Origin: Patescibacteria group bacterium
GTDB lineage: Bacteria > Patescibacteriota > Patescibacteriia > Patescibacteriales > UBA12465
NCBI GenBank assembly: GCA_041665845.1
Contig: JBAYIC010000006.1
Coordinates: 4,892 to 68,891 of the forward strand
Reading direction: 5' to 3'
DNA: 64,000 nucleotides
In this document: positions 1 through 64,000 of the stretch, in pieces
Layout: every line of letters starts with the position of its first letter
How positions within the stretch are numbered: the stretch's first letter is position 1
Program-made: the position numbers and the translations under genes
Notes under the pieces: generated by a model
Told to the model about the DNA's origin: nothing
Database searches by the model: none
The model's input: only the letters and a program-made list of their open reading frames with translations

Positions 1-176
1 CAAGTAGTTGCTTCTCCGTCCCAGACTATCACGGCCTGACTAATAAAATTATTTATCTCTTTCGAAAATGGAACGCGAGTATATATACCAGCCCAAGCAG
101 AAAAACCTAAGGGGGCCCATTTCCCTCCAGAAAAATAGACTATCCAATCATCATGCCTATACTTATTTAAATCCAT
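1..176 (-). CDS. hypothetical protein, partial (3' end lies beyond the left window edge)
   Basis: The minus-strand frame is open from the ATG at 174-176 to position 1 (MDLNKYRHDDWIVYFSGGKWAPLGFSAWAGIYTRVPFSKEINNFISQAVIVWDGEATT...). No motif recognised and the start codon is uncertain. Confidence 0.25.
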   Translation of the reverse strand, partial: MDLNKYRHDDWIVYFSGGKWAPLGFSAWAGIYTRVPFSKEINNFISQAVIVWDGEATT

Positions 177-327
177 ATAATGATCGCTAAAAACAACATA
201 TTCGTTGTCTTTTTCATAAATATACTATATCTAAAATTGCAAATTAATACAATAAAAAAATAGAAGATCCAAAGTTTGAATCTTCTATTATAACTGATAA
301 CCTAATTGATTTTTTTAGTTTAGATTG

Positions 328-1563
328 TTAATAGTAAAATGTTCTCATGTAATCTCCGAACGTTTCCGCTCTTCGGATTAATTCTACGGTACCATCGGTA
401 CGAAGTATAAGTTCCTGGGGACGTAAGCGTCCATTATACTGAAACCCCATAGCATAACCATGAGCTCCGGTATCATGAATAACCAGAATATCACCATCTT
501 TGGTTTTAGGAAGTTCCCTTTGTTTGGCAAATTTATCATTGTTTTCACAAAGAGAGCCGACAACATCGACTGTTTCAGTTTCGCGGCCTTCACCGTTTAA
601 CACAGTAATGTGATGATAGGCATCGTATAACGCCGGCCTCATGAGTGAAGACATGCAAGCATCAACACCCACATACTCACGATACTTTGACATACGGTTA
701 ATAACCGTTGTTACTAAAGCACCGTAAGGACCGGTCATATAACGGCCGCATTCTATAAAAAGTTTGGGGACATAACCTTGCTGTTCCTGAAATTTTTCAA
801 GAAGATTTTTGGAAGTGCTAGCCAAAGATAGTAAATCAAAGGCTTGTTGATCTGGCCTATACGGAATACCAATTCCGCCGCCGATATTGATGAACTCAAA
901 TTTAATATTGAGCTCTTTTTGTATTCTTGCGGCTACATCCAAAAGCATTTTAACCGTTTCCGCAATATACAAATGATTGAGTTCGTTTGAACAAATCATA
1001 GTATGCAAACCGAAACGTTTTGCTCCGCGTTCCCCTGCTAAACGATAAGCTTCAACAATTTGGTCATCTCTGACACCATATTTGGCTTCCACTGGGTTGC
1101 CAATAAAAATTCCTCCTTCGCGCGTTGCTCCAGGATTATACCGAAAACAAATAAGTTCCGGCATCGAAGGCAACTTGCTAATCATGCTGATGTCATCCAA
1201 ATTTAGAATACATCCACCGCTTTTTAAAGCGGCTGTAAACTCCTCGGGTGAGGTGTTGTTAGAGGTAAACATGATCTGCTCACCTTTAGCACCAACCATC
1301 CGGCACATTTCAAGTTCAGGAATGGAACTGCAATCAAATCCAAAACCTAATTTCAACATAATCTTTAAAATGATTACATTGGGGCAGGCCTTGACGGCGA
1401 AGAATTCCTGAAAGTCAGGGAAACCAGGAAACAATGTCTTCAAAACTTCTCCATTTCTAACGATTCCCACTTCATCATAGATATGAAACGGAGTGCCGAA
1501 TCTTTGTACTATTTCCGGAAGAATCGGATATAGTCTTTCTTCAAATTCTTTTTCTAATGGCAT
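328..1563 (-). CDS. PLP-dependent Orn/DAP/Arg decarboxylase family protein (diaminopimelate/ornithine decarboxylase-like)
   Basis: 411-aa ORF. Motifs: FAVKACPN (PLP-lysine), GFGFDCSS, GGGIGIPY, ECGRY and CENND, as in alanine-racemase-fold decarboxylases. Substrate cannot be assigned by eye. Confidence 0.75.
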   Translation of the reverse strand: MPLEKEFEERLYPILPEIVQRFGTPFHIYDEVGIVRNGEVLKTLFPGFPDFQEFFAVKACPNVIILKIMLKLGFGFDCSSIPELEMCRMVGAKGEQIMFTSNNTSPEEFTAALKSGGCILNLDDISMISKLPSMPELICFRYNPGATREGGIFIGNPVEAKYGVRDDQIVEAYRLAGERGAKRFGLHTMICSNELNHLYIAETVKMLLDVAARIQKELNIKFEFINIGGGIGIPYRPDQQAFDLLSLASTSKNLLEKFQEQQGYVPKLFIECGRYMTGPYGALVTTVINRMSKYREYVGVDACMSSLMRPALYDAYHHITVLNGEGRETETVDVVGSLCENNDKFAKQRELPKTKDGDILVIHDTGAHGYAMGFQYNGRLRPQELILRTDGTVELIRRAETFGDYMRTFYY

Positions 1564-1662
1564 GGTTTTTTCCTTTCTATTAAATGGTTTATGAAACTTA
1601 TTTTATCTGTTATTGTTAAATTACTGCGAATTGCTGAACTATAATTATAAAAATTATAATTT

Positions 1663-1688
1663 AAAAAAGAATAGCATGGGGGCTATTC
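1663..1688 (-). terminator. intrinsic terminator-like hairpin downstream of the PAP2-like gene
   Basis: Minus-strand reading GAATAGC-CCCCAT-GCTATTC followed by TTTTTT. Confidence 0.5.
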
Positions 1689-1787
1689 TTCTGTCAACGA
1701 TGTGTGTGACCTTGTACATGCATTTGTTCGAAAAGTGAGGGTTGGCTGATTAAGATGATTTTGAATAAAAAAAGAGAGCCTTAACAC

Positions 1788-2375
1788 TTAAAAGCTCCCT
1801 CGTAATCTATCCTTAAAAAGAAAAAATAAATAAAAATAGATAGTAGTAACTATAATCCCAGCCATCACATCAATAATATAATGTTGTTTCACAAATATCA
1901 CAGAAATCATGATAATCATTCCCCAAATTATAAAAAAATATCTCATCTTTTTTGATATACCGAGTAATTGGGCGGACAATAGTGTTAGAAAAATTAAAGA
2001 TACATGCAGACTGGGAAGGCAATTTTGCGGATTATCACAATTTAATAAAAATTTATTTACCGCACAAAGTGAGTTGAGGTCGTAATTTCTAGGAAACTCA
2101 ACGGGGTAAAAAATAAATATTAAAGCATGAACAACAACTAAACCTGTAGCTAATCGAATAAATTTTTTTGTATCATTTTTGATTGAGAGACAAAAAGCAA
2201 CAATGTAGAATACCCAAGAAACGTAAGGAATCATCCAATATTCATGCATTGTGATACTTTTTTCAAATGAAAACAATGGTAACTCATGCGCAGTAAACAG
2301 TTTTATATTATTTGTACCGAAATAAATTGTTCCCCATAACAAACCACAAAAGATAATACTTTTAATTTTCATCAC
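1788..2375 (-). CDS. PAP2-superfamily (PAP2_C / sphingomyelin-synthase-like) membrane phosphatase-like protein
   Basis: 195 aa, multi-pass hydrophobic. PSLHVS and QHYIIDV resemble the C2/C3 (SGH ... HxxxD) motifs of PAP2 enzymes. Confidence 0.5.
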   Translation of the reverse strand: MMKIKSIIFCGLLWGTIYFGTNNIKLFTAHELPLFSFEKSITMHEYWMIPYVSWVFYIVAFCLSIKNDTKKFIRLATGLVVVHALIFIFYPVEFPRNYDLNSLCAVNKFLLNCDNPQNCLPSLHVSLIFLTLLSAQLLGISKKMRYFFIIWGMIIMISVIFVKQHYIIDVMAGIIVTTIYFYLFFLFKDRLRGSF

Positions 2376-2440
2376 CTAAAATTTTAAAAGTTCTAAAACA
2401 AATATTACATAATATTATAATTTTGTCAATAGCGACGCAA

Positions 2441-2476
2441 AATAAAAAATAAAACCCGCCAGAAATTGACGGGTTT
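2441..2476 (-). terminator. intrinsic terminator downstream of purF
   Basis: Minus-strand AAACCCG-(11 nt)-CGGGTTT stem followed by TTATTTTTTATTTT. Confidence 0.55.
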
Positions 2477-2501
2477 CAACCACATACATTAATATTATTC
2501 T

Positions 2502-4010
2502 TTATTCTGCAATATATTTTGGAAGTTCCGGATAAGAGCCACCAAAGCAACCACCACAAATACCGCCACCATAGGTTTCAGCAACAACTTTATAGAGCCC
2601 GGCGGGTTGTAGATAGATAAGCTCATCGGCGCCAATAGTTTGTTTAATAACTTCCAGGCTGCGCTTATAAGCAATCAACTGGGTTCGCGTTTGAAAATCC
2701 ATTCCGTTAGGACAAACATTAACAATGGGTGGAAAGCAAACACAGAAAATTACTTTTTTCGCGCCCGCCTGCTGTAGCATCTCGACAATTATTTTCGCCG
2801 TATGACTACGAACAATTGAATCATCGACAACAATAATTTCCTTACCAACGATAGCCTCTTTTTTTAAATGAAGCTTTTGGCGAATTACTGAAATTCGTTC
2901 TTCAGTAGTAGTAGCTGTAAACGAGCGAGATTGCCCACCCAAGGGTTCGTGCGCTCTTTGAAAAGCTTCTTCGTATAAATCTCCATTATGGACTTGCAGC
3001 CGAGTGCTCAAAACATGAGCGAGACCTTGAGCAAAATGTTTGCCCGAGTCCAAAATTGGAACCACAAGGTCGCCTTTTAATTCCGGGTTTTCTAAAACAA
3101 TCTGCTCTCCAATTTTCCGGCGAAAATCCTCATTATAGATTCCCTTGTTCTTAGAACGAGGATTGGAAAAATAAATGCTTTCAAAGACGCAGAAAAATTC
3201 TTCCGCCCGAGCATAAATCAGGCTTTTAAATTTTTCCGACTTTTTTTCAAAAATCAACATTTCTCCAGGCGCAACGTCTCGTAAAAATTCCGCTCCGACA
3301 AATTGATCAAAAGAAACGGTTTCCGAACAGACCATAAATCCTGAACCGAGTTTAGCGACGCTTAAAGGACGAACGCCATAACGGTCACGGATAGCGAAGA
3401 TTTTATCGCGAGTAATAATAAGTAGAGCATAGGAACAGAAAACTTTATCCAAAGCATAAAGAATCGCGTTCTCAATTTTCTTCTCCCCAGACGATAAAAT
3501 CAGATGGATTAAAATTTCCGTATCCGATGTAGCATCGAACTTACAACCACTTTGTTTAAGTTCAGCTTTCAAATTTTCAACGTTCACCAAAGTACCGTTG
3601 TGAGCAATGGCAAAAGGGCCATATTTAGACTCAGTCACGATTAGGGGTTGGATATTCGCCACCAAACCCGGATCACCTTTAGTCGCATAACGACAATGGG
3701 CGATGGCCATGTTTCCTGGAAGTTCTCGGCGAAAACGTTTTTCATCAAAATCCCGGAACTGAACACTGAAAGGACCAACGCGACGCCTTTCATAGATTTT
3801 CCCTTGACGCTGAGATACAACGCCGCCGCCTTTTTCCCCGCGTTTTTCAATCACAGTAATTAATTGTCCAGCTACCCAAGAGGCGCTTGGTATATTAATT
3901 GCTGCTGCTAAACCACAATTTTCAGGAAATAAATCCCGAAAATTAAAACCTGGCTCTTTACAAAATTTCAATTGCAAAGAACATTGCTTAGAACTAAATT
4001 TTTTTGTCAT
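2502..4010 (-). CDS. purF: amidophosphoribosyltransferase (glutamine PRPP amidotransferase)
   Basis: Ntn Cys in ..ENCGLAAA. Other motifs: HCRYATKG, IAHNGTLVN, DTEILIHL, VVDDSIVRSHT (PRPP loop), C-terminal CGGCFGGSYP. 31 residues precede the catalytic Cys. Confidence 0.85.
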   Translation of the reverse strand: MTKKFSSKQCSLQLKFCKEPGFNFRDLFPENCGLAAAINIPSASWVAGQLITVIEKRGEKGGGVVSQRQGKIYERRRVGPFSVQFRDFDEKRFRRELPGNMAIAHCRYATKGDPGLVANIQPLIVTESKYGPFAIAHNGTLVNVENLKAELKQSGCKFDATSDTEILIHLILSSGEKKIENAILYALDKVFCSYALLIITRDKIFAIRDRYGVRPLSVAKLGSGFMVCSETVSFDQFVGAEFLRDVAPGEMLIFEKKSEKFKSLIYARAEEFFCVFESIYFSNPRSKNKGIYNEDFRRKIGEQIVLENPELKGDLVVPILDSGKHFAQGLAHVLSTRLQVHNGDLYEEAFQRAHEPLGGQSRSFTATTTEERISVIRQKLHLKKEAIVGKEIIVVDDSIVRSHTAKIIVEMLQQAGAKKVIFCVCFPPIVNVCPNGMDFQTRTQLIAYKRSLEVIKQTIGADELIYLQPAGLYKVVAETYGGGICGGCFGGSYPELPKYIAE

Positions 4011-4125
4011 TTCTGATTGGTATTTTTTGGTTAAATAATAAATTTTAAAGGACTAAATTAATAAAAAAATATACCATTGCTAGTATATTTAGTCAACCAA
4101 ACATATTTATTTAATTCATATGAAT

Positions 4126-5424
4126 TTACCTTTCAAATATTTCAGGATTTCTAAATGATTCGTTTGCGTCACAGATACCAGATTGAACTTCGACCTTGAG
4201 ATGAATATCATCAACTAACTGCAATAAATATTTAGTCCCTTTTTTGGTAATTGTCTTACCGTCTTTATTTAGATAAGAGCCATCGAAATTATCATCACTT
4301 TGATAACAGTAAATCTTACCATCGACATTCACTTCAGAGAATTCCCGATTGATAGTACCGGAATGAGTCGATGTAAAAGTATAACTCACAACACCCGCCA
4401 TCGACATCTTAGCCAAGTTTGGTTTGAGATTATCGTGAATTAGCGCTAACGCTTCTTGATCGGTTATATTTCCTGGTTTGAGAGAATTTTTGAACCAAGC
4501 TCCAGCAGCCGTACCTGCAACATCATACATGACCTCGCCACACACCGGTTCGATAGTACGTTGTGAGAACGATATTTCACCATTATTATTATCATTACTC
4601 CCAAACTTAGCCCTATATTTAGCTCTTAGCTCTGGCGTATAATAATCAACAAAACAGGCAGTATGGTTAGTTTCATTATAATATCTATCAGGATTAATAA
4701 AAGCCAAAGCCGGTTTATTAAAGTCATAAAGACCAATATCAAAATTTACTTGTGATTTTCCTACTTTATCAGTAAATCCAAAGTAACCGATAAGTTCGCC
4801 TGGTTCCAATATCACTTGAACAAATTTTGGATGACAAGTTTTGTAATATATCGGTTTTCCATTTCTAGTGCCAAAATCAATTTTTTGATCATCCTCACAA
4901 TTGGAATCCACTTTTTCTGTGAAAGCTGATGATAATTTATCTGATAATTTTGTAAGATGGATAAAAGTTAAATTAATACCGCGACAGGGTGCAAAGCTGA
5001 GCTGATAATCAGGTGCGACTTTTTCATCAGTTTCCTTATAGTACATTTGTTTGTTTTCCATTCCGATCAAAATTATTCTTCCCGGCGCATAGATTGGTGT
5101 ATCCGGGGCAAAAATATTGTTACTTGGATAAACATGATCAGTTGGAACAACATGGCCAGACATGCTAGAGTGACCAAGCGGGATAATCATGTCCGGCTTA
5201 TCACCATCCATAAACGGCGCAGTAAAAAGTCCGGAAGTATCGACTGGGCAGACGGGAAGATTTCTGGCTAAAGCGATATTTTGTTCTTGAGCTATTTTCT
5301 TTTTGTCATAAGCTTTATTTTCATCTTGTTCACGAAAATCATTAATGATGATACTAAAAATGATCAATATTATTATAATACCGGATCCAAGCCATAAAAA
5401 CCGTTTGAAAAAAAGTTTTTTCAT
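4126..5424 (-). CDS. membrane-anchored hypothetical protein (large extracytoplasmic domain)
   Basis: 432 aa with an N-terminal TM segment (FLWLGSGIIIILIIFSIII). No family recognised. Confidence 0.6.
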   Translation of the reverse strand: MKKLFFKRFLWLGSGIIIILIIFSIIINDFREQDENKAYDKKKIAQEQNIALARNLPVCPVDTSGLFTAPFMDGDKPDMIIPLGHSSMSGHVVPTDHVYPSNNIFAPDTPIYAPGRIILIGMENKQMYYKETDEKVAPDYQLSFAPCRGINLTFIHLTKLSDKLSSAFTEKVDSNCEDDQKIDFGTRNGKPIYYKTCHPKFVQVILEPGELIGYFGFTDKVGKSQVNFDIGLYDFNKPALAFINPDRYYNETNHTACFVDYYTPELRAKYRAKFGSNDNNNGEISFSQRTIEPVCGEVMYDVAGTAAGAWFKNSLKPGNITDQEALALIHDNLKPNLAKMSMAGVVSYTFTSTHSGTINREFSEVNVDGKIYCYQSDDNFDGSYLNKDGKTITKKGTKYLLQLVDDIHLKVEVQSGICDANESFRNPEIFER

Positions 5425-5517
5425 AATTAAAATTTGATAAAATTAGCCATAATCAAAACAAACCCCGCTCCTAAAAGACAACCAGCCATTTTACCAACAG
5501 CGGATTTCAACTTTGAT

Positions 5518-6591
5518 TCATATACTCTCTTTTAGAATTCTAACTATTCCATTATTTGCATCGACTTCTACTAAGTCGCCATCCTTTATAACCTTACTGG
5601 CATTTTCAGTCGCTAAAATACACGGCTTTTTCAATTCTCTAGCGACAATCGCGGCATGTGATAATAGCCCTCCAGCATCAGTTACAAAGGCAGATGCTTT
5701 TTTCATTAAAGATAAAAATTCTGGCCTAGTCATTCCCGTAATCAAAACATCTCCTTTATCAAATTTTTTCACTTTAAACGGATCCAGAATTATTCTTGCT
5801 ACACCCTTGGCTATACCTTTATAGGCAATAGTCCCCTTTAATTCGTTTCCCATAAAATTTACGAGGTGTTTTTGTAAATCAACATAAGCGCTACCGGTAA
5901 GTAATTTCACATTCTTTCCTTGGCAAAAAAATGCCAAACCATTCGAACGGCTAACAAGCTCTTTCCTGGAGGGTAATTTGTTATTCTTCAGATACAGTTC
6001 AACCTCGTCTATTGTTAAGAAATCTACTAAACCCAGTGGGTGTCCTGATTTTTTAGCAATTAACTTTGTATATTTTCTCAAGGCCGAATCTACGGCATTA
6101 AATAAATTTTCTGTTTTTAACCTAGCGGCGGTAAGTTCAAAAGTTAATTTTTTTTGTAATTTTAAAGGTAAATAATCAATTACTTTTTTCATTGAGAAAT
6201 GCGGAGGAATATGCAGATAAAAATTAGTTTTAAGCTCTAAAAGATTAGATAGCGTAAGATTGTTATTATTTTCTAGCTTCGCCATTATTTTAAATAGATT
6301 TTCAGCCGTAGTGATAGTATCTTTCGCCCATTTTGTAGCCAATTTATTATTTTTAATAACTAAGTTGGCTGTATACTTACAATAATTATCCAATACTTTT
6401 TTAGCTATATAGTTTGAGCTAACTTTTTTTTCACAAATTAATAAATTAGTATCTAAGTTTCTGCCGATATATGGCTTTAAGCCGTCCGTATATGCATAAT
6501 ATAAAGTCGTGAAGGTTGTGCGCCAATTCCCCGACCAATTTTTAACCCATTTTTCGGATTTGATTTGAGAAATATTTGATATTTTATTCAT
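5518..6591 (-). CDS. PEP-utilising enzyme mobile (swivel phosphohistidine) domain protein
   Basis: The C-terminal ~90 aa, GDVLITGMTRPEF...FVTDAGGLLSHAAIVARELKKPCI, match the phosphohistidine swivel domain of PEP synthase, PPDK and rifampin phosphotransferase. The N-terminal ~260 aa are unassigned and no ATP-grasp is seen. Confidence 0.7.
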   Translation of the reverse strand: MNKISNISQIKSEKWVKNWSGNWRTTFTTLYYAYTDGLKPYIGRNLDTNLLICEKKVSSNYIAKKVLDNYCKYTANLVIKNNKLATKWAKDTITTAENLFKIMAKLENNNNLTLSNLLELKTNFYLHIPPHFSMKKVIDYLPLKLQKKLTFELTAARLKTENLFNAVDSALRKYTKLIAKKSGHPLGLVDFLTIDEVELYLKNNKLPSRKELVSRSNGLAFFCQGKNVKLLTGSAYVDLQKHLVNFMGNELKGTIAYKGIAKGVARIILDPFKVKKFDKGDVLITGMTRPEFLSLMKKASAFVTDAGGLLSHAAIVARELKKPCILATENASKVIKDGDLVEVDANNGIVRILKESI

Positions 6592-7234
6592 AACAGAATT
6601 TAATAGACTTTATTTTATTATAAATCATTCCGGCAAGTTTTATATGACTTTCTTTTGTAGGATGAAGACCATCAATTCCAACAGTCAGCCCACTAGCGTT
6701 AATAAAATAACATTTATTATTTTTAGCAATATTTTGGTAGATAAATTTTAATTTTTTAGATTTCTTTTCACCTCCGATATATCTTTCCTGACAATATTTG
6801 GTTTTTTCATTAATAACTGGCAATGAAATAATTAATAATTTTGGGTATTTGTCTTGAAATTGTGATTTTCTATTGAGAATTACTTTAACAAAAAATTCAT
6901 CTAAGAGGTCGCCTATTTTTTCAGGAGAATTTTTATATGTGTGCTTTAATTCGTTCACTCCCAACATTAAAACAACTAAATCTAGCGGGTCATGAGTATC
7001 TAAGCAAGGAGTAATATATAAACTCCCATTTCGACCCTCTTTGCCAGGTCTTTGGTCTTCGGAGATTAGAGTTCTGCTGTTTAAACCTTCTTCGATAATC
7101 TCGTATTTAGTCCCCAACATTTTTTGTAACACTTTCGGGAATCTTATACTTTCAGGAAATCTTTCATGATTACTGCCGGGAATATAGCCCCAGGTATACG
7201 AGTCTCCAAAACACATGATTCTTATTTTATTCAT
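6584..7234 (-). CDS. SGNH/GDSL-family hydrolase
   Basis: N-terminal block I CFGDSYTWG (GDS), block III GVNE, block V DGLHPT. Overlaps the upstream gene by 8 nt. Confidence 0.75.
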   Translation of the reverse strand: MNKIRIMCFGDSYTWGYIPGSNHERFPESIRFPKVLQKMLGTKYEIIEEGLNSRTLISEDQRPGKEGRNGSLYITPCLDTHDPLDLVVLMLGVNELKHTYKNSPEKIGDLLDEFFVKVILNRKSQFQDKYPKLLIISLPVINEKTKYCQERYIGGEKKSKKLKFIYQNIAKNNKCYFINASGLTVGIDGLHPTKESHIKLAGMIYNKIKSIKFCYE

Positions 7235-7253
7235 ATTATTTATTAACTATATA

Positions 7254-7289
7254 ACAAAAATACCACGAAAAATGGTATTTTGTCTATTG
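7254..7289 (-). repeat. recurrent intergenic hairpin module, copy 1
   Basis: acaaaaataccacgaaaaatggtattttgtctattg, nearly identical to 16314-16349 and 17285-17320. Lies 20 nt upstream of the SGNH gene start. Confidence 0.7.
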
Positions 7290-7308
7290 ACTCACTTCAT
7301 TTATCTAA

Positions 7309-7848
7309 TTAAACTGCTAACTTTATAACTCCATTATATTTCTCACTAAAAATTTTCCCAGAATATTTAGGTAGTAACTTTAAACTCTCTATCGGAGATT
7401 TTTTAGAATATGAAAAGAATATTTTTGTACTAAAATCCTTTTTTAATAAATCATCAGCGAATTGGCATTTATCCAAATCTCCAGAAAAAATAACAAGTTT
7501 TAGGTCTTTTACGGCATCGAATAATTTTTGGCTATATGAATCTATGTTTTTTATTAGAACTACTCTTTCTAACAAGTCTGCGGTATTTTTAATAATATCA
7601 ATAAAATCGTCTTCACTTTCAGAATCAATTATTAAAGCATTATTCAAATCCACACCAACCTGTCTTCTAAATTCTTCCTTGGCTGCCTGATGGGCAGAAA
7701 ATAAAATTACTTTATGTCCATCTTTTAATAGATTGGCTAACAAACAAATGGTAAAAAAAGAGGATCCAGTCTTTTCTGCACCAGAGATTAAAATAGGCAA
7801 ATCATTTAATGAAAAATCAATTTTTTTATTATCTAATAATGCATCCAT
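7309..7848 (-). CDS. hypothetical protein with degenerate P-loop-like segment
   Basis: 179 aa. ILISGAEKTGSSFF resembles a Walker A loop but lacks the GK[ST] lysine. Confidence 0.5.
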   Translation of the reverse strand: MDALLDNKKIDFSLNDLPILISGAEKTGSSFFTICLLANLLKDGHKVILFSAHQAAKEEFRRQVGVDLNNALIIDSESEDDFIDIIKNTADLLERVVLIKNIDSYSQKLFDAVKDLKLVIFSGDLDKCQFADDLLKKDFSTKIFFSYSKKSPIESLKLLPKYSGKIFSEKYNGVIKLAV

Positions 7849-7849
7849 G

Positions 7850-8317
7850 CTATTTAATTACTTTATAAAATACGCTCATATTATTTTCCAATTTACATAA
7901 CTCTTCATAACCCATTCTTTCATAAAAATCGTAAGCGGTATTTTTATATTTTTCAGCACTCCGAATAAATAATTCTGTATAACCAAGTTTTTCGGCTTCT
8001 TGTTCTAAAAATTTTATCATTTGCTTACCAACCCCTTTACCGCGATGGCTATCATCAATGTAAAGTATTTTTATCTCTCCTGGATTATTTGTCGTAGCTA
8101 ATGACAAAATAAATGGCAACGGTTTAGCTAAGCCACCCACCCCGATGACTAGTTCTTGGTCTTTAATAACCCAAAAGTTCATAGAATACTCCGTCTGACC
8201 ATTAATTTCGGAATTTATTCGAGACAAATACTTATCGACTTCCTCTAGCTCAGCCCATTGCTCTAGGATTTTGCGAATCATTTCTAAATCTTTAATTTTT
8301 GGCTTTTCTATTAGCAT
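7850..8317 (-). CDS. GNAT-family N-acetyltransferase
   Basis: 155 aa. Acetyl-CoA motif A: HRGKGVGKQMIKFLEQEA. Confidence 0.8.
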   Translation of the reverse strand: MLIEKPKIKDLEMIRKILEQWAELEEVDKYLSRINSEINGQTEYSMNFWVIKDQELVIGVGGLAKPLPFILSLATTNNPGEIKILYIDDSHRGKGVGKQMIKFLEQEAEKLGYTELFIRSAEKYKNTAYDFYERMGYEELCKLENNMSVFYKVIK

Positions 8318-8326
8318 GTTTCCAAT

Positions 8327-8956
8327 TTACTTTATAAGCACCTGATAATCTTTAAGCATTCCCGATACAATAAGTTGTACCAATTTAGCTGAGTCTTCTC
8401 GAGCAGAATTAAAAATACTCTCATCAGCAGTTACCTGATTATTTGCCCTCTCAATTAAGGTTATAAGAGCAAGGTTATAATCATCATTCTGAGTATTTTT
8501 CAAAAGACCCTTTAATTTCTCAACAATTGATTTGTCCACTGCAAAATCAAGTTCTCCTGAAAGTGATGAATCAAGAATTTCAGCGTGAGGCAAACTTATT
8601 GTCACAAGCTTTTTTGAAGAATCAACGACAATATTTTCAAGACGCATATTTTTCATATCAACACCAACGTCTACTCTGATTAGCCCCATAACGGTAAGCT
8701 TCTTTCCAGTAAATAAATCTGTCCAATCATTATTTTTTGGCGTATCTATTTCTACTTTACTATTTAAAAATACAGTTTTAGTAACTAAAAAGTATTGGTT
8801 TGTAATTCGTTCTAAAATAACTTGAGAATTAACGATTGGTGGTCTGTTTTCAAGATTAGCGGCAACTTTACCTTGATAACGGCCATAAAAAAAGACGGCC
8901 ACAAGAATTAAGAGGGCAGCGACAAAAAAAATTACAATCACTTTAATACGGTTCAT
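8327..8956 (-). CDS. membrane-anchored hypothetical protein (possibly DUF4230-like)
   Basis: 209 aa with an N-terminal TM (VIVIFFVAALLILVAVFFY). The family guess comes from size and architecture only. Confidence 0.45.
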   Translation of the reverse strand: MNRIKVIVIFFVAALLILVAVFFYGRYQGKVAANLENRPPIVNSQVILERITNQYFLVTKTVFLNSKVEIDTPKNNDWTDLFTGKKLTVMGLIRVDVGVDMKNMRLENIVVDSSKKLVTISLPHAEILDSSLSGELDFAVDKSIVEKLKGLLKNTQNDDYNLALITLIERANNQVTADESIFNSAREDSAKLVQLIVSGMLKDYQVLIK

Positions 8957-9037
8957 TTATTTAAGTATTAGTTTACTAGTCTATTATTTATAGCATAAAA
9001 TCATCGAAAAATCGAGACATAAAATATCAACTTTATT

Positions 9038-10009
9038 TTATTGCTTTAATAGCTGTAATACTATTTTAATCATTCTTTCTTTATTTTTAGGATCACTTTC
9101 AGCAATAAATAAAGTTAAGGCCGTTAGCGCGGGTGGTGTAATCCTTGAACTTTCAAGTAAGTCTGCCTTTTTCAAAAACCAAATAAAAGCAAAGGCTCCG
9201 CTTCTCTTGTTTCCATCAATAAAGGGATGATTCTTTACCATAAAATATAATAAATGCGCCGCCTTTTCTTCTACGGTTGGATAGAGCGCCTTCCCATCGA
9301 ATGACTGCATAACATTGCCAACTATTCCCGATACAACATCCTTGCTAATTTCTAGGCCAAAAATATCAGTGGCCTTACCTTTTTTAACCAACTCTTTTTT
9401 AAATTCACCTAAAAATTTATTGAGTTGCTCAGCGGTTAAAATGACTTGTTTTTTAGTTTTTCCACCAGCCACCAAAGCATCCTTATCATAAGCATCAAGC
9501 GATAACCAAGTATCTGCGAAAGCAGTCACAAGCTCTAAAATACTAGCGCTGTCAATATTTGAGTCAACCGGAACTAGTTTTTTGATACTGCCTATTGCTT
9601 CTAAAAATTGTTGATAATGATTCTTAATTAAAACAGGATTAATCGTATAACCCTTAGTAATGTGCTGGCGTAATATTTTGGTCGCCCATTTTCTGAATTC
9701 AATCGCCCTGACCGAATTAGTTCTATAACCAACAGATAAGATTACGTCTAAGCTATAGTAAATTGTGGGTTTATCTGAATTTGCAATATGCATTTTTTGC
9801 ATATTGCTTTTTTGGCTAATTTCGCCATCTTTAAAAATTCTCGAAATATGTCTTGAAATAACAGACTGATCTTTTTCAAATAATTTTACTATGTCAGCTT
9901 GAGTTGCCCATATAGTTTCCTTATTAGAATCAGCTCGCAGTTCAATGGCCCCATTTTTTGCTTGGTACACAGCAATATTAGTGGTTTTTGTTATTTGTTC
10001 TTTTTTCAT
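9038..10009 (-). CDS. Fic/Doc-family protein with N-terminal RhuM-like domain
   Basis: The C-terminal HPFIDGNKRSG matches the Doc-type Fic motif HxFx(D/E)GNKR. The N-terminal AVYQ..G.IELR...ETIWATQADIVKLF...ISRHI..IFKDGEI...SVGYR..S..A..FRKWAT is RhuM-like. Confidence 0.8.
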   Translation of the reverse strand: MKKEQITKTTNIAVYQAKNGAIELRADSNKETIWATQADIVKLFEKDQSVISRHISRIFKDGEISQKSNMQKMHIANSDKPTIYYSLDVILSVGYRTNSVRAIEFRKWATKILRQHITKGYTINPVLIKNHYQQFLEAIGSIKKLVPVDSNIDSASILELVTAFADTWLSLDAYDKDALVAGGKTKKQVILTAEQLNKFLGEFKKELVKKGKATDIFGLEISKDVVSGIVGNVMQSFDGKALYPTVEEKAAHLLYFMVKNHPFIDGNKRSGAFAFIWFLKKADLLESSRITPPALTALTLFIAESDPKNKERMIKIVLQLLKQ

Positions 10010-10084
10010 ATTAATTATTACAACATAAGCAACCTAAGATACGGATAAAATAATTATAAAATTTATGCCCATCTTATTTCCAAA

Positions 10085-10112
10085 TCAAAAAATACATCCG
10101 TTTAGATGTATT
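10085..10112 (-). terminator. intrinsic terminator-like hairpin
   Basis: AATACATC-CGTTTA-GATGTATT with a T-run on the minus strand, downstream of the 10208-10618 gene. Confidence 0.5.
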
Positions 10113-10207
10113 TTTATTTAGCTTGCTTGGAAAAACAGCCTACAAACTTTAATAGCTAATTGTAGTGAAGATTAGAGTACAATTTTAACTTTTTAACATG
10201 GTTCTAT

Positions 10208-10618
10208 TTAGAGTTTTAATATGTTTTGATATTCTATTATTTCTTGATGCAGATTATTTAATTTTTCATTCAAATAGTCTATTTGACCTTTATATGTTAG
10301 CGATGCTTCGTCATCACTGGAAGCAAGCAAATGTTTTTCAGTAGCATTTAGATCTTTTTGATACATATCTATTTCTTTTTCTAACAGTGGGATAATTTCT
10401 TTGCTTTTTCTAATTAAAGCCATTTCGAAACTTTCTTTAAATTCAGATATCGCCTCTAAATCTTCCTCTGATAAATCAGTTCTTTTCATTTCTTCTACCA
10501 GTTTTTCGTATTCAATTTTTTCACCTGGTATTTCTGATCTAAGTTGAGTTATTTTGCTTTCTTTATTTTTTTGTTTTGCTATTGATTCCGCGGCTAGTTG
10601 AATAGAGTCCTCGTTCAT
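10208..10618 (-). CDS. hypothetical coiled-coil protein
   Basis: 136 aa, rich in E, K and L with heptad-like character. No family recognised. Confidence 0.5.
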   Translation of the reverse strand: MNEDSIQLAAESIAKQKNKESKITQLRSEIPGEKIEYEKLVEEMKRTDLSEEDLEAISEFKESFEMALIRKSKEIIPLLEKEIDMYQKDLNATEKHLLASSDDEASLTYKGQIDYLNEKLNNLHQEIIEYQNILKL

Positions 10619-10803
10619 AAAATTATATTTATATTTTTATATCTCGCTATAAATAGCTTAACACTTTTTATTCCCTTGGCATATATACTACAGCATCTTT
10701 CGCGCCGTGGCTACTTCTTTCATCCGAATCGTTTAGAACTTTTGTAACAAAAAAGCCATCCGATAAAATGACTTTTTTGTCTTTTCTTCGAATGGCCAAG
10801 TAA

Positions 10804-11655
10804 CTAAGTAGCTTTATCGAAATTAAAATCATTTTTCGTGAAATTTAGTTCAAGTGCATTTTCGGGGAGATTTTTAGGAAGAAACCCAGCAAAAGAAAGA
10901 ATATCGAGATAGATAAATATCCTATCTATGTCAATCAGAAGCTCTTTATCCGGTGAAAACATCCCAAATTGTTCTCTTGTTTTTAGCGTGTACAGATTAT
11001 GATTATTATCTACCCCGCCCGGCATACAAACATCGAGCACCCTTTGAGTTGTTTTTTCTTTGCTCTTTTTGTCTTGCTCCTCATTAAATCCATCTTCTCG
11101 CAAAAGATTAATAAATTCCTTAAGAGCATCCGCCTGTTTCTTTTGTGGCTCTATATCTTCTTTGAGCCATTTTATTGCTTCCTTTGTCTTTGCAAGAAAG
11201 CCCGATAAAATATATTTGGAACAAGATATTATGTTCTCAAACTCATTTTGTTCAAAAAGAGTGGGCAAAGTAGTTATAAGTTTAACATGGTTTTTGTTTG
11301 GAATAGAATTTATTCCCTTAGCTAGACCCGCCTCCGCGTATCCCGCAAATATCATTGCAATAGTTGCAAAGGAAGATGATTCAAAACATAATTTCATTAT
11401 GCTTGCTTCTCTGAAAAGTTTCATTATGGGCGCCAAGCAGTAATGAGTAAAAATTATTACTGTTGCCCGATCTCTTTTCAAAAGTTCGTTTTCAAAAAAC
11501 TTAACACCATTTTCAAGCGTAGGTATTTCGTTATTAGTGTCGCATAAAATTATGCCGGCTGTTTTGAGTTTCTCCTTGATAAGAAGATCTATCGCTAAAA
11601 AATTTGGCTTTTCTAACGATTTCCTAAGTTCTTCGTTTACTAGTGGTTCTTTCAT
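10804..11655 (-). CDS. hypothetical protein
   Basis: 283-aa ORF with no recognisable motif. The antisense ORFs in the track are shorter shadows of it. Confidence 0.5.
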   Translation of the reverse strand: MKEPLVNEELRKSLEKPNFLAIDLLIKEKLKTAGIILCDTNNEIPTLENGVKFFENELLKRDRATVIIFTHYCLAPIMKLFREASIMKLCFESSSFATIAMIFAGYAEAGLAKGINSIPNKNHVKLITTLPTLFEQNEFENIISCSKYILSGFLAKTKEAIKWLKEDIEPQKKQADALKEFINLLREDGFNEEQDKKSKEKTTQRVLDVCMPGGVDNNHNLYTLKTREQFGMFSPDKELLIDIDRIFIYLDILSFAGFLPKNLPENALELNFTKNDFNFDKAT

Positions 11656-11768
11656 TTTTTTAATTTTTTCTCGGCTTTCAGCCTACGGGTTATGTTTATT
11701 ATATATGTTTACTAAAATTGTTAAGGTAACAAAAAAATATACCATTTGGGTATACCTTTTGTCAATCT

Positions 11769-11799
11769 GCTCGTAATTTGGGATATAGTTGAAACTGTT
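11769..11799 (-). repeat. degenerate copy of the tRNA-3'-end-like repeat
   Basis: gctcg..taatttgggatatagttgaaactgtt aligns with the 14681 and 16350 copies. It is preceded by a hairpin module at 11729-11773. Confidence 0.4.
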
Positions 11800-11816
11800 T
11801 TAAATAAACAAAAAAA

Positions 11817-12614
11817 CTAATACGGTAAACAATATTTTATTAATTTATTTTTATTGATAAATTTAAGAAAAAACCAAGCAATAAAATTATTTCGCAAAAA
11901 AGATGGAATATGCTGAAAAATATCAAATTTTGTCTCAACGGCTGACCATGTGTCAAATCCCGCGTCGACCTTAAATTTGAATAATCCTGAATTATTTTGA
12001 GAGGCTATACCAAAAAAAATATAATTATGAGCCGTTTCTTTTAAGAGACTGTCATATAAAAAATTGTTAGCGCAAATTTTCTTACCCAAATGATTAGATG
12101 ATTGAATAAACATGAGATTGCCTAACATAAGCGCGAAGGAGACTACTCGATCATTCTTCTTCACTATCCAGAGACTACTATAAGATAATCCGCAAACCTT
12201 TTGGAAAAAATCGCGACTAAAACTGAAAGTCTTCAAGATGTCCATGTTTTTTTGATACATCACATAGCAATTATTAATCACATCAATCGAAGGGTTGTTA
12301 ATTATCTCTAAAATAAGTGACTGTTTTTTGGATTTATTTACCGCATTTCTAAAATTCTTGGTATATTTATTATAAGATTCTTGATAGCTTTCTGGATGTT
12401 TTAAAAAAAATAATTTATAACATTCTTTGTTTTTATTATCCTTGTCTAGAAGGTATTGGCATCTTATATTTGAATAATATTTAGTAGACCAAAAAAAAGT
12501 TTTCCCATTAAGCGTAGGGCAATCATTAATGTAGCTAATTTTTGCATAATCCATTAATATCTTGATAAATTCCTTGTTAATAAATGGATCTTGCGGGTTA
12601 TTGAATATAACCAT
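11817..12614 (-). CDS. hypothetical protein, possibly FemAB-like / Acetyltransf_6 (GNAT-fold) family
   Basis: 265 aa. The patterns NFRNAVNKSKKQ and ..GIASQNNSGLFKFKVDAGFD recall FemAB-like peptidyl/aminoacyl transferases. Weak call. Confidence 0.4.
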   Translation of the reverse strand: MVIFNNPQDPFINKEFIKILMDYAKISYINDCPTLNGKTFFWSTKYYSNIRCQYLLDKDNKNKECYKLFFLKHPESYQESYNKYTKNFRNAVNKSKKQSLILEIINNPSIDVINNCYVMYQKNMDILKTFSFSRDFFQKVCGLSYSSLWIVKKNDRVVSFALMLGNLMFIQSSNHLGKKICANNFLYDSLLKETAHNYIFFGIASQNNSGLFKFKVDAGFDTWSAVETKFDIFQHIPSFLRNNFIAWFFLKFINKNKLIKYCLPY

Positions 12615-12724
12615 ATTTTAAGGTTATAATATATTTCGGACGTGGGTGGCTAATTATGGAGAAAATTAGGCATTCATTTTTCAAACTTAATAATCGCAAT
12701 TGTTCTATCATCTTTTGATTTTGT

Positions 12725-13462
12725 TTATTTATTTAAATTAAAAATATTTTGTTTTATCTTTAATTTTTTCTGCAATTTTTTAGCATTGCCCTCTCCACCG
12801 ACATAACCAAACAGCTTTCTCATATTTTTTTCATATCGCGGCTCCTTTAAATCACTCAAACTTTTTAATAATAAATCTATTTCTGCTTGTTTAGGTTGTT
12901 TAAAACCAAGAGACATAAATCTCATACAGGCAAACAAATTCGCAGGATGGCTCAACTGATTTAATTTTAATCTTTTATTTTTTAAATCAGCCAGAGCACC
13001 TGGCAAGGATATTAATTCATCAAACCAATCCTCTCTAAAAATATCCTTTAGAGATATGGCGAATCCATTAATTGTAAAATTGGAGTTTTTTGCTAAATTT
13101 TTTAAAGCACTTTTTTCTTCTGCAATATGTATATCTAAATACAGATAATCATTATAAGCATGGATTGGCTTTGGGATTCGTTTTATTTTTACAACCACTT
13201 CATGTTTTCTTTTTATTTTACCAAAAATAAATCCCCTATGTCTTAAATTTTTTATAAAACCAACTTGGTCACCTATCAATAATATATCAAAATCTCTTTG
13301 GGGCAACTTTTGTTTGAAATATTTATAATAAACAGCATTTCTAATAGCCCCGCCTACTAAATATGCTTTAGTGCTCTTAGGGATAGAAGCAACAACTATT
13401 TTAAAAATTTCATTAGTTTTTTCGTCATGCAGGAAAAGTGGTAATTTTTTATTGATTTGCAT
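12725..13462 (-). CDS. PolyA-polymerase/CCA-adding-enzyme-like nucleotidyltransferase domain protein
   Basis: YLVGGAIRNAV ... RDFDILLIG matches the GGxVRD ... DxD head-domain signature. Start moved to the internal ATG at 13462 (MQINKK); the longer ORF start at 13573 is judged an extension. Confidence 0.55.
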   Translation of the reverse strand: MQINKKLPLFLHDEKTNEIFKIVVASIPKSTKAYLVGGAIRNAVYYKYFKQKLPQRDFDILLIGDQVGFIKNLRHRGFIFGKIKRKHEVVVKIKRIPKPIHAYNDYLYLDIHIAEEKSALKNLAKNSNFTINGFAISLKDIFREDWFDELISLPGALADLKNKRLKLNQLSHPANLFACMRFMSLGFKQPKQAEIDLLLKSLSDLKEPRYEKNMRKLFGYVGGEGNAKKLQKKLKIKQNIFNLNK

Positions 13463-13598
13463 AATAATAGTGATTATATGCGTATTATATCTAAATACGG
13501 AAATATATGGAACCAGCCAGAAATTAGAATAAATTATATTTAATAAATAAGGCTGATTTTCTAATAGCCTCAAATATTTTGATAAGTTTATTTCTTTT

Positions 13599-14063
13599 CT
13601 ATTTTTTTACTGTTTTTAATATTTCTGATAATTCAGTTTTGGTTTTTGTGTCGCCATAAATATAATAAAGCGCGGCAGGTATTGCATCTGCATTTAATTT
13701 CGGGTTTTCAGTATACATAATCTCTCTAAAAGGAAAAACTTTTTCGTCTGCTTCGGGATAGCCAACTGATGGCTTAAACCCGCCAATAATAATTTTTCCA
13801 TTTACACTCGAGACAATGAGCATTTCGTCTTTTTCTTTTACTTCATAATTTTTTGGGTATTTAATAGAAATTGAGTTTGATTTATATTCATTTAGCTGCT
13901 GCTCCTTTAACACCATGGATACTTGATTTTGCTGATTTACTACTTCTGACTTAATCCCAGAACTAGTTTGTTCTGATTGGTTATTTTTAACAATTTTATA
14001 ACTACAGCCACCCAAGGCTAAAACTAATACTAATAACGAAAAAATTTGAATTGTCTTTTTCAT
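13599..14063 (-). CDS. putative lipoprotein
   Basis: Signal peptide with lipobox: MKKTIQIFSLLVLVLALGGC. Confidence 0.65.
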   Translation of the reverse strand: MKKTIQIFSLLVLVLALGGCSYKIVKNNQSEQTSSGIKSEVVNQQNQVSMVLKEQQLNEYKSNSISIKYPKNYEVKEKDEMLIVSSVNGKIIIGGFKPSVGYPEADEKVFPFREIMYTENPKLNADAIPAALYYIYGDTKTKTELSEILKTVKK

Positions 14064-14289
14064 AATTTTATTTTTATACTTTTAAGCTACTCTTAGAATA
14101 TCATAAACACCTAAAATAGCAAAAATGTTTGAACTAAGATATTATAACAAAAACGAACATTTCTGCTCGTTTTTGTATTACTAACTCCGAGTCATGAATA
14201 AAGTCAGAAATAGAGTGGCTAAAATTAGAAGAGAATTTGAGTCTTAATCCTATCTAAATATTTTCTTTATATAGCATTAATTTAATAAT

Positions 14290-14652
14290 TTATAATAAAA
14301 TAAATATTAGACTATATAAGATACCTAACATTAAAAATACATTAATGATAATTGCCGGTATGAATCCTAACCACAATATCCAAGATCGCTCACCTTTTCT
14401 GTATGCAATAATACCTAAAATAAAAGTGGGTATAGAAAAAATAATTTCAACTATTACAATTTTTAATAATCTCGATACACCCGCTATTTTCATGTCGTAT
14501 ATGTCAGAATAAATATTTTGATTTAATGGAATTATTTTTATAATCATGTATGCAATAATTCCTAAAATTAAATAAATAAAAAAACTTGAAACCCACCAAG
14601 TAATTTTTAATTGAGGGGGTTGTTTAAACTTACTTATTGTCTGTTTTTTCAT
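14290..14652 (-). CDS. small multi-pass membrane protein
   Basis: 120 aa with 3-4 hydrophobic segments. Confidence 0.5.
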   Translation of the reverse strand: MKKQTISKFKQPPQLKITWWVSSFFIYLILGIIAYMIIKIIPLNQNIYSDIYDMKIAGVSRLLKIVIVEIIFSIPTFILGIIAYRKGERSWILWLGFIPAIIINVFLMLGILYSLIFILL

Positions 14653-14680
14653 ATTTATATTATAACGCTAAAACTTATTT

Positions 14681-14711
14681 GCTCGGGGACTGGGATAAGA
14701 TTGGAACGGTT
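14681..14711 (-). repeat. tRNA-3'-end-like repeat (copy A)
   Basis: gctcggggactgggataagattggaacggtt differs from 16350-16380 at only 2 positions. The first 9 nt, gctcgggga, are identical to the tRNA-Gln 3' acceptor end. Confidence 0.6.
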
Positions 14712-14756
14712 GCACTTATATAAGTCAATCGTAATAAAAACCATTTTTAAAATTTC

Positions 14757-16130
14757 TTAATTATTTATCCGACCGATTAAATCATTAATCTTTTTCTGAT
14801 AACTTTCAGCTGTCTCCTCTTCCCTTTTCACCTTTTTTAAATCTATAGCGCTAAACTCTCTAAGCACATTAGGGCCGACGATCTTTTCTATTCGGCGCAA
14901 ATAAATAGTCTCTCCTCTGAGATAAGCTCTTTGCATATCTTGCCATTCCTTATTCCTAGCCTCATCAAGACTAATATTTTCCTGCCCCGTCCTTGCTTGA
15001 GATAATTTTTCTAAAATTGCATCTAGCACTCTTATTTCATTATTATATCCATTCTTTTCCCGGAGCATCTCTTGATTTCTAACGTCAAACATTTCAGAAT
15101 TAAATTTTGACTCTATCTTTTGCTTTTCTTCGGCGGCAAGCTCTTCAAAGCTCAGTTTTTCCATTTCAAATTTTTGAATAAAGACATTCTCTTGAAAAGT
15201 TTTATACTTATCTGGTAGATACCGTTCTAAATTAGCCAGTGCTAAGGCTTTTTCTTTCTCTACTAACTCATCATTAAGCTTGGCAATTTCTGGATCAGCT
15301 TTAATAACATCAGAAATGATAGATTCTTTATTATTATTGAATATTTCACCGGCCATTTTCTCTGTTACCGCCTCATTAAGACTCCTGAGGAGGTCTCTAT
15401 TTTTCGCCTCACCTTCTTTAGCTTTCCAGACTGAACCAAAACCGCTTTTAGACAATCGGTTTTCACCCATATGCTTCCGCCCTTCTCGGTTATCTACAGC
15501 ACCGGCAAAATGCAACTCTTCATGGATAATAACTTTTGCGGAGTTCGATTTAACTTTAATATCATCCGAATCGGTATTATATACACCTGAATTTAAATAA
15601 TCTCCAGTATAACTTATTTTTTCTTCAGGTAGACCGCTTATCTCCACGCCCAAACTAGCTGCATGATCCTTAATTTTCTTATAGGAAACGGCCGCCAATA
15701 CTTTTAACTCGCGATACTTCAAAATTTCTTTCTCCTGCATCAACGACTCATAGTCTATCGATTTAGACGGCTCAGCATCTAACCACGGTTTTTTAATATC
15801 CACATATTCTTTATGCTTGTCCTGAAGCGCTTTTTCAGAATCTGTGATCAAGACTATCTTCTCGCCATCTAATTTCTTGATTTCGTTAATCGCCTCTTTC
15901 TTCTCATAAAAGAGAGCGGACGAGTGATCATCTTTTGAATCCATTATTAAATCTAAGGCTTCTGTAGTGTCTAGCCGACTCTCATCTTTAAGTTTATTGA
16001 GACTGTTGAGATAATTCTCAATTTTAACCGGCAAACTTTCAGTTATTTCATTTTTTTCGCCAGAAAACTTCGTCACTATCGGTTTTTCCTTACCATCTTT
16101 AAAAAAATTTTGGCTTTTTTCTGAAGTCAT
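14757..16130 (-). CDS. hypothetical protein with HExxH zinc-metallopeptidase-like motif
   Basis: VIIHEELHFAG contains HEELH. The rest is E/K-rich. Start set at the internal ATG 16130 (MTSEKSQ), which removes the overlap with the upstream small ORF. Confidence 0.55.
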   Translation of the reverse strand: MTSEKSQNFFKDGKEKPIVTKFSGEKNEITESLPVKIENYLNSLNKLKDESRLDTTEALDLIMDSKDDHSSALFYEKKEAINEIKKLDGEKIVLITDSEKALQDKHKEYVDIKKPWLDAEPSKSIDYESLMQEKEILKYRELKVLAAVSYKKIKDHAASLGVEISGLPEEKISYTGDYLNSGVYNTDSDDIKVKSNSAKVIIHEELHFAGAVDNREGRKHMGENRLSKSGFGSVWKAKEGEAKNRDLLRSLNEAVTEKMAGEIFNNNKESIISDVIKADPEIAKLNDELVEKEKALALANLERYLPDKYKTFQENVFIQKFEMEKLSFEELAAEEKQKIESKFNSEMFDVRNQEMLREKNGYNNEIRVLDAILEKLSQARTGQENISLDEARNKEWQDMQRAYLRGETIYLRRIEKIVGPNVLREFSAIDLKKVKREEETAESYQKKINDLIGRINN

Positions 16131-16140
16131 AAAAATAATA

Positions 16141-16308
16141 TCAACTTTTAGAGAGCAGCTCTCGTAAATCGTTAATCTTTTTTTGTTCAATCTTTTTTAG
16201 ATAAGAGATAGCTATTTCCCTCTGTCGAAAACCTAAATCCGCGACCTCCTCACGAGCTTTTTGATATATATCATCTATCTCTTTATTTTTATCTAATTCC
16301 TTGGTCAT
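16141..16308 (-). CDS. small hypothetical protein
   Basis: 55 codons from MTKELDKNKEIDD..., immediately upstream of the HExxH ORF. Confidence 0.35.
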   Translation of the reverse strand: MTKELDKNKEIDDIYQKAREEVADLGFRQREIAISYLKKIEQKKINDLRELLSKS

Positions 16309-16313
16309 ATAAA

Positions 16314-16349
16314 ACAAAAATACCACGGCAAGTGGTGTTTTGTCTATTG
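16314..16349 (-). repeat. recurrent intergenic hairpin module, copy 2
   Basis: acaaaaataccacggcaagtggtgttttgtctattg. The hairpin is retained with altered stem and loop bases. Confidence 0.65.
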
Positions 16350-16380
16350 GCTCGGGGACTGGGATATAGTTGGAACGGTT
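16350..16380 (-). repeat. tRNA-3'-end-like repeat (copy B)
   Basis: gctcggggactgggatatagttggaacggtt. Confidence 0.6.
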
Positions 16381-16397
16381 TTTTATAAAAACACCTA

Positions 16398-17261
16398 TTA
16401 ATTACCCCTAATTAAAGACCCTGTATTAAAATTAAATATGTAAGCCTCTTTGTTTATTAATAAACTAATAGTTTCCGTATTTTTATAATTTGTTTTTACA
16501 TCAAATACAACATCATACGGGTATTCTATATTATTTTTCACATTAATTATTTCCTCATCTTTTTTAAATGTTATTCCGTCCGTAAATGTTAGGCACGAGG
16601 TCAATTTGCATATATCATACGGGACATAACCCTTGTCCCAACAGGATTTTTCCATGTGACTAAATGACAAAAGATTATTTGTTAGTTTCTTTGTTTTTAA
16701 ATTATAGTTGGCAATACTAGCATCATTTACACAGTGATCATATTCTCCGAAACTTATTAAAAGATTATCTTTATCGACAAATTCAAGTAGTTCTGCGTTG
16801 TTCATTATTTTTAGATATTCAGTCCCATCAGAATAAAGAGCGCAGGTTGGAAATAATAGATTATCTATTATGTCTATATTTTCACCATCTTCTTTGATTA
16901 AATCGCACAAAGAGCCATTTCTGCCACAACCTTCATTGCTACTTTTTTTAATTGCATACTTTTCGCCAGTAAAAATATTAATGGTATTGTCCGTATATGT
17001 ATAGTCACCACTTTTCATATAGCTGGCATAAAAATCTTTAATTTTATCTTCACATGAATTATCGCCATCTTTATCAACTTTCTTATTTTTAGCCTCCTCT
17101 TTTTGAAAATCTGGTATAGTACCCGAAGAATTAGATAAGCTATTATCTGAGTTGGAATAATTTGTTACTTGAATTTCTCTGTTATGCTTTTCTTTAAGAA
17201 TATAAATAGCTCCAATCAAAATAATTACGCAAATTGATAAAAGCAATATAGTTTTTTTCAT
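16398..17261 (-). CDS. secreted or membrane-anchored Cys-containing hypothetical protein
   Basis: Start set at the ATG at 17261 (MKKTILLLSICVIILIGAIYIL). The longer ORF start at 17375 would run through the repeat region. Confidence 0.55.
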   Translation of the reverse strand: MKKTILLLSICVIILIGAIYILKEKHNREIQVTNYSNSDNSLSNSSGTIPDFQKEEAKNKKVDKDGDNSCEDKIKDFYASYMKSGDYTYTDNTINIFTGEKYAIKKSSNEGCGRNGSLCDLIKEDGENIDIIDNLLFPTCALYSDGTEYLKIMNNAELLEFVDKDNLLISFGEYDHCVNDASIANYNLKTKKLTNNLLSFSHMEKSCWDKGYVPYDICKLTSCLTFTDGITFKKDEEIINVKNNIEYPYDVVFDVKTNYKNTETISLLINKEAYIFNFNTGSLIRGN

Positions 17262-17284
17262 AATTGAATATTTAATAGTATATA

Positions 17285-17320
17285 ACAAAAATACCACGAA
17301 AATGGTATTCTTGTCTATTT
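17285..17320 (-). repeat. recurrent intergenic hairpin module, copy 3
   Basis: acaaaaataccacgaaaatggtattcttgtctattt, 24 nt upstream of the 17261 start. Confidence 0.7.
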
Positions 17321-17337
17321 GCTCGGGGATAGGGATT
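17318..17337 (-). repeat. perfect 20-nt direct repeat of the tRNA-Gln 3' end (att-like)
   Basis: tttgctcggggatagggatt is identical to 17536-17555, which covers part of the T-loop, the 3' T-stem, the 3' acceptor strand and 4 nt of flank of the tRNA-Gln gene. Confidence 0.8.
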
Positions 17338-17474
17338 ATCGCGCTCGCTTGGCGCCGGAAATGCGCCAAACTCACTTGTCCAGACCAGCCGCTAAGCGCT
17401 ACGCTTGCTCGCGCTTATCGTCGCTCGATTATTCGAATTCGCTTCCGCTCATTCTCATGTCTCGCTCGCTGCTT
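17338..17474. other. GC-rich insert of unknown nature
   Basis: About 57% G+C by hand count, in AT-rich surroundings. Contains a perfect hairpin TTGGCGC-CGGAAAT-GCGCCAA (17349-17369) and repeated GCTCGC motifs. Bounded by inverted copies of tRNA T-arm sequence. Confidence 0.5.
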
Positions 17475-17489
17475 GTTCGAATCCCTATC
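17475..17489 (+). repeat. inverted 15-nt copy of the tRNA-Gln T-arm
   Basis: gttcgaatccctatc is the reverse complement of 17547-17561 within tRNA-Gln. It also forms a 10-bp inverted repeat with 17328-17337. Confidence 0.7.
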
Positions 17490-17497
17490 GTTTCCAA

Positions 17498-17529
17498 ACA
17501 AAGAAAAAAGAAGGAATTAATTCCTTCTT
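17498..17529 (-). terminator. intrinsic terminator downstream of tRNA-Gln
   Basis: Perfect palindrome AAGAAGGAATT/AATTCCTTCTT followed by TTTTTCTTTG on the minus strand. Confidence 0.65.
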
Positions 17530-17539
17530 TTTTCTTTTG

Positions 17540-17610
17540 CTCGGGGATAGGGATTCGAACCCCAATAGCCAGGACCAAAACCTGGAGTCCTACCGTTAGA
17601 CGATCCCCGA
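17540..17610 (-). tRNA. tRNA-Gln (anticodon UUG)
   Basis: Hand-folded cloverleaf: acceptor TCGGGGA/TCCCCGA with the U1:A72 pair typical of tRNA-Gln, anticodon arm CCAGG-TTTTGGT-CCTGG, T-arm TGGGG-TTCGAAT-CCCTA, discriminator G. CCA is not encoded. Confidence 0.9.
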
Positions 17611-17687
17611 ATATAAATGAATATAGAGATATTATTAATAATTAGACAAAAAAAGTCAACTCTTTCTTGAATTATACATTAAAACCC

Positions 17688-18596
17688 CTAAATTTTAGCA
17701 TATCTGCTAACTGCGAATAAACTTGCGAAAATATTAATTACCAAAATAACTAAAAATTGAACACCAAAAACTGACCAGAAATTATTGACAAAGTAAGCTA
17801 GAATATTAACATTATATCCCATAAAGAAAACCTCTAAATAAGGCTGTAATAAAGTTAGGAATGGATAAAATATCACAACAATAATTAAGGTACTAAATAA
17901 CGTATAAATAAAAGCAGAAAAAACATAAGGTAAATAAATAAAAGCGTTGGAAGCACCAACAAGACGCATAATCTCTATTTCTTGACGATGGGTGTAAATC
18001 GCTACTCGGACAGTATTATAAACTACTAATAAGCTAGTTAAAATAAAAATAGCAATTATAAATAAACCAACCTCATTAACACGCTTGGTGATATTATTTA
18101 TTTTATTTAAAACTACAGCATTATTAGAAAAATCACGCGATTCAATTATCGGTTTATCAATCATCCGCAACTCATTGATTAATAAATTTGCCTCCGAAAA
18201 ATTATTAGGAATAATTGTCAGGCTCGGAGACAAAGGATTACGACCAAGTTCTTTCAGGGCCGCTAACACTTCTTGATTATTTTTATATTGCTCCCTAAAA
18301 TCTATTAAAGCTACTTCTTTAGAAACGTAAACAATATTTTTTACACGGCTCGATTTAGAGATCTCTGCTTTAAGGGCAAGAATCTCACTTTCCGGAGTTT
18401 CTGGTTTTATATAAAGACTGATATCAATTTTCTCTTGCACCGCCTTAGCGGCGCTATCACTTATTACTCTAACGGTCATCAAAGTATTAATCGAAAAAAG
18501 CGCAAGTAATAAAATAGTAATAGTTGCAACCGAAAGCCAAACATTACGAACAATGTCTTGGAAACTAAATTTTATTATTCTATATAAAGATAACAT
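17688..18596 (-). CDS. ftsX: cell division ABC transporter permease-like protein FtsX
   Basis: 302 aa. N-terminal FSFQDIVRNVWLSVATI, a large extracytoplasmic loop and three C-terminal TMs. Immediately downstream of ftsE. Confidence 0.85.
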   Translation of the reverse strand: MLSLYRIIKFSFQDIVRNVWLSVATITILLLALFSINTLMTVRVISDSAAKAVQEKIDISLYIKPETPESEILALKAEISKSSRVKNIVYVSKEVALIDFREQYKNNQEVLAALKELGRNPLSPSLTIIPNNFSEANLLINELRMIDKPIIESRDFSNNAVVLNKINNITKRVNEVGLFIIAIFILTSLLVVYNTVRVAIYTHRQEIEIMRLVGASNAFIYLPYVFSAFIYTLFSTLIIVVIFYPFLTLLQPYLEVFFMGYNVNILAYFVNNFWSVFGVQFLVILVINIFASLFAVSRYAKI

Positions 18597-18612
18597 CTTT
18601 TTTATATTTTAA

Positions 18613-19293
18613 TTATAATAAATATTTTCCGTTTTCTTGATCACTTATTATTTTTCCATGTTCCATAGTTATCACTCGATGATTCAAATGATTAACAATT
18701 TCTTTGTTGTGAGTAACTAAAATTACCGTTGTTCCAAATTTATTAATTCTTAAAAGTAAATCAATAATTTCATTAGCATTGATTGCATCCAGGTTACCGG
18801 TCGGTTCGTCGGCTAATAATATTTTTGGTTGATGAACAAGCGCTCGAGCAATTGCCGCTCGTTGTTTCTCTCCACCTGAAACTTCATCTGGATAACGTTT
18901 TTTCTTATCTTCAAGGCCGACTATTCTCATAACGCTAGGGACTATTTTACTGATCTTGGCCTGGCTACCGCCAGAAACCTCTAAAGCAAAGGCGACATTT
19001 TCCGCCAAAGTTTTTTTCGGTAAAAGTTTAAAGTCTTGAAAAATAACTCCCATTTGTCTTCTTAAAAACGGAATTTCATGACCGGAAATTTTTGTAATAT
19101 CCCAATCACCAACAATTACTTGGCCACTATCTAAACGTTCTTCGCCGATTAAAACTTTAACTAGCGTTGTTTTTCCAGCGCCAGATTGGCCGACAATCGA
19201 AACAAATTCGCCAGCCTTAATATTTAAGTCGACTTTATTTAAAACTTTAACCTTATTACTATAGGTTTTAGAAGCGTTTTTAATAGTAATCAT
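18613..19293 (-). CDS. ftsE: cell division ATP-binding protein FtsE
   Basis: Walker A GQSGAGKTT, signature SGGEKQR, Walker B LLADEPTGNLD. Confidence 0.9.
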   Translation of the reverse strand: MITIKNASKTYSNKVKVLNKVDLNIKAGEFVSIVGQSGAGKTTLVKVLIGEERLDSGQVIVGDWDITKISGHEIPFLRRQMGVIFQDFKLLPKKTLAENVAFALEVSGGSQAKISKIVPSVMRIVGLEDKKKRYPDEVSGGEKQRAAIARALVHQPKILLADEPTGNLDAINANEIIDLLLRINKFGTTVILVTHNKEIVNHLNHRVITMEHGKIISDQENGKYLL

Positions 19294-19299
19294 AATAAA

Positions 19300-20796
19300 T
19301 TATTTTTGTGTTTTTATCATTCGCAGTCCATAGCGAATTAATTGCTCATTATCCCAAAAACTTTCCGTCTTTCCTTTTGAACCAAAATTAACAACAATCA
19401 TATTCCCTTGAGAAGTTTTAACTCTAGTTATTAAACAATGTCCGGCTTCATCGAGATATCCGGTCTTAGAACCAATAATAGGATAGGTGGAATTTTTTAA
19501 TAACTGATTAGTATTAGTTAACGTGTGGGCTTTTTTGGTATTGATAGTCTTAAAAGAATAAGTTTTAGTCGTACTAATTTTTTGGATTACCGGATTTTGA
19601 AATATCTCTTTTACTATTATAGCATAATCGTAAGGAGAACTCACATTATCGGGCGAGAGTCCGGTCGGTTCAATAAATTTTGTATTTTTAGCGCCCCAAT
19701 TTTTAACGTTAGCATTCATCGCCGCAATAAAATCTTCGCGTTTTAAACCGCTTACTCTAACTAAAGATTCAACCGCGTTATTAGCCGAGCCAACCAAGGC
19801 GCTGTAGACTAAATTTTCAATTGTCATAGTTTCACCATCAGCAACTCTCAAACGTGCCGATTCCCAAGGTTTACAATATTTATAATTATAATTCTCATCT
19901 TGTTTATTATAACTAACTATTTTTGATAAAGTCGGTCGAGTATCAAAAAAAGTACGCATGGCTACTAACTTAGTTAGACTAGCTAAAGGAGATATTTTGT
20001 TTTCATCTTTTCCCCAAATCATTTTGCCATTTCCCTCCATCATAATAACAGCTGATGAGGCGGTGATATTAGGGATATCAGATAATTGAGCAATTTTTTG
20101 TTGAATGCTAGGCGTAACGACTTTAAGCGTTTCAATTCTTACCGAAACTATACCGTCTCCAGTCGAGGCTATTTTTTGAAAAGCAACTTTATCTAAATCA
20201 ACTACCCGAGTTGGGTGTTTAGCACGTTCCGGCCCAAAATCATTAACGGTAACATCAACAAATTTCCCGTTAGTTAAATTATAAACTCTTAAGATCGTCC
20301 CTTTAGCAAAATCTGGCGAAGCGGCAAAAAGTCCATTCTTATATTTATACCAACTGGCATCGCCAACAGTTAAAACGTCCGGGTTAGATAAAACGATTAA
20401 GCGTCCGGAAACTGAATCGGTTTTTGCGGTTACATATTGTTCCCCCGGAAAATCTGTAGTTAAAATCGGCCGCCAAACTTTAGCCGCCATGTCATATGAA
20501 AAAATCTGTTTAAGTTTATTATTTTTATTAGGATAATAAATTTTTATATTTATCGGCCTACTCGGATCATAAAAACCAGAACTCACGAGAGAATAGTCAT
20601 AAGCAGGGGTAAGCGCTTCCCATTCCCAAGGAATATTTAAGCTGTCTTTATTTTCAGAAATATTTAATTTAACGGCGGCGGTAAAAGTTTGCGGCTGATA
20701 ATTTATTTCTAAAGAAGCGTCTCTTGCTAAGACGGAACCAGGTATTATAAATACAAGTACCGCTAACCAAACTAAAACTTTTTTATTTTTTATCAT
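19300..20796 (-). CDS. secreted RlpA-like DPBB domain / D-alanyl-D-alanine carboxypeptidase (S11) fusion protein
   Basis: Signal peptide. DPBB segment: ASWYKYKNGLFAASP...ILRVYNLTNGKFVDVTVNDFGPE...RVVDLD. Penicillin-binding motifs: SLTK (SxxK), SAN (SxN), KTG. Confidence 0.8.
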   Translation of the reverse strand: MIKNKKVLVWLAVLVFIIPGSVLARDASLEINYQPQTFTAAVKLNISENKDSLNIPWEWEALTPAYDYSLVSSGFYDPSRPINIKIYYPNKNNKLKQIFSYDMAAKVWRPILTTDFPGEQYVTAKTDSVSGRLIVLSNPDVLTVGDASWYKYKNGLFAASPDFAKGTILRVYNLTNGKFVDVTVNDFGPERAKHPTRVVDLDKVAFQKIASTGDGIVSVRIETLKVVTPSIQQKIAQLSDIPNITASSAVIMMEGNGKMIWGKDENKISPLASLTKLVAMRTFFDTRPTLSKIVSYNKQDENYNYKYCKPWESARLRVADGETMTIENLVYSALVGSANNAVESLVRVSGLKREDFIAAMNANVKNWGAKNTKFIEPTGLSPDNVSSPYDYAIIVKEIFQNPVIQKISTTKTYSFKTINTKKAHTLTNTNQLLKNSTYPIIGSKTGYLDEAGHCLITRVKTSQGNMIVVNFGSKGKTESFWDNEQLIRYGLRMIKTQK

Positions 20797-20809
20797 AAAT
20801 AATATCTGA

Positions 20810-20839
20810 TTGACTAAAAATCTCTTTTAAGATTATAAT
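20810..20839 (+). promoter_or_regulatory. sigma70-type promoter for the tRNA-Gly/tRNA-Thr pair
   Basis: TTGACT (20810-20815), 18-nt spacer, TATAAT (20834-20839). The tRNA starts 13 nt downstream. Confidence 0.6.
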
Positions 20840-20851
20840 GAATTTACTTGC

Positions 20852-20923
20852 GCGGGTGTTGTATAATGGTTATTACGTCAGCTTCCCAAGCTGAAGAAGG
20901 CGGTTCGATTCCGCTCACCCGCT
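20852..20923 (+). tRNA. tRNA-Gly (anticodon CCC)
   Basis: Acceptor GCGGGTG/CACCCGC, anticodon arm TCAGC-TTCCCAA-GCTGA, T-arm GGCGG-TTCGATT-CCGCT. Confidence 0.9.
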
Positions 20924-20930
20924 CTAATAG

Positions 20931-21006
20931 GCCGAGATAGCTCAGCTGGTAGAGCGACGGTATCGTAAACCGTAGGTCGTGGGTTCGATCCCCATTCTCG
21001 GCTCCA
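20931..21006 (+). tRNA. tRNA-Thr (anticodon CGU), CCA encoded
   Basis: Acceptor GCCGAGA/TCTCGGC, D-arm GCTC-AGCTGGT-AGAGC, anticodon arm ACGGT-ATCGTAA-ACCGT, T-arm GTGGG-TTCGATC-CCCAT, then T-CCA. Confidence 0.9.
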
Positions 21007-21027
21007 AAAATTATTAATCGCTAAATA

Positions 21028-21462
21028 TTAGCGACTAAAAAAATAATCAAACCATTTTTTAAGATTACTCTTGGTCGCTTGCTCTTTCTGAAGTTCGTCC
21101 TGTTTTTTTTCATCTTCTCCTTTTTCAATAACGACGACTGTTTCGCCCGGCTTTTTTAAATTCAAATTAATTCGAGCCTGAGCCTCCAAAGATTGGTCAG
21201 ATTTGAGATAATTAAGCATCTCTTTTAATTCTTGATTATCTTTTTCAAATTGAGCAATTTCTTTTTGGACGTCGGTAATTTCTTTTTCGACCAAACGTCT
21301 TTGGCTATATGTTTTGGCGAGGGGCAAAACAATAACAAATAACAAAACTAAACCAATAATCGCTAGAAAGCGCTGGTTAGAAACTAATTTATAAAAAGAG
21401 TTATATTGATGATCTGTTTGGCCGTTACTAAAACCACGCGGCCTTATTTTGTTGTTTGCCAT
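21028..21462 (-). CDS. septum formation initiator family protein (FtsB/DivIC-like)
   Basis: 144 aa with a single TM, then a coiled coil and ..SLEAQARINLNLKKPGETVVVI, as in DivIC/FtsB proteins. Confidence 0.6.
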   Translation of the reverse strand: MANNKIRPRGFSNGQTDHQYNSFYKLVSNQRFLAIIGLVLLFVIVLPLAKTYSQRRLVEKEITDVQKEIAQFEKDNQELKEMLNYLKSDQSLEAQARINLNLKKPGETVVVIEKGEDEKKQDELQKEQATKSNLKKWFDYFFSR

Positions 21463-21505
21463 GTATCTTATTATAACATAGCTAAACCGGAATCGCCAAA
21501 GAGAT

Positions 21506-23104
21506 TTAATTTCTCGATTTTGGCGTTACCCAAAAGCCCATATACTTACCAAACATGAGTCTTATTTGTGCCTCTAAACAAGGAACTGCACCAAAAACAA
21601 CAATTACAAACGGGATCAGAAACCACTCTAAAATCATTTTAATATTTTTCCAAATCGAATATTGAGCTGGACGTTTTGGTAAAAGCAAGGAAGAAACTAT
21701 AGCCGATAAAATCAAGCCGACCATAGCAAAATTCATTAAATTCTGCGTGATCATCGGTAAGTTGCCTGATAAAACCGTTGAATTAAAACGATCACCACCA
21801 AGAAGCATCGGCATCCAACCAACAACGGCAATAATTAAAGCATTTGTCGCCCAAGCATGAAAACCATATATTTGAATGACAATATGGCTAATTATCATGC
21901 CCTTATCTAAATCTTTATTTTTCCAACGCTTCATCGCATTGAAAATAAGATAAGGAATATTCTCTCCTCCCCAAGCCCAACGACGTTGTTGCTTATAAAG
22001 ACTGCGGATAGTAAGCGGTAAAGTTTGATCACAAGTTACATCCATCGAAACATCGAAATAAATCGGTTCCACTCGGTAATGACCATTATAATACATGAGG
22101 CAATGCCAAAATATTCTTGAGTCTTCACTAACATTTCTAGGCGACCAAAAACCAATTTCATTCAAAGCAATAAAAGTCATGGAGTGAGAAGAGTAGGTTA
22201 CTAGACTTTCCTCTCTAACCTGCATGATCATTTGCCAAAAAGTGTTTGAGGAAGCGGCGACTCGAGAAAAAAATGGCGCACTCCAAACATTATTATGATA
22301 AACCGGAATCGGCTGATAGGAAGCATGATATGGATCGGAAACTGATAAAAATTTATAAGTAAGGGCAAAAAAATAACCGGGTCGAACAATAGTATCAATA
22401 TCAAAAACGCTAACTAATATTTTATTATAATCAAACCCTTCTTTATCCAACAAACTTTCCTTTAATTTTTTAACGCACCAAGCTTGATTTGAACCCTTAC
22501 CTATTATTTCTCCTTCTAATCCGTTAGGATGAAAAACAATTTCTAGCCGTCCAAATTTACCAGCAAATTCTTGACGAATTATATCTGCTTTTTCCGGGCC
22601 GCTCTTACCTATTCGTTCTTCAATAGTTAAAGCGATTATCATTCTATCCGTTGGAAAGCCGTCTTTCTCAAGAGCTACTAAACAAGAACGAATTATTTCA
22701 ACGCTTTCACCGACAACCGGTAAAACTATTAAATGCCAAACCTCATTCCAAGCTAATCCTTTTTTAGCTAAGGAATCCGGGGCGACAGTTTTGGTATCAA
22801 ATATACCTGCCTCTAAATTTTCACACTTCAAACGCCAATCAGTTTTTAAACCTTTTTTCAGCAATTTATAGGAAGTAATCAAAAAAATGGCCATATAAAT
22901 GACCAAAAGTAGCCAATAAACATCAAAAGCAATAATAAAATAAGCAACAAATACTGGTTTAAAATAAGAAAAAACTACTAAAAGAACCAGAGTCGCAATC
23001 GATAAAAACCCTGGTAAAATCTCTAATATTCGATAAATTTTGTAATCTCGACCACTTAAATCCGTCGCTTTACCAATTCTTAAATAATCAACTGTTTTTT
23101 CCAT
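21506..23104 (-). CDS. membrane-embedded processive family-2 glycosyltransferase (chitin/hyaluronan/NodC-synthase-like)
   Basis: N- and C-terminal TM bundles. Motifs: FDID (DxD), SEDSR, QQRRWAWG (QxxRW). Confidence 0.8.
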   Translation of the reverse strand: MEKTVDYLRIGKATDLSGRDYKIYRILEILPGFLSIATLVLLVVFSYFKPVFVAYFIIAFDVYWLLLVIYMAIFLITSYKLLKKGLKTDWRLKCENLEAGIFDTKTVAPDSLAKKGLAWNEVWHLIVLPVVGESVEIIRSCLVALEKDGFPTDRMIIALTIEERIGKSGPEKADIIRQEFAGKFGRLEIVFHPNGLEGEIIGKGSNQAWCVKKLKESLLDKEGFDYNKILVSVFDIDTIVRPGYFFALTYKFLSVSDPYHASYQPIPVYHNNVWSAPFFSRVAASSNTFWQMIMQVREESLVTYSSHSMTFIALNEIGFWSPRNVSEDSRIFWHCLMYYNGHYRVEPIYFDVSMDVTCDQTLPLTIRSLYKQQRRWAWGGENIPYLIFNAMKRWKNKDLDKGMIISHIVIQIYGFHAWATNALIIAVVGWMPMLLGGDRFNSTVLSGNLPMITQNLMNFAMVGLILSAIVSSLLLPKRPAQYSIWKNIKMILEWFLIPFVIVVFGAVPCLEAQIRLMFGKYMGFWVTPKSRN

Positions 23105-23138
23105 ATTTAGTCTTCGATTTAACCTCTTTTATAATTGT

Positions 23139-23711
23139 TTAAATAAGGTTCTTTCTTTTTAACTCAAAAAAGCATTCTGCACAAGCCTTGACATCAATCC
23201 CGGCGTCATGAGCTTCAGGGAAATTAGTATTAAATAAAAATTTATATAGCTCAGTTAAGTTGGGCCATTTATAACCACCGCGCCCGTTAGGGATACGGCA
23301 AACAGCGGACGTTTTTTTCATCGTACAAATTTTATTAGCCGGAGCAACGTGATCAGTCATTTTTAATCGCAAAAATTCGGCTCCCACTATTTTTTCATCG
23401 AAATCTATATTATGAGCGACTAAATAAGTCGATTTTTGGACATCATCAGCAAAATGATTAAGCGCTTCTTTTAAACTTACCCCTTCTTCTTCGGCGCGGG
23501 CCTGAGTAATGCGATGGATCTTGGCGACTTCGGGAGATATTATAAAACCATCAGGTTTGATAATGTAACTATGGCTTTCCCAATGATTACCGGAAAAATC
23601 ATAAAGGCTCCAAGCGATTTGGACTATTCTTGGCCAATTAGAAAAATCATCAAGCGGCGCTTGATAATTTTTTGGTAAGCCGGTTGTTTCTGTATCAAAA
23701 AATAAATACAT
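23139..23711 (-). CDS. DEDDh 3'-5' exonuclease (DnaQ/epsilon-like)
   Basis: ExoI FFDTETTG, ExoII AHNIDFD, ExoIII HDAGIDV. Confidence 0.8.
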   Translation of the reverse strand: MYLFFDTETTGLPKNYQAPLDDFSNWPRIVQIAWSLYDFSGNHWESHSYIIKPDGFIISPEVAKIHRITQARAEEEGVSLKEALNHFADDVQKSTYLVAHNIDFDEKIVGAEFLRLKMTDHVAPANKICTMKKTSAVCRIPNGRGGYKWPNLTELYKFLFNTNFPEAHDAGIDVKACAECFFELKRKNLI

Positions 23712-23715
23712 GAAA

Positions 23716-25629
23716 TTAGGTAATTATAATATTTTCACCTTCAGATAGACTTTGTTCTTTATTATTTTGTTCTGTATTATTAAAATTTACTGGACTAGAC
23801 TGATCATCTCGTTCATTATCTTCATCATCTTCATTATGTACAACTGGATGATTATTTACTTTCATAGTTCTTCCCTTAAAATCAACTGGAGCAATTTTAT
23901 TTAAATCACCTAGAGACAATACTTTTTCTGGCTCTGACTTAGGAAGTTCTTCAACTTCAATTAATTTTCTATTTTCCATTTCCTTCGCTTGTTTTCTTGC
24001 TTCTGTTTCTAGACGTTTTTCTTCTTTCTTTCTTGTTAAACAATCCTTACAATACACCGGACGAATTCCATCAGGAGCAAAAGGCGTTTTAGTATGATTA
24101 CCGCAATCAGCGCAAATTGCTTCATAACCCGGTTTTTCAGAAATTACCGCCGGAGTCGTCGTAACCTGAGGCCTTATTACCTGAGGCCTAACTACTTGCG
24201 GGCTTGATTTCATTACTTGATATTTTTGATCTTGATTTTGATTAAAGGTAGGTCGACTGATTATTGTAGATTGATTAGTTACTGCCGGGGATTGGCTAGG
24301 AACTCTAAGCGGAAATTTAGATTCTGGTTTAGGGCTAGGCTTATCATCTTCACCATAACTTTCATGCCAACGCATAATCTTTTCTTCAACGATTTCTCTC
24401 CCGGTTGCGTAATTTTCCCGTGAATAATTGATTACTTTCTCAGTATTATTAGTTCTCTCTTCCACCTTTAAAGGTGGAAGACCAATCGCTGAAAAAGGCG
24501 AAGAGGCAATCCCATCTATCATTAACTTCAAATACATCTCATACTTCGGTAAATTAACAATATCTTCTTCCGTAAATGTTGGAGTAAATTCTTTAACTAA
24601 TTCTTCAGCATCAGCCGCTCCCACTCGAAAAACAACTAAAGTTCCCACATTACCAAAAACCGCTGGCTTTACTTTCTCACTCAATTGTTCAATATATTGA
24701 TGAGCAAGAATTAAATTAAGGCGATATTTTCTTGCTTCCGATAAAATATTAGCGAAACTATCAGTCGAAAAGTTTTGAAATTCATCAATATAAAGATAAA
24801 AATCACGACGCATTTTTTCTGGAACATCAACTCGACTCATGGCCGCTAATTGAATCTTGGTAATCATCATCGCGCCTAGAAGAGCGGAATTATCCTCACC
24901 AATTCGACCCTTAGAAAGATTCATAATCAGAATCTTGCCATTATCCATAATATCACGGATATCAATCGCTGATTTTACTTGGCCAATAACATTTCTCATT
25001 AAAGAACTAGATAAAAATTGACCAACTTTATTTTGAATTGGAGAAACTGCTTCTGAAGCAAATTTATCAGCATAACTAGAAAATTCTTTTTCCCAAAAAG
25101 CTTTAACAACCGGATCTTTAATATTAGCAACTACTTTTTTACGATAACTTTTATCGGAAAGCATGCGGACAACGCCCAATAATGTTGAACCGGGAAAGTC
25201 CAAAATCGCTAAAACGGCATTTCTTAAAATATATTCCAAACGTGGCCCCCAAGAATCAGCCCATAGTTTTTGAAAAACCCCAATCAAGCCAGAAGCGACT
25301 AGATGGCGTAAATGCGGTTCAACCTGTTCAACAACATTAAAAGCAATCGGGAAATTAATATCAGAAGGATTAAAATAAACAACATCGTTAACACGATTAT
25401 CCGGAATATATTCGATGATCTTTTCTGCTAAATCGCCATGAGGATCAACTACCGCGACCCCATAACCAGCTTTAATATCATCGATAATCATGTTTTCCAA
25501 AACCGTAGACTTCCCCATACCAGTTTTCCCAATCAAATACATATGACGGCGGCGGTCGTCCGTTTTAATACCGAATTTTTTCAATTCGTTGCGATAATTT
25601 GTTTGAGCAAAAACTGCTATATTATCCAT
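23716..25629 (-). CDS. TraD/VirD4/TrwB-like P-loop ATPase with C-terminal CxxC-x17-CxxC zinc ribbon
   Basis: Walker A GKTGMGKST, DPHGD, Walker B YIDEFQNF, ARKYRLNLILAHQYIEQL. No N-terminal TM. C-terminal CADC-(17 aa)-CKDC. PQVVRPQVIRPQV tandem tripeptide-rich linker. Confidence 0.75.
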   Translation of the reverse strand: MDNIAVFAQTNYRNELKKFGIKTDDRRRHMYLIGKTGMGKSTVLENMIIDDIKAGYGVAVVDPHGDLAEKIIEYIPDNRVNDVVYFNPSDINFPIAFNVVEQVEPHLRHLVASGLIGVFQKLWADSWGPRLEYILRNAVLAILDFPGSTLLGVVRMLSDKSYRKKVVANIKDPVVKAFWEKEFSSYADKFASEAVSPIQNKVGQFLSSSLMRNVIGQVKSAIDIRDIMDNGKILIMNLSKGRIGEDNSALLGAMMITKIQLAAMSRVDVPEKMRRDFYLYIDEFQNFSTDSFANILSEARKYRLNLILAHQYIEQLSEKVKPAVFGNVGTLVVFRVGAADAEELVKEFTPTFTEEDIVNLPKYEMYLKLMIDGIASSPFSAIGLPPLKVEERTNNTEKVINYSRENYATGREIVEEKIMRWHESYGEDDKPSPKPESKFPLRVPSQSPAVTNQSTIISRPTFNQNQDQKYQVMKSSPQVVRPQVIRPQVTTTPAVISEKPGYEAICADCGNHTKTPFAPDGIRPVYCKDCLTRKKEEKRLETEARKQAKEMENRKLIEVEELPKSEPEKVLSLGDLNKIAPVDFKGRTMKVNNHPVVHNEDDEDNERDDQSSPVNFNNTEQNNKEQSLSEGENIIIT

Positions 25630-25843
25630 AAATCTTTAACAAATAATCAGTTATACTACGCCAAGAAATAAAGCCTAAGACGATAACCGAAAGAAGAATA
25701 ATAATTTTAAGGAAACTATAAGAAGACTGCCAAAAAAAATAATTTCTAACAAATTTAACTGATTTTAAAATCTCTTTATTAGTTGCTTCATTTAATTCTA
25801 GGTGTTTTACTATTTCGTTTAGTTTTTCTTCGCTGCTTTCCAT
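25622..25843 (-). CDS. small membrane protein
   Basis: 73 aa with one TM (IIILLSVIVLGFISW). Its stop overlaps the downstream ATPase start by 8 nt. Confidence 0.4.
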   Translation of the reverse strand: MESSEEKLNEIVKHLELNEATNKEILKSVKFVRNYFFWQSSYSFLKIIILLSVIVLGFISWRSITDYLLKIYG

Positions 25844-25857
25844 ATATATAATTTTAA

Positions 25858-26583
25858 TTAAACTCTTACTTCGCAGACTCCAGCAGTTTCACGACCAGAA
25901 ACGGCAAATTCTTTCATCTCCTTATCAGAATAAGCCTCTTTTCCGCGATAATTTGTATTCACCAAATCGGTATCTGATTTAAATTTCTGAAGATACCAAT
26001 TATTTGCCCCTTTAATTATTGTTCCCATCGTCTTGAAATCTTCCTTCACCAAAAGGCCGGGGACAACAGTCGTTCTGAATTCATGAGGGAGATCACTCTT
26101 GATTATCATTTTAACACTTTTTTTCAAATCATTACAGACAACCTTGGCGCTAACGGTATTTTCATATTTATCAAACGGCGCTTTTAAATCCATAGCGATA
26201 TAATCTATTAATTTACTATCAATCAATCCTTTAAGCATCTTGGGATTCGTACCATTGGTATCTAGCTTTACATCATAACCAATCTTTTTTATTTTACCAA
26301 TAAAAGAAGGCAGGTCGGGATGCAAAGTCGGCTCCCCACCGGTAATCACTACGCCGTCTAAACGGCCATATCTTTCCTTCAAAAAAAGAAAAAGGTCTTC
26401 AGTGGAAAGCGGAGAAAAACCTTTTTCTTTTTTATATTTTTCATCCTCTCCTTCACGGGACAGGACAAGCTTGGGGTTATAGCAAAAGTGGCATCGGAAG
26501 TTACAACCTTGAGTGAAGATAATGGCTGCTAGATGACCGGGGTAGTCTAAAATGGATAATTTCTCCAAACCACCGATAATCAT
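25858..26583 (-). CDS. nrdG: anaerobic ribonucleoside-triphosphate reductase activating protein (radical SAM)
   Basis: CNFRCHFCYNP (CxxxCxxC) and GGEPTL. Adjacent to nrdD. Confidence 0.9.
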   Translation of the reverse strand: MIIGGLEKLSILDYPGHLAAIIFTQGCNFRCHFCYNPKLVLSREGEDEKYKKEKGFSPLSTEDLFLFLKERYGRLDGVVITGGEPTLHPDLPSFIGKIKKIGYDVKLDTNGTNPKMLKGLIDSKLIDYIAMDLKAPFDKYENTVSAKVVCNDLKKSVKMIIKSDLPHEFRTTVVPGLLVKEDFKTMGTIIKGANNWYLQKFKSDTDLVNTNYRGKEAYSDKEMKEFAVSGRETAGVCEVRV

Positions 26584-26593
26584 AAGGCTATTA

Positions 26594-26734
26594 CTACTCT
26601 GCAGAGACCTTAAAAGTCTTGCGATCTTTATATTCAGAAGCTTTACCAGGATTATAATTTTTAACCGGGGTTAGCCAACCAACAACACGACTATAAACAA
26701 TGCATTCTTGTCTTTGAGTTTGTATTGGGCTCAT
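26594..26734 (-). CDS. stand-alone glycyl-radical segment of class III ribonucleotide reductase (46 aa, absent from the ORF track)
   Basis: Hand translation: MSPIQTQRQECIVYSRVVGWLTPVKNYNPGKASEYKDRKTFKVSAE*. YSRVVG(W/Y)..PV..(W/Y)N.GK..E...R is the C-terminal glycyl-radical signature normally fused to NrdD. Confidence 0.6.
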   Translation of the reverse strand: MSPIQTQRQECIVYSRVVGWLTPVKNYNPGKASEYKDRKTFKVSAE

Positions 26735-26840
26735 ATTTTTATGTTTACCATTATAACTTCATCTCGATTAAGATATCATCTAATGGTAATTATATTATAA
26801 ATTAAAATTTTATAAATTACAACTAAAAAAATTTGCGTTT

Positions 26841-28901
26841 TTACAGCTGATTTTGGTCAACTAATCGGATATCCTCAATAGTTTCTTTAAATCCTATTTC
26901 TTCATCGCATTTCGGACAAAACTTATGCTCACCCGATAAATAGCCATGCTTAGGACAAATTGAAAAAGTAGGCGTAATAGTAAAGTATGGTAAACGATAA
27001 TTTTCAACAATTTTTTTAACTAACTTTTTAGCGGCATCGCCACTTGGCATTCTTTCGCCCAAATATCCATGTAAAACCGTCCCACCAGTGTATTTTGTCT
27101 GTAAATCATCTTGCAAATCAAGGGCCGAAAAAATATCATCAGTATAATTAACGTGCAAATGGGTTGAATTGGTATAATAAGGATCGGCCTTAAATTTCTG
27201 AACCGCTTCGGTATTAGAACAAATTATTCCAGGATATACTTGCTGATCTTTCTTGGCAAAACGATAGGTACAACCTTCGCCAGGAGTCGCCTCTAAGTTG
27301 TATAGATTATTGGTTTCGTTTTGAAAATCCATTAATTTTTCTCTCATGTAGTCTAGAATCTCGCCAGCGAAAGTATGCCCTTCCGGAGTACTAATATCTT
27401 TACCCATTAAGTTTAAAGCCGCCTCATTCATTCCGTTGATACCAATTGTCGAAAAATGATTGCGCCAATAATCACCAAATCGCTCTTTCATACTCTCTAG
27501 ATAAAACATCGAGTATGGATATAGTCTATCATCAGTAAACTTTTCAATAATTTTTCTTTTAATTTCTAAACTATCACGAGCTATTTCCATTAAAGAAAAT
27601 AATCGTTGTTTAAATTCGTCCTTAGTCTTTGATAAATATCCCAAGCGAGCTAAGTTGATAGTTACAACTCCAAGCGACCCCGTCATCGGATTAGCACCGA
27701 ATAAACCGCCGCCACGTTTGCGAAGTTCTCGATTATCCAATCTAAGACGGCAACACATTGAACGCGCATCATCGCGATTCATATCGGAATTTACAAAGTT
27801 AGAAAAATAAGGAATACCATATTTAGCCGTCATTTCCCAAACCGGTTTTAAACTTTCTCTATTCCAATCGAAATCTTTATCAACATTATAAGTAGGAATT
27901 GGAAAACCAAAGACACGCCCCGTTGAATCACCAGCTAACATTACTTCAGCAAAGGCCTGATTAAACATATCCATCTCCGGCTGAAAATCCTTATATTTTT
28001 CCGGCATGAGTTTGCCCCCGATAATAGCATTCTCTTCGCCAATCATTGGAGACGGGGTAACGTCTAAGGTTACATTAGTAAACGGAGTTTGAAAGCCAAC
28101 TCGAGTCGGAACATTAACGTTAAACATGAATTCCTGTAAACCTTGTTTTACCTCTTCATAAGAAAGCTTATCGTAACGAATAAACGGCGCTAAGTAAGTA
28201 TCAAAATTAGCAAAAGCCTGAGCTCCAGCCGCCTCTCCTTGAAGCGTATAGAAAAAATTAATAATTTGGCCGAGTGCGCTACGAAAATGTTTGGGCGGAT
28301 AACTTTGAACTTTCTCGCTTACACCTCTAAATCCCTTGATAAGTAAATCTTTTAAATCCCAACCACAGCAATAAGGCGCGAGCAAACCAAGATCATGAAT
28401 ATGCATGTCGCCATTTATATGAGCATTTCTAATATTTTCCGGGTACATCTTATTAAGCCAGTACTTAGCAGAAATTGCTGAGGCAATATAGTTGTTTAAA
28501 CCTTGGACGGAAAAACTCATGTTACTATTTTCCTTCAAACGCCAATCTGACTTCCCTAAATAATCTTCCATCAATTTCTCATCGGCTGTAATATTAGAAA
28601 TATCACGCAATTGACGATGCTGATCGCGATATAAAATATAATTTTTAGCAGCTTTAATCTGATGGTTCTCCAATAATACCTCTTCAACTATATCTTGAAT
28701 TTCTTCAACAGCTGGGATACTATTCTTATGAAATTTACCATTAACTTTCATTACTACCTGATCGGCTAGTTTCTTAGCTAAATGCTTATCATCAACACCA
28801 GCGGCCATCGTTGCCTTATAAATCGCGCGCGCAATTTTTTCTTGGTCAAAATCGGCAACTTCACCCGATCTTTTTATAATTTTGCTTATAGTTTCTGACA
28901 T
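26841..28901 (-). CDS. nrdD: anaerobic ribonucleoside-triphosphate reductase large chain, lacking the glycyl-radical C-terminus
   Basis: N-terminal ATP-cone, then CCRLRLD, and a C-terminal zinc ribbon CPKHG...CPKC. The ORF stops 21 aa after the ribbon without an RVxGY motif. Confidence 0.9.
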   Translation of the reverse strand: MSETISKIIKRSGEVADFDQEKIARAIYKATMAAGVDDKHLAKKLADQVVMKVNGKFHKNSIPAVEEIQDIVEEVLLENHQIKAAKNYILYRDQHRQLRDISNITADEKLMEDYLGKSDWRLKENSNMSFSVQGLNNYIASAISAKYWLNKMYPENIRNAHINGDMHIHDLGLLAPYCCGWDLKDLLIKGFRGVSEKVQSYPPKHFRSALGQIINFFYTLQGEAAGAQAFANFDTYLAPFIRYDKLSYEEVKQGLQEFMFNVNVPTRVGFQTPFTNVTLDVTPSPMIGEENAIIGGKLMPEKYKDFQPEMDMFNQAFAEVMLAGDSTGRVFGFPIPTYNVDKDFDWNRESLKPVWEMTAKYGIPYFSNFVNSDMNRDDARSMCCRLRLDNRELRKRGGGLFGANPMTGSLGVVTINLARLGYLSKTKDEFKQRLFSLMEIARDSLEIKRKIIEKFTDDRLYPYSMFYLESMKERFGDYWRNHFSTIGINGMNEAALNLMGKDISTPEGHTFAGEILDYMREKLMDFQNETNNLYNLEATPGEGCTYRFAKKDQQVYPGIICSNTEAVQKFKADPYYTNSTHLHVNYTDDIFSALDLQDDLQTKYTGGTVLHGYLGERMPSGDAAKKLVKKIVENYRLPYFTITPTFSICPKHGYLSGEHKFCPKCDEEIGFKETIEDIRLVDQNQL

Positions 28902-28929
28902 AGGAATTGAGAATTGAAAATATGATTAA

Positions 28930-29388
28930 TTATTTTTTTTCTTTAATTAATTTATTAAGCTCCTTGCGAAACTCCTGCGCATCCTTAAAGGATTCATAAA
29001 CGGAAGCGTAACGGATATAAGCAACCGAATCTATTTTTTTCAAATTCTTCATTACTGCTTGGCCAACTTGTTTTGAGGTTATTTCAGTTTTTTTAAGACG
29101 TTGTAAATCTCTTTCAATTGAATGAATCAGTCGTTTAAATAAATCTTCGGTAATTGGTCTTTTTTCACAAGATTTTTTTAAACCACCAACCAATTTTTCT
29201 CGGCTATAAGCTTCACGACGACCATCCCTTTTTACTAATACTAAATCAAGGATTTCTATTTCTTCGTAAGTTGAAAAACGAAAAGAGCATTTTAGACATT
29301 CGCGACGACGACGAATTGATAAACCATCAGCCGCTACCCGAGAATCAACCACCTTGGTATCAGGATGGTAGCAAATTGGGCATTTCAT
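28930..29388 (-). CDS. nrdR: transcriptional repressor NrdR
   Basis: MKCPICYHPDTKVVDSR...CLKCSFRFSTYE zinc ribbon followed by an ATP-cone. Confidence 0.95.
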   Translation of the reverse strand: MKCPICYHPDTKVVDSRVAADGLSIRRRRECLKCSFRFSTYEEIEILDLVLVKRDGRREAYSREKLVGGLKKSCEKRPITEDLFKRLIHSIERDLQRLKKTEITSKQVGQAVMKNLKKIDSVAYIRYASVYESFKDAQEFRKELNKLIKEKK

Positions 29389-29416
29389 AAAGCGTGATTA
29401 TTAGGCTTTTCTTAAA

Positions 29417-29464
29417 AAGCTATATTTTGTGGGCTTTTTTATATACGACCACTAAATATTGTAT
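29417..29464. promoter_or_regulatory. two tandem NrdR boxes upstream of nrdR-nrdD
   Basis: Box at 29449-29464 (CCACTAAATATTGTAT) matches the acaCwAtATaTwGtgt consensus at 13/16. Box at 29417-29432 (reverse complement CCACAAAATATAGCTT) matches at 12/16. Centre-to-centre distance is 32 bp. Confidence 0.6.
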
Positions 29465-29565
29465 CTGCTGATATTTTAGCAAATTTTTAAAGTAGGGTCA
29501 AAGTCCGTCTGATTTAGCTAATTTTAATAAAATTATAAAATAAATCTAAAGTTATCCACACCTAA

Positions 29566-29602
29566 AACAAAAAGTCCTATCGGATTATTTATACCAATAG
29601 GA
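29566..29602 (-). terminator. intrinsic terminator downstream of copA
   Basis: TCCTATTGG-(loop)-CCGATAGGA stem followed by CTTTTTGTTTT on the minus strand. Confidence 0.5.
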
Positions 29603-29627
29603 TTTTTGCAAACAGAAACTTTAACTA

Positions 29628-32600
29628 TTAATCTTTAATTTCAAAGTCTGGACCAACAAAATGCATCATATCCAGGCTGGTCTTAGTTTCGGGCAAGATA
29701 CCGGCGATAATCACAGCATTACCAAACAAATCGTCAATCATATCATCAGCCTTATTAATTAATTTAGCGTCTATCATCATCTGGGCCTCTCTAGCGCCAA
29801 TATAAATAGGAAGATACTTTTTATCATCCAAAGTTATTATTGCAAAACTTTTAATATTATTTTTTACTTTCTCGGGAATATTAGTTTCATTAACAAAGTA
29901 AAAGCTCTTGATTATTTCTTTTTCAGCGACATATTTTACCTCAGCAACTCCGATTATATTAGCTAAAGTCGTCTTATTCATAAAATGATAATCATCAACC
30001 AGAGTTCCGGTGGGTTTAAGAACGCCAACGACTTTAACACTAGATAGACCAAAGAAATCTTTTAAACTACTTCCAGTCCCTTTGATAAGTTTTTCTTTTT
30101 TCATCATCATTGCTTCATTATAGCCAATCACCATTTCGTCATCGCCTAAAACTAGAGCTCCTTCGCTTGTTTTTAACATATTAGGCAAATTATCGACTCC
30201 CAAAAATAACTTAGGATTACCTTCGGCAAAATTAATCTTGGTTGGATTATCGGCGAGAAAATTATTTAAACTGGAAGCCTTTTCAATTGAAACCAAAAGG
30301 GCCATCCCCTTATTTTCCATATTTGAGCTCAGCTTGGCAAATTGGAAAAACCCAAACGTGAAAACAATGACCATTATAAACGGCGCCAATAGCGAAAGAT
30401 AATTTCTTTTATTAGGCTTAAAGTAACGCAAGAGTAAAGAATTTCCGACTACTGAAATTGAACTAAAAGCCATCGCTAATCCTGCTAATTCTGGTTTTAA
30501 GACTAGCCCAAGGGATATAAAAATGCGAGCAGCAATCGGAATCCCAATAACATTATAGAATAGAGCGAAGAACATATTTTGCTTAATCTTTCCCATTGTT
30601 TCCCGAGAAAGTTGGAAAGCGGTTACCACATCATTTAAATCATTCTTCATAATCACAATCCCTCCAGCATCCATCGCAACGTCCGTTCCAGAACCCATGG
30701 CAATGCCCAAATCGGCCTGTGCTAAAGCGGGAGCATCGTTAATGCCATCACCAACCATCGCTACCTTATGTCCGCTCTCTTGAAGCTTTTTAACCTCGTT
30801 GGCCTTATCCTCAGGTAGAACCTCAGCTAAAATATTCTCAATCCCAACTTGAGCAGCAATGGCTCTAGCTGTGCGCTCGTTATCTCCCGTTATCATATAA
30901 ACTGCAATACCCAACTTCTTTAACTTGGCTACTGCTTCCGCAGAAGTTGATTTAACAGTATCGGCAACGGCAATTGCACCTAATATTTGCTCTTTGGTTG
31001 CTAATATCATGGCGGTTTTACCCTGTTCTTCCAATTTATTGAGTTGACCATTAATTTTATCAATTGAATGTCCAAGAATTTCTGTCATTAACCGCCGATT
31101 ACCAAAATAATATTCAATCCCGTTAATTATTCCTTTAACTCCTTGACCAGGGATAGCGTTAAAGCCTTTGACTTCTTCAAGCGTAACTGATTCTTCGCTA
31201 GCATGTGAATAAATTGCTTCAGCAAGAGGATGCTCAGATAATTTTTCTAAGTTAGCCGAAAGAGATAATATTTTATCTTCATCAATATTTTCAAAAGTAA
31301 GAATATCTGTTACTTCCGGTTTACCCTTAGTCAAAGTCCCCGTCTTATCAAAAACAATGGTATTAATATGACAAGCCGCTTCTAACGGTTCTCCACCTTT
31401 AACTAATACTCCATACTCTGCTCCCTTACCGGTTCCAACCATCAAAGCAGTCGGGGTAGCTAAGCCTAAAGCACAAGGACAAGCAATAACTATAACAGCA
31501 GTAAAGGCCATCAAGGCAAAAGAAAGAGTCGCGCCCAAAAAGAAATACCAAACTAAAAAGGTAATAATTGCTAAACCAATTACGGTTGGAACGAAAATAG
31601 CGGATATTCTATCAGCAAAACCTTGAATCGGCGCTTTAGAACCTTGAGCATCTTCAATTAAACGAATAATTTGAGCGAGAGCGGTTTCACTCCCAATTCT
31701 AGTCGCTTCAAATTCAAAACTTCCAGTTTTATTGATTGTACTTCCAATAACCATATCGCCGACATTTTTTTCTACCGGTAAACTTTCGCCTGTAATCATT
31801 GCTTCATCAACCGCGGATGTTCCTTTTACAATCTTGCCGTCAACCGGAATTTTTTCACCCGGACGAACTAAAATAATATCACCATGTGTAACCTCATCAA
31901 TGGCAATGTCTAAAGTTTTACCACTACGAATAACCCGCGCCGTTTTGGCTTGCAAACCCATTAATTTTTTAATCGCATCGCCGGTTTTACCTTTAGTTTT
32001 AATTTCCAGCCATTTTCCTAAGACAACAAAAGTTATCAAGTAAGCCGCAGTTTCAAAATAAAGTTCCGGAATTTTTCCGCCTAAGCCAATTACTGACTTA
32101 GTAGAAATAAAATAAGTTATAAAATTAACTAAACTATATATAAAAGCGGTTGAAGTCCCAATCGCGATTAAGCTATCCATATTAAAAGTCCGCATTTTCA
32201 AACTAGACCACATGCCTTTGTAAAAACCCCAACCGACCCAAAACTGAATTGGAATAGTAAGTAAAAGAGAAACAATGCCAACAAATGGTAGAACCGCCGC
32301 CTTTCCAGGGATGGCAAAAAAATCAAGCAACATGAAATACAGCATCGGTAAGCTAAGCACAAAGCTAAACCAAAATTTATGAGCATAATTTTTAGTTTCT
32401 TTTTCGCGCTTATGTTTTTCATGATCAGCATCTTTAGCATCAATAATTTCTGCTTTATAGCCGGCTTTTGCTACTGCCACAATCGCCGCCTTAATATCAG
32501 TTTTCCCCGGCTCAAATTGAATCAACGCTTTCTCGGCCGCAAAATTAACACTTGCTTGTTTTATGCCCGGCGTTTTATTTAAAGTTTTCTCGATTAAATT

Positions 32601-32684
32601 AGCACAGGAAGCACAATGCATCCCCGAAAGAGAAAGACTAACTCTGATCGAAGAATCCAAATCGATATTTTTAGTATTTTCCAT
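29628..32684 (-). CDS. copA: copper-translocating P1B-type ATPase with an extra 259-aa C-terminal TM plus extracytoplasmic domain
   Basis: [39 protein letters not shown] and MAFSS metal-site motifs. The canonical end (..[10 protein letters not shown]) is followed by one more TM and a ~230-aa domain. Confidence 0.95.
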
Positions 32685-32720
32685 AAATATTATAGCTAAT
32701 TAATTGTTAAACTTTAATTA

Positions 32721-33302
32721 TTATTCTACTATAATTGACCCATAATTAATCATCTCCATGCCACAAGTAATATCATAGGAGCCTGGCGTAGTCGGTGTAA
32801 ACTCCATGTTAATTAAGGCGCCAGCTTCTAGAGGAACAACCTCATCGTACAGCCCAGGAATAGTAATAGCATATCCACAACCAGACCCCTCATCCTTAAC
32901 ATCAATTTCAAATCTAACTTTCACACCAGCTTTAACCTTGAAAACAGATGGGTCGATATATTTATCATTAGTATAGGTAGCTTTAATAATTTGAACGTCT
33001 TGCTGATCAGTTGTATCTTTATTCACGCTAGCAACAACGGGAATGGTATTTGCGTTAGCAACTTTTTTCTGTCCACCGCCACAACCGCCGCAACCACCAC
33101 CAGCCGAACCGCCACATGAAGCAACATTAGGTTTTGTAGTCGAAGGAATAGCTTTAGTTTGACCGACTCGACTATCGTTTGAGGCATAAGCACTATTTTC
33201 ATCATCCAAATTGAAGTCGCCCTTAATATACATGCCGCTTACTATTAAAACTCCAGCGATTAAAAGTGATATCGAAATTAGTTTTGCAGAATAATTATTC
33301 AT
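32721..33302 (-). CDS. membrane-anchored cupredoxin-like copper-binding protein
   Basis: Start set at the ATG at 33302 (MNNYSAKLISISLLIAGVLIV). Cys/Gly tract CGGSAGGGCGGCGGG. The C-terminal ..FTPTTPGSYDITCGMEMINYGSIIVE resembles Cupredoxin_1 domains found next to copA. Confidence 0.6.
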   Translation of the reverse strand: MNNYSAKLISISLLIAGVLIVSGMYIKGDFNLDDENSAYASNDSRVGQTKAIPSTTKPNVASCGGSAGGGCGGCGGGQKKVANANTIPVVASVNKDTTDQQDVQIIKATYTNDKYIDPSVFKVKAGVKVRFEIDVKDEGSGCGYAITIPGLYDEVVPLEAGALINMEFTPTTPGSYDITCGMEMINYGSIIVE

Positions 33303-33344
33303 ACATTTAAATTGAATAAATAAATTTAATAACTTTAGAATACC

Positions 33345-33365
33345 CATACCCTAGGTGGGGGTATG
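33345..33365. promoter_or_regulatory. CsoR-type operator-like dyad
   Basis: CATACCC-TAGGTGG-GGGTATG has 7-bp perfect arms and lies immediately downstream of the predicted -10 of the copper operon. Confidence 0.45.
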
Positions 33366-33370
33366 ATTAA

Positions 33371-33399
33371 ATAATAGCGCTAAATGAAAAATGAGTCAA
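33371..33399 (-). promoter_or_regulatory. sigma70-type promoter of the cupredoxin-copA operon
   Basis: Minus strand: TTGACT, 17-nt spacer, TATTAT. Confidence 0.5.
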
Positions 33400-33408
33400 T
33401 TCTTTTCC

Positions 33409-33442
33409 CTAAAACAAAAGTCCGCCTTAAACAGCGAACTTT
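33409..33442 (-). terminator. terminator-like hairpin downstream of ftsZ
   Basis: AAAGTTCGC-(8 nt)-GCGGACTTT followed by TGTTTT on the minus strand. Confidence 0.45.
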
Positions 33443-33468
33443 TTATATCTCAGAAATATTTAATTCAA

Positions 33469-34659
33469 TTACCCCATCTTCTTCCGAATAAACGCCGGAA
33501 CACTTAAATCATCATCTTCCTCGGTTACCGGTTTTTCTACTTTTCTTTCAATATTTGATTTAATCGGTAAATTTTTGAAAACTGAAAATTTATTTTTATT
33601 TCTATCTTCACGAGAAATTAAATCTTCTTTCTCAATTTCTTTTTCAACAATAAAGGTATTAGGCGTATAAGATGGTTTTGATGCTTCCCCTTTTTGACTC
33701 TTACTATGGCCATCAAAACCAGTAGCAACGACCGTTATCTTAATTTGATCCTTCATCTTTTCATCAATTACTGCGCCAAAGATAATCTTCGCTTCTTCAT
33801 CAGCTGCGGAAGTAATAACTTTAGCCGCTTCGCTTACTTCCGTCATACTTAATTCTGGACCGCCGGTAATAGTAAAGACGATTCCTCTTGCTCCATCAAT
33901 TGACATATCAAGTAAAGTAGAATTAATTGCTTCTTTAGCCGCTTCAACCGCTTTATTTTCACCCGTTGCCATTCCAATCCCCATCAAAGCCGAACCGGCA
34001 TTAGACATAATCGCCTTAACATCAGCAAAATCAGCATTAATAATACCGGGAACGGTAATAATTTCCGCAATTCCCTGAACTCCTTGACGTAAAACATCAT
34101 CGGCCGTCTTAAAGGCATCAAGTAGAGAAGTTTTCTTATCAATTACTTGTAGTAATTTATCATTAGAAATAGTAATAATAGTATCAACTTTATCCGCTAA
34201 CTCGGCATAACCACGATCAGCAATATTTTTTCTATGGCCGCCTTCAAAAATAAAAGGTTTAGTTACAACGGCAACCGTTAAAGCGCCTAATTCCTTAGCA
34301 ATCTGGGCAACAACTGGAGATGCTCCAGTTCCGGTTCCTCCCCCCAAGCCACAAGTAACAAAAACCATATCACAACCCTTCAAGGATTCCTTGATTTCAT
34401 TAGCTGATTCTTCCGCAGCTGCTTTTCCAAGTTCAGGATTCATTCCCGCTCCAAGACCTCTGGTAACGGTTTTCCCGATATGGATTTTTTCACTCGCCTT
34501 ATTATAATGAAGCGCTTGAATATCAGTATTAATCGCGACAAAGCCGACGCCTTTAATCCCGCTATCAACCATGCGATTAATAGCCGAGTTCCCGCCGCCA
34601 CCGACACCAACTACTTTTATTTTAGCGAAAGTCTCTATTTCTGGTTTTACTTCAGCCAT
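33469..34659 (-). CDS. ftsZ: cell division protein FtsZ
   Basis: [13 protein letters not shown] and [15 protein letters not shown] (tubulin signature). Confidence 0.97.
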
Positions 34660-34681
34660 AAGATTATAATTTAATTTCTCT

Positions 34682-35944
34682 TTATTTTGGCATTATTCTA
34701 TTAAATAAGCCTTTTGTTTTTTCAAATAAACCCCCTAAATTATTTTTAAATTTATGACCAGCCGACGTTCCCTCTCCCTCAGTTCGACTACCCCAAATTA
34801 CTAAACCAAGGGCTGTTAAAAATTCTGGATTTTTAACTTTATCAATTACGACGTTAATATTTTTAGCTTGGCCTAAAGCCGCTGGTAATCGTAATTTCTT
34901 TTTTGCTGATTCAACTAAACCATCAAGCTCCGCTCCGCCGCCAACAAAGATAGCCCCCGCTGGAAGCATACCGGATCTATCAATACGTTTAAATTCGGAA
35001 TCAACTTTTTCAAATATTTCATCAACGCGAGCATTTATTATTTCCGAAACATATTTTCGGGAAATCGAACTTATATCATCATTTATTTCTTCTTCTCTAA
35101 CTAAATTAGTAATATCAATTTCATCATGATGGCCATCGTCAACAACAACCGCATTTCCATATTCACGTTTTATTCTTTCAGCCAAATTAATCGGACAACG
35201 AAGCCCAATCGCTACATCAGCGGTAATATGTTCGGAACCAATTGGTAAGATGGCGGTATGAATTAAATTCCTTTCTTCATAAACAGCTAGTGAGGTAGTT
35301 GAAGAACCAAGATTAATTAAGGCAACACCAAGCTCTTTTTGTTTTGAACTTAGGACTGCTTCAGAGGCTGCAAGCGGAGCTAAAACTAAATCCTCTATTT
35401 CTAAACCAGTGCGATAAATTGCTTTGGTTAAATTTTTAATTTGAGTACTAAGCCCCTGAACAATTAAAGTTTCAACCTCTAACCTAATACCGTTCATACC
35501 AATTGGATCTTTAACGTCCGATTGATTATCAACACTAAACTTAATAGGGATAACATGCAATATTTCATAGTTAACCGGAACAGCTAAAGCACGAGCGGCT
35601 TCTATAGCCCGATTAACATCATTCTCATTTATTTCTCCATCGCTTCTTCCAACGGCGACAACGCCTTTCGAACGTTCACATTTTATATGAGGATCATTAA
35701 TACTCACCCAAACGCGATTAATGGGAACCCCAACTAGACGTTCTGCTTTTTCTAAAACAGCCGAGATAGAAGAAGTCGTTTCTTCAATACTATTTACTAT
35801 ACCGCGACTAACACCAGCCGTCGGACCGGAAACCGCTCCAATAATTTGTAACTCGTCGCCAGCCATACCAGAAATTTTTTGACCAATTACTAAACGAATA
35901 GAAGTAGAACCGATATCTAAACCGGCGACAATATTGTCCTTCAT
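34682..35944 (-). CDS. ftsA: cell division protein FtsA
   Basis: Actin-fold motifs [22 protein letters not shown] and [10 protein letters not shown]. Immediately upstream of ftsZ. Confidence 0.9.
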
Positions 35945-36053
35945 ATATAATTCACGTTAAACCACTAAATAAAAATACAGTAATATTTTAATAATATTCT
36001 CTGCTTCTTATTTACTGTTAATATTATACAAAATTTATCAGATTTTAACAATT

Positions 36054-36818
36054 CTATAACAACCCCAAATACCAATTAATTATTTCTTGGCCATAAATTA
36101 AGGTAATAATAGCGCCATATGCTAAAAACGGGCCTAAAGCCATCTTTGACTTCCATTCTTTTTTATAGTTTGCAAGTAAAATTACGCCGATAATTGCTCC
36201 AAAAAAATAAGCTAAACATAAAGCTAGGATCAAAGTCCCAGCAGTTGGGAAAGTTATCCCCAGCAGTAGCCCCAACCAAATATCCCCCTCTCCCAAACCT
36301 CGCTTCTTAGTCGCTAAATACTGAATCAGAAAAAATGCCGCTCCAATTGCACCAAATAAAATTAATGAACCGAAAGAAAAACCTAGAAACAAATTTAAAA
36401 CAAAAACAATCACCGTTACTGGCCAAACAACTAGCATCGGAACCATTTGCCAGCGCAAGTCATAAACAAAAACAACAATCAAAGAAGCGATTAGTAGCCA
36501 ATCTCGAGTAAGCAGAATTCCTAGATTAAGAGAAGATGCGTTCTGTAAAAAAACAAGGACAAAAAGTAGGGCGGTTACAAATTCAACCATAGGATATTGC
36601 CAAGAAATTTTTTTCTGACAATGACGACAACGACCGTTCAAAAAAATAAAGCTAAGCAAAGGGATATTGTCATACCAAGCAATCATCTTAGAACAATTTG
36701 GGCAATAAGAACGTCCGGTAATTGTTTCATTTTTATATAAACGCCAAATCAAACAGTTTAAAAAACTACCGATAAGAAGTCCGATGATGGCAGCTAAAGC
36801 AATAAATAAATAATCCAT
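36054..36818 (-). CDS. pilD: prepilin peptidase (A24 family, PilD-like)
   Basis: CPNC...CRHC zinc motif, GEGDIWLG and ALGPFLAYG aspartyl-protease blocks. Confidence 0.9.
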   Translation of the reverse strand: MDYLFIALAAIIGLLIGSFLNCLIWRLYKNETITGRSYCPNCSKMIAWYDNIPLLSFIFLNGRCRHCQKKISWQYPMVEFVTALLFVLVFLQNASSLNLGILLTRDWLLIASLIVVFVYDLRWQMVPMLVVWPVTVIVFVLNLFLGFSFGSLILFGAIGAAFFLIQYLATKKRGLGEGDIWLGLLLGITFPTAGTLILALCLAYFFGAIIGVILLANYKKEWKSKMALGPFLAYGAIITLIYGQEIINWYLGLL

Positions 36819-36821
36819 AAA

Positions 36822-39173
36822 TTAATTTTTATATTTTTCTCGTATTTTTTTTAAATCTTCCTTATAAGGCGCTAATTGAATTGCTATTTCTATTTTTGCT
36901 AAAGCTTCATCCTTATTTCCTATTTCAAAATATAAAGCTGCTAAAGCAACTTGCCAATTATAATCATTCGGATTAAGAATCGCCCCGTGAGAAACATATT
37001 TTAGAGCTGTTTCTAAATCACCGCGCAAATAATAAACATCAGCAATTTTTTTTAAAAGAGAATAATCTAAAGGCCTACTTTTATGAGCAGCCTTAAAAAA
37101 TATTTCCGCTCGATTATAATTCCTGCTAGCAAAATAAGCATCACCTAAACTGAGATAAATTATATACTTATAATTATGAATTAATTTACGATGTTCATCA
37201 TTTATTTTATTACTACTTAAATCGGGAAGATTAATATCAACTTGTTGATAGGCTAATTCTGCATTTTTTAAATCTCCGCGCCTCATAAAATCACGACCCC
37301 TTTCCATATCAGCGAGAGGCCAATTGGGAGCTAACTTCAGAATTAATTTAAAATATTCATCCGCCGTTTGATAATTCTCTAATTGACTAGCTATTTTAGC
37401 TTTAAGCAAGATATTCTTATAACCTGAATCTGATAAATTATCAGAAATTTCCGCCAATTTTTGTTTAACCTTATCTTTTATTAAAGGATCTTGAATTTCA
37501 TCCAACTGATTACTTAAATTATCACCAACAAAGCTATCGCTGAATTCTCTTTGTATTTTATTAATTTGCATTTTCCGGAGATAATCATGAGAAATTATAA
37601 TTTGAGTAAGATCCCCTTTTCCCAAAAGAACATAAATATTATTAAGATAAGCATCGGCGATTAAAGATTCCGTATTCTTAGTAATTTGCCAAATAGAAAC
37701 ACAAAAAATAATAAACGCTAGTAACAGTTTAAACCATTTTTGGCTATTTTTATTTTCAGAAATTAAATTTATAGATTCGCTTCTGTTTTCTGATTGAAAA
37801 CTAATAGCAGCCAAAATAGCAAAGAATAGCCAAAAATAAACTTCAGTTGCAACTACGGAAAAACTAAACAACAAGGAAATTAAATAACTTAAAGCACCAA
37901 ACGTTAAAGCTAAAACAAGCGGACGATTAACCGTTTTTTTAATTTTAAACAAAGCTAATTTAAAAAAGGAATAATACCAAAAAGAAAACATGATTAACCC
38001 TAAAATACCGGTGTTAAGCATGATATCGAGCACTAAATTATGAGCGCGATCAGTATTGGAACTAACATTAGCATACGCGCCCCAATCTCTTTCATAATAT
38101 TTAATAAAAACTTCACTTCCATTTTCTAAACCATAGCCAAAGAATGGTTTAGCGATTATGGCATTAGCAGCGGCTTGAAAAAAATTAACTCGAACAGCAA
38201 AACTACCATTTTTAAAATCGAAAGACTGATGCAGGCGTCCAGGAGTAACAGTCTCAACTATCAAAAAACCAAATAAACCGACCAGAACTGCAACGGCAAC
38301 TACTAGCCCCTTGGCTTTGCCTTTTAAATTAGAGGCAAAAAAAAGATAAATAATGAACATCCCGGTAGTTAAAGCTAGGGCTAACAAGCCACCGCGGCTT
38401 GAAGTCATAAAAAGGCAAATTATTTGAGAAACAGTAATCAAAATGTACAGCGATTTAATCAAAAAATGACGGCTAGAATAAAAAAGATAAGTACTTAAAG
38501 GAATAGTTAATAGAAGAAACGAAGCTAAAAAATTAGGTTGACCCATTGTTGAGAGTGTTCGTCCAGTTAAATAAGGCGGTTCCGGTAAACTAACAAAATC
38601 GAGATTAAAAATCTGTAAAATTCCATAAACAGAAACCAGGAAAGCCGAGACGGAAGCAACTATCAATATTCTTCTAATTTTAATATTTAACAGGGCGAGA
38701 TTTGCTTCTGATTTATTTTCCTTGACTAAATTAATAAAGACTAACAAAAACCAAAAAAAATAAAAAAAGTAACTAGTTACGCCCTGTAATCTTTCATAAG
38801 AGCCGAAAAAACTCTGCTGATAATTAATAGAAAAAAATAAAGATATGAGTAGATAAACAATTAGCAAAACTGGAATTATAAAATATTTTTTAAATATTTG
38901 AATCCCAACATCCCTCTTCATCCTCGCAAAAATAGCATGAGTCGGAAAAAATATTAGCTTCACACTAGTGAAAAAAAATAAAGCCCAAACTAGCGATCTA
39001 AAAATGATTATTTTGTTTAATTCAAAAATATTAAAAGTCGGGAAGAAATAGGCAAACCAAATAGGGACCAAAAACACTACCATTAAATAATTAAGCTCTA
39101 TTATTTGATCTAAAATAGAGGCTAATGATAATCGGGTAGCTAAAAATCGAGTAGATAAAATAGAAATTTTCAT
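36822..39173 (-). CDS. O-antigen-ligase-like (Wzy_C) polytopic membrane protein with C-terminal TPR repeats
   Basis: More than 10 TMs, TSSRGGLLALAL and DRAHNLVLDIMLNTGILG blocks. The C-terminal ~270 aa are TPR-like. Start at 39173 (MKISILS) or 39212. Confidence 0.75.
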   Translation of the reverse strand: MKISILSTRFLATRLSLASILDQIIELNYLMVVFLVPIWFAYFFPTFNIFELNKIIIFRSLVWALFFFTSVKLIFFPTHAIFARMKRDVGIQIFKKYFIIPVLLIVYLLISLFFSINYQQSFFGSYERLQGVTSYFFYFFWFLLVFINLVKENKSEANLALLNIKIRRILIVASVSAFLVSVYGILQIFNLDFVSLPEPPYLTGRTLSTMGQPNFLASFLLLTIPLSTYLFYSSRHFLIKSLYILITVSQIICLFMTSSRGGLLALALTTGMFIIYLFFASNLKGKAKGLVVAVAVLVGLFGFLIVETVTPGRLHQSFDFKNGSFAVRVNFFQAAANAIIAKPFFGYGLENGSEVFIKYYERDWGAYANVSSNTDRAHNLVLDIMLNTGILGLIMFSFWYYSFFKLALFKIKKTVNRPLVLALTFGALSYLISLLFSFSVVATEVYFWLFFAILAAISFQSENRSESINLISENKNSQKWFKLLLAFIIFCVSIWQITKNTESLIADAYLNNIYVLLGKGDLTQIIISHDYLRKMQINKIQREFSDSFVGDNLSNQLDEIQDPLIKDKVKQKLAEISDNLSDSGYKNILLKAKIASQLENYQTADEYFKLILKLAPNWPLADMERGRDFMRRGDLKNAELAYQQVDINLPDLSSNKINDEHRKLIHNYKYIIYLSLGDAYFASRNYNRAEIFFKAAHKSRPLDYSLLKKIADVYYLRGDLETALKYVSHGAILNPNDYNWQVALAALYFEIGNKDEALAKIEIAIQLAPYKEDLKKIREKYKN

Positions 39174-39244
39174 ATCTATATTATAGCAAATAAAAAAGAG
39201 GCTTGAAAACAAGCCTCCTTTTTTTGCTTGACAGATAAAAATGA

Positions 39245-40165
39245 TTAAATTTTTCTGGTAGCTTTATGCGTTAGATTATTCCAAATTACCAAAATTGGAC
39301 TAGCAATAAAAATGGAACTATAAGTACCGACAAAGATACCAATAAGTAGGGCTAAAGAAAAATCTTTAATTGTACTACCGCCAAAAATAAAAATAGCTAA
39401 AAGAGCGAGCATGGCTGAAAAAGAAGTATTAATTGAACGCGCCATGGTTTGATTAACACTAGAATTAATGGTATTTTCAAAATCATCATTACTCTTAGGA
39501 AGCGTCTCTCTAATACGATCAAAAACAACAATGGTATCACTCACGCTATAACCTAGAACCGTTAAAATCGCCGCGATAAAAGGCGTATTAATTTCAATAT
39601 TATAGAAATGTCCTAAAACAGCGAAGGCACCGAGAGTTATCAAAACATCATGAGCTAGAGCAACAATAGCAGCAACCCCGTACTTCCAAGAAGAAATCGG
39701 CTTAGATACTTTCTTAAAAGCTAAAGAAATATATAGAATGATCATGATCAAAACAATAATCGAGGCATTAAAAGATTTACTTTTTAATTCCTTACCGATT
39801 GATGGTCCAACAGCATCAAGCCTTAATTCTTTGAAAGTTGCCCCTTCTTTACCAACAGTTAACGCACCGAGCTTAGAAAGAATCTCCTGATGAGTTGTTT
39901 CGCTTGCATCTTTAAAGCGTAAAACAAAGGTTTGGTCAGTAGTTGGTTGAATAGTTAGATTATTCAATTTCGTATCCTTTAAGCTATCCTGCAACTCAGT
40001 TATCGTCGGTTGATAGTTTTTAAATTCTACTTCTAGCAAACTACCACCCGTAAAATCAACTCCGAAATTAAGCCCCCAGGTAAACAAAGCGGCGATTGAA
40101 GCGGCAATCATTAAACCAGAGATGCTTAAAAAAATGTTTCTCTTTTGAATTATCCGATAGGTCAT
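39245..40165 (-). CDS. secF: protein translocase subunit SecF
   Basis: GLNFGVDFTGGS and a C-terminal 6-TM core with VVFDRIRE. Confidence 0.9.
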   Translation of the reverse strand: MTYRIIQKRNIFLSISGLMIAASIAALFTWGLNFGVDFTGGSLLEVEFKNYQPTITELQDSLKDTKLNNLTIQPTTDQTFVLRFKDASETTHQEILSKLGALTVGKEGATFKELRLDAVGPSIGKELKSKSFNASIIVLIMIILYISLAFKKVSKPISSWKYGVAAIVALAHDVLITLGAFAVLGHFYNIEINTPFIAAILTVLGYSVSDTIVVFDRIRETLPKSNDDFENTINSSVNQTMARSINTSFSAMLALLAIFIFGGSTIKDFSLALLIGIFVGTYSSIFIASPILVIWNNLTHKATRKI

Positions 40166-40201
40166 ATTTTTTATTATTATCTTAAATGATTAAGGCGCCG
40201 C

Positions 40202-41788
40202 TTATTCAGCTTTTGCCTTTTTTACCCCTAATAGCCATCTTCTTTTTTCTAACCATTGGTCCAAAACTAGAACACATAAAACTCTAGTAATAACTATCGC
40301 ACTAAAAAGAGAAACAGAAATACCAATAAACAAAGTAGTTCCGAAGCCCTGAATCGAAGAAGTCCCGAAAAACATCAAAATCAAACAAGTAATAAGCGTT
40401 GAAATATTTCCATCTCTAATTGAAGGCCAGGCTCGTTTAAAACCATCAGCGACCGACTGATTAATTGATTTGCCTTGTTTTAGTTCTTCTTTAGTACGGG
40501 CAAAAATAAGAATATTAGCATCAACCGCCATCCCCATCGATAATATCAAGCCCGCGATACCGGATAAAGAAAGGGTCACTGGCTTAAGGGCATAGAAAAA
40601 TAATAAAATACCAATAACCGCAAAAAATAGGGCAAGCGAACTACTGAAAATTTTGATTTCATTAAAAGTGTAGAAAATCAAAGCAATCATTATAAAAATT
40701 AAAGGTAGGGCTACTCCAACCGGAATAGCTTTAAAAATAGCAAGCATTGTTACTCCATAAACAAAGAGGGATAGAACTGAGAGCAACCCTGGTAAACGAT
40801 ACATAACTATCATGAAAACAGAAACTAAAAGTAATCCAATGAGACCAGCTTGCAAACTATTCTGAATTGATTTAGAGCCTAAACTAGCTTCAACTGTTTT
40901 TTGAGAAACTAGAGTAACTGGTACCGGTAAGGCACCAGAATTTAAACGTTTAACCAATAATTTTGCTTCATCAATATTAAATTGTCCAGAAATGACTGCC
41001 TTGCCTCCGGTAATTTTTTCATTAACAGTTGGAGCACTAATAACATAGCCATCTAAAAAGATCGCTACCGGACGACCAACATTACGAGTCGTAATATCTT
41101 CAAACATCTTCGAGCCTTCGGCATTAAATTCTAAAGAAACTTCAGGAGTTCCATCTTGAGGGTTAAATTCTAAGACTGCCCTCTTTAAATACTTACCGGT
41201 AAGTTCGGTATTCTGCCAAAGATCAGCGGTATTAAGATCAATTGTTGTACTACTAGAGACGGCTTGAACAGTTGCAGCTTGAACATTTTCTTCTTTAAAT
41301 TCTAAAATTGGAGTTTCGCCAATCATCTGGATTGCTTCTTTTACGTCCTTAACACCGGCAAGCTCAGCAATAATACGATACTCACCATTACTTCCTTTAT
41401 TTACTTGGACATTCGGTTCGCTTACACCAAAAGCATTAACTCGACGTTCAATAACATCACGAGCCGATTCCATGGCGCCATCTCTGTCAGCTTCTGGAAT
41501 ATTGGTTACATTAGCTTCATAAACTAACTGCGTCCCCCCCTGAAGATCTAGGCCTAAACTAAAAGGTAATTCTTTAACAATCGGCATAACAACGATATTA
41601 TTCGTTTTATTTGCTAAAAACTTAGCAAAATTGTTATAGTAATTACCACCGGCGACTAAAGAAACCGCGATTGTAAACACAATAATTAAACCTAAAACCC
41701 AGCGTGTTTTAGTCTTAAAAGACAGTTTAGAAATTTTTTGTACAAATGACATATTGGATTTGAATAAAGCCGAAAATAACTTCGACAA
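40202..41788 (-). CDS. secD: protein translocase subunit SecD
   Basis: LGLDLQGGT, AVDANILIFARTKEE. Adjacent to secF. Confidence 0.9.
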   Translation of the reverse strand: MSKLFSALFKSNMSFVQKISKLSFKTKTRWVLGLIIVFTIAVSLVAGGNYYNNFAKFLANKTNNIVVMPIVKELPFSLGLDLQGGTQLVYEANVTNIPEADRDGAMESARDVIERRVNAFGVSEPNVQVNKGSNGEYRIIAELAGVKDVKEAIQMIGETPILEFKEENVQAATVQAVSSSTTIDLNTADLWQNTELTGKYLKRAVLEFNPQDGTPEVSLEFNAEGSKMFEDITTRNVGRPVAIFLDGYVISAPTVNEKITGGKAVISGQFNIDEAKLLVKRLNSGALPVPVTLVSQKTVEASLGSKSIQNSLQAGLIGLLLVSVFMIVMYRLPGLLSVLSLFVYGVTMLAIFKAIPVGVALPLIFIMIALIFYTFNEIKIFSSSLALFFAVIGILLFFYALKPVTLSLSGIAGLILSMGMAVDANILIFARTKEELKQGKSINQSVADGFKRAWPSIRDGNISTLITCLILMFFGTSSIQGFGTTLFIGISVSLFSAIVITRVLCVLVLDQWLEKRRWLLGVKKAKAE

Positions 41789-41856
41789 ACATTAGTAAAT
41801 AAACTCAAACTTGCCTTCATCTTAAGATAATTAAAAATAAAAATCAAGTCTTAACC

Positions 41857-41885
41857 TTTACAAAAAGACCAATTTTGTTTATAAT
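41857..41885 (+). promoter_or_regulatory. sigma70-type promoter upstream of clpP
   Basis: TTTACA, 17-nt spacer, TATAAT. Lies 69 nt upstream of the ATG. Confidence 0.5.
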
Positions 41886-41953
41886 AACTCTATTAAATCA
41901 AAAAAACGGCCAAAATGACCCCAAAGACCAAGGCCGAATTTAACTAAAAACCT

Positions 41954-42532
41954 ATGCCATTAATACCAACCGTGATTGAAAAAGAGGGCCAAGTAGAAAG
42001 AGCCTATGATATATATTCTCGTCTTTTAAAAGATAGAATAATATTTCTAGGAGAACCAATCGATGACCATACAGCTAACATAGTAATCGCTCAATTATTA
42101 TTTCTTGATGCTCAAGAGAAAGATAAAGATATTAAATTTTATATAAATTCTCCAGGCGGGTCGGTTACAGCCGGTCTCGCAATTTATGATACAATGCAAT
42201 ATATAAAATCGGATGTCTCAACTATCTGCGTCGGCTTAGCGGCTTCGATGGCTTCAGTTCTTTTAGCTGCAGGAGCACCTGGAAAAAGATTTGCGCTTCC
42301 AAATAGCGAAGTTATGATACATCAGGTTATGGGCGGAGCCGAAGGACAAGCTTCCGATATTAAAATTAGAGCCGAACATATCTTAAAAACTAAAGCAAAA
42401 ATGAATAAAATATTAGCTTTTCATACTAAGCAAAAAGAAGCGATTATTGAAAAAGATAGCGATCGTGATTATTTTATGAGCGCCGATGAAGCTCAAAAAT
42501 ATGGAATAATTGATAAAATAATCAGAAAATAA
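41954..42532 (+). CDS. clpP: ATP-dependent Clp protease proteolytic subunit
   Basis: [20 protein letters not shown] (catalytic Ser), MIHQ (His), [10 protein letters not shown]. Confidence 0.95.
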
Positions 42533-42559
42533 TAAAAAATATTTCAGTAGACTAAAAAA

Positions 42560-42584
42560 GACTCCATGACCGGAGCCTTTTTTA
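42560..42584 (+). terminator. terminator-like hairpin after clpP (flanked by A- and T-runs, possibly bidirectional)
   Basis: GACTCC-ATGACC-GGAGCC followed by TTTTTTATTT, preceded by AAAAAA. Confidence 0.45.
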
Positions 42585-42606
42585 TTTATTTCTTGCTTAT
42601 CAATGA

Positions 42607-43644
42607 TTAATTTAAAACTAAGGAATTAATTATTAATTTAAAAATATTAGGGTAGGCTACCCGGCCGCTAATCGATGGAATATAAGATACGACATAAATA
42701 TTTTCCCGATCCTTGCCCGTTAAATAAAAATTTAAACCATCCGTACCTAAAATTCCTTCCCAGTTACCGCTACTCTTTAAACGATCATTAGCAACCGTTT
42801 CACCAGAAAAAGTAGCTTCGTACCAAGTTAAAATATTTTGAATATTCGGATTACCGGAAACAGAAATTTGAATTAAAGAATTATCTGGCATTGAGATGAT
42901 TACGGTATATCCATTATTTAATGATTTTAACCCCCAACTTTCTGGATAATAAAGACTGTATTTCCCAACCTTATTATCATATTTAGTAGTTACTTCATTA
43001 GGATAAAATTTCTTATTGGCGGCGTTGGGACTATAGCCATTTTGCAATTCTGATAAATCAGCATAACCATCGGAATCACTATCAGTTAGCGCGGGATTAG
43101 TACCTAAAATTGCTTCTTCGTCATCAGTTAAACCATCTAGATCCGTATCTAAGAGGGGCGGCATTTTCAAAAACTCTTCATCGGTTGTGATCAATTCGGT
43201 TGAGGAAGCAGTTGAGGAAGCACTAGAACTATTTTCTAAATTTAAAATATTAGGATCAACCTCGGCGAGTGGAGTAGTGGTCGATTCAGTTGTGGTAGCG
43301 ACTGCAACCACTTCAATTTCCTTGACCGGCTCAATATTAGTAGCGGGGACAACTGAAACAACGTTGGGCGTAGTAATTTTTGGTTTAATTATAAAATAAT
43401 AACTTAAATAAATAAGTGTTCCTACTAAAATAATTCCGCCACCAATAATTAATCCACCAACTGCTTTAAAATTATTTTTTTTATCAACCGCTGATAAAAA
43501 TTGCGAACTGGAAGCTGATTTAGAAACAGGCGCAACTTTAAAAACTGATTGACTGGGCATGTTATGAACAATCAAATCTTGATCAACTTTATTTATAACA
43601 ACTTCATCAATTTTATTATTTTTCTGGCTACTTTTTCCTAGCAT
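42607..43644 (-). CDS. membrane-anchored protein with thrombospondin-type-3-like Ca-binding Asp motifs
   Basis: Cytoplasmic N-terminus, one TM, S/T-rich linker, then DTDLDGLTDDEEAILGTNPALTDSDSDGYADLSELQNGYSP. Confidence 0.6.
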   Translation of the reverse strand: MLGKSSQKNNKIDEVVINKVDQDLIVHNMPSQSVFKVAPVSKSASSSQFLSAVDKKNNFKAVGGLIIGGGIILVGTLIYLSYYFIIKPKITTPNVVSVVPATNIEPVKEIEVVAVATTTESTTTPLAEVDPNILNLENSSSASSTASSTELITTDEEFLKMPPLLDTDLDGLTDDEEAILGTNPALTDSDSDGYADLSELQNGYSPNAANKKFYPNEVTTKYDNKVGKYSLYYPESWGLKSLNNGYTVIISMPDNSLIQISVSGNPNIQNILTWYEATFSGETVANDRLKSSGNWEGILGTDGLNFYLTGKDRENIYVVSYIPSISGRVAYPNIFKLIINSLVLN

Positions 43645-43645
43645 A

Positions 43646-43852
43646 TTAATTAATTATGAGAAAGGCAGCGACAATAAACAAAATTAAGATTATTCCTCCC
43701 AATATAAACCAGAGCTTTAAACTCTTCTCACTGGTTTTAGGCATTGAATGGACGCCAATAGATAAACGAGACAACCTTAATCGGCCCGATTTAGTTGCTC
43801 TAACTTCATCTGCAGAAACTTGGTTAGGTGATTGTCCACTCTCATTCAGCAT
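43646..43852 (-). CDS. small C-terminally anchored membrane protein
   Basis: 68 aa. Its HSMPK motif echoes HNMPS in the next protein. C-terminal TM. Confidence 0.4.
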   Translation of the reverse strand: MLNESGQSPNQVSADEVRATKSGRLRLSRLSIGVHSMPKTSEKSLKLWFILGGIILILFIVAAFLIIN

Positions 43853-43863
43853 AATTTATTTTA

Positions 43864-44616
43864 TTACTTAACCAAACTTCCAGGCATTTTTCCGGCGCCA
43901 TTAGGATTATAGCCATTTTTTACTTCTTCACCATCAGGATAACCATCGCCGTCAGTATCGGCTAAAATAGGATTAGTTTTATAGATTTTTACTTCTTCAT
44001 AATCACTTAAGCTGTCCTTATCAGTATCAATTAAATTGATATTGGTCTTAGCAATCGCTTCTTCATCATCATTTAAGCCGTCAGTATCAGAATCAATTGG
44101 TAAAACAATGGCATTAGAAGAAGTTGTTTCGCCTGTTGGAATTGTTGTTAAATCAGTGGTGGTTACAATCTCCAGTCCAGGAGTAATTCCAGGAATATCA
44201 TTTACAAAAGCTGGTTCTTCATTTATCGGATTAGATGTAGTAGCAACGACAACAACATTTTCTTCAACCGGTTTGTTAACATTAGTCGTTTGATTAGTAT
44301 TATTAACTACGGTTGGCGTTTCAACTGTTGGTGTTGCTTTAAAAAATTTACTATACGCTAAAAATCCTAACAAGCCAACAATAATCACTACCATGGCAAC
44401 AACAGCAATTTTAAACCACTTACCACTACCCTTCTCTTCTTTTTCTATTCCATATTCAGGCGCCGGTGTTGAAGAAGCGGCTACACCGACTCTCCTGGTA
44501 ATAATTTCTGATCCATTTAATCGTTTTTGGTTATCGCCGGCTTGATCGGTTTCAGCGAAAATATCATCAACGGATTGACGATTAGATGGATTAGGATTGT
44601 TCAAATTTTCAAACAT
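43864..44616 (-). CDS. membrane-anchored protein with thrombospondin-type-3-like Ca-binding Asp motifs (paralogue architecture)
   Basis: One TM, T/N-rich linker, then DSDTDGLNDDEEA...DTDKDSLSDYEE...DTDGDGYPDGEEVKNGYNP. Confidence 0.6.
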   Translation of the reverse strand: MFENLNNPNPSNRQSVDDIFAETDQAGDNQKRLNGSEIITRRVGVAASSTPAPEYGIEKEEKGSGKWFKIAVVAMVVIIVGLLGFLAYSKFFKATPTVETPTVVNNTNQTTNVNKPVEENVVVVATTSNPINEEPAFVNDIPGITPGLEIVTTTDLTTIPTGETTSSNAIVLPIDSDTDGLNDDEEAIAKTNINLIDTDKDSLSDYEEVKIYKTNPILADTDGDGYPDGEEVKNGYNPNGAGKMPGSLVK

Positions 44617-44697
44617 ATTTTTGTTTATAAATTTTATCTTTTTATTATAACTGATAAGAAAAGTTTTAGCTAACTTTGAAAAATAAATTTTGGATTC

Positions 44698-45039
44698 TTA
44701 ATTAGCGGTTTTTTTTGGCTGGACCATGGTCGGATCGCCAATTCGAGACGGGTCAAGTACAATATCAGCGTCCTGTCTAATAATGCGATAGACTTCGGTT
44801 TCGCCTGTTTCATTCTTTTTTAAAACTTGAATTTTAGAATCTTCAGGAAGATTAAGTTTAGCTTTCTCGGCAGCGCTCATAAATTCAGGCGGAGATAAAT
44901 TTACTGGTTCGCTCAATTTAATACTTTCATCAAACGGCCCAGTTGATTTATTACTACGTGAAAAAAACAAAATCAATCCCGCGGCTATTATAACAACCAA
45001 TATTCCAACCAGAACAAATAACTTTTTTTTATTTAACAT
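44698..45039 (-). CDS. small N-terminally anchored membrane protein
   Basis: 113 aa with TM LFVLVGILVVIIAAGLILFF. Confidence 0.45.
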   Translation of the reverse strand: MLNKKKLFVLVGILVVIIAAGLILFFSRSNKSTGPFDESIKLSEPVNLSPPEFMSAAEKAKLNLPEDSKIQVLKKNETGETEVYRIIRQDADIVLDPSRIGDPTMVQPKKTAN

Positions 45040-45073
45040 AAATTTTCTAAATTATTCTAAAGTTTAGTTACTG

Positions 45074-48000
45074 TTATTTATGGCAATCATCGCTAGAATC
45101 CGATCCCGACGAAGAATATGGTTTTTTTCCACCATCTATACTAGAGCAGGCAACGCGAGAATTATAACCGGTACAGAAAAAATTAGTTTCACAAGTCTTA
45201 CAACCCGATTGACCAGTAGTATTATTATAAGTTCCGGCTGAACATCCTTTACAGCTGCCTGAATCATCGCCGCCATAAGAGTTGAGGTAAGTACCAACAG
45301 GACAAGGATCGATATTAGATCCACCAGTACAATAATAACCAGGGTTGCAAGAGTCACAACTTGTATTTCCGTATGAATTATTATAAGTTCCAGAACCACA
45401 TTCACTACAACTGTTTATATTAGTTCCTCCGGTTCCGCTACGATAATAACCAGGATCACAAGCAGTTTTATTAGTTTTACCGGTACAATAATGACCGGCA
45501 TCACATTGTTTACAGCTAGTATTAGCGGTTGTCGTATTATAAGTTCCGGCTTCACATTCACTACAACTGTTTATATTAGTTCCTCCGGTTCCGCTACGAT
45601 AATAACCAGCGCTGCAAGCAGTTTTATTAGTTTTACCGGTACAATAATAACCAGCATCACATTGTTTACAACTGGTATTCCCTTCCGTAGTATTATAAGT
45701 TCCAGCTTCACAATCCATACAGCTGGTATTTCCGGTAGTGTTATTATAAGTTCCAGCTGGACATTTAGTGCAGTTTCCTTGGCTAATTCCACTTATTTCT
45801 TTGCGAAAAGTACCGGCGGCGCAACCAATTTTGCTCGCCATGCCCACACAATAATAACCGGCATCACATTGCTTACAACTCGAATTACCCGTTGTTGAGG
45901 TATAAGTTCCGGGATCACATTTTTTCGCAGTTATGCCGTCTGAACAGGAAAAACCAACCGGACAAGTAGCGCAAACCCCCAACTCAATTGCAATATAACT
46001 ACCAATTTCGCAAGACGTTGGCGGTGGATTGGTATTGATAACACATTGATTATTAGTACAGGAATAGGCTGAATTAGAGCAAGAACAAATTCCACCACAA
46101 CCATTATCACCACAATAATTGGTCGGGCAAGATGGAGTACAAGAACCAGTATTATTATCAACACACGTTCCCTGAGTTATTACTTTCCATTCACAATAGG
46201 CAACTCCATTATTAGAAGAAGCAGAGGCGTTCGCGCAGACATTTTGGCCGCCAGAGTTTAGTTGACTGCACTCAGGACCATTAGTAGGTTTATTAGCGTT
46301 TGTTTTTTGGGTGCAACCAGTTACAGCGCCAACGCAAGTTTTTCCAGGAAGACAGTCTGTTGTAACATTACAATATTGAGTAGGCGGTTTTTTGACACAA
46401 TTTCCGTTAACATCTATAGAGCCATCGTTGGTTTTTGTACCAGTAGAACTGCAATCGTCCTGATAACAAAAAGTTTTCAAAATATTAGAATAGCATTCTA
46501 TATTATACCTTTCTCTATATTTAACACCAATACTTTGATCTACGGCACAATCACCACCATAGCCACCAACGACAGACTGTTTTTCATCCCAGTCTTGAAT
46601 ATGAGCGTAACTGCGATAACCAATCGGGCAATTATCGACAGCGTGACTCGAAAGATTACATTCTGGATTATCTCTTCTTACAACAGTACAACCACTTGCA
46701 GGAGACGGGTCGACCTCAACACTAGAGTGATTATTAGATCCTACCGGTTGGATACATGTTTTTATTGAACTAGCTGAAGTATCGGTTAAAATTGATGTGC
46801 TATATTCTCGATGTTTCCAATTAGAACCGTCTGCATTATTCCAGTGTGAATAATAAGTAACATTTGGCAAAACCGCATCTCCTTCTTCAACCACCAGTAA
46901 ATCACTCACTGGTTTAGACCAACATTGTTTCTCACATTGCCCCATACTACTACACTGATAGCCGGGATCACAAATAAATCCCTCACAATTACCACCCCCG
47001 CCTCCTGGAGGCAAAACTGGGACAGTGGAAGTTGTCGTCCCGCCTATGTTATTTAAATAAACGCTAGGATCACAATCTTCGGCACAAGTATCTTTATTTT
47101 CGAATAACAGTTCACAATAGGTATCACCGCAATAACCGCCGCCATCAAGCGGTGATTTAAAAATACAATAACTACTGCTAATAATAGGATTCGGAGTTTT
47201 AGCAATTGTCGTAGTGTTGCAAGCGTATTGTTTATTTTTATTACTTAGTTTTGGATCAGTAGTTGTATCTGCCGTTCCATCACAGGCTTCATGGCCATCA
47301 TTATAAACTCCGCCTCTACCTTCCGTATTGGGAGATGGGTTAGTATTAGAAGGCTGTTTGATACCATCACCGCAATAATTATTAACTTTCAAAATAAAAC
47401 TACTTGTAGCAACCGTCCCATATTCGTTAAACGCGTTGAATTTAATTTCTTGACCTGTAGTTTGTTGAGTTGTAGTTCCGGCTAAATACAGGAATTCAGG
47501 ATCAGTTATACCGACTCTTGTTTCTAACCCAGGAACAGAAGAATAGCTATAAGTAATAGCCTGATTCCCCTGCTTAACTAACCCCACGCGACAACTATAA
47601 TAATATCCAACTCGAGATTGACTCAAACAATCTAATTTTAGAGCTGGTTTATCAACTTGTAGTCGAATGACAAAATTATTAGCGGCTTTACCATCAACGA
47701 TAAGGCTATAGACTGTTTCCGTATCAGCCGTAAATTTAGTTGAGGTTGCAATAATTCCTTGATAAGTAATTTTTTTGTGATTTAAACCATCAGAAATTAT
47801 CGTTTCTTTGATGCCGTTCATTTTAAAAACATCAGGACCACTAAGCGGTTTCAAAATATAATTATTTCCGGAAATTGATAAACTATAATTAAACGGAATT
47901 AGCGGATCTAAACGATAGGTATATTCATCGGCCTGAGCAAAAGAAGTCGCCGGAACTATCTCGATTTCCGTTGTTGTTGAAATACTAGCCCCTTTATTAT

Positions 48001-49333
48001 CTGCAACTGTTATATTTACATCATATTTACCAACATCTCCGGCTTTATCGGCAAAAATCTTGCGTTGATTGTTATCACTAGTCATTTTCATAATCGGAGT
48101 CGCACTCCAATTCGACCAAACAGAACTCACACTGCGCATTGTCCAGGATAATGGGTCGCCATCGCTATCTTCAGCTCTAATATAACCGTTATACTCTCGG
48201 TCAGAAACGCCTTTAAGTTGTACACCCATTATTTTAGGGGCGGAATTAGAAGCGTTACCTGAGGCTAAAATACCGGTTGCCATTACGCAATCGCTAGCCG
48301 AAGGCGGATTGGGATCAAGTGTATAAATCAAACTAGAATCAGGATTATCACGACTCTCCATGACTGCACAAAGATTATATTCCGATCCGGTCTCGCTAGT
48401 AGAATAAACGAGAGCATAGCTATCGCGCGGAAGCTTTAGAGTTGCGGAAATAGGATCATAAACAAATCTATTAGTACTTTTATTCCAGCAAGTTTTTAAA
48501 TCATACCCGGGACAATTACCAAATCTATTAATCGGATCAGTAAAAGTTTGTTTGATAGCTAACGCCGGCATTAAAACATCATTCCAGCTCGGCCAGAGTG
48601 AAGTTGTTTTTCCAGGCAAATAGGTTCCTCCAGAAAGTAGAGGATAGCGTCCATTAACAGATTTATAAACTGCTAAAGCCTCTCTAATTTCTTCTAATTT
48701 ACCGACTCTTTTTAAATCACGGATAACTTTAGATTTCAAACTATCACAGAAAAAATTAGCCGGACAATCTGTATCGATTGCGCAGTTTTTTACTGTTTTT
48801 AAAGCACAATTTCCATTGGCAACGGAACAAGTTTGACCGGAAGAGCAATCAGAATCCTTTTCGCACTTAACGGCAGAAATTGAACAAGTCGCGGCTGTTG
48901 ATGATAAATTTTCATTAAACTTCCAATGGGAAATAATTTGGCCTAGAATATCAACTGTTTTAATACTAGGATTTTGGTTATAAGAAATCAGATAAATATT
49001 GGTGTATATTTTTTTAGTATCAACATTGATGTTAGCCGCATTAACATAAACCGTGCGTCCATCTCGTAAGGCTTCATAACCATCAACCGTTAAAGCTTGC
49101 GGCGAACCTTGAAATCCTTGGCTTTCATACCAACGATAAACACTATAATGATTAGGATTAGGAATAATTCTAACGCCAATCGCATCGTCACTAATTTGCG
49201 GATCGATTGTTTTCGGATCGATTGTTTGTGCCGAAATAGAATTTAAAAAACAAGCATAAATAGCGCAAGTTGCCAAAAATGCGACAACTAAAGCCAAGCT
49301 TTTTTTATTCTTCATAAATTTATTATTAACCAA
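45074..49333 (-). CDS. giant secreted cysteine-rich protein (1419 aa) with embedded pilin-like motif and furin/ephrin-receptor-like CxxC repeats
   Basis: Signal peptide (..FLNSISAQT). RDLKRVGKLEEIREALAVYKSVNGRYP resembles the type IV pilin/pseudopilin globular-domain start. The last ~315 aa are C.QCDAGYYC...C.AG(T/Y)Y...C repeats. Confidence 0.85.
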   Translation of the reverse strand: MVNNKFMKNKKSLALVVAFLATCAIYACFLNSISAQTIDPKTIDPQISDDAIGVRIIPNPNHYSVYRWYESQGFQGSPQALTVDGYEALRDGRTVYVNAANINVDTKKIYTNIYLISYNQNPSIKTVDILGQIISHWKFNENLSSTAATCSISAVKCEKDSDCSSGQTCSVANGNCALKTVKNCAIDTDCPANFFCDSLKSKVIRDLKRVGKLEEIREALAVYKSVNGRYPLLSGGTYLPGKTTSLWPSWNDVLMPALAIKQTFTDPINRFGNCPGYDLKTCWNKSTNRFVYDPISATLKLPRDSYALVYSTSETGSEYNLCAVMESRDNPDSSLIYTLDPNPPSASDCVMATGILASGNASNSAPKIMGVQLKGVSDREYNGYIRAEDSDGDPLSWTMRSVSSVWSNWSATPIMKMTSDNNQRKIFADKAGDVGKYDVNITVADNKGASISTTTEIEIVPATSFAQADEYTYRLDPLIPFNYSLSISGNNYILKPLSGPDVFKMNGIKETIISDGLNHKKITYQGIIATSTKFTADTETVYSLIVDGKAANNFVIRLQVDKPALKLDCLSQSRVGYYYSCRVGLVKQGNQAITYSYSSVPGLETRVGITDPEFLYLAGTTTQQTTGQEIKFNAFNEYGTVATSSFILKVNNYCGDGIKQPSNTNPSPNTEGRGGVYNDGHEACDGTADTTTDPKLSNKNKQYACNTTTIAKTPNPIISSSYCIFKSPLDGGGYCGDTYCELLFENKDTCAEDCDPSVYLNNIGGTTTSTVPVLPPGGGGGNCEGFICDPGYQCSSMGQCEKQCWSKPVSDLLVVEEGDAVLPNVTYYSHWNNADGSNWKHREYSTSILTDTSASSIKTCIQPVGSNNHSSVEVDPSPASGCTVVRRDNPECNLSSHAVDNCPIGYRSYAHIQDWDEKQSVVGGYGGDCAVDQSIGVKYRERYNIECYSNILKTFCYQDDCSSTGTKTNDGSIDVNGNCVKKPPTQYCNVTTDCLPGKTCVGAVTGCTQKTNANKPTNGPECSQLNSGGQNVCANASASSNNGVAYCEWKVITQGTCVDNNTGSCTPSCPTNYCGDNGCGGICSCSNSAYSCTNNQCVINTNPPPTSCEIGSYIAIELGVCATCPVGFSCSDGITAKKCDPGTYTSTTGNSSCKQCDAGYYCVGMASKIGCAAGTFRKEISGISQGNCTKCPAGTYNNTTGNTSCMDCEAGTYNTTEGNTSCKQCDAGYYCTGKTNKTACSAGYYRSGTGGTNINSCSECEAGTYNTTTANTSCKQCDAGHYCTGKTNKTACDPGYYRSGTGGTNINSCSECGSGTYNNSYGNTSCDSCNPGYYCTGGSNIDPCPVGTYLNSYGGDDSGSCKGCSAGTYNNTTGQSGCKTCETNFFCTGYNSRVACSSIDGGKKPYSSSGSDSSDDCHK
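45080..46020 (-). repeat. in-frame tandem Cys-rich coding repeats (about 52 aa / 156 nt unit)
   Basis: The run cacattcactacaactgtttatattagttcctccggttccgctacgataataaccag occurs at 45397 and again at 45553 (offset 156 nt). Flanking units are diverged copies. Confidence 0.8.
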
Positions 49334-49357
49334 CCAAAAAAAATTTAAATACTACCA

Positions 49358-52300
49358 TTATTTAATAAATGTTTTTTCGTCTGATTTCCCGCTTTCATTA
49401 TTATAATTATCAAGTGCAGAAATAACAAAATAATTAGCCCCAACCGTTAATTTTGTTTTATTTAAAATGGTTGAAGTCGCCTTATCGCTAGTATCAAAAG
49501 ATTCTCCATAAACACCGCTCCTAGTTCCTCGATAAACGCGATAGAACAAAGTATCGTCGGAATTACCAGCCCAAGAAAGTTTTATTGTTGTGGTATTAGT
49601 ATTATTTTCTACTTTAAAATTGAGCGGTACTGCTGGTGCTAGTTTATCAGTGGGAGTTACATTTTTCCCAACGCTTAGCGGACTTTCAACTTTATTTAAA
49701 GAAACAACCGATAAACGAAAAGTATATGATTGTCCATTATTTAAATTACTAATTTCAGTTGTACAATCAGCGCCACCGCTTTCGGTAAAATTACGACAAG
49801 AATTACCATCTTTTTTTACTTCTTTTACTATGGCCGCCGGCTTATTAGTTTCGCCATAATATATCTTATAGTAATCATCGCTTACACTGGTCGAATGCCA
49901 ATTAACAGTTACTGTTTTGCCAATTGCCTTATCAACTAAACTAGTTATTTCACCGCCCGGAGTAGCTTTTTCACGGAAGAAAAAATATTCCCTCAAGACG
50001 CTCCAAATACAAATTCCGTCTGATTTACCATCACCGTTTTTATCGGCGCCACAAGCTGAGCCAGACGGACTGCAAATTGTGTTATCAGAACTACAAACAA
50101 AATTATTATTTTGTTGGCCAACAACAGCCTCGTCTATTAAAAGCGGTAAGTCATCAAAAGTTCCGGGCTGACCAGCATCGCGACAATAATAAATAGAATC
50201 ACCAAAATTAACATCACTCCAAGGCGCCCAAGTACCATTATCTCTTATTGGTGGCCAAGGATTATCACAAATCAAAATATATAAACTACTCAGGCCAGAA
50301 AAATTATCGCCGCCTGAATATGCATTACGACATCTGCTAGAACAGCTCTCATCCAAACAAGAACAATTTGGATCAATGGAAGATCCGGAATCTAAGAACC
50401 TAGTCATATCAATCGTTGCCTTTAATTTAGTTCTTCCGTCAGTTATTAAAGGATTAGCAGAAACAAAAGCTTGATTGACACTCAAGCCAGGAATTGAATC
50501 CAAAGAAACAATTGAGGGATCAATAAGCTCAAATTTAAAATCCCAAAAATAGCCGGTCACTGGCTTAAGTATCTGATTGTCATCACTATAAGCAGTCGCA
50601 GTGAAGACTTTATCTTTGTCGTGCTTTGTATCAAAGGTTTTATTCTTTGGATCGTTATCATTCTCATCTAAATCATCCTCAACCGTTTTAAACAAATATG
50701 AACTTGGAGAGATTTGTACTCGACTAATTTCGCAAACACCGTGATTCTTACTGGAATCAGCTAAAGTTTTAAATTGCAAAATATGAGAATTTTTATAGAC
50801 TGTAGAATTAAAGCTTAAATCTTTACCGGCCTTAAAATCTCCCTGCACAAAATTACCAACCTGATCAAGCCCAAAACCATTAAAACCAATCTCCGACGAA
50901 TTAACAACGCCCGTTAAACTATTTAAATCCTCATCGCCTTTAATGACTAAAAAATATTTAGTATTAGGCGCTAATAATTTTTGCGGTGAAAATTTAAGAA
51001 TAGTTGTTGTTGTTCCAACGTACTCGCCTGAAGCGTTGCCCGGGAAAGAACAATAAGATTTGTTTGGATCAGGCAAGTCGGCTAAAGCTTGATTATTAAA
51101 ATTACCAAATAATTTACTAACCGAAATTTTAAATTTATTAAAAATATTAATTAACCAATTATCAGAGGCGACGGCGAATTTAGAATTACCTTCATAAACA
51201 AAAGTTGTTCCACTAGGGCAAGTGGTACTTTTATCTACCTCTTGGAGCAAAATTACATTTGAGCTAAAAGAAGCAATATTCATTTCTTGATTAAAGGTTG
51301 CTTGCAAAACTGAATTGCGACAAATATTAGCCTCTCCACTTTTAGGTTTTGTCTCAATTATCTGTGGTCTTGCTTCACAGCAAGAACTAAAACCACAACC
51401 AACAAATTCGGCTGGGTTAGGATTAGTACAGTCACTATCTTTCGTACAACCGCAACAAATTGGTTGATTATTGCTATCTAATTGTGTTGCCTTGTTACAA
51501 GTCTTAGCTTCCGCGTCATAACAACAAGTTCCTTGGGTTGTGCATCCAGAGGGATTATTATCAAAAGCGCCGCAAACATCTTCGGGGACATTTTTTGCAC
51601 AACCATCAACACAAGAATATGGATCTTTATAAAGACCAATTTTTAGCATTGTGGTAGTAGCACAAAGTAAAGGATCACCAATCGGCGGAGTTGAGGTATT
51701 ATTACAACCAAAATAACCACAATAACCAAAGTCCGGGCTAGAGGTTGCTGTAATCACCGCATTTCCCAATACACCACGACAAATATCATCGTCAACTGTT
51801 TGAGTTCTTTTAGAATCAAAGCAACAAGCGGTATTATGTTCTGAACAAGAAGTTAGTCCTTCAAGACCGGTGCAATCAGTACAAATACCAGCTGGAGTTT
51901 CATCAGTAATACTGCAGTACTGTCCGCTATGACCAGTACAATTACAAGCGGCGTCATTTTGCGCTGGCGTAGAAGTAGCGGTCAATTTACAACCACCGCA
52001 ACGGCCTAAATTGCTATCACCAGTTTTATCAGCGCCACAAGCGCCTCCGCACTGCAATTGAATTTTGGCGCCGGAATCAGGATTAGTCGCTGCACAACAA
52101 TCTTGAGCGACTTGATCTTTGCGACAACAACAATCGCAACTTGGCTTATCAATAACAACACAATTATCCGGTTTGTTTATATCAACATTATCTTCGCAAA
52201 TTCCACCATTTTTACAAATTATTGGAGAAACACAACGATCTTCTAAACCAACTTTTTCACAACTTAGTCCAACAGCGCAGGTACTGCATAGTGGCCCAGC

Positions 52301-54811
52301 AACATCTGTACAAATATTATTTGCTCCAACCTTAACTCCCATTTCCCAACCATTTGGACAAGAAGTCGGCGTTTTTGTTTCCCAGTGTTTACTGGTATCA
52401 TTACAAACTAAATTTAAATCGTATTTTTTACCACCCAAATCAAAAGTTTGCATCTTAGCTGGGCTGCATTTTCCAATCTCTCCGTTTTTAACACATTTAT
52501 TTAAAGTTTGATCGTAAGAACAAATTGAGCCAAAACCGCTACAACCAGTAACTGAAGCACAAGAAAAATCACAGGAACCAACTGTTCTTGGAGTTCCACC
52601 TTCATCAGGAGAACATTGACCAGGAACGTTAGGGCAAAAAGAGCCCGTCTGACAAGTACCAAAATAAGTAGCTAAAGTTTTACAACTTTCTTGAGAAGGA
52701 GTTGTCGTAGCAAATCCTGTGCTAAAACCCCATTCAAAAACTGAAGTTGGAATATCGACTAAGCATTCAGATAATTCATTTACACATCGGCCCTTTTTAT
52801 AAGTATAGCTTGGACAACAAACTTGATTCGGGCATTCAGCATCCATCGAACAACTGCTAACTTCAAAATTAAGAGCGTTGCTTTCTTGAATGCTTTTAAC
52901 AATTTTAACTGGACCAGTTATTGTACTGGTTGGAACAGTCGCCGAAATAAGTTGGGCGCCATTTTCTAATTTTATCGCGTTATAAGCATTTCTTTTTGGA
53001 TTGAATTGAACTAAACCTTCATGACCTACTTGCCCAAAATACTCGCCATACAATTTAACCGGCGTTGAGACTGCTCCTTGCTTAGGTTCCAGTTTACATA
53101 AACCAGGTGCTAAGGAGAGAGAATCGTCTACTTTAAAAACATTATTAGGACTGAGACTTTGGGTATCGATTGTTTTTCCGGCTAAAGATATTCTAATTAC
53201 ATAATTACCATTAGCGATATCTTCCGGGACCTTCACCACTATTTGTTTATCTCCCCAAATCGAACTAGCGCAAACAGACGGAAAACTGTATGAAGCCTCA
53301 ACTCCTTCAAAATAAACATGAGAACTTCCTTTTGACCAACCAAAACCATTGCCGGTGATGGTAACGTATTGACCGGATTTTCCTTGCGGAGGATCAAAAG
53401 AAACTATATATGGGCCATCATTAGGATTAGCCTCTTTAACAAACTTTAAAAAATTACTTTTTTCTTTATTATTACCAACAACAAAACTACCAGAAACACC
53501 GGAACGAATATTGGGCGTTGCCGCCGTACCAGATAAGCCACTAGGGTGACTAAAATTAGAATCAAAACCTTTAACGTTAGCTTGATAGTTACCAAAATAA
53601 GCCTGACCAGCAAATAAATTCATACCCTGATAGGAAACTGAAGAACTTAAAGCTCCTTTATTTGGACTTAGTAAGCACAAACCTGGTCGAGTAATATTAT
53701 TAGCAACAAAATCCGGGATTTTGGTGCCATAATTATTGTTAGTAATATCTTCTAAGTTATCAGTCCTAACAACTTTAATGGGTCCATTAGCTACTCCCGC
53801 AGGAACAGCAATAATAATTTGATCATCTTGCCAAAAATTTACACAGATGGGATTTATTTCTGAAGGGTTGCGGCCATTTTTAGAAGACCCCCCCATGAAA
53901 ACTACTCGACTAACGGCGGACGAGTACTCGCCGAAATTTTTTCCGGAGATAGTAATAAAATTATTAGCAGTACCATTAGGAGCAGTTTTATTACAAACTG
54001 TTTGGCAATCAGTATCTTGAGAACATGATTTATTAACATTATCTTCGCAAAAGCCACCCGCTGGAGTGATATCAGTGATTACTGGCGTTCCTACGCAAGT
54101 ACAGGTTGTATTATCACAAGCTAAAAAGTTTCCACAAAGATTATTATCGGCATCACAAGTAGCTGTTTTAGAATTAGCGTCACAAGAATTACCAGCTTCG
54201 CCTTTAGGTTTACATTTACAATCAACATCACAATAATCTTTAGAGGAACAGATTTGATCTACCGCTTGGCAACCAGGATTTTCAGTATCAGAATCACAAC
54301 TAGTTGGGCCGGGAGTACCGCCGCAATCATAAGTCCAACCAACACATTGACTCCAAGCACCATTAGTACAAATCATTGAACCATCGCAACGGCAAACGCT
54401 AACTTTACCTTCGACACAACCAGTATCGCCACCAGGGCCATTAATAGCCCCGCTTAATCTACTAATTATAAAGGTAGCAATTGCCCAAGAGGCTAAAATA
54501 ATAGCCAAACCAATTACCGCACTAGTTAATATTTTTTTAGCAGTAGCAATTTTGTCTTCCTCGCCAGCTGAAGTCATCCAAAGAAAACCAGCATAAATTA
54601 TTAATCCTAAAGCAATCACTCCTAAAAGTCCTAAACCAACATTAATAATTCGGCCGATAATAGTTCTTGGATCATCAGCTCCTAAGACTCCGCCTAAACC
54701 ATTATTAACCGCTGTTGTTCCAAAATCTTGAGCGAAGGCATAACGAAAAACTAAGAGACCAGTAACTACTATCAACAAAGATAACAAATTTTTAGCAAAT
54801 TTTTTGTTCAC
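49358..54811 (-). CDS. giant surface protein (1817 aa): VirB2/TrbC-like pilin hairpin + Cys-rich blocks + IPT/TIG-like + Ig-like + FN3-like modules
   Basis: Signal peptide ..FRYAFAQ. Two TMs flank MTSAGEEDKIATAKK. Four P.I..I.P..G....V.I.G..FG modules. Dense CxC/CC/CxxC regions. C-terminal W..S......Y.(I/V)YRG FN3-like pair. Confidence 0.85.
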   Translation of the reverse strand: MNKKFAKNLLSLLIVVTGLLVFRYAFAQDFGTTAVNNGLGGVLGADDPRTIIGRIINVGLGLLGVIALGLIIYAGFLWMTSAGEEDKIATAKKILTSAVIGLAIILASWAIATFIISRLSGAINGPGGDTGCVEGKVSVCRCDGSMICTNGAWSQCVGWTYDCGGTPGPTSCDSDTENPGCQAVDQICSSKDYCDVDCKCKPKGEAGNSCDANSKTATCDADNNLCGNFLACDNTTCTCVGTPVITDITPAGGFCEDNVNKSCSQDTDCQTVCNKTAPNGTANNFITISGKNFGEYSSAVSRVVFMGGSSKNGRNPSEINPICVNFWQDDQIIIAVPAGVANGPIKVVRTDNLEDITNNNYGTKIPDFVANNITRPGLCLLSPNKGALSSSVSYQGMNLFAGQAYFGNYQANVKGFDSNFSHPSGLSGTAATPNIRSGVSGSFVVGNNKEKSNFLKFVKEANPNDGPYIVSFDPPQGKSGQYVTITGNGFGWSKGSSHVYFEGVEASYSFPSVCASSIWGDKQIVVKVPEDIANGNYVIRISLAGKTIDTQSLSPNNVFKVDDSLSLAPGLCKLEPKQGAVSTPVKLYGEYFGQVGHEGLVQFNPKRNAYNAIKLENGAQLISATVPTSTITGPVKIVKSIQESNALNFEVSSCSMDAECPNQVCCPSYTYKKGRCVNELSECLVDIPTSVFEWGFSTGFATTTPSQESCKTLATYFGTCQTGSFCPNVPGQCSPDEGGTPRTVGSCDFSCASVTGCSGFGSICSYDQTLNKCVKNGEIGKCSPAKMQTFDLGGKKYDLNLVCNDTSKHWETKTPTSCPNGWEMGVKVGANNICTDVAGPLCSTCAVGLSCEKVGLEDRCVSPIICKNGGICEDNVDINKPDNCVVIDKPSCDCCCRKDQVAQDCCAATNPDSGAKIQLQCGGACGADKTGDSNLGRCGGCKLTATSTPAQNDAACNCTGHSGQYCSITDETPAGICTDCTGLEGLTSCSEHNTACCFDSKRTQTVDDDICRGVLGNAVITATSSPDFGYCGYFGCNNTSTPPIGDPLLCATTTMLKIGLYKDPYSCVDGCAKNVPEDVCGAFDNNPSGCTTQGTCCYDAEAKTCNKATQLDSNNQPICCGCTKDSDCTNPNPAEFVGCGFSSCCEARPQIIETKPKSGEANICRNSVLQATFNQEMNIASFSSNVILLQEVDKSTTCPSGTTFVYEGNSKFAVASDNWLINIFNKFKISVSKLFGNFNNQALADLPDPNKSYCSFPGNASGEYVGTTTTILKFSPQKLLAPNTKYFLVIKGDEDLNSLTGVVNSSEIGFNGFGLDQVGNFVQGDFKAGKDLSFNSTVYKNSHILQFKTLADSSKNHGVCEISRVQISPSSYLFKTVEDDLDENDNDPKNKTFDTKHDKDKVFTATAYSDDNQILKPVTGYFWDFKFELIDPSIVSLDSIPGLSVNQAFVSANPLITDGRTKLKATIDMTRFLDSGSSIDPNCSCLDESCSSRCRNAYSGGDNFSGLSSLYILICDNPWPPIRDNGTWAPWSDVNFGDSIYYCRDAGQPGTFDDLPLLIDEAVVGQQNNNFVCSSDNTICSPSGSACGADKNGDGKSDGICIWSVLREYFFFREKATPGGEITSLVDKAIGKTVTVNWHSTSVSDDYYKIYYGETNKPAAIVKEVKKDGNSCRNFTESGGADCTTEISNLNNGQSYTFRLSVVSLNKVESPLSVGKNVTPTDKLAPAVPLNFKVENNTNTTTIKLSWAGNSDDTLFYRVYRGTRSGVYGESFDTSDKATSTILNKTKLTVGANYFVISALDNYNNESGKSDEKTFIK

Positions 54812-54845
54812 AAATTTTTATTTAATAAACCAGCCACAATATTTT

Positions 54846-57536
54846 TTAATTACAATTACCATCAGACAAAGAACTGGTAGCAACTCCGAAACAACAAGAT
54901 GGATTTTCAACCGTTGCTTCACAACCCGGTCCGATACTAGGTTTAAAACAATTTTGAAAAATATCTTTAACGCCCGAACCAACCTGAGTATTATAAGTAA
55001 TCGATTGTAAGAAAGGAGAGTGTTCAATAGTAGCAACAGTAATATCAGAAACCCCATCTAAAGGTTCGACTTCTTCGCTATAACTATCAACCCAAAAACC
55101 AAGCGGAGATGGTTCTGAACTTTTTAAATTTATAAATTTATGTTCGATAGTACTCGAACCGTTAGCGACGCTTTTACCGCCCGAGCGAATGGTATCAGAC
55201 ATCATTAATGTGCTAAAAACAATTTTCACTGGTACGGCTAAACTGATATCCGATTGGCTATTGGTTGGTAAAATAGCCGTAATCTTTGGCGGAGTTGATT
55301 CGATTTTATTATTTATAAAAAATGAAAAACGATAATTATCTTTTTTATCTTTATCGTTTGGATAATTATTATTAAAATAACTAATTGGACCATCAGCAAC
55401 CGAATCTCCATTTCCATCAAGAGAATTAAGGGCGGTATCAATTACGCCGTCTAAACTGAGAATATTAGCGCTTGGGTAATTACGGTTATTTTGATCTTGG
55501 CAGGTTTTGTAACCCAAGGCACCGGCCGAACAAGTTCTAAAAGGTGCTAAAGCGGTACAATCTTGATTATCATTACAAATTTTTAAATTAGCCGCTTTAA
55601 ATTCAACCGCTAAATTGCTATTAGGCGGTAAACAATACATTTTTTCACCACAACCATTTATTCCACATTCATTATCGGAAATAAATTCAACTGTTTTGTA
55701 AGCACCGCTAACCATAAAACGTCCATTGAGATAGTCGCCAACACAAGCTGAGTTTTCGCATTTATAAGAAAGGCAATCAGCTCCCATATTACAGCTTGCA
55801 CCACTTGTTCGGCTAGTTGAAGAGGCATTTATTATTCTAATATATCCTGCTAACTCAGTCGCCGTCCCGGATAAAGTTAAGGGATTAATCGCTTCGTTAA
55901 AGCCAATTTTAATAATTGAATTCATCGGGTTGTCTTTTTTGCCATTGATTGTATTAGCCGTTTCTCCATCAACTCCGCCTTCAAAAAGAAGTAAAATTAA
56001 ATCAGAAGTAGAGCTTAAGACTAAACTATTTCCCCGACTACCAGCTATTTTAGCGGTCAGAGCAATTCGATTCTGATTTAATTCAACATTAATATCAGGA
56101 TGCCCACTTAACTTAGCTCTAATGTTTGCTGCTTGAATATTATTATTACATTCTCCCTCACTAACTAAAATATTATTATTTTCATTAGTCTTAGCGAAGG
56201 TATAAATTTCATTTCCGACTGTAAGCGTATCAGCTAATACTTCGGGTTTAATATCTATTACCCAGGAATCGCCAACTTTATGACTAGTAGTTTTAAGACT
56301 TAAATAATTACTAAAAGTCACTTTATTATCATTATCAAAATCAGCTATTCCTAAAAGAGCGTTCGTATTCCCATTAAAGATTTGCGCTTTATTTTTATCG
56401 CTAGAGACAATTACTTTAAATTTATTAATTAGACCATGATAATTCATTACTACTTCAGCGGCCGGAGTAGAAGTATCGGGAGTTATTTTAACAACAGTAG
56501 CGGGAGAATAAGTTTTAGGACAAGAAGGAACGGCAATCATCGCGATCGCTTTTTTAGCAACAATACTAACGCCAGTTGTATCTTTATCATTATCTGGTCG
56601 AGGAAATAAAGAACCAGAAACAACCTGAGGCGGAGTTAAATCAAGTTTAGTACTAACTTCAAAGCCCCATTGTAAATCCGGAGAGCTACAAGTCGCAAAC
56701 ATTGCTAAACCATCTACTTTTTTTAAATCGCTAGTAATTTTAACTCCGTACTTTGTATTTGAATTCTGGGAACCAAGCAAACCCGGGAAACTTAAAACCA
56801 AAGTTTTTTTATCTGGAGAAACAGAAACGTAAGCTTCAGTAATATTAGAGTTCTTATTAGATTCTGGACAAGAACCAGCAAGACAAGCATCTCCTAAATC
56901 AGATTTAAATATTCTAATTGCTTGAGGATTTATCAAAGAGCAACTAGCGGTATTATTACAAGCACAGGCATTTTTACTAGCATTAATACAAGTAGAATCA
57001 AGACCAATTTCTTCTTTGAAAGTAACCATAACCGCCGAATTTCTAGCAACGTCTCTTTGATTATTGACTGGATAAACTGATTCAACAGAACATGACCCAA
57101 TTGCGCCAAAACCGGAATTAGTAATGTTATTATATCCAGGGACTTGAGGATTATTCACAATAGTACCAGAAATCGCTCCAAACAATCGAGAAATAACAAA
57201 AGTAGTGATTGCCCAAGCAGATAAAGTTATTACCAACCCAATAATGGCATTAGTAATAATTCTTTTAGCTTGGGTAATTTTATCTTCTTCTCCATTTGAG
57301 GTCATCCAAAGAAAGCCCGCATAAATGATCAAACCTAAAATTATTATTCCCAGTAGACTAAGAACAATTTGAATAATGCGACCAACAAGAATTCTTGGAT
57401 CTTCAGCTCCCAAAACTCCTCCCAAACCGTTATTAACGGCCGTTGTTCCAAAGTCTTGTGCAAACGCAAAACTAGCTGGTAGGATAGCTACCAACGCGAA
57501 AAAAATACCGGAGGTTAATTTATTTTTCTTCAACAT
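54846..57536 (-). CDS. giant surface protein (896 aa) with the same VirB2/TrbC-like N-terminal hairpin and Ig-like modules
   Basis: N-terminal ~125 aa closely parallel the 1817-aa neighbour (FAFAQDFGTTAVNNGLGGVLGA..LGLIIYAGFLWMTS.GEEDKI). Followed by SbsA/Big_5-like P..V....P..........V.V.F modules and Cys-rich segments. Confidence 0.85.
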   Translation of the reverse strand: MLKKNKLTSGIFFALVAILPASFAFAQDFGTTAVNNGLGGVLGAEDPRILVGRIIQIVLSLLGIIILGLIIYAGFLWMTSNGEEDKITQAKRIITNAIIGLVITLSAWAITTFVISRLFGAISGTIVNNPQVPGYNNITNSGFGAIGSCSVESVYPVNNQRDVARNSAVMVTFKEEIGLDSTCINASKNACACNNTASCSLINPQAIRIFKSDLGDACLAGSCPESNKNSNITEAYVSVSPDKKTLVLSFPGLLGSQNSNTKYGVKITSDLKKVDGLAMFATCSSPDLQWGFEVSTKLDLTPPQVVSGSLFPRPDNDKDTTGVSIVAKKAIAMIAVPSCPKTYSPATVVKITPDTSTPAAEVVMNYHGLINKFKVIVSSDKNKAQIFNGNTNALLGIADFDNDNKVTFSNYLSLKTTSHKVGDSWVIDIKPEVLADTLTVGNEIYTFAKTNENNNILVSEGECNNNIQAANIRAKLSGHPDINVELNQNRIALTAKIAGSRGNSLVLSSTSDLILLLFEGGVDGETANTINGKKDNPMNSIIKIGFNEAINPLTLSGTATELAGYIRIINASSTSRTSGASCNMGADCLSYKCENSACVGDYLNGRFMVSGAYKTVEFISDNECGINGCGEKMYCLPPNSNLAVEFKAANLKICNDNQDCTALAPFRTCSAGALGYKTCQDQNNRNYPSANILSLDGVIDTALNSLDGNGDSVADGPISYFNNNYPNDKDKKDNYRFSFFINNKIESTPPKITAILPTNSQSDISLAVPVKIVFSTLMMSDTIRSGGKSVANGSSTIEHKFINLKSSEPSPLGFWVDSYSEEVEPLDGVSDITVATIEHSPFLQSITYNTQVGSGVKDIFQNCFKPSIGPGCEATVENPSCCFGVATSSLSDGNCN

Positions 57537-57552
57537 TTTGAAGGTAAAAAAC

Positions 57553-57581
57553 TTTTAAATTGTACCCTTTACTGCTATAAT
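57553..57581 (+). promoter_or_regulatory. possible extended -10 promoter for rel
   Basis: TGC-TATAAT (57573-57581) with a weak -35, TTTAAA, 16 nt upstream. Confidence 0.4.
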
Positions 57582-57630
57582 TTATATTAACTTTATTATA
57601 ACATAAACTATATAAAATAAAAACATTTTC

Positions 57631-59100
57631 ATGACTATTGAAAGGATAATAAAAAAGTTTTCCGACAACAATCCGGGAGTTGATACGAGCATTCTGGAAA
57701 GGGCTTTTATTTTTGCCGATGCGGCTCATTCCGGACAACTCAGAAAAAACGGCGAACCCTATATTCAGCACCCGCTTCACACTGCCTACATCTTAGCTGA
57801 AATCAGGGCTGATTTACCAACCGTCGTTGCTGGCATCTTGCACGATGTTCCTGAGGATACCGAAAAAACTCTAGAAGAAGTCGAGTTAGAATTTGGTGCA
57901 GAAGTTGCTTCTTTGGTAGAAGGAGTAACCAAGCTAAGTAAAATAAAATATCGCGGCATAGAAAGATACAGGGAAAATTTAAAAAAAATGTTTTTAGCTA
58001 TTACTAATGATCTGCGTGTTGTTTTTATCAAATTTTGCGATCGTTTAAATAATCTGCGCACTCTAGAAAGTCTTCCTCCGGAAAAGAAAAGACGTATCGC
58101 CGAAGAAACTTTAGAAATATATGCTCCAATCGCCGGACTATTAGGAATCGGCCGCTTAAAATGGCAAATGGAAGATTTATGTTTTAAGTATTTATATCCG
58201 GATAAATTTCATGAGCTTGAATATGAATATGAAGTTGAAAAAAAAGTTGAAAGACAAAGGTTCTTTCAAAAAGTTAAAGGTATTCTTACTCCAAAATTAG
58301 AAGAGGCGGGGGTGAAATACGAAATTGAAGAACGTTTTAAGCATCTATATAGTATTTATAAAAAAATGCAGGAAAAAGATCGTAAATTTAATGAAATATA
58401 CGATGTTTTTGCACTTAGAATAATTGTTCCAACAATTGATGATTGTTATAAAGTTTTAGGAATAATCCATACTCTCTGGAAGCCAAAATCAAATCGTTTT
58501 AAAGATTATGTTGCTGTTCCGAAACCTAACGGCTATCGCTCATTGCATACAACAATTTTTGGCCCCGAAGGGAAAACAACCGAGTTCCAGATAAGAACCA
58601 GAGAAATGCACGAAGAATCAATTTATGGAATTGCCGCTCATTGGTATTATAAATCCAAACATAACAATAGCGGCTATCAACAACCAAAATGGGTTAATGA
58701 AATTATTGAAATTCAAAAAGAAATAACCAATACTTCGGAATTTGTAAAAGATATCAAGATGGATATTTTTCGCGATCGTATTTTTATTTTTTCACCAAAA
58801 GGAGATGTCTTTGAATTACCAGAAAAATCTACACCAATTGATTTTGCCTACGCCGTACATGGAAATGTTGGCAATAAAGCCGCGGGCGTAATTATTAATG
58901 ATAAATTAGGTAAGCTTGATCAAGAATTAAAAAATGGCGATTTAGTAGAAATAATTATTGAAAAGAACCGTCTCCAACCGAATAAGGACTGGCTAAAATT
59001 TGTCAAAACTAAAAGAGCTCGTGATCAGATAAAACAGCATGCGAAAAAATCAACGCTTGATAATATTAAACGTTTTATTCCCGGAATACATAAAAAATAA
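57631..59100 (+). CDS. rel: bifunctional (p)ppGpp synthetase/hydrolase, short RSH (HD + synthetase + TGS only)
   Basis: HD: HPLHTAYILAE, LHDVPEDT. Synthetase: RFKHLYSIYKKM, DVFALRIIV, PKPNGYRSLHTTI, EFQIRTREMH..AAHWYYK. TGS: IFSPKGDVFELP...GDLVEII. Ends ~45 aa later. Confidence 0.9.
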   Translation: MTIERIIKKFSDNNPGVDTSILERAFIFADAAHSGQLRKNGEPYIQHPLHTAYILAEIRADLPTVVAGILHDVPEDTEKTLEEVELEFGAEVASLVEGVTKLSKIKYRGIERYRENLKKMFLAITNDLRVVFIKFCDRLNNLRTLESLPPEKKRRIAEETLEIYAPIAGLLGIGRLKWQMEDLCFKYLYPDKFHELEYEYEVEKKVERQRFFQKVKGILTPKLEEAGVKYEIEERFKHLYSIYKKMQEKDRKFNEIYDVFALRIIVPTIDDCYKVLGIIHTLWKPKSNRFKDYVAVPKPNGYRSLHTTIFGPEGKTTEFQIRTREMHEESIYGIAAHWYYKSKHNNSGYQQPKWVNEIIEIQKEITNTSEFVKDIKMDIFRDRIFIFSPKGDVFELPEKSTPIDFAYAVHGNVGNKAAGVIINDKLGKLDQELKNGDLVEIIIEKNRLQPNKDWLKFVKTKRARDQIKQHAKKSTLDNIKRFIPGIHKK

Positions 59101-59111
59101 TATTCTAATTT

Positions 59112-59139
59112 AAAAACGCTCCCAAAAAGGAGCGTTTTT
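59112..59139. terminator. bidirectional intrinsic terminator between rel and rpsU
   Basis: AAAAACGCTCC-CAAAAA-GGAGCGTTTTT. Confidence 0.7.
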
Positions 59140-59170
59140 AAAATTTTTGATTTTGAAATTAACTCAGGTT

Positions 59171-59401
59171 CTACCGTCTGGTAGTTTCTGCTAATTTACC
59201 GGTTTTTCTTAAAAATTCATTTTTTTTGCTTAAAGCTAAGCCTGATAAAGCTCTCTTTTTATCGAGACGCTTCGTTTGTTTGGCTTCTAGATGTTTTTTT
59301 GATCTAGCTTTTTCCAAACGTTTGCTGTTCTTCAAGCCTTTTTTGAACTTTCTTAAAAAACTTTCGAAACTTTCTCCTGGTTTTCTTTTAAAGTCAGCCA
59401 T
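59171..59401 (-). CDS. rpsU: 30S ribosomal protein S21
   Basis: MADFKRKPGESFESFLRKFKKGLKNS...: small, very basic, with an ESF..(A/F)LR(R/K)FK(R/K) block. Start set at 59401. Confidence 0.65.
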   Translation of the reverse strand: MADFKRKPGESFESFLRKFKKGLKNSKRLEKARSKKHLEAKQTKRLDKKRALSGLALSKKNEFLRKTGKLAETTRR

Positions 59402-60773
59402 ATAATACACCTTCCTTTCTATTATTTAAATTAATTCTTTTTTCTTGTTTATCTCTTTTTTCTAACCGTTCTCTAACTTTTTTATAAACTAGGGTTTCTT
59501 GGGCGCCAGATTCCATATCGCGCATTAATATTGTTCCATCCATTATTTCTTTTTTTCCTAATATTAAGCAAGTTTTTGCTTTTATGAGAACCGCTTCTTC
59601 AAGTTGAAACTTTAAACTATCCGAGGCAAAGGACTGTCTAACATTAAATCCGGCTTTTCTTAATTCCTCAAAAAGTTGAAGCGCTTTTAATTTCGCCTGG
59701 TCACCTAGTTGAGCAATGAATACTATATCCTCTTCTGCTTTATTTGTCAAAACACTCTTATCTCTCACCCGAGCGATAGTTCTTTCAATCCCAATTGCTA
59801 AACCGGCCGCTGGAGTTTGTGGCCCACCCATATTTTCAACTAAATTATCGTAACGTCCGCCACCGCCAAGCGCCATTTTCCCAACCGTCTCATCATCATT
59901 AATTGGCCAAAATTCAAAAACAATATCATTATAATAATTTAATCCGCGCACTAAATATGGATTAAAGTTATAGCTAATATTTAACTCATCTAAAAATTCT
60001 AAAGTCTTAGTTAAATACTCGCGACTTTCTTCGGATAGATAATCAGCTAATTGCGGTGCCTCCTCCCTTAATTTTAAACAAGATTCCTCTTTACAATCTA
60101 ATAAACTTAAACAATTTTTCCCTAAATTATTCTTACAAGCATTACAAAGTTTAGAGCGTCTACCTCTTTCTTTATAAAAGTTAGCGAGCTTAGAACAATA
60201 CTCTTTACGACAATCAGCATCACCTAAACTATTAACTTGAACTTGAACCTTAACCTGCATTTCCTCAAAAAAATTATTAGCAACCGTAATCAATAACGCC
60301 TCGGCCATCGGCTTTCTTTCGCCGATTAATTCAAGATTAAATTGAGTTGATTCCCGGTAACGACCACTTTGCAATTTCTCACGACGAAATATCGGTCCAA
60401 AAGAAAATAAACGAGCTAATTTAGAGCCGCCAACAACACTATTTTCTAAATAAGCTCTGATTGCTCCTTGAGTTATTTCCGGGCGTAAAGTCATTTTTTC
60501 TCCTTTCTCAGAGTCAACAAAATAAAATTCTTTATCATTATTTTGACGACTTGATTTTTTATAGAGATCAAAACTTTCTAGAATTGGAGTTTTAACTGGA
60601 GCGAAACTATACATTTTTGCTAATCGACTAGCTTTTTCATAAGCAAAATCAAAACAAGTTTGATCTGCACCAATAAAGTCTTTCATTCCTAATAGGCGAT
60701 TAGGCGTTTTATCGCTTTTTCTCTCGGTTTTAGCAGCTGGAGTTTCGGCCGCTCCTTTTTTTCTTCTTGGCAT
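59394..60773 (-). CDS. hisS: histidine--tRNA ligase
   Basis: LRPEITQG, FRREKLQSGRYRESTQFNLELIG (motif 2), GGGGRYDNL (motif 3). Start set at 60773 (MPRRKKG), which avoids overlap with lepB. Confidence 0.9.
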   Translation of the reverse strand: MPRRKKGAAETPAAKTERKSDKTPNRLLGMKDFIGADQTCFDFAYEKASRLAKMYSFAPVKTPILESFDLYKKSSRQNNDKEFYFVDSEKGEKMTLRPEITQGAIRAYLENSVVGGSKLARLFSFGPIFRREKLQSGRYRESTQFNLELIGERKPMAEALLITVANNFFEEMQVKVQVQVNSLGDADCRKEYCSKLANFYKERGRRSKLCNACKNNLGKNCLSLLDCKEESCLKLREEAPQLADYLSEESREYLTKTLEFLDELNISYNFNPYLVRGLNYYNDIVFEFWPINDDETVGKMALGGGGRYDNLVENMGGPQTPAAGLAIGIERTIARVRDKSVLTNKAEEDIVFIAQLGDQAKLKALQLFEELRKAGFNVRQSFASDSLKFQLEEAVLIKAKTCLILGKKEIMDGTILMRDMESGAQETLVYKKVRERLEKRDKQEKRINLNNRKEGVLYG

Positions 60774-60789
60774 AGATGTAAATTTATTT

Positions 60790-61353
60790 TTAATACTTAG
60801 GCCAATAACCCTCATTAAAAACGGTTATCTTATTAAGCGGCCAACCTCTAAACATAACTTTTCCAGTAATAAATGTTTTATCAACCGGACCAAAACTACG
60901 CGAATCTTTTGAAGCATTTCTATTATCTCCCAAAACAAAGTATTCATTAGCCCCAACCTCTAATTTCGTCCCGCTGTTATCCGTCGTTTCTAAATCGACT
61001 GGGAGATATTCCTCTTTTAAAACTAATCCGTCTGGATTAAGCTGATTATAAACGATAATTTTACCATCTTTGATTTGGACTTCTTCTCCTGGTAAAGCAA
61101 TGATTCTTTTGATGAAATACTCCTGCGGATTCTTGGGGTAACGAAAAACAATTACTTGGCCGCGTTCTGGAGTTTTAAAGCGATAGCTAATCTCATCAAC
61201 GATTAAATATTCATGATCATAGAAATTAGGTTCCATTGAAGCCCCTTTGACATAAAAGGGTTGAATAAGATAATAACGAATTGGTAAAATTATAGCTAAA
61301 GAAATACAAACAACTTTAATTATCTCCCAAACAAATAAGAAAAACTTACGCAT
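60790..61353 (-). CDS. lepB: signal peptidase I
   Basis: GASMEPNF (catalytic Ser), IKRIIALPGE (Lys), GDNRNASKDSR. Confidence 0.9.
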   Translation of the reverse strand: MRKFFLFVWEIIKVVCISLAIILPIRYYLIQPFYVKGASMEPNFYDHEYLIVDEISYRFKTPERGQVIVFRYPKNPQEYFIKRIIALPGEEVQIKDGKIIVYNQLNPDGLVLKEEYLPVDLETTDNSGTKLEVGANEYFVLGDNRNASKDSRSFGPVDKTFITGKVMFRGWPLNKITVFNEGYWPKY

Positions 61354-61491
61354 AAAAAATATTTCGTTTTAGCCTGATTTTCCTAACAAACAAGCAAAAA
61401 CGAAATTAAATAAAAATCTAATAATCAGCTTAAATTCTACCAAAAAATTAAAAAAAAATCAAATCAGAACAAAACAGTGATAAAGGGGCTT

Positions 61492-62568
61492 TTAGCTGAT
61501 AAACATTGCATCGCCATAACTAAAAAAACGATACTTCCGCCGCACCGCTTCTTGATAAGCAAAGTCAACCTGCGATTTTCCAGCTAAAGCACTAATCAGC
61601 ATCAGTAAGGTAGACGCTGGTAAATGAAAATTGGTTATTAAAGCATCAACAATTTTAAAATTATAACCAGGATAAATAAAAATATCGGTCCAAAAAGCCT
61701 GATCTTGAATTTTATTTTGCTTCCTTAAACTTACCCAATTTAATGATTCTAAAGTGCGGCAACTTGTAGTCCCAACAGCGATAATGCGTCCGCCGAGTTT
61801 TTTAGTTTTTAAAATTTCTTTAATTGTCTCGGCGCTAATGGATGCAAACTCACTATGCATCTTATGATCGGTGATTTTTTCTTCTTTGACCGGGGCAAAA
61901 GTTCCTAAACCAACATGCAAAGTAACATACTTTATTACTACGCCATTGTCTCTAATTTTCTTCAATAACCCCTTAGTAAAATGCAGGCCCGCAGTGGGCG
62001 CAGCCGCGGAACCAACTTTATTTTTATCAGCAAAAACTGTTTGATAATTGTTTTTATCACTAGCTAATTGTTTGGAACGTTTGATATAAGGGGGCAAAGG
62101 AACTTCACCAATTTTATTAACTACCAGCCAAAATTTATCGCCGCTTGAATCAAAACTAACCAACCAAGTACCATCTTGATTATTATTTATTATTTTTGCG
62201 TTTAATTTATTTTTAGCTTTCGAAAATTCAATCTCCGACCCTTCTTTAACACGGCCGCCGACTAAACATTCCCAAATATTATCGGCTCTATTTTTACCTT
62301 TGCTTGGCTGATGTAAAAAAATTTCTACTTGTCCACCAGTAAGTTTTTTATGGCCGATTAACCGCGCCGGAAAAACTTTAGAATTATTAAGAATTAATAA
62401 ATCACCTTTTTTTAAATAATCAGGTAAATTATAAAAATGTTTATGCTGAGTTAAGCCAGATTTTTTATCCAACAACAAAAGCCGCGAATGGTCACGCGGC
62501 CGAATTGGTTTTTGAGCGATAAGTGAGTTTGGTAAATGATAAAAAAAATCGGAAGTTTTTAAGGTCAT
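61492..62568 (-). CDS. queA: tRNA preQ1(34) S-adenosylmethionine ribosyltransferase-isomerase
   Basis: FFYHLPNSLIAQ.P..PRDHSRLL, PLPPYIKR, APTAGLHFT, HVGLGTF, GTTSCRTLES, TNFHLP, FFSYGDAMFI. Start set at 62568. Confidence 0.92.
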   Translation of the reverse strand: MTLKTSDFFYHLPNSLIAQKPIRPRDHSRLLLLDKKSGLTQHKHFYNLPDYLKKGDLLILNNSKVFPARLIGHKKLTGGQVEIFLHQPSKGKNRADNIWECLVGGRVKEGSEIEFSKAKNKLNAKIINNNQDGTWLVSFDSSGDKFWLVVNKIGEVPLPPYIKRSKQLASDKNNYQTVFADKNKVGSAAAPTAGLHFTKGLLKKIRDNGVVIKYVTLHVGLGTFAPVKEEKITDHKMHSEFASISAETIKEILKTKKLGGRIIAVGTTSCRTLESLNWVSLRKQNKIQDQAFWTDIFIYPGYNFKIVDALITNFHLPASTLLMLISALAGKSQVDFAYQEAVRRKYRFFSYGDAMFIS

Positions 62569-62578
62569 AACATTACAA

Positions 62579-63166
62579 CTATTTTTTTGCATTATCCAGG
62601 GTCTTTCTACGTACTAATAACATCAAGGCAAAAGTTCCATTGGATAGAAAAAGATATAATGGATAAAGTACCGTCGTTAAACTATAAGATTGCGTCGCGA
62701 CTAAGGCAAGTAAAAATTTAAAAGAAGAAAAAAACCAAGAGATAAAGGTTTCTTCGTATGGTTTATGATAAGCTTTTCTAAAAGTTGGAACAAATGCCAA
62801 AGCGTCCGTAATTATAATAAAGACAATTGCTAATAACGGATTATTAGTTAATCTCCATAAAATTAAACCAAACAAGGCGCCGCTAAAAGCTACCCAATCG
62901 GATAAAGTTATTGTTTTTTCACCTTGTCGAAAAGCCAATATGGTAATAATAGTACTAATAGTAAATCCTAATCCGAGAATCCAAGCGCCCGAACCTGCGC
63001 CGCTAATTATTTGTGCAAAAAAACCAATACCGCCGGCAAGGCTCCAAATAAACCAAGAAAAAACATGTGGTTTAGTTTTTTTATTTAATATATCCCTAAA
63101 ATAAGGGATATAGCCAAGGAAACTAATAATTACAGCGGCTATCCCGAATATTACTTTATAGTCCAT
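62579..63166 (-). CDS. polytopic membrane protein (about 7 TM), unknown function
   Basis: 195 aa with seven hydrophobic segments by eye. Confidence 0.55.
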   Translation of the reverse strand: MDYKVIFGIAAVIISFLGYIPYFRDILNKKTKPHVFSWFIWSLAGGIGFFAQIISGAGSGAWILGLGFTISTIITILAFRQGEKTITLSDWVAFSGALFGLILWRLTNNPLLAIVFIIITDALAFVPTFRKAYHKPYEETFISWFFSSFKFLLALVATQSYSLTTVLYPLYLFLSNGTFALMLLVRRKTLDNAKK

Positions 63167-63171
63167 GAGAT

Positions 63172-64000
63172 TTATATTAATTTATCTGGGCTAAGCGGTT
63201 CCTCCATCCCCAAATGTTCATAACCGAGTACAGTAATAACGCGACCGCGTGGGGATCTATCTAAAAATCCCAGCTGCATAAGATATGGCTCATACATATT
63301 TTCTATCGTATCAGCTTCTTCGCCCGTGGCTGCTGCTAAAGTATTCAAGCCCACTGGACCGCCCTTAAATTTATGAACTATAGTTTCTAAAATGCGACGA
63401 TCTATTAAATCCAAACCAAGCCCATCAACTTCTAACATCTTCATCGCTTCTAAACAATTTTCAATCGAAACGCGACCATCACTTTTTACTTCACAATAAT
63501 CTCTAACTCGTTTGAGTAATCGATTAGCGATACGGGGAGTGCGACGGCTCCTTTTAGCGATTTCTATTTTAGCTGCTTCATCAATTTCTATATTTAAAAT
63601 ACGAGCGCTACGAGAAATAATTTTTTCGATATCAGCCGATTCATAAAAATTAAGATGATGGGTAATACCGAAACGATCGCGTAGTGGTGCTGATAATAAA
63701 CTAGCTAAAGTAGTTGCTCCGATAATTGTAAACTTTGGTAAATCTAAACGCAAAGTACGGGCGCTCGGCCCTTTACCCATTACAATATCAAGAGCGTAGT
63801 CTTCCATCGCCGGATATAAAATTTCCTCAACTGTTTTATTTAAACGGTGAATCTCATCAATAAATAAAATATCACCCGCTTCGAGATTAGTAAGAATCGC
63901 GGCTAAGTCGCCGCTCTTTTCAATCACCGGGCCGGAAGTTACTCGAATGTTCGCGCCTGTTTCATTAGCAATTACATGAGCTAAAGTTGTCTTCCCTAAT
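63172..64000 (-). CDS. ruvB: Holliday junction branch migration DNA helicase RuvB, partial (5' end beyond right window edge)
   Basis: ..[13 protein letters not shown]..., [10 protein letters not shown] (Walker B), IIGATT (sensor 1), [10 protein letters not shown]. The frame stays open to position 64000. Confidence 0.93.

Follow-up and report, generated by a model that had tools for sequence, protein, structure and literature searches.

In SCC elements, a single cassette that encodes a recombinase suffices for the movement of cassettes without one (PMC11470126). In the tycheposons of Prochlorococcus, repeated integration at tRNA genes pushes older elements outward; partial tRNA copies are present, and a minority of the elements use large serine recombinases (LSRs) (bioRxiv 10.1101/2020.12.28.424599). 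Elements that are flanked by att sites and carry no recombination genes also accrete in tandem with elements that do encode an integrase, which can mobilise them (reviewed in PMC5704250). Among LSR attachment sites, attB has the motif of the zinc-ribbon domain (ZD) 5 bp nearer to its centre than attP does (PMC3783163).

In this study, a 64,000-nt stretch of a Patescibacteria genome (hereafter, the window) was analysed. Judging from sequence comparison, the region from 17.6 to ~7.25 kb is probably a hypervariable cassette array, built up as successive site-specific recombination events targeted the tRNA-Gln 3' end in Candidatus Falkowbacteria (candidate phyla radiation, CPR), with an LSR presumably acting in trans. 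Such an array of ~10 kb would be integron-like, with small swappable cassettes adjoining tRNA-Gln.

Layout of the array in the window

The features of the array are listed in Table 1. The preliminary description had reported an exact recurrence of the last 16 nt of tRNA-Gln plus 4 nt of trailer, and this recurrence was confirmed: the chance expectation was 0.01, and none of 100 shuffles reached the observed count. The two 31-mers at 16350-16380 and 14681-14711 are real (0 expected by chance), although they differ at three of 31 positions rather than at two, as had been stated. Searches by pattern, by repeat and by profile each found the degenerate copy at 11769-11799 (E=8e-12 for the long profile), and all copies share the orientation of the tRNA, on the minus strand. 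The repeat extends beyond the length reported earlier; the copies at 17318, 16350 and 11769 share a module of A(A/G)AT(A/T)GACAA, hairpin and T-run, and the extended alignments cover 58 nt at 79% identity (D4) and 65 nt at 72% (D2). The copies had been regarded as duplicated tRNA ends, which is exact for the one at 17318, whereas the diverged ones are members of a conserved family of sites, marked by an insertion of exactly 5 nt, and are not decayed tRNA ends. They do delimit gene cassettes overall, except that the first segment, from the tRNA to 17318, is a non-coding, GC-rich structured element, designated U.

Table 1. Features of the tRNA-Gln array, in window coordinates
Feature	Coordinates	Strand	Evidence or remarks
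tRNA-Gln(UUG)	17539-17610	minus	ARAGORN; Rfam tRNA 55.5 bits
Primary B-type attachment site: tRNA-Gln T-arm/acceptor 3' part, GGTTCGAA / TCCCTATCCC / CGAGCA		minus	
tRNA trailer: A-tract, perfect hairpin, T-tract	17498-17538	minus	terminator-like; sequence and hairpin alignment
Structured GC-rich element U, ~173 nt	17320-17492	minus	55% GC
Exact 20-nt copy of tRNA-Gln 3' end and trailer, AATCCCTATCCCCGAGCAAA	17318-17337	minus	B-type spacing; 3' end of U
Right-arm module 1, TAGACA-18 nt (hairpin)-TGGTATTTT	17279-17317	minus	promoter-like and terminator-like
Cassette 1: one ORF, 287 aa, N-terminal hydrophobic segment, 9 Cys	16398-17261	minus	
Site a, P-type, GTTCCAA + CTATA + TCCCAGTCCC / CGAGC	16348-16382	minus	E=3e-09
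Right-arm module 2, TAGACA-18-TGGTATTTT and hairpin	16308-16347	minus	
Cassette 2: small ORF (16141-16309) and 457-aa HExxH (HEELH) protein (14757-16130)	14757-16309	minus	
Site b, P-type, GTTCCAA + TCTTA + TCCCAGTCCC / CGAGCA	14678-14712	minus	E=3.7e-08
Unit 3: four co-oriented ORFs (14290-14652, 13599-14063, 12725-13462, 11817-12614)	11817-14652	minus	
Site c, degenerate P-type, GTTTCAA + CTATA + TCCCAAATTA / CGAGCA	11767-11802	minus	E=2.6e-06
Right-arm module 3, TTGACA-18-TGGTATATT and hairpin	11731-11766	minus	promoter match 11/12
Unit 4: six co-oriented ORFs, including a RhuM/Fic protein (9038-10009)	7309-11655	minus	
Site d, right-half remnant, GAGTCAATAGACAAAATACC..hairpin	7249-7293	minus	E=0.004

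The support for site a increased to E=2.8e-19 once the right arm was included in the long profile; at site b the right arm is missing its hairpin. Right-arm module 1, which has an extended -10, is of the ancestral tRNA-Gln trailer type found as the native trailer in five relatives (L021, L043, L066, L071 and L073), and module 3 is nearly identical to the native trailer of L043. Site d closely resembles 17279-17323 and is likely the distal end of the array. The proteins of cassettes 1 and 2 matched no Pfam family, and the cassette 1 protein had no homolog among the fetched loci. Internal sites in unit 3 have been lost or are not detectable. Its ORF at 12725-13462 is nucleotidyltransferase-like; the same gene was found again with 84% amino-acid identity in other arrays and at other positions (L130, L203). 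Two proteins of unit 4, of 155 aa (7850-8317) and 179 aa (7309-7848), are encoded directly after tRNA-Gln in locus L187. The GC-content of the island is 0.31, lower than 0.35-0.36 in the flanks.

At its 5' end (17476-17490), element U contains part of the tRNA T-arm in antisense, and its 3' end is the tRNA 3' end repeated in sense. A covariance model matched it with 48.5 bits (E=4.8e-10); compensatory changes were observed in 35 of 48 pairs, and 88.5% of cells were paired. Its folding was pronounced on the minus strand (z=-3.5) as opposed to the plus strand (z=0.1). Against Rfam, nothing reached the gathering threshold, and the sub-threshold matches fell only on terminator hairpins. In nine genomes, the equivalent of the tRNA end in the U copy covaries with the host tRNA. 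The trailer module precedes every U copy in relatives, and genomes without U have a different tRNA trailer, with TTGACAA; the trailer in the window is part of the inserted unit U and not the ancestral one. U itself is predicted to be a separate non-coding unit, a covarying structured RNA of 173 nt (or a sense-strand DNA) that ends in a B-type pseudo-site. As such it would represent a previously undescribed structured RNA element.

A hypervariable island and its site family

The comparison included 80 syntenic Falkowbacteria loci and 97 metagenome stretches, and in this set a hypervariable island begins exactly at tRNA-Gln. Synteny up to the tRNA was kept in 67-80 of the 80 loci, with ftsE, ftsX and the tRNA present in all, and was lost immediately after it. 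The window genes at 8.3-17.3 kb had no homolog downstream of the tRNA in any of the loci compared for synteny. Among 70 MAG contigs, 21 stop within 500 nt past the tRNA. Two near-identical strains, L182 and L187, share 99.76% identity over 6,526 bp from a point inside the tRNA T-arm and are unrelated before that point; they differ by extra DNA placed exactly at the T-arm/acceptor site. Co-oriented direct repeats thus lie downstream of an intact tRNA gene, and relatives are polymorphic for presence or absence exactly at the repeat. Both TTG and CTG isoacceptors of tRNA-Gln are targeted, and the site motif is carried by only about six of the 42 species representatives in which 3 kb or more is available downstream.

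The architecture of the family is GTTCCAA + 5 extra nt + TCCCAGTCCC / CGAGCA. The site pattern GTTCCAAYYWTATCCCANNYYYYSAGC was present in the 97 metagenome stretches, all low-GC, in arrays of up to 8 copies. Of the 75 motif copies in the 39 sequences that also hold a tRNA-Gln, 74 were co-oriented with the tRNA and all were downstream of it. The motif was absent from 703 kb upstream of tRNA-Gln, against 10 matches in 387 kb downstream, and large contigs contained one site locus each; repeats at unrelated, non-tRNA loci were accordingly not found. The right half of the site tracks the host tRNA type (CGAGC versus C(G)CAGC). The spacing from GTTC[GC]AA to CGAGC was 10 nt in 73 sequences, essentially all of them recognisable tRNA-Gln 3' ends, and 15 nt in 154 cassette sites, a count partly preset by the metagenome search pattern, the independent cases being the GTDB matches and a separate CATCG-insertion variant, also with 15 nt.

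The units between sites were regular in structure. Across 95 units, the median length was 794 nt and 82% of the sequence was coding; a single ORF was present in 73 units and two ORFs in 15. Co-oriented ORFs outnumbered opposed ones by 114 to 7 relative to the site, the median gap from stop codon to site was 20 nt, and the cargo included NUDIX, GNAT and methyltransferase families. The arrays are therefore integron-like in consisting mostly of single co-oriented ORFs. Identical cassettes occurred in differing contexts, at other array indices and with unrelated neighbours, and the homology between shared cassettes breaks inside the site. One three-way junction was found: the left arm in L171 is shared with L211, its right arm is that of L156, with 100% identity over 821 bp, and the exchange is confined to CCGAGCAA.

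Candidate recombinase and alternative explanations

No LSR was detectable in the window by tblastn with three LSRs, nor was an integrase found by Pfam search of 9-17.3 kb, in agreement with the preliminary description. A XerD probe, a weak test, detected no tyrosine recombinase in the window or in 1.6 Mb of loci. Recombinases were also absent among the best 25 of 59 families listed for 103 cassette proteins. In relatives, proteins with Resolvase, Recombinase and Zn_ribbon domains adjoin tRNA-Gln in eight loci (L012, L014, L017, L039, L004, L020, L156 and L189) and a tRNA copy in another (L065). These LSR elements also bear genes for a rolling-circle replication initiator (Rep) and Zot-like proteins and are inovirus-like; their right arms (ATCGATGAAC.. 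or CAACGTAGAT..) differ from those of the cassettes. The earlier reading of the repeats as att footprints of repeated integration beside tRNA-Gln is supported by the synteny break, the strain-level insertions, these integrases and the lack of repeats away from tRNA-Gln loci, as is the suggestion that the elements are remnants or are mobilised in trans; each check put forward in the preliminary description agreed with it.

The recombinase acting at these sites is likely an LSR, since the integrases at the site in relatives are LSRs and the 5-nt offset of the left half has the attB/attP signature. The displacement expected for the ZD motif was observed in the left half only. The right arms show no 5-bp shift, their -35-like block lying at equal offset after tRNAs and after cassette sites, so the array sites look P-left/B-right; it is not obvious that such sites could target the tRNA again and again under strict attP x attB rules of LSRs. 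Measured from the distal block, the predicted site centre (CG) lies at 10 or 15 nt. Exchange involves a short core without extended homology, as in LSR att sites, with a 2-bp crossover being below the resolution of the comparison. Each cassette boundary is a hybrid of three parts: the left arm (GTTCCAA, exactly 5 nt and TCCCAGTCCC, a mimic of the tRNA T-loop/T-stem) moves with the upstream cassette, the right arm (tRNA-trailer-like and promoter- or terminator-like, TTGACA-18-TGnTATATT with hairpin) moves with the downstream one, and a short core for the exchange lies between them within CCGAGCA(A) of the acceptor 3' strand. In the mechanism we propose, the tRNA would be left intact because the incoming DNA brings a matching acceptor 3' strand. 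Each new insertion at the tRNA would displace older cassettes outward, catalysed by an LSR supplied in trans.

Two other explanations also place recombination at this locus. The units could be decayed stumps of successive large integrated elements, with attR left, integrase and replication genes later deleted and no mobility at the cassette level. This is unlikely for the array as a whole, although relatives (L156, L189, L065) carry complete LSR/Rep elements, 6-10 kb long, at the site, with motif copies behind them, and the same kind of decay is known in Tycheposon islands (bioRxiv 10.1101/2020.12.28.424599). Random decay does not predict the single ORF in most units, the strong bias of orientation or the short gap between stop codon and site; the same site-bounded cassettes of 350-820 bp recur in unrelated arrays, one of them 100% identical, and no LSR/Rep pseudogene fragments were found in the window. 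As a refinement of the earlier reading, the units act as cassettes of one gene each and not as stumps of large elements. Units 3 and 4, with four and six ORFs and no detectable internal sites, mean that part of the array in the window could be stumps of larger elements. Shuffling by homologous recombination or gene conversion between repeated modules of ~70 nt, with no dedicated recombinase, is quite unlikely. The repeats (35-75 nt, 70-90% identity) are long enough for occasional RecA-dependent exchange, the window has no detectable recombinase, and the right arms are all of one type; however, the partners of the three-way junction share only ~8-9 nt at the exchange point, and their left arms (GTTCGAACATCGTCCGCGACC versus GTTCTAATTGTATCCCACCCT) and right flanks are dissimilar. 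Acquisition of the site by more than 100 unrelated genes, the exact 5-nt offset and the restriction to tRNA-Gln would also be left unexplained.

A classical integron or CALIN, with the repeats as attC sites of an IntI tyrosine recombinase, is highly improbable. It would account for the type of cargo and for the arrangement of ORFs, mostly one per unit and co-oriented, with a site immediately after the stop codon, but no intI lies by the array, whose neighbours are ftsE, ftsX and the tRNA, and the XerD probe, weak as it is, was negative across the loci. On direct reading, the sites mimic a tRNA 3' end and have neither RYYYAAC...GTTRRRY inverted cores nor an attC hairpin; the aligned sites show conserved blocks (GTTCCAA..TATCCCA..CCGAGCA) and no inverted core pairs, and each unit has a promoter-like arm. 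These arms raise the alternative that the repeats are ordinary regulatory elements that take no part in DNA mobility, namely terminators, promoters or tRNA-like signals for 3'-UTR processing: the right arm at four boundaries fits a sigma-70-type promoter, extended -10 included, and also has a hairpin and T-run, and the repeats are intergenic. Such an explanation is extremely improbable, given that the left arm is unable to form a T-arm and has no covarying partner strand, that the family is confined to the region downstream of tRNA-Gln, and that strain-level insertion polymorphism and recombinant junctions fall exactly at the sites. A regulatory function of the right arm fits with a cassette array formed by site-specific recombination and is no substitute for it.

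Comparison with known systems

The att-flanked elements without recombination genes (PMC5704250) differ from the units described here in being kb-scale, in relying on tyrosine integrases at fda or other tRNA sites in Firmicutes, and in showing neither single-gene regularity nor a tRNA-mimicking P-type arm. Chromosomal integrons and CALINs are similar in their long arrays of co-oriented, mostly single ORFs, in having a site past every stop codon, with the two halves of a site derived from different cassettes, and in the diverse cargo of small enzymes. In contrast to them, the array has no IntI, attI or attC signature, uses a tRNA as its platform, provides a promoter-like arm with each unit and likely depends on a serine recombinase.

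Tycheposons share with this locus the tRNA-anchored hypervariable island, the outward push of older elements and the partial tRNA copies. They are multi-gene elements with their own, mostly tyrosine, integrase, a primase/helicase module and plain partial tRNAs. Here, by comparison, conserved variant repeats distinct from the tRNA carry a 5-nt insertion, the units are single-gene and without integrase, and both the integrase and the replication module are missing from the window units; the larger elements in relatives combine an LSR with a rolling-circle Rep.

SCC/SCCmec elements at rlmH, mobilised by Ccr LSRs, are likewise tandem, co-oriented accessory cassettes that accumulate at a single chromosomal site, where a conserved gene has its 3' end, with short att repeats and the same class of recombinase as predicted here. 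The present array differs from them in its CPR hosts, in a putative recombinase that is absent from the window, in the 5-nt offset between P-type and B-type sites with mimicry of a tRNA arm, in having tRNA-Gln as the target, and in its units of ~0.8 kb, mostly single-gene, compared with kb to tens of kb in SCC.

Repeats of the tRNA-Gln 3′ end in the window and its relatives

The minus strand is the natural reading direction for this region, since it carries all ORFs of the window from ~4 to 20 kb. The preliminary description had proposed that serial copies of the tRNA-Gln 3′ end delimit gene cassettes here. The 20-mer comprising the last 16 nt of the tRNA and 4 nt of its trailer was found to be repeated exactly, against a chance expectation of 0.01. 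Both diverged 31-mers were also recovered, differing at 3 of 31 positions instead of the 2 first counted, and the degenerate copy was found again by several methods. An additional right-half copy was detected. Three copies are directly followed by a common module, A(A/G)AT(A/T)GACAA-hairpin-T-run, which brings the repeat length to 58–65 nt. Compared with the adjoining sequence, the island is richer in AT (GC content 0.31 versus 0.35–0.36). A tRNA-Gly-tRNA-Thr pair located 3.2 kb from tRNA-Gln is kept in nearly all relatives and bears no insertion-site signs.

Features of the tRNA-Gln region in the window
Feature	Position	Strand	Remark
tRNA-Gly(CCC)-tRNA-Thr(CGT) pair	20852-21006	plus	
tRNA-Gln(UUG)	17539-17610	minus	ARAGORN and Rfam
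Structured element U	17320-17492	minus	Covariance model match, 48.5 bits, E = 5e-10
Antisense partial T-arm copy	17476-17490		
Exact 20-nt copy	17318-17337		
Diverged 31-nt copy	16350-16380		
Diverged 31-nt copy	14681-14711		
Cassette gene	12725-13462	minus	Weak PolyA_pol head (nucleotidyltransferase) match
Degenerate copy	11769-11799		
ORF, RhuM and Fic/DOC	9038-10009	minus	PF13310 and PF02661
Gene pair, 155 aa and 179 aa	7309-8317		
Right-half copy	7249-7293		

Synteny was assessed in 80 loci from GTDB species representatives, most of them labelled Candidatus Falkowbacteria or Patescibacteria, which were retrieved with FtsX, encoded just upstream of the tRNA. The order ftsX then tRNA-Gln was found in 70 of the 80 loci, and the genes 5′ of the tRNA are kept in 67–80 of them. 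In the comparison with related genomes advised earlier, none of the loci had a homolog of the window genes at 8.3–17.3 kb in the 10 kb that follow the tRNA downstream. Relative locus L187 has the gene pair of 155 aa and 179 aa directly after tRNA-Gln. Arrays at the ftsX locus are a minority, present in 6 of 42 species representatives with at least 3 kb downstream. In 21 of the 70 loci (e.g., L009, L015, L027, L033, L053, L054, L064) the MAG contig ends less than 500 nt after tRNA-Gln. This suggests that strain variation or repeats at the locus break assemblies systematically, and a hotspot at this place would account for the many Falkowbacteria MAG contigs that stop immediately behind tRNA-Gln. 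Blocks of the form CCTTGATTTTATTGG...GGTTCGAATCC, extra T-loop-like sequences with no acceptor part, recur 100–170 nt after tRNA-Gln in L011, L058, L062, L072, L130 and L187.

A site family delimiting exchangeable cassettes

The diverged copies belong to a conserved family of sites and do not represent tRNA ends in decay. The variant GTTCCAACTATATCCCAGTC(C/T)CCGAGC occurs in six relative loci (L007, L016, L051, L072, L043, L021) whose own tRNA-Gln differ, on the same strand as the tRNA and always downstream of it. Pseudo-tRNA 3′ halves with a T-arm were rejected as the identity of these copies, since the pre-loop bases do not pair with CCCAG. A search of JGI metagenomes with a specific 27-nt degenerate pattern returned 97 stretches, all of low GC and with up to 8 copies per array. 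Among the 39 sequences holding both site and tRNA-Gln, 74 of 75 copies are co-oriented with the tRNA and all 75 lie downstream, and there was no match to the motif in 703 kb upstream of tRNA-Gln. Both isoacceptor genes serve as targets, TTG adjoining ftsX and CTG elsewhere. Exact matches were confined to one locus in each of eight contigs of 0.33–0.98 Mb, and an 809-kb contig had two such loci, both of them tRNA-Gln loci. Given this restriction to tRNA-Gln, the repeats at unrelated, non-tRNA loci that would have spoken against integration were not encountered. The right half of the sites tracks the acceptor of the host tRNA (CGAGC-type versus C(G)CAGC-type). A scan of IMG/VR for the motif core gave 45 matches, a number consistent with chance, none of which reaches the ..CCGAGC part.

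Several individual loci deserve mention. A tRNA-Gln(CTG) gene with a like array occupies a separate chromosomal place in L156 (rc 3920–3991) and in L158+L186 (377–391 kb of the 809-kb contig), so one genome holds two arrays. The only inverted site copy found, L065 11092–11126, adjoins the tRNA after a minus-strand gene and lies within a 6.2-kb element encoding a large serine recombinase (LSR), in which the genes are arranged in inverted order compared with L156; LSR-mediated inversion may account for this. At oriented position ~1890 of L152+L167, the place of an expected site is taken by GGTTCCAACCCTAGGGTTGG, a left-arm start fused to a perfect palindrome. The L176+L183+L133 array has no tRNA-Gln within 9.6 kb upstream and was counted neither for nor against the tRNA-Gln restriction. 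According to ORF order and N-terminal sequences, this 9.6-kb stretch (in L133) is an apparent type I restriction-modification or defence island, and ORFs at L014 11824–16150 resemble type I restriction-modification or other defence genes by the same two kinds of evidence. In L133 and L014 the cassette arrays are thus separated from tRNA-Gln, or from the contig edge, by defence-like ORFs, so large islands may gather at the hotspot too.

From 194 profile matches, 95 units lying between sites were delimited; their median length is 794 nt. Of these units, 73 hold a single ORF of 60 aa or more and 15 hold two; ORF direction relative to the site was the same in 114 cases and opposite in 7. Units are 82% coding, with a median distance of 20 nt from stop codon to site. 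The cargo is varied and includes NUDIX, GNAT and GrpB proteins, methyltransferases, radical SAM enzymes, transporters and many orphans; recombinase families are absent among the best 25 of 59 cassette-protein families. In the window, units 3 and 4 each hold several genes and may have decayed in part. The RhuM and Fic/DOC ORF, located in the island, is typical mobile-element or toxin-type cargo. In L130, the first unit after tRNA-Gln (300–600) has a strong promoter (TTGACA-17-TATTAT), ~250 nt to a terminator and no ORF of at least 60 aa, and may be a further non-coding cassette.

The part of a site that travels with the downstream cassette, its right arm, resembles the native tRNA trailer. In insert-free genomes (L021, L043, L066, L071, L073) this trailer reads A(G)ATTGACAA-hairpin-T-run, and the same module follows the window copies at 17318, 16350, 11769 and 7293. 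It scores as a promoter-like TTGACA/TAGACA-18-TGnTAT(A/T)TT with an extended -10, located 8–80 nt before the next start codon. Being both promoter-like and trailer-like, the right arm appears to be a promoter/terminator arm that each cassette brings or inherits.

Single units often recur at other positions of otherwise unrelated arrays. Copies of the window gene with the PolyA_pol match, at 84% amino-acid identity, occupy different positions in L130 (830–1510, right after tRNA-Gln) and L203 (4467–5147). A ~350-nt cassette is present in five contexts at 84–90% identity; the homologous part begins within or behind the left-site ..CGAGCA and stops in the right site, following GTTCCAAC.ATATCCCAaact, and other pairs sharing a cassette have similar limits. 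The clearest case of modular exchange is a three-way junction at a site of L171, where the left arm and upstream cassette are as in L211 (95% identity) and the right arm and downstream cassette as in L156 (100% over 821 bp). The switch point falls within CCGAGCAA, even though the left arms of the two parents are not alike. Between L182 and L187, identity is 99.76% across 6,526 bp from inside the tRNA T-arm onward; the shared stretch is preceded by the tRNA in L187 and by a different cassette ending in GGTTCGAACATCGTCCGCGACCCCGAGCA in L182. All evidence presented here is comparative.

A structured element next to the tRNA

The stretch from the tRNA to 17318 contains a perfect terminator-like hairpin, the antisense partial T-arm copy and ~140 nt of 55% GC, the latter closing with a sense copy of the tRNA 3′ end. 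This GC-rich part belongs to an element of ~165–175 nt with five helices, termed U. It was also found in L006, L007, L013, L016, L025, L045, L143, L178, L214, L218 and other loci. In many relatives it lies directly after tRNA-Gln or a cassette site, with a terminal copy that in every case agrees with the tRNA of the host itself. Tandem repeats of U are present in L016, and in L006 an island of 6 kb is flanked by U.

A covariance model recovered 29 copies of U, including that of the window. In the alignment derived from this model, whose fitting favours structure, 88.5% of cells are paired and compensatory changes occur in 35 of 48 pairs; double-change cells number 261, versus 80 ± 8.5 in shuffles (0 of 500 reaching the observed value) and at most 49 in slid-register controls. 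An independent MAFFT/RNAalifold run had already revealed compensatory changes, both in the central hairpin and in the closing helix. Of the two strands, only that of the tRNA is consistent with the G-U pairs and the folding z-scores. At permissive thresholds, Rfam searches with the window region and four U-bearing loci gave nothing relevant, leaving U with no Rfam family. U is thus a new, strongly covarying candidate for a structured RNA.

Two other identities were considered. A leftover of an LSR C-terminus was rejected, since tblastn matches to LSR tails cover only the antisense tRNA and trailer, and the RNA-type covariation of the GC-rich segment also speaks against it. As for an origin or packaging signal, the LSR or rolling-circle elements yielded only a ~50-nt mini version, in L065. 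The candidate RNA may additionally act as a secondary target, because its 3′ arm has the 10-nt (B-type) spacing of the tRNA itself; in L016 a cassette is inserted behind two U units.

The putative recombinase and comparison with known systems

The earlier statement that the window encodes no recognisable integrase agrees with tblastn using LSRs, which found none there. For tyrosine recombinases, tblastn of all fetched DNA with a XerD probe gave no match, a weak negative obtained with a single query sequence. In relatives, LSRs with Resolvase, Recombinase and zinc-ribbon domains adjoin the tRNA-Gln 3′ end (L012, L014, L017, L039, L004, L020, L156, L189), and the LSR of L065 adjoins a tRNA copy of 21 nt at the distal end of its 6.2-kb insert. 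LSR elements also encode a rolling-circle replication initiator, Rep (L012 11005–18065; L014 6708–9684; L065 13362–17296; L156). With this Rep, and with the additional Zot/pI-like ATPase and Cep-like coat protein of the L012 element, they resemble inoviruses. The reading frames of the LSRs in these inovirus-like prophages of CPR bacteria extend, in antisense direction, into the 3′ end of the tRNA.

The distance from GTTC[GC]AA to CGAGC is 10 nt in tRNAs (73 cases) versus 15 nt in cassette sites (154 cases, a count partly imposed by the search pattern). Cassette sites have CTATA or TCTTA as the additional 5 nt, and an independent variant has CATCG. In LSR attachment sites, the zinc-ribbon-domain motif lies 5 bp nearer the crossover in attB than in attP (Rutherford et al., PMC3783163). 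By this geometry the centre would be the CG of CCCCGAGC, where the junctions map. A 5-bp shift was also looked for in the right arms and none was found, so that strict attP × attB rules do not obviously allow the tRNA to be targeted again. The link between cassette sites and LSRs is inferred, since the window has no LSR, the 15-nt count is partly pattern-imposed and the right arms have no comparable shift.

These observations could also be read jointly as a self-contained, integron-like but separately evolved LSR gene-capture platform with U in Falkowbacteria and perhaps other CPR, a reading that we consider possible but less likely than not. Single-gene cassettes with their own promoter would circularise and then be captured by the LSR at tRNA-Gln, the enzyme recognising a site on the cassette that imitates the tRNA T-arm and has the canonical attP offset of 5 bp. 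The role of U would be that of a non-coding part dedicated to this platform, such as a tRNA-sparing decoy or secondary attB, or a processed RNA.

Since the genomes of CPR/Patescibacteria are tiny and few mobile elements have been recognised in them, their acquisition of accessory genes is poorly understood. At both tRNA-Gln isoacceptors, the locus forms a defined hotspot for the modular swapping of dozens of small genes unrelated to each other, including NUDIX, GNAT, methyltransferase and transporter genes and orphan secreted proteins, and it also yields the covarying RNA candidate absent from Rfam. If an LSR is the enzyme, the locus would be a serine-recombinase counterpart of the integron, with natural attB/attP pairs in which the half-site rule of 5 bp is visible from sequence alone and which could help to mine new integrases for genome engineering.

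Serial integration at a tRNA, with older inserts displaced outward and partial tRNA repeats left behind, is an established process, described for tycheposons (bioRxiv 10.1101/2020.12.28.424599) and for the accretion of integrative elements (PMC5704250). Literature on Patescibacteria serine recombinases at tRNA genes and on CPR integrons or gene cassettes gave nothing relevant as prior description. Serial tRNA integration as such is therefore known; what appears to be new is a CPR tRNA-Gln array of single-gene cassettes, with its putative LSR-type 5-nt attP/attB offset and candidate structured RNA. The closest mechanistic analogue is the SCC system, in which Ccr LSRs move tandem cassettes that have no recombinase of their own (PMC11470126). 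Integrons are closest in anatomy; however, their defining features (IntI, attI, attC cores and promoterless cassettes) are missing here and, unlike integron cassettes, those at tRNA-Gln have their own promoter/terminator arm.

Follow-up and report, generated by a model that had tools for sequence, protein, structure and literature searches.

Our findings point with considerable confidence to a functional and obligate two-subunit class III (anaerobic) ribonucleotide reductase, which would have arisen through an old gene fission and in which the glycyl-radical domain would act in trans. The locus lies in a 64,000-nucleotide stretch of DNA from a candidate-phyla-radiation bacterium (Patescibacteria), analysed here as a whole and referred to as the window, and the same arrangement is found in hundreds of relatives. 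To our knowledge, the class III reductases characterised so far all have glycyl radical and active site on one chain. In the window, the genes follow each other on the minus strand in the order nrdR (28930..29388), a shortened nrdD (26841..28901), an intergenic spacer (26735..26840), a 46-codon ORF (26594..26734) and nrdG (25858..26583). The first gene encodes the transcriptional repressor of nrd genes (Pfam Zn_ribbon_NrdR, E = 5.6e-21; ATP-cone, E = 9.8e-18) and is preceded on the same strand by a promoter-like TTGACC-17-TAAAAT (29501-29473) and by an NrdR-box-like site (29464-29449), which is the sole such match in the window and alone is not above chance; the spacer holds no NrdR box. The last gene encodes the radical-SAM activase (NCBIfam TIGR02495 NrdG2, 202 bits against a cutoff of 131; Pfam Radical_SAM), and its ATG lies 10 nt past the stop codon of the small ORF. 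No Shine-Dalgarno sequence precedes the small ORF, nrdD or nrdG in the window.

The product of the shortened nrdD is a chain of 686 residues, identical to a protein (P0269) that NCBI names ribonucleoside triphosphate reductase (Patescibacteria group bacterium). It comprises an ATP-cone, which is matched by Pfam, the catalytic barrel, a finger loop, a zinc ribbon (CPKH..CPKC) and a 21-residue tail. The finger-loop cysteine motif, which in class III enzymes is MGCR or MCCR (PMC9669993), is present as SMCCRLRLD, with MCCR at residue 382. As the original prediction had described, the ORF ends with a TAA at 26843-26841, 21 residues (DEEIGFKETIEDIRLVDQNQL) after CPKC, and a motif search of the 686-aa chain bore out the absence of RVxG[YW]; the C-terminal motif in its wider form, RVxG[YFW], is likewise absent from this polypeptide and is present in trans on the small ORF. 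Judged by its sequence, the large subunit is intact with all catalytic motifs kept, and the shortened nrdD is not a pseudogene.

The small ORF does carry the missing segment, in a frame that differs from that of nrdD, as had been claimed. Its product, MSPIQTQRQECIVYSRVVGWLTPVKNYNPGKASEYKDRKTFKVSAE, presents the motif as RVVGW, with residue 19 as the radical Gly. The alignment to NrdD families that the original prediction proposed placed the missing part exactly: Pfam NRDD (PF13597) covers residues 124-667 of the large subunit with profile positions 1-529 of 562 (E = 9e-183) and residues 8-41 of the small one with positions 530-562 (E = 6.7e-7, above the gathering score). NCBIfam NF006126 matches the large ORF at 1037 bits (cutoff 548) with profile positions 3-652 of 684 and the small ORF with positions 649-683, dividing at the same place as Pfam, and by these profiles the match of both ORFs to NrdD is far beyond chance. 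When the two products were concatenated as a query, matches among PDB sequences included 9d3x, 8p23, 4coi, 4u3e and 1h78. Against the NrdD of T. maritima (4coi), the large subunit aligns as far as CPVCGK, residue 610, with its zinc ribbon CPKHGYLSGEHKFCPKC on the CEDGH..CPVC region, and the small ORF aligns to EYMRIVGYLVPV. Searched alone against PDB sequences, the small ORF, which is a very short query, gave no match, YfiD included; in Pfam and NCBIfam it matches only NrdD models, with no homology to the C-terminus of pyruvate formate-lyase. This 46-codon ORF is missing from the program-made ORF list of the window, and ORFs so tiny are often overlooked in annotation.

A search with the small ORF returned 136 clusters; each of the 120 listed is a stand-alone protein of 41-65 aa. 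M1, R8, C11, YSRVV and W20 are among the invariant residues, and G19 occurs in 90% or more of the sequences. Across 77 loci (2926 pairs) mean pN was 0.071 and mean pS 0.776, giving a pN/pS of 0.09 with synonymous sites near saturation, which at the level of codons identifies the small ORF as a gene under strong purifying selection. Taken as a single locus, the window would also be compatible with an nrdD that was recently broken by decay or by an assembly or sequencing lesion, the 46-codon ORF being its leftover, and one cluster (P0069) with Trp where the radical Gly is expected indicates that some copies may be defective or mis-sequenced. We regard such a lesion, which the original prediction had kept as an alternative, as extremely unlikely given this selection and the invariant start Met, and given how widely the split recurs. 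The search of related genomes suggested alongside it found 301 stretches of a one-genome-per-species collection that encode a relative of the small ORF. Among the 80 loci fetched, all 80 have a stop just 5' of the conserved M-S/A-P start, and each of the 77 with upstream context (76 of them related loci) has the shortened nrdD upstream with the same breakpoint. These come from independent assemblies, a complete chromosome (CP066698.1) among them, though the loci share phylogenetic relationships, so that they cannot be counted as independent events. At each of the 76 related loci, nrdG follows 2-97 nt downstream of the small ORF. The best 120 large-subunit homologues are 83-100% identical and 673-703 aa long, except for three of 1004-1040 aa that are probably intein-bearing.

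The split extends beyond the close relatives of the window. A sister family of about 58 metagenome loci has the same layout of large nrdD, small ORF and nrdG with the canonical G-Y motif, and in several of these loci GGAGG lies ahead of the ATG of the small ORF. In a further locus (L131), a 49-aa glycyl-radical ORF sits directly upstream of an NrdD whose profile coverage stops at position 528, which on sequence grounds is an independent arrangement with permuted order and the same breakpoint. As far as comparative genomics can establish it, the split is old, clade-wide and under selection rather than a lesion, and the proposal of a two-piece enzyme with an autonomous glycyl-radical subunit gains support from its recurrence, from purifying selection, from the invariant start Met and from the constant presence of nrdG.

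The spacer provides evidence on how the two pieces relate to each other at the level of expression. In the window it is 106 nt long (26840-26735) with a GC content of 0.17 against 0.35 for the whole window, it has stops in 3/3 frames, and it contains an inverted repeat with arms TTACCATTA (26789-26781) and TAATGGTAA (26753-26745), all of which agrees with the earlier description. An intervening sequence that is removed or skipped, whether by a self-splicing intron, translational bypassing or a programmed frameshift, would restore one fused NrdD, and this idea draws on the stable hairpin in the spacer and on the frequent interruption of phage nrd genes, such as the group I intron of T4 nrdD, the nrdA-a/nrdA-b of Aeromonas phage Aeh1 and the fragmented nrdD of Aeromonas phage phiAS4 (PMC3653736). 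Those genes are broken up by introns, inteins or homing-endonuclease insertions, or by recent fragmentation specific to a strain, unlike the split in the window, where the break has no Rfam match and no flanking intein domain. An Rfam scan of 25500-29800 with E up to 5 returned no intron, riboswitch or other family, and the spacer of the window is without a mobile element, ORF or RNA family. The spacers of relatives have unrelated sequences and range from -4 to 330 nt in all three frames; those of the window's group measure 18-184 nt, and those of the sister family span the full range with relative frames of 23/21/14. A single frameshift cannot explain such a split, as had been argued from the window. 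Conservation extends to the stop codon and the start Met, and in the sister family to the Shine-Dalgarno sequence as well; coding constraint has preserved the additional residues at the break, about 21 in the tail and about 9 at the N-terminus. Taken together, this makes an intervening sequence very unlikely.

Instead of a skipped element, the spacer of the window appears to hold a promoter. A promoter-like site at 26794..26822 on the minus strand consists of a -35 element TTGTAA (26822-26817), a 17 nt gap and a -10 element TATAAT (26799-26794), and a block TTGTAATTTATAAAATTTTAATTTATAAT within the spacer is conserved among the closest loci. Sense-strand TATAAT occurs in 61/77 spacers of the window's clade against 20.8 +/- 3.8 in shuffles, at a density of 13.9 per kb; other non-ORF DNA has 2.7 per kb on one strand and 1.7 per kb on the other. 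The hairpin formed by the inverted repeat (26745..26789) opens near the predicted first nucleotide of a transcript driven by the -10 box; between it and the ATG lies an unpaired, A-rich stretch. Hairpins occupy this position in 37 distinct long leaders, whose sequences are unrelated, so it is the structure and not the sequence that is conserved; its mean z versus shuffles is -3.25, with values below -2 in 32/37. For the window's clade, these sequence signals suggest a transcript for the peptide and the activase that is distinct from that of nrdD, beginning at the spacer promoter and continuing through a 5' stem-loop. With a promoter of their own, both could be made without nrdR-nrdD having to be expressed. 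The spacers of the sister family show no enrichment of TATAAT (9/47 vs 11.5 expected), and an internal promoter is thus not a universal part of the split.

Post-translational joining of the two products, through a split intein or some other ligation, is a further way in which a single chain could be recovered. Inteins do occur in the NrdD of this group, as indicated by a LAGLIDADG domain in the L131 NrdD, by PF14890 in one protein cluster (P0371) and by ORFs of 1011-1310 aa in four loci (L022, L030, L040, L080). In the window about 21 residues lie past the zinc ribbon, and the peptide has about 9 before its region of homology begins; tails of just 9-13 residues occur at some loci, and the two halves of a split intein need more than flanks as short as these. 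Pfam intein families match neither end, and the tails of the large subunit are conserved among loci only in the DEEIGY that follows CPKC, the rest being variable. We therefore consider ligation a vanishingly small prospect. The tail could conceivably represent a degenerate copy of the Gly strand left by duplication and degeneration, a weak idea for which the conserved DEEIGY is too short to judge.

Two subunits that assemble without being joined best account for the locus. In the mechanism we propose, the large subunit would supply the ATP-cone, the barrel with its thiyl-radical finger loop (MCCR) and the zinc ribbon, and the peptide would dock non-covalently in the barrel at the site taken by the C-terminal domain of fused enzymes. 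NrdG with S-adenosylmethionine would abstract a hydrogen atom from Gly19 of the peptide, and the resulting radical would pass to the finger-loop cysteine to start nucleotide reduction. AlphaFold2 models of an artificial fusion of both products had a pLDDT of 37.5 with no alignment; with a 61-row alignment the barrel reached a mean pLDDT of 74 and residues 670-717 stayed below 50, MAFFT having put the Gly domains of fused enzymes on the tail of the window's large subunit. Oxygen cuts the backbone at a glycyl radical, in which event only a 5-kDa peptide, and not an 80-kDa enzyme, would have to be replaced. By analogy with YfiD, cheap repair is plausible as one benefit of the split, though this is speculation.

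The likeness to GrcA/YfiD put forward in the original prediction holds for function and fails for family, the peptide being an NrdD-type domain and not one of the pyruvate formate-lyase type. GrcA/YfiD of E. coli and Y06I of phage T4 are likewise small stand-alone glycyl-radical-loop proteins that serve as cofactors for pyruvate formate-lyase, and here as there the cognate radical-SAM activase presumably activates the loop, which would then work docked in a large catalytic subunit. Expression of YfiD and of the activase PFL-AE is independent of need (PMC8683613), which resembles the apparent own promoter of the peptide and activase in the window. In contrast, the peptide described here is homologous to the C-terminus of NrdD, is 46 aa rather than about 127 aa long and is without the long disordered N-terminal half. 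Its adjacent partner, moreover, has no glycyl-radical domain to replace, which would make the peptide an obligate subunit rather than a spare part.

A true spare part, serving a full-length NrdD elsewhere in the cell or in a host while the shortened nrdD is inactive or repurposed, is nevertheless worth weighing. Viral contigs carry orphan NrdD-type glycyl-radical ORFs that have no NrdD barrel within 5 kb, one of them among phage head genes (L118), and these make a trans-acting use of such peptides plausible. In bacterial loci, however, the peptide gene always lies between the shortened nrdD and nrdG, and the shortened nrdD is highly conserved with its catalytic motifs all kept. Further, the W-type sequences found, in which Trp follows the radical Gly, are all stand-alone, and no fused W-type NrdD is among the matches listed. 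On balance we think the spare-part interpretation improbable for the bacterial loci and retain the obligate two-subunit reductase.

One close comparison among known reductases is the canonical single-chain NrdD (NF006126 type, e.g., Coprothermobacter proteolyticus), which works with NrdG and has solved structures for T. maritima (4coi/4u3e) and phage T4 (1h7a). It has the same domains, motifs and adjacent activase, and fused relatives share 59-62% identity with the large subunit of the window. In fused NrdD, 2-8 residues (about 4 in T. maritima) separate CPxC from CEVYSRVVGY, whereas here the two are set apart by a stop codon, a spacer and a fresh start codon; DEEIGY and a variable tail are added to the large chain, MSPIQTQRQ is added to the peptide, and Trp replaces Tyr after the radical Gly. 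The split class II reductase NrdJa/NrdJb (Pseudomonas aeruginosa, Thermus phage phiYS40) is similarly encoded by two consecutive, cooperating ORFs for one catalytic subunit and is conserved within clades (PMC9669993; PMC3653736). It differs in class and breakpoint, since NrdJb carries IscU-like and zinc-finger redox domains and not the radical site (PMC9669993), while the piece detached here is the radical-bearing element itself.

We found no paper on a split NrdD or on an NrdD-type autonomous radical peptide in a literature search whose coverage was incomplete and which does not prove that none exists. A June 2026 review (PMC13450708) confines the known spare-part proteins to the formate lyases. 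If our interpretation is correct, a glycyl-radical domain can act in trans in ribonucleotide reductases, as so far described only for pyruvate formate-lyase with YfiD (PMC13450708, PMC8683613). The activase must reach a glycine that is buried in the barrel, which involves a 'flip-out' step (PMC12662201), and the peptide would be a minimal natural substrate for studying this access. The arrangement also suggests a cheap form of oxygen tolerance for small-genome Patescibacteria in fluctuating groundwater, and could offer a template for engineering spare parts of other oxygen-sensitive radical enzymes.

More tentatively, NrdD-type peptides may be a general, exchangeable 'radical cartridge', loaded in Patescibacteria into an NrdD that lacks the domain, swapped after oxygen damage and supplied with the activase from its own promoter, with the phage orphans acting as spare parts that restore or boost anaerobic dNTP synthesis in the host. 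This is a possibility we would not favor at present; were it true, repair of the GrcA kind would extend from formate lyases to ribonucleotide reductases. Cultured-phage records gave four matches, three under an annotated NrdD gene and one in an unannotated record, with no annotated stand-alone glycyl-radical ORF among the four; the one of the three that was inspected is a large-subunit CDS of full length (585 aa). On phage contigs, the orphan homologues are either 45-55 aa long or 90-130 aa long with a zinc ribbon of their own.

Four genes lie in a row on the minus strand of the window, namely nrdR (29388-28930), the large nrdD ORF (28901-26841, 686 aa), a small ORF of 46 codons (26734-26594) and nrdG (26583-25858), which starts ten bases 3' of the small-ORF stop. 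As the original prediction described, nrdD closes with a TAA 21 residues past CPKC, the small ORF occupies a different reading frame, and the 106-nt spacer between them is AT-rich (GC 0.17 vs. 0.35 for the window), has stop codons in all three frames and contains an inverted repeat with arms of nine bases each (26789-26781 and 26753-26745). Upstream of nrdR, within 29415-29501, is a promoter-like TTGACC-17-TAAAAT with a TG extension; an NrdR-box-like sequence, ATACAATATTTAGTGG (29464-29449), lies just downstream of it, and a second, similar stretch, CACAAAATATAGCT, is found ~33 bp beyond. This suggests that nrdR-nrdD may be autoregulated, a single match to the NrdR-box pattern being by itself not above chance. 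The flanking regions (23716-25629 and 29628-32684) encode a type IV coupling-protein-like ATPase (TrwB/TraG-D) of 637 aa, whose C-terminus has a treble-clef zinc finger, and a 1018-aa heavy-metal P-type ATPase whose ~280 extra C-terminal residues match no Pfam family.

The two ORFs are complementary pieces of NrdD. Residues 124-667 of the large product cover positions 1-529 of the 562-position Pfam NRDD profile (E = 9e-183); the missing part, positions 530-562, is supplied by residues 8-41 of the small one (E = 6.7e-7). Likewise, on the 684 positions of NCBIfam NF006126 the large product spans 3-652 (1037 bits) and the small one 649-683. When both products were joined as one query against solved structures, the large part aligned with T. 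maritima NrdD (4coi) as far as CPVCGK at residue 610 and the peptide with EYMRIVGYLVPV at 615-641, and thus only ~4 residues occupy the split point in the fused enzyme; in the window their place is taken by the tail and its stop codon, the spacer and a new N-terminus. The large ORF retains the ATP-cone, the zinc ribbon and, at residue 382, the MCCR finger-loop motif (as defined in PMC9669993), and nrdG encodes a clear NrdG2 activase (202 bits, NCBIfam). Two structure predictions left the peptide unplaced, the second having been built on misaligned sequences.

The same split recurs in related genomes. Searching 5.8 billion proteins with the 46-aa peptide gave 136 clusters, and the best 120 of the 136 are all 41-65 aa long and 68-96% identical to the query. 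A one-genome-per-species collection contains 301 stretches that encode a relative; the best 80 of these come mostly from Falkowbacteria or Patescibacteria MAGs, include the complete chromosome CP066698.1, and in 80/80 fetched loci have a stop codon just 5' of a conserved M-S/A-P start. Upstream sequence was available for 77 loci (76 related and the window itself), and in every one the upstream nrdD encodes ~685-710 aa and ends 9-30 residues past CPKC; in each of the 76 related loci the next gene after the small ORF is nrdG, at a distance of 2-97 nt. An alignment of 27 small-ORF homologues has an invariant start Met, R8, C11, YSRVV, W20 and several later residues, with G19 kept in at least 90%. 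One cluster (P0069, three sources) reads RVVWW, with Trp replacing the radical Gly, and is either a defective copy or an error. Over 2926 pairs of small ORFs, mean pN was 0.071 and pS 0.776, and this ratio of 0.09 indicates that the small ORF is translated and under constraint. Recurrence and selection together exclude gene decay, an alternative left by the original prediction, as well as an artefact.

Reading across the spacer, whether by an intron, bypassing or frameshifting, is excluded by the wide spread of spacer lengths (18-184 nt) and the occurrence of all three relative frames among the 77 loci, by the conserved stop and start codons, and by the lack of any matching RNA family in Rfam; the unusual intervening sequence that had also been considered falls with it. 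Joining of the two products by a split intein is excluded as well, since the ~21 + 9 extra residues (fewer in some loci) are too small for two halves and no intein domain was found at either end. Inteins probably do occur elsewhere among the large subunits. An identical copy of the window protein exists in NCBI, from a Patescibacteria MAG; the 120 best homologues share 83-100% identity with it and measure 673-703 aa, save for three longer ones (1004-1040 aa) that probably contain inteins. Split-type large subunits with 300-600 additional residues are those of four loci (L022, L030, L040 and L080, with nrdD ORFs of 1011-1310 aa) and of protein clusters P0311, P0367 and P0371; the extra length is probably intein insertion, and the precomputed Pfam list for P0371 includes the intein splicing domain PF14890.

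The reading best supported by these comparisons is that of the original prediction, a two-piece enzyme: with the split in 77/77 loci and the small ORF constrained, the genes would encode an obligate two-subunit class III reductase. That the peptide is instead a spare part for another NrdD is argued against by its invariable position between a truncated nrdD and nrdG. In the two-subunit enzyme, NrdG would activate the peptide, which would then provide the glycyl radical in trans to the large subunit. In fused enzymes NrdG is reached only once the Gly domain has flipped out of the barrel, a mechanism that a free peptide fits (PMC12662201). A separate promoter would keep the peptide and its activase on hand. 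Glycyl-radical enzymes undergo oxygen cleavage at the radical site. In pyruvate formate-lyase, a 170-kDa enzyme is restored by a 14-kDa spare part (PMC8683613); in the split NrdD such repair would cost 46 residues, and we infer that repair may be the rationale for the split. The likeness to GrcA/YfiD raised by the original prediction extends to function but not to family membership, as the peptide lacks PFL-type homology and, whereas GrcA/YfiD replaces a resident domain, the window NrdD has none to replace. Split class II NrdJa/NrdJb is likewise a clade-wide two-ORF catalytic subunit, although a different piece is split off. Described phage split nrdD genes involve introns, inteins, endonuclease insertions or recent fragmentation (PMC3653736). 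We found no published description of a split NrdD in a literature of incomplete coverage, the peptide has no curated family in Pfam, NCBIfam or PHROGs, and a June 2026 review names formate lyases as the sole glycyl-radical enzymes with identified spare-part proteins (PMC13450708); a split NrdD with a putative radical peptide in trans is therefore apparently undescribed, though this kind of arrangement is known from other enzymes.

Within the spacer, a promoter-like TTGTAA-17 nt-TATAAT (26822-26794, minus strand) is kept in the closest loci. Sense-strand TATAAT occurs in 61 of the 77 spacers, against 14 on the reverse strand and 20.8 +/- 3.8 (maximum 34) in shuffles, and its density in the spacers is 13.9 per kb, compared with 2.7 per kb on one strand and 1.7 per kb on the other in the remaining non-ORF DNA of these loci. 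A -35-like hexamer stands at 16-18 nt in 39 of these 61. The -10 box precedes the ATG by either 9-28 nt or 44-79 nt, and leaders of the long class have a 35-50-nt hairpin starting approximately at the expected transcription start. This hairpin, to which the predicted inverted repeat belongs, retains its structure between loci while its sequence differs (mean z -3.25 over 37 distinct leaders, 32 of them below -2). Bacterial mRNAs are commonly stabilised by 5'-terminal stem-loops. The spacer thus appears to hold a putative internal promoter and a putative 5'-terminal stem-loop. It contains no NrdR-box-like site, the only one in the window lying upstream of nrdR. TATAAT enrichment is absent from the spacers of a sister family of split genes, and the promoter signal is specific to the window's clade.

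That sister family emerged when 1.84 billion representatives were scanned in full with HMMER. In all, 979 proteins had E of 0.001 or less, and the best 150 of these, nearly all 40-130 aa, include a family whose motif is the canonical G-Y one (MSPIETKR.CEVYSRVTGY). Scanning metagenomes with this family gave at least 552 relatives. Among 80 fetched loci, ~58 with enough upstream context have a truncated nrdD followed by the small ORF, and only three have a fused nrdD; nrdG comes after the small ORF wherever the contig reaches far enough. Sister-family spacers range from -4 to 330 nt with frames split 23/21/14, and several loci have GGAGG 5' of the small-ORF ATG. The nearest fused enzymes (694-713 aa, 59-62% identical to the window large subunit) come from Marinimicrobia, Coprothermobacter and several archaea, and read CPKCGSHCEVYSRIVGY across the split position. 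Directly C-terminal to the radical Gly, the sister family and the fused enzymes inspected have Tyr, and the window's clade has Trp throughout (codon 20 of the small ORF, 26675-26677 in the window).

All split-type large subunits share DEEIGY right after CPKC, and the rest of the tail varies, at 9-65 residues. MAFFT placed the Gly strand of fused enzymes (xxCEVYSR…) on this tail (window 26841-26903), thin evidence that the tail may be what remains of the ancestral Gly strand; if so, a duplication-degeneration origin of the split is suggested. Many tails of relatives end in CxxC or CC (…ERCSTC, …SCCES), and many small-ORF peptides have Cys-rich ends (KVCCE, EDCNC, QFC, GGGCGSCGCDK, PCPTC), as at loci L031, L044, L063, L072, L046 and L077; the window peptide ends in KVSAE, without Cys. 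With such ends, the two chains might share an additional metal or redox site; alternatively, the ends might act as a thioredoxin-facing tail, like those of class I/II enzymes. One subclade has a conserved GC-rich element (~60 nt, e.g., GAGGAGCGCGGGGACAGGGCCGTTGTTTAATCCCGGCTACTCCCTC) in the gap from the small-ORF stop to the start of nrdG (L031:4142-4216, and in the same place in L044, L047, L048, L051, L052, L055, L056, L058, L061, L065, L066 and L070, alignment A3; L038, omitted from A3, has it too). Its consensus fold is a stem with compensatory changes in 6 of 11 pairs and invariant GGG/CCC and GC/GC pairs. The element is missing from the window and matched nothing in Rfam, whether at gathering or with E as high as 10. 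It could represent an undescribed leader or riboswitch-like motif through which nrdG is controlled.

Stand-alone Gly domains also occur on viral contigs. On one of these, L131 (3226-6425), the order is permuted, with a 49-aa Gly-domain ORF directly upstream of a 1015-aa NrdD; this protein contains a LAGLIDADG intein and stops at position 528 of Pfam NRDD, the breakpoint seen in the window; this split nrdD adjoins a family A DNA polymerase. Many IMG/VR contigs (L083-L130 and others) have stand-alone NrdD-type glycyl-radical ORFs of 45-55 aa, or longer ones of 90-130 aa that have a CxDC..KCxxC zinc-ribbon-like N-domain of their own (alignment A2), for example L118:4853-5017, L087:4986-5261 and L094:4956-5345. 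By phmmer, no NrdD barrel or NrdG2 lies within ~5 kb of them, a search that a T4-type NrdG could escape, and they may serve phages as spare parts for the NrdD of the host. The ORF of L118 sits between Mu-F-like and Gp46 scaffold head genes, and that of L094 among sugar-modifying enzymes.
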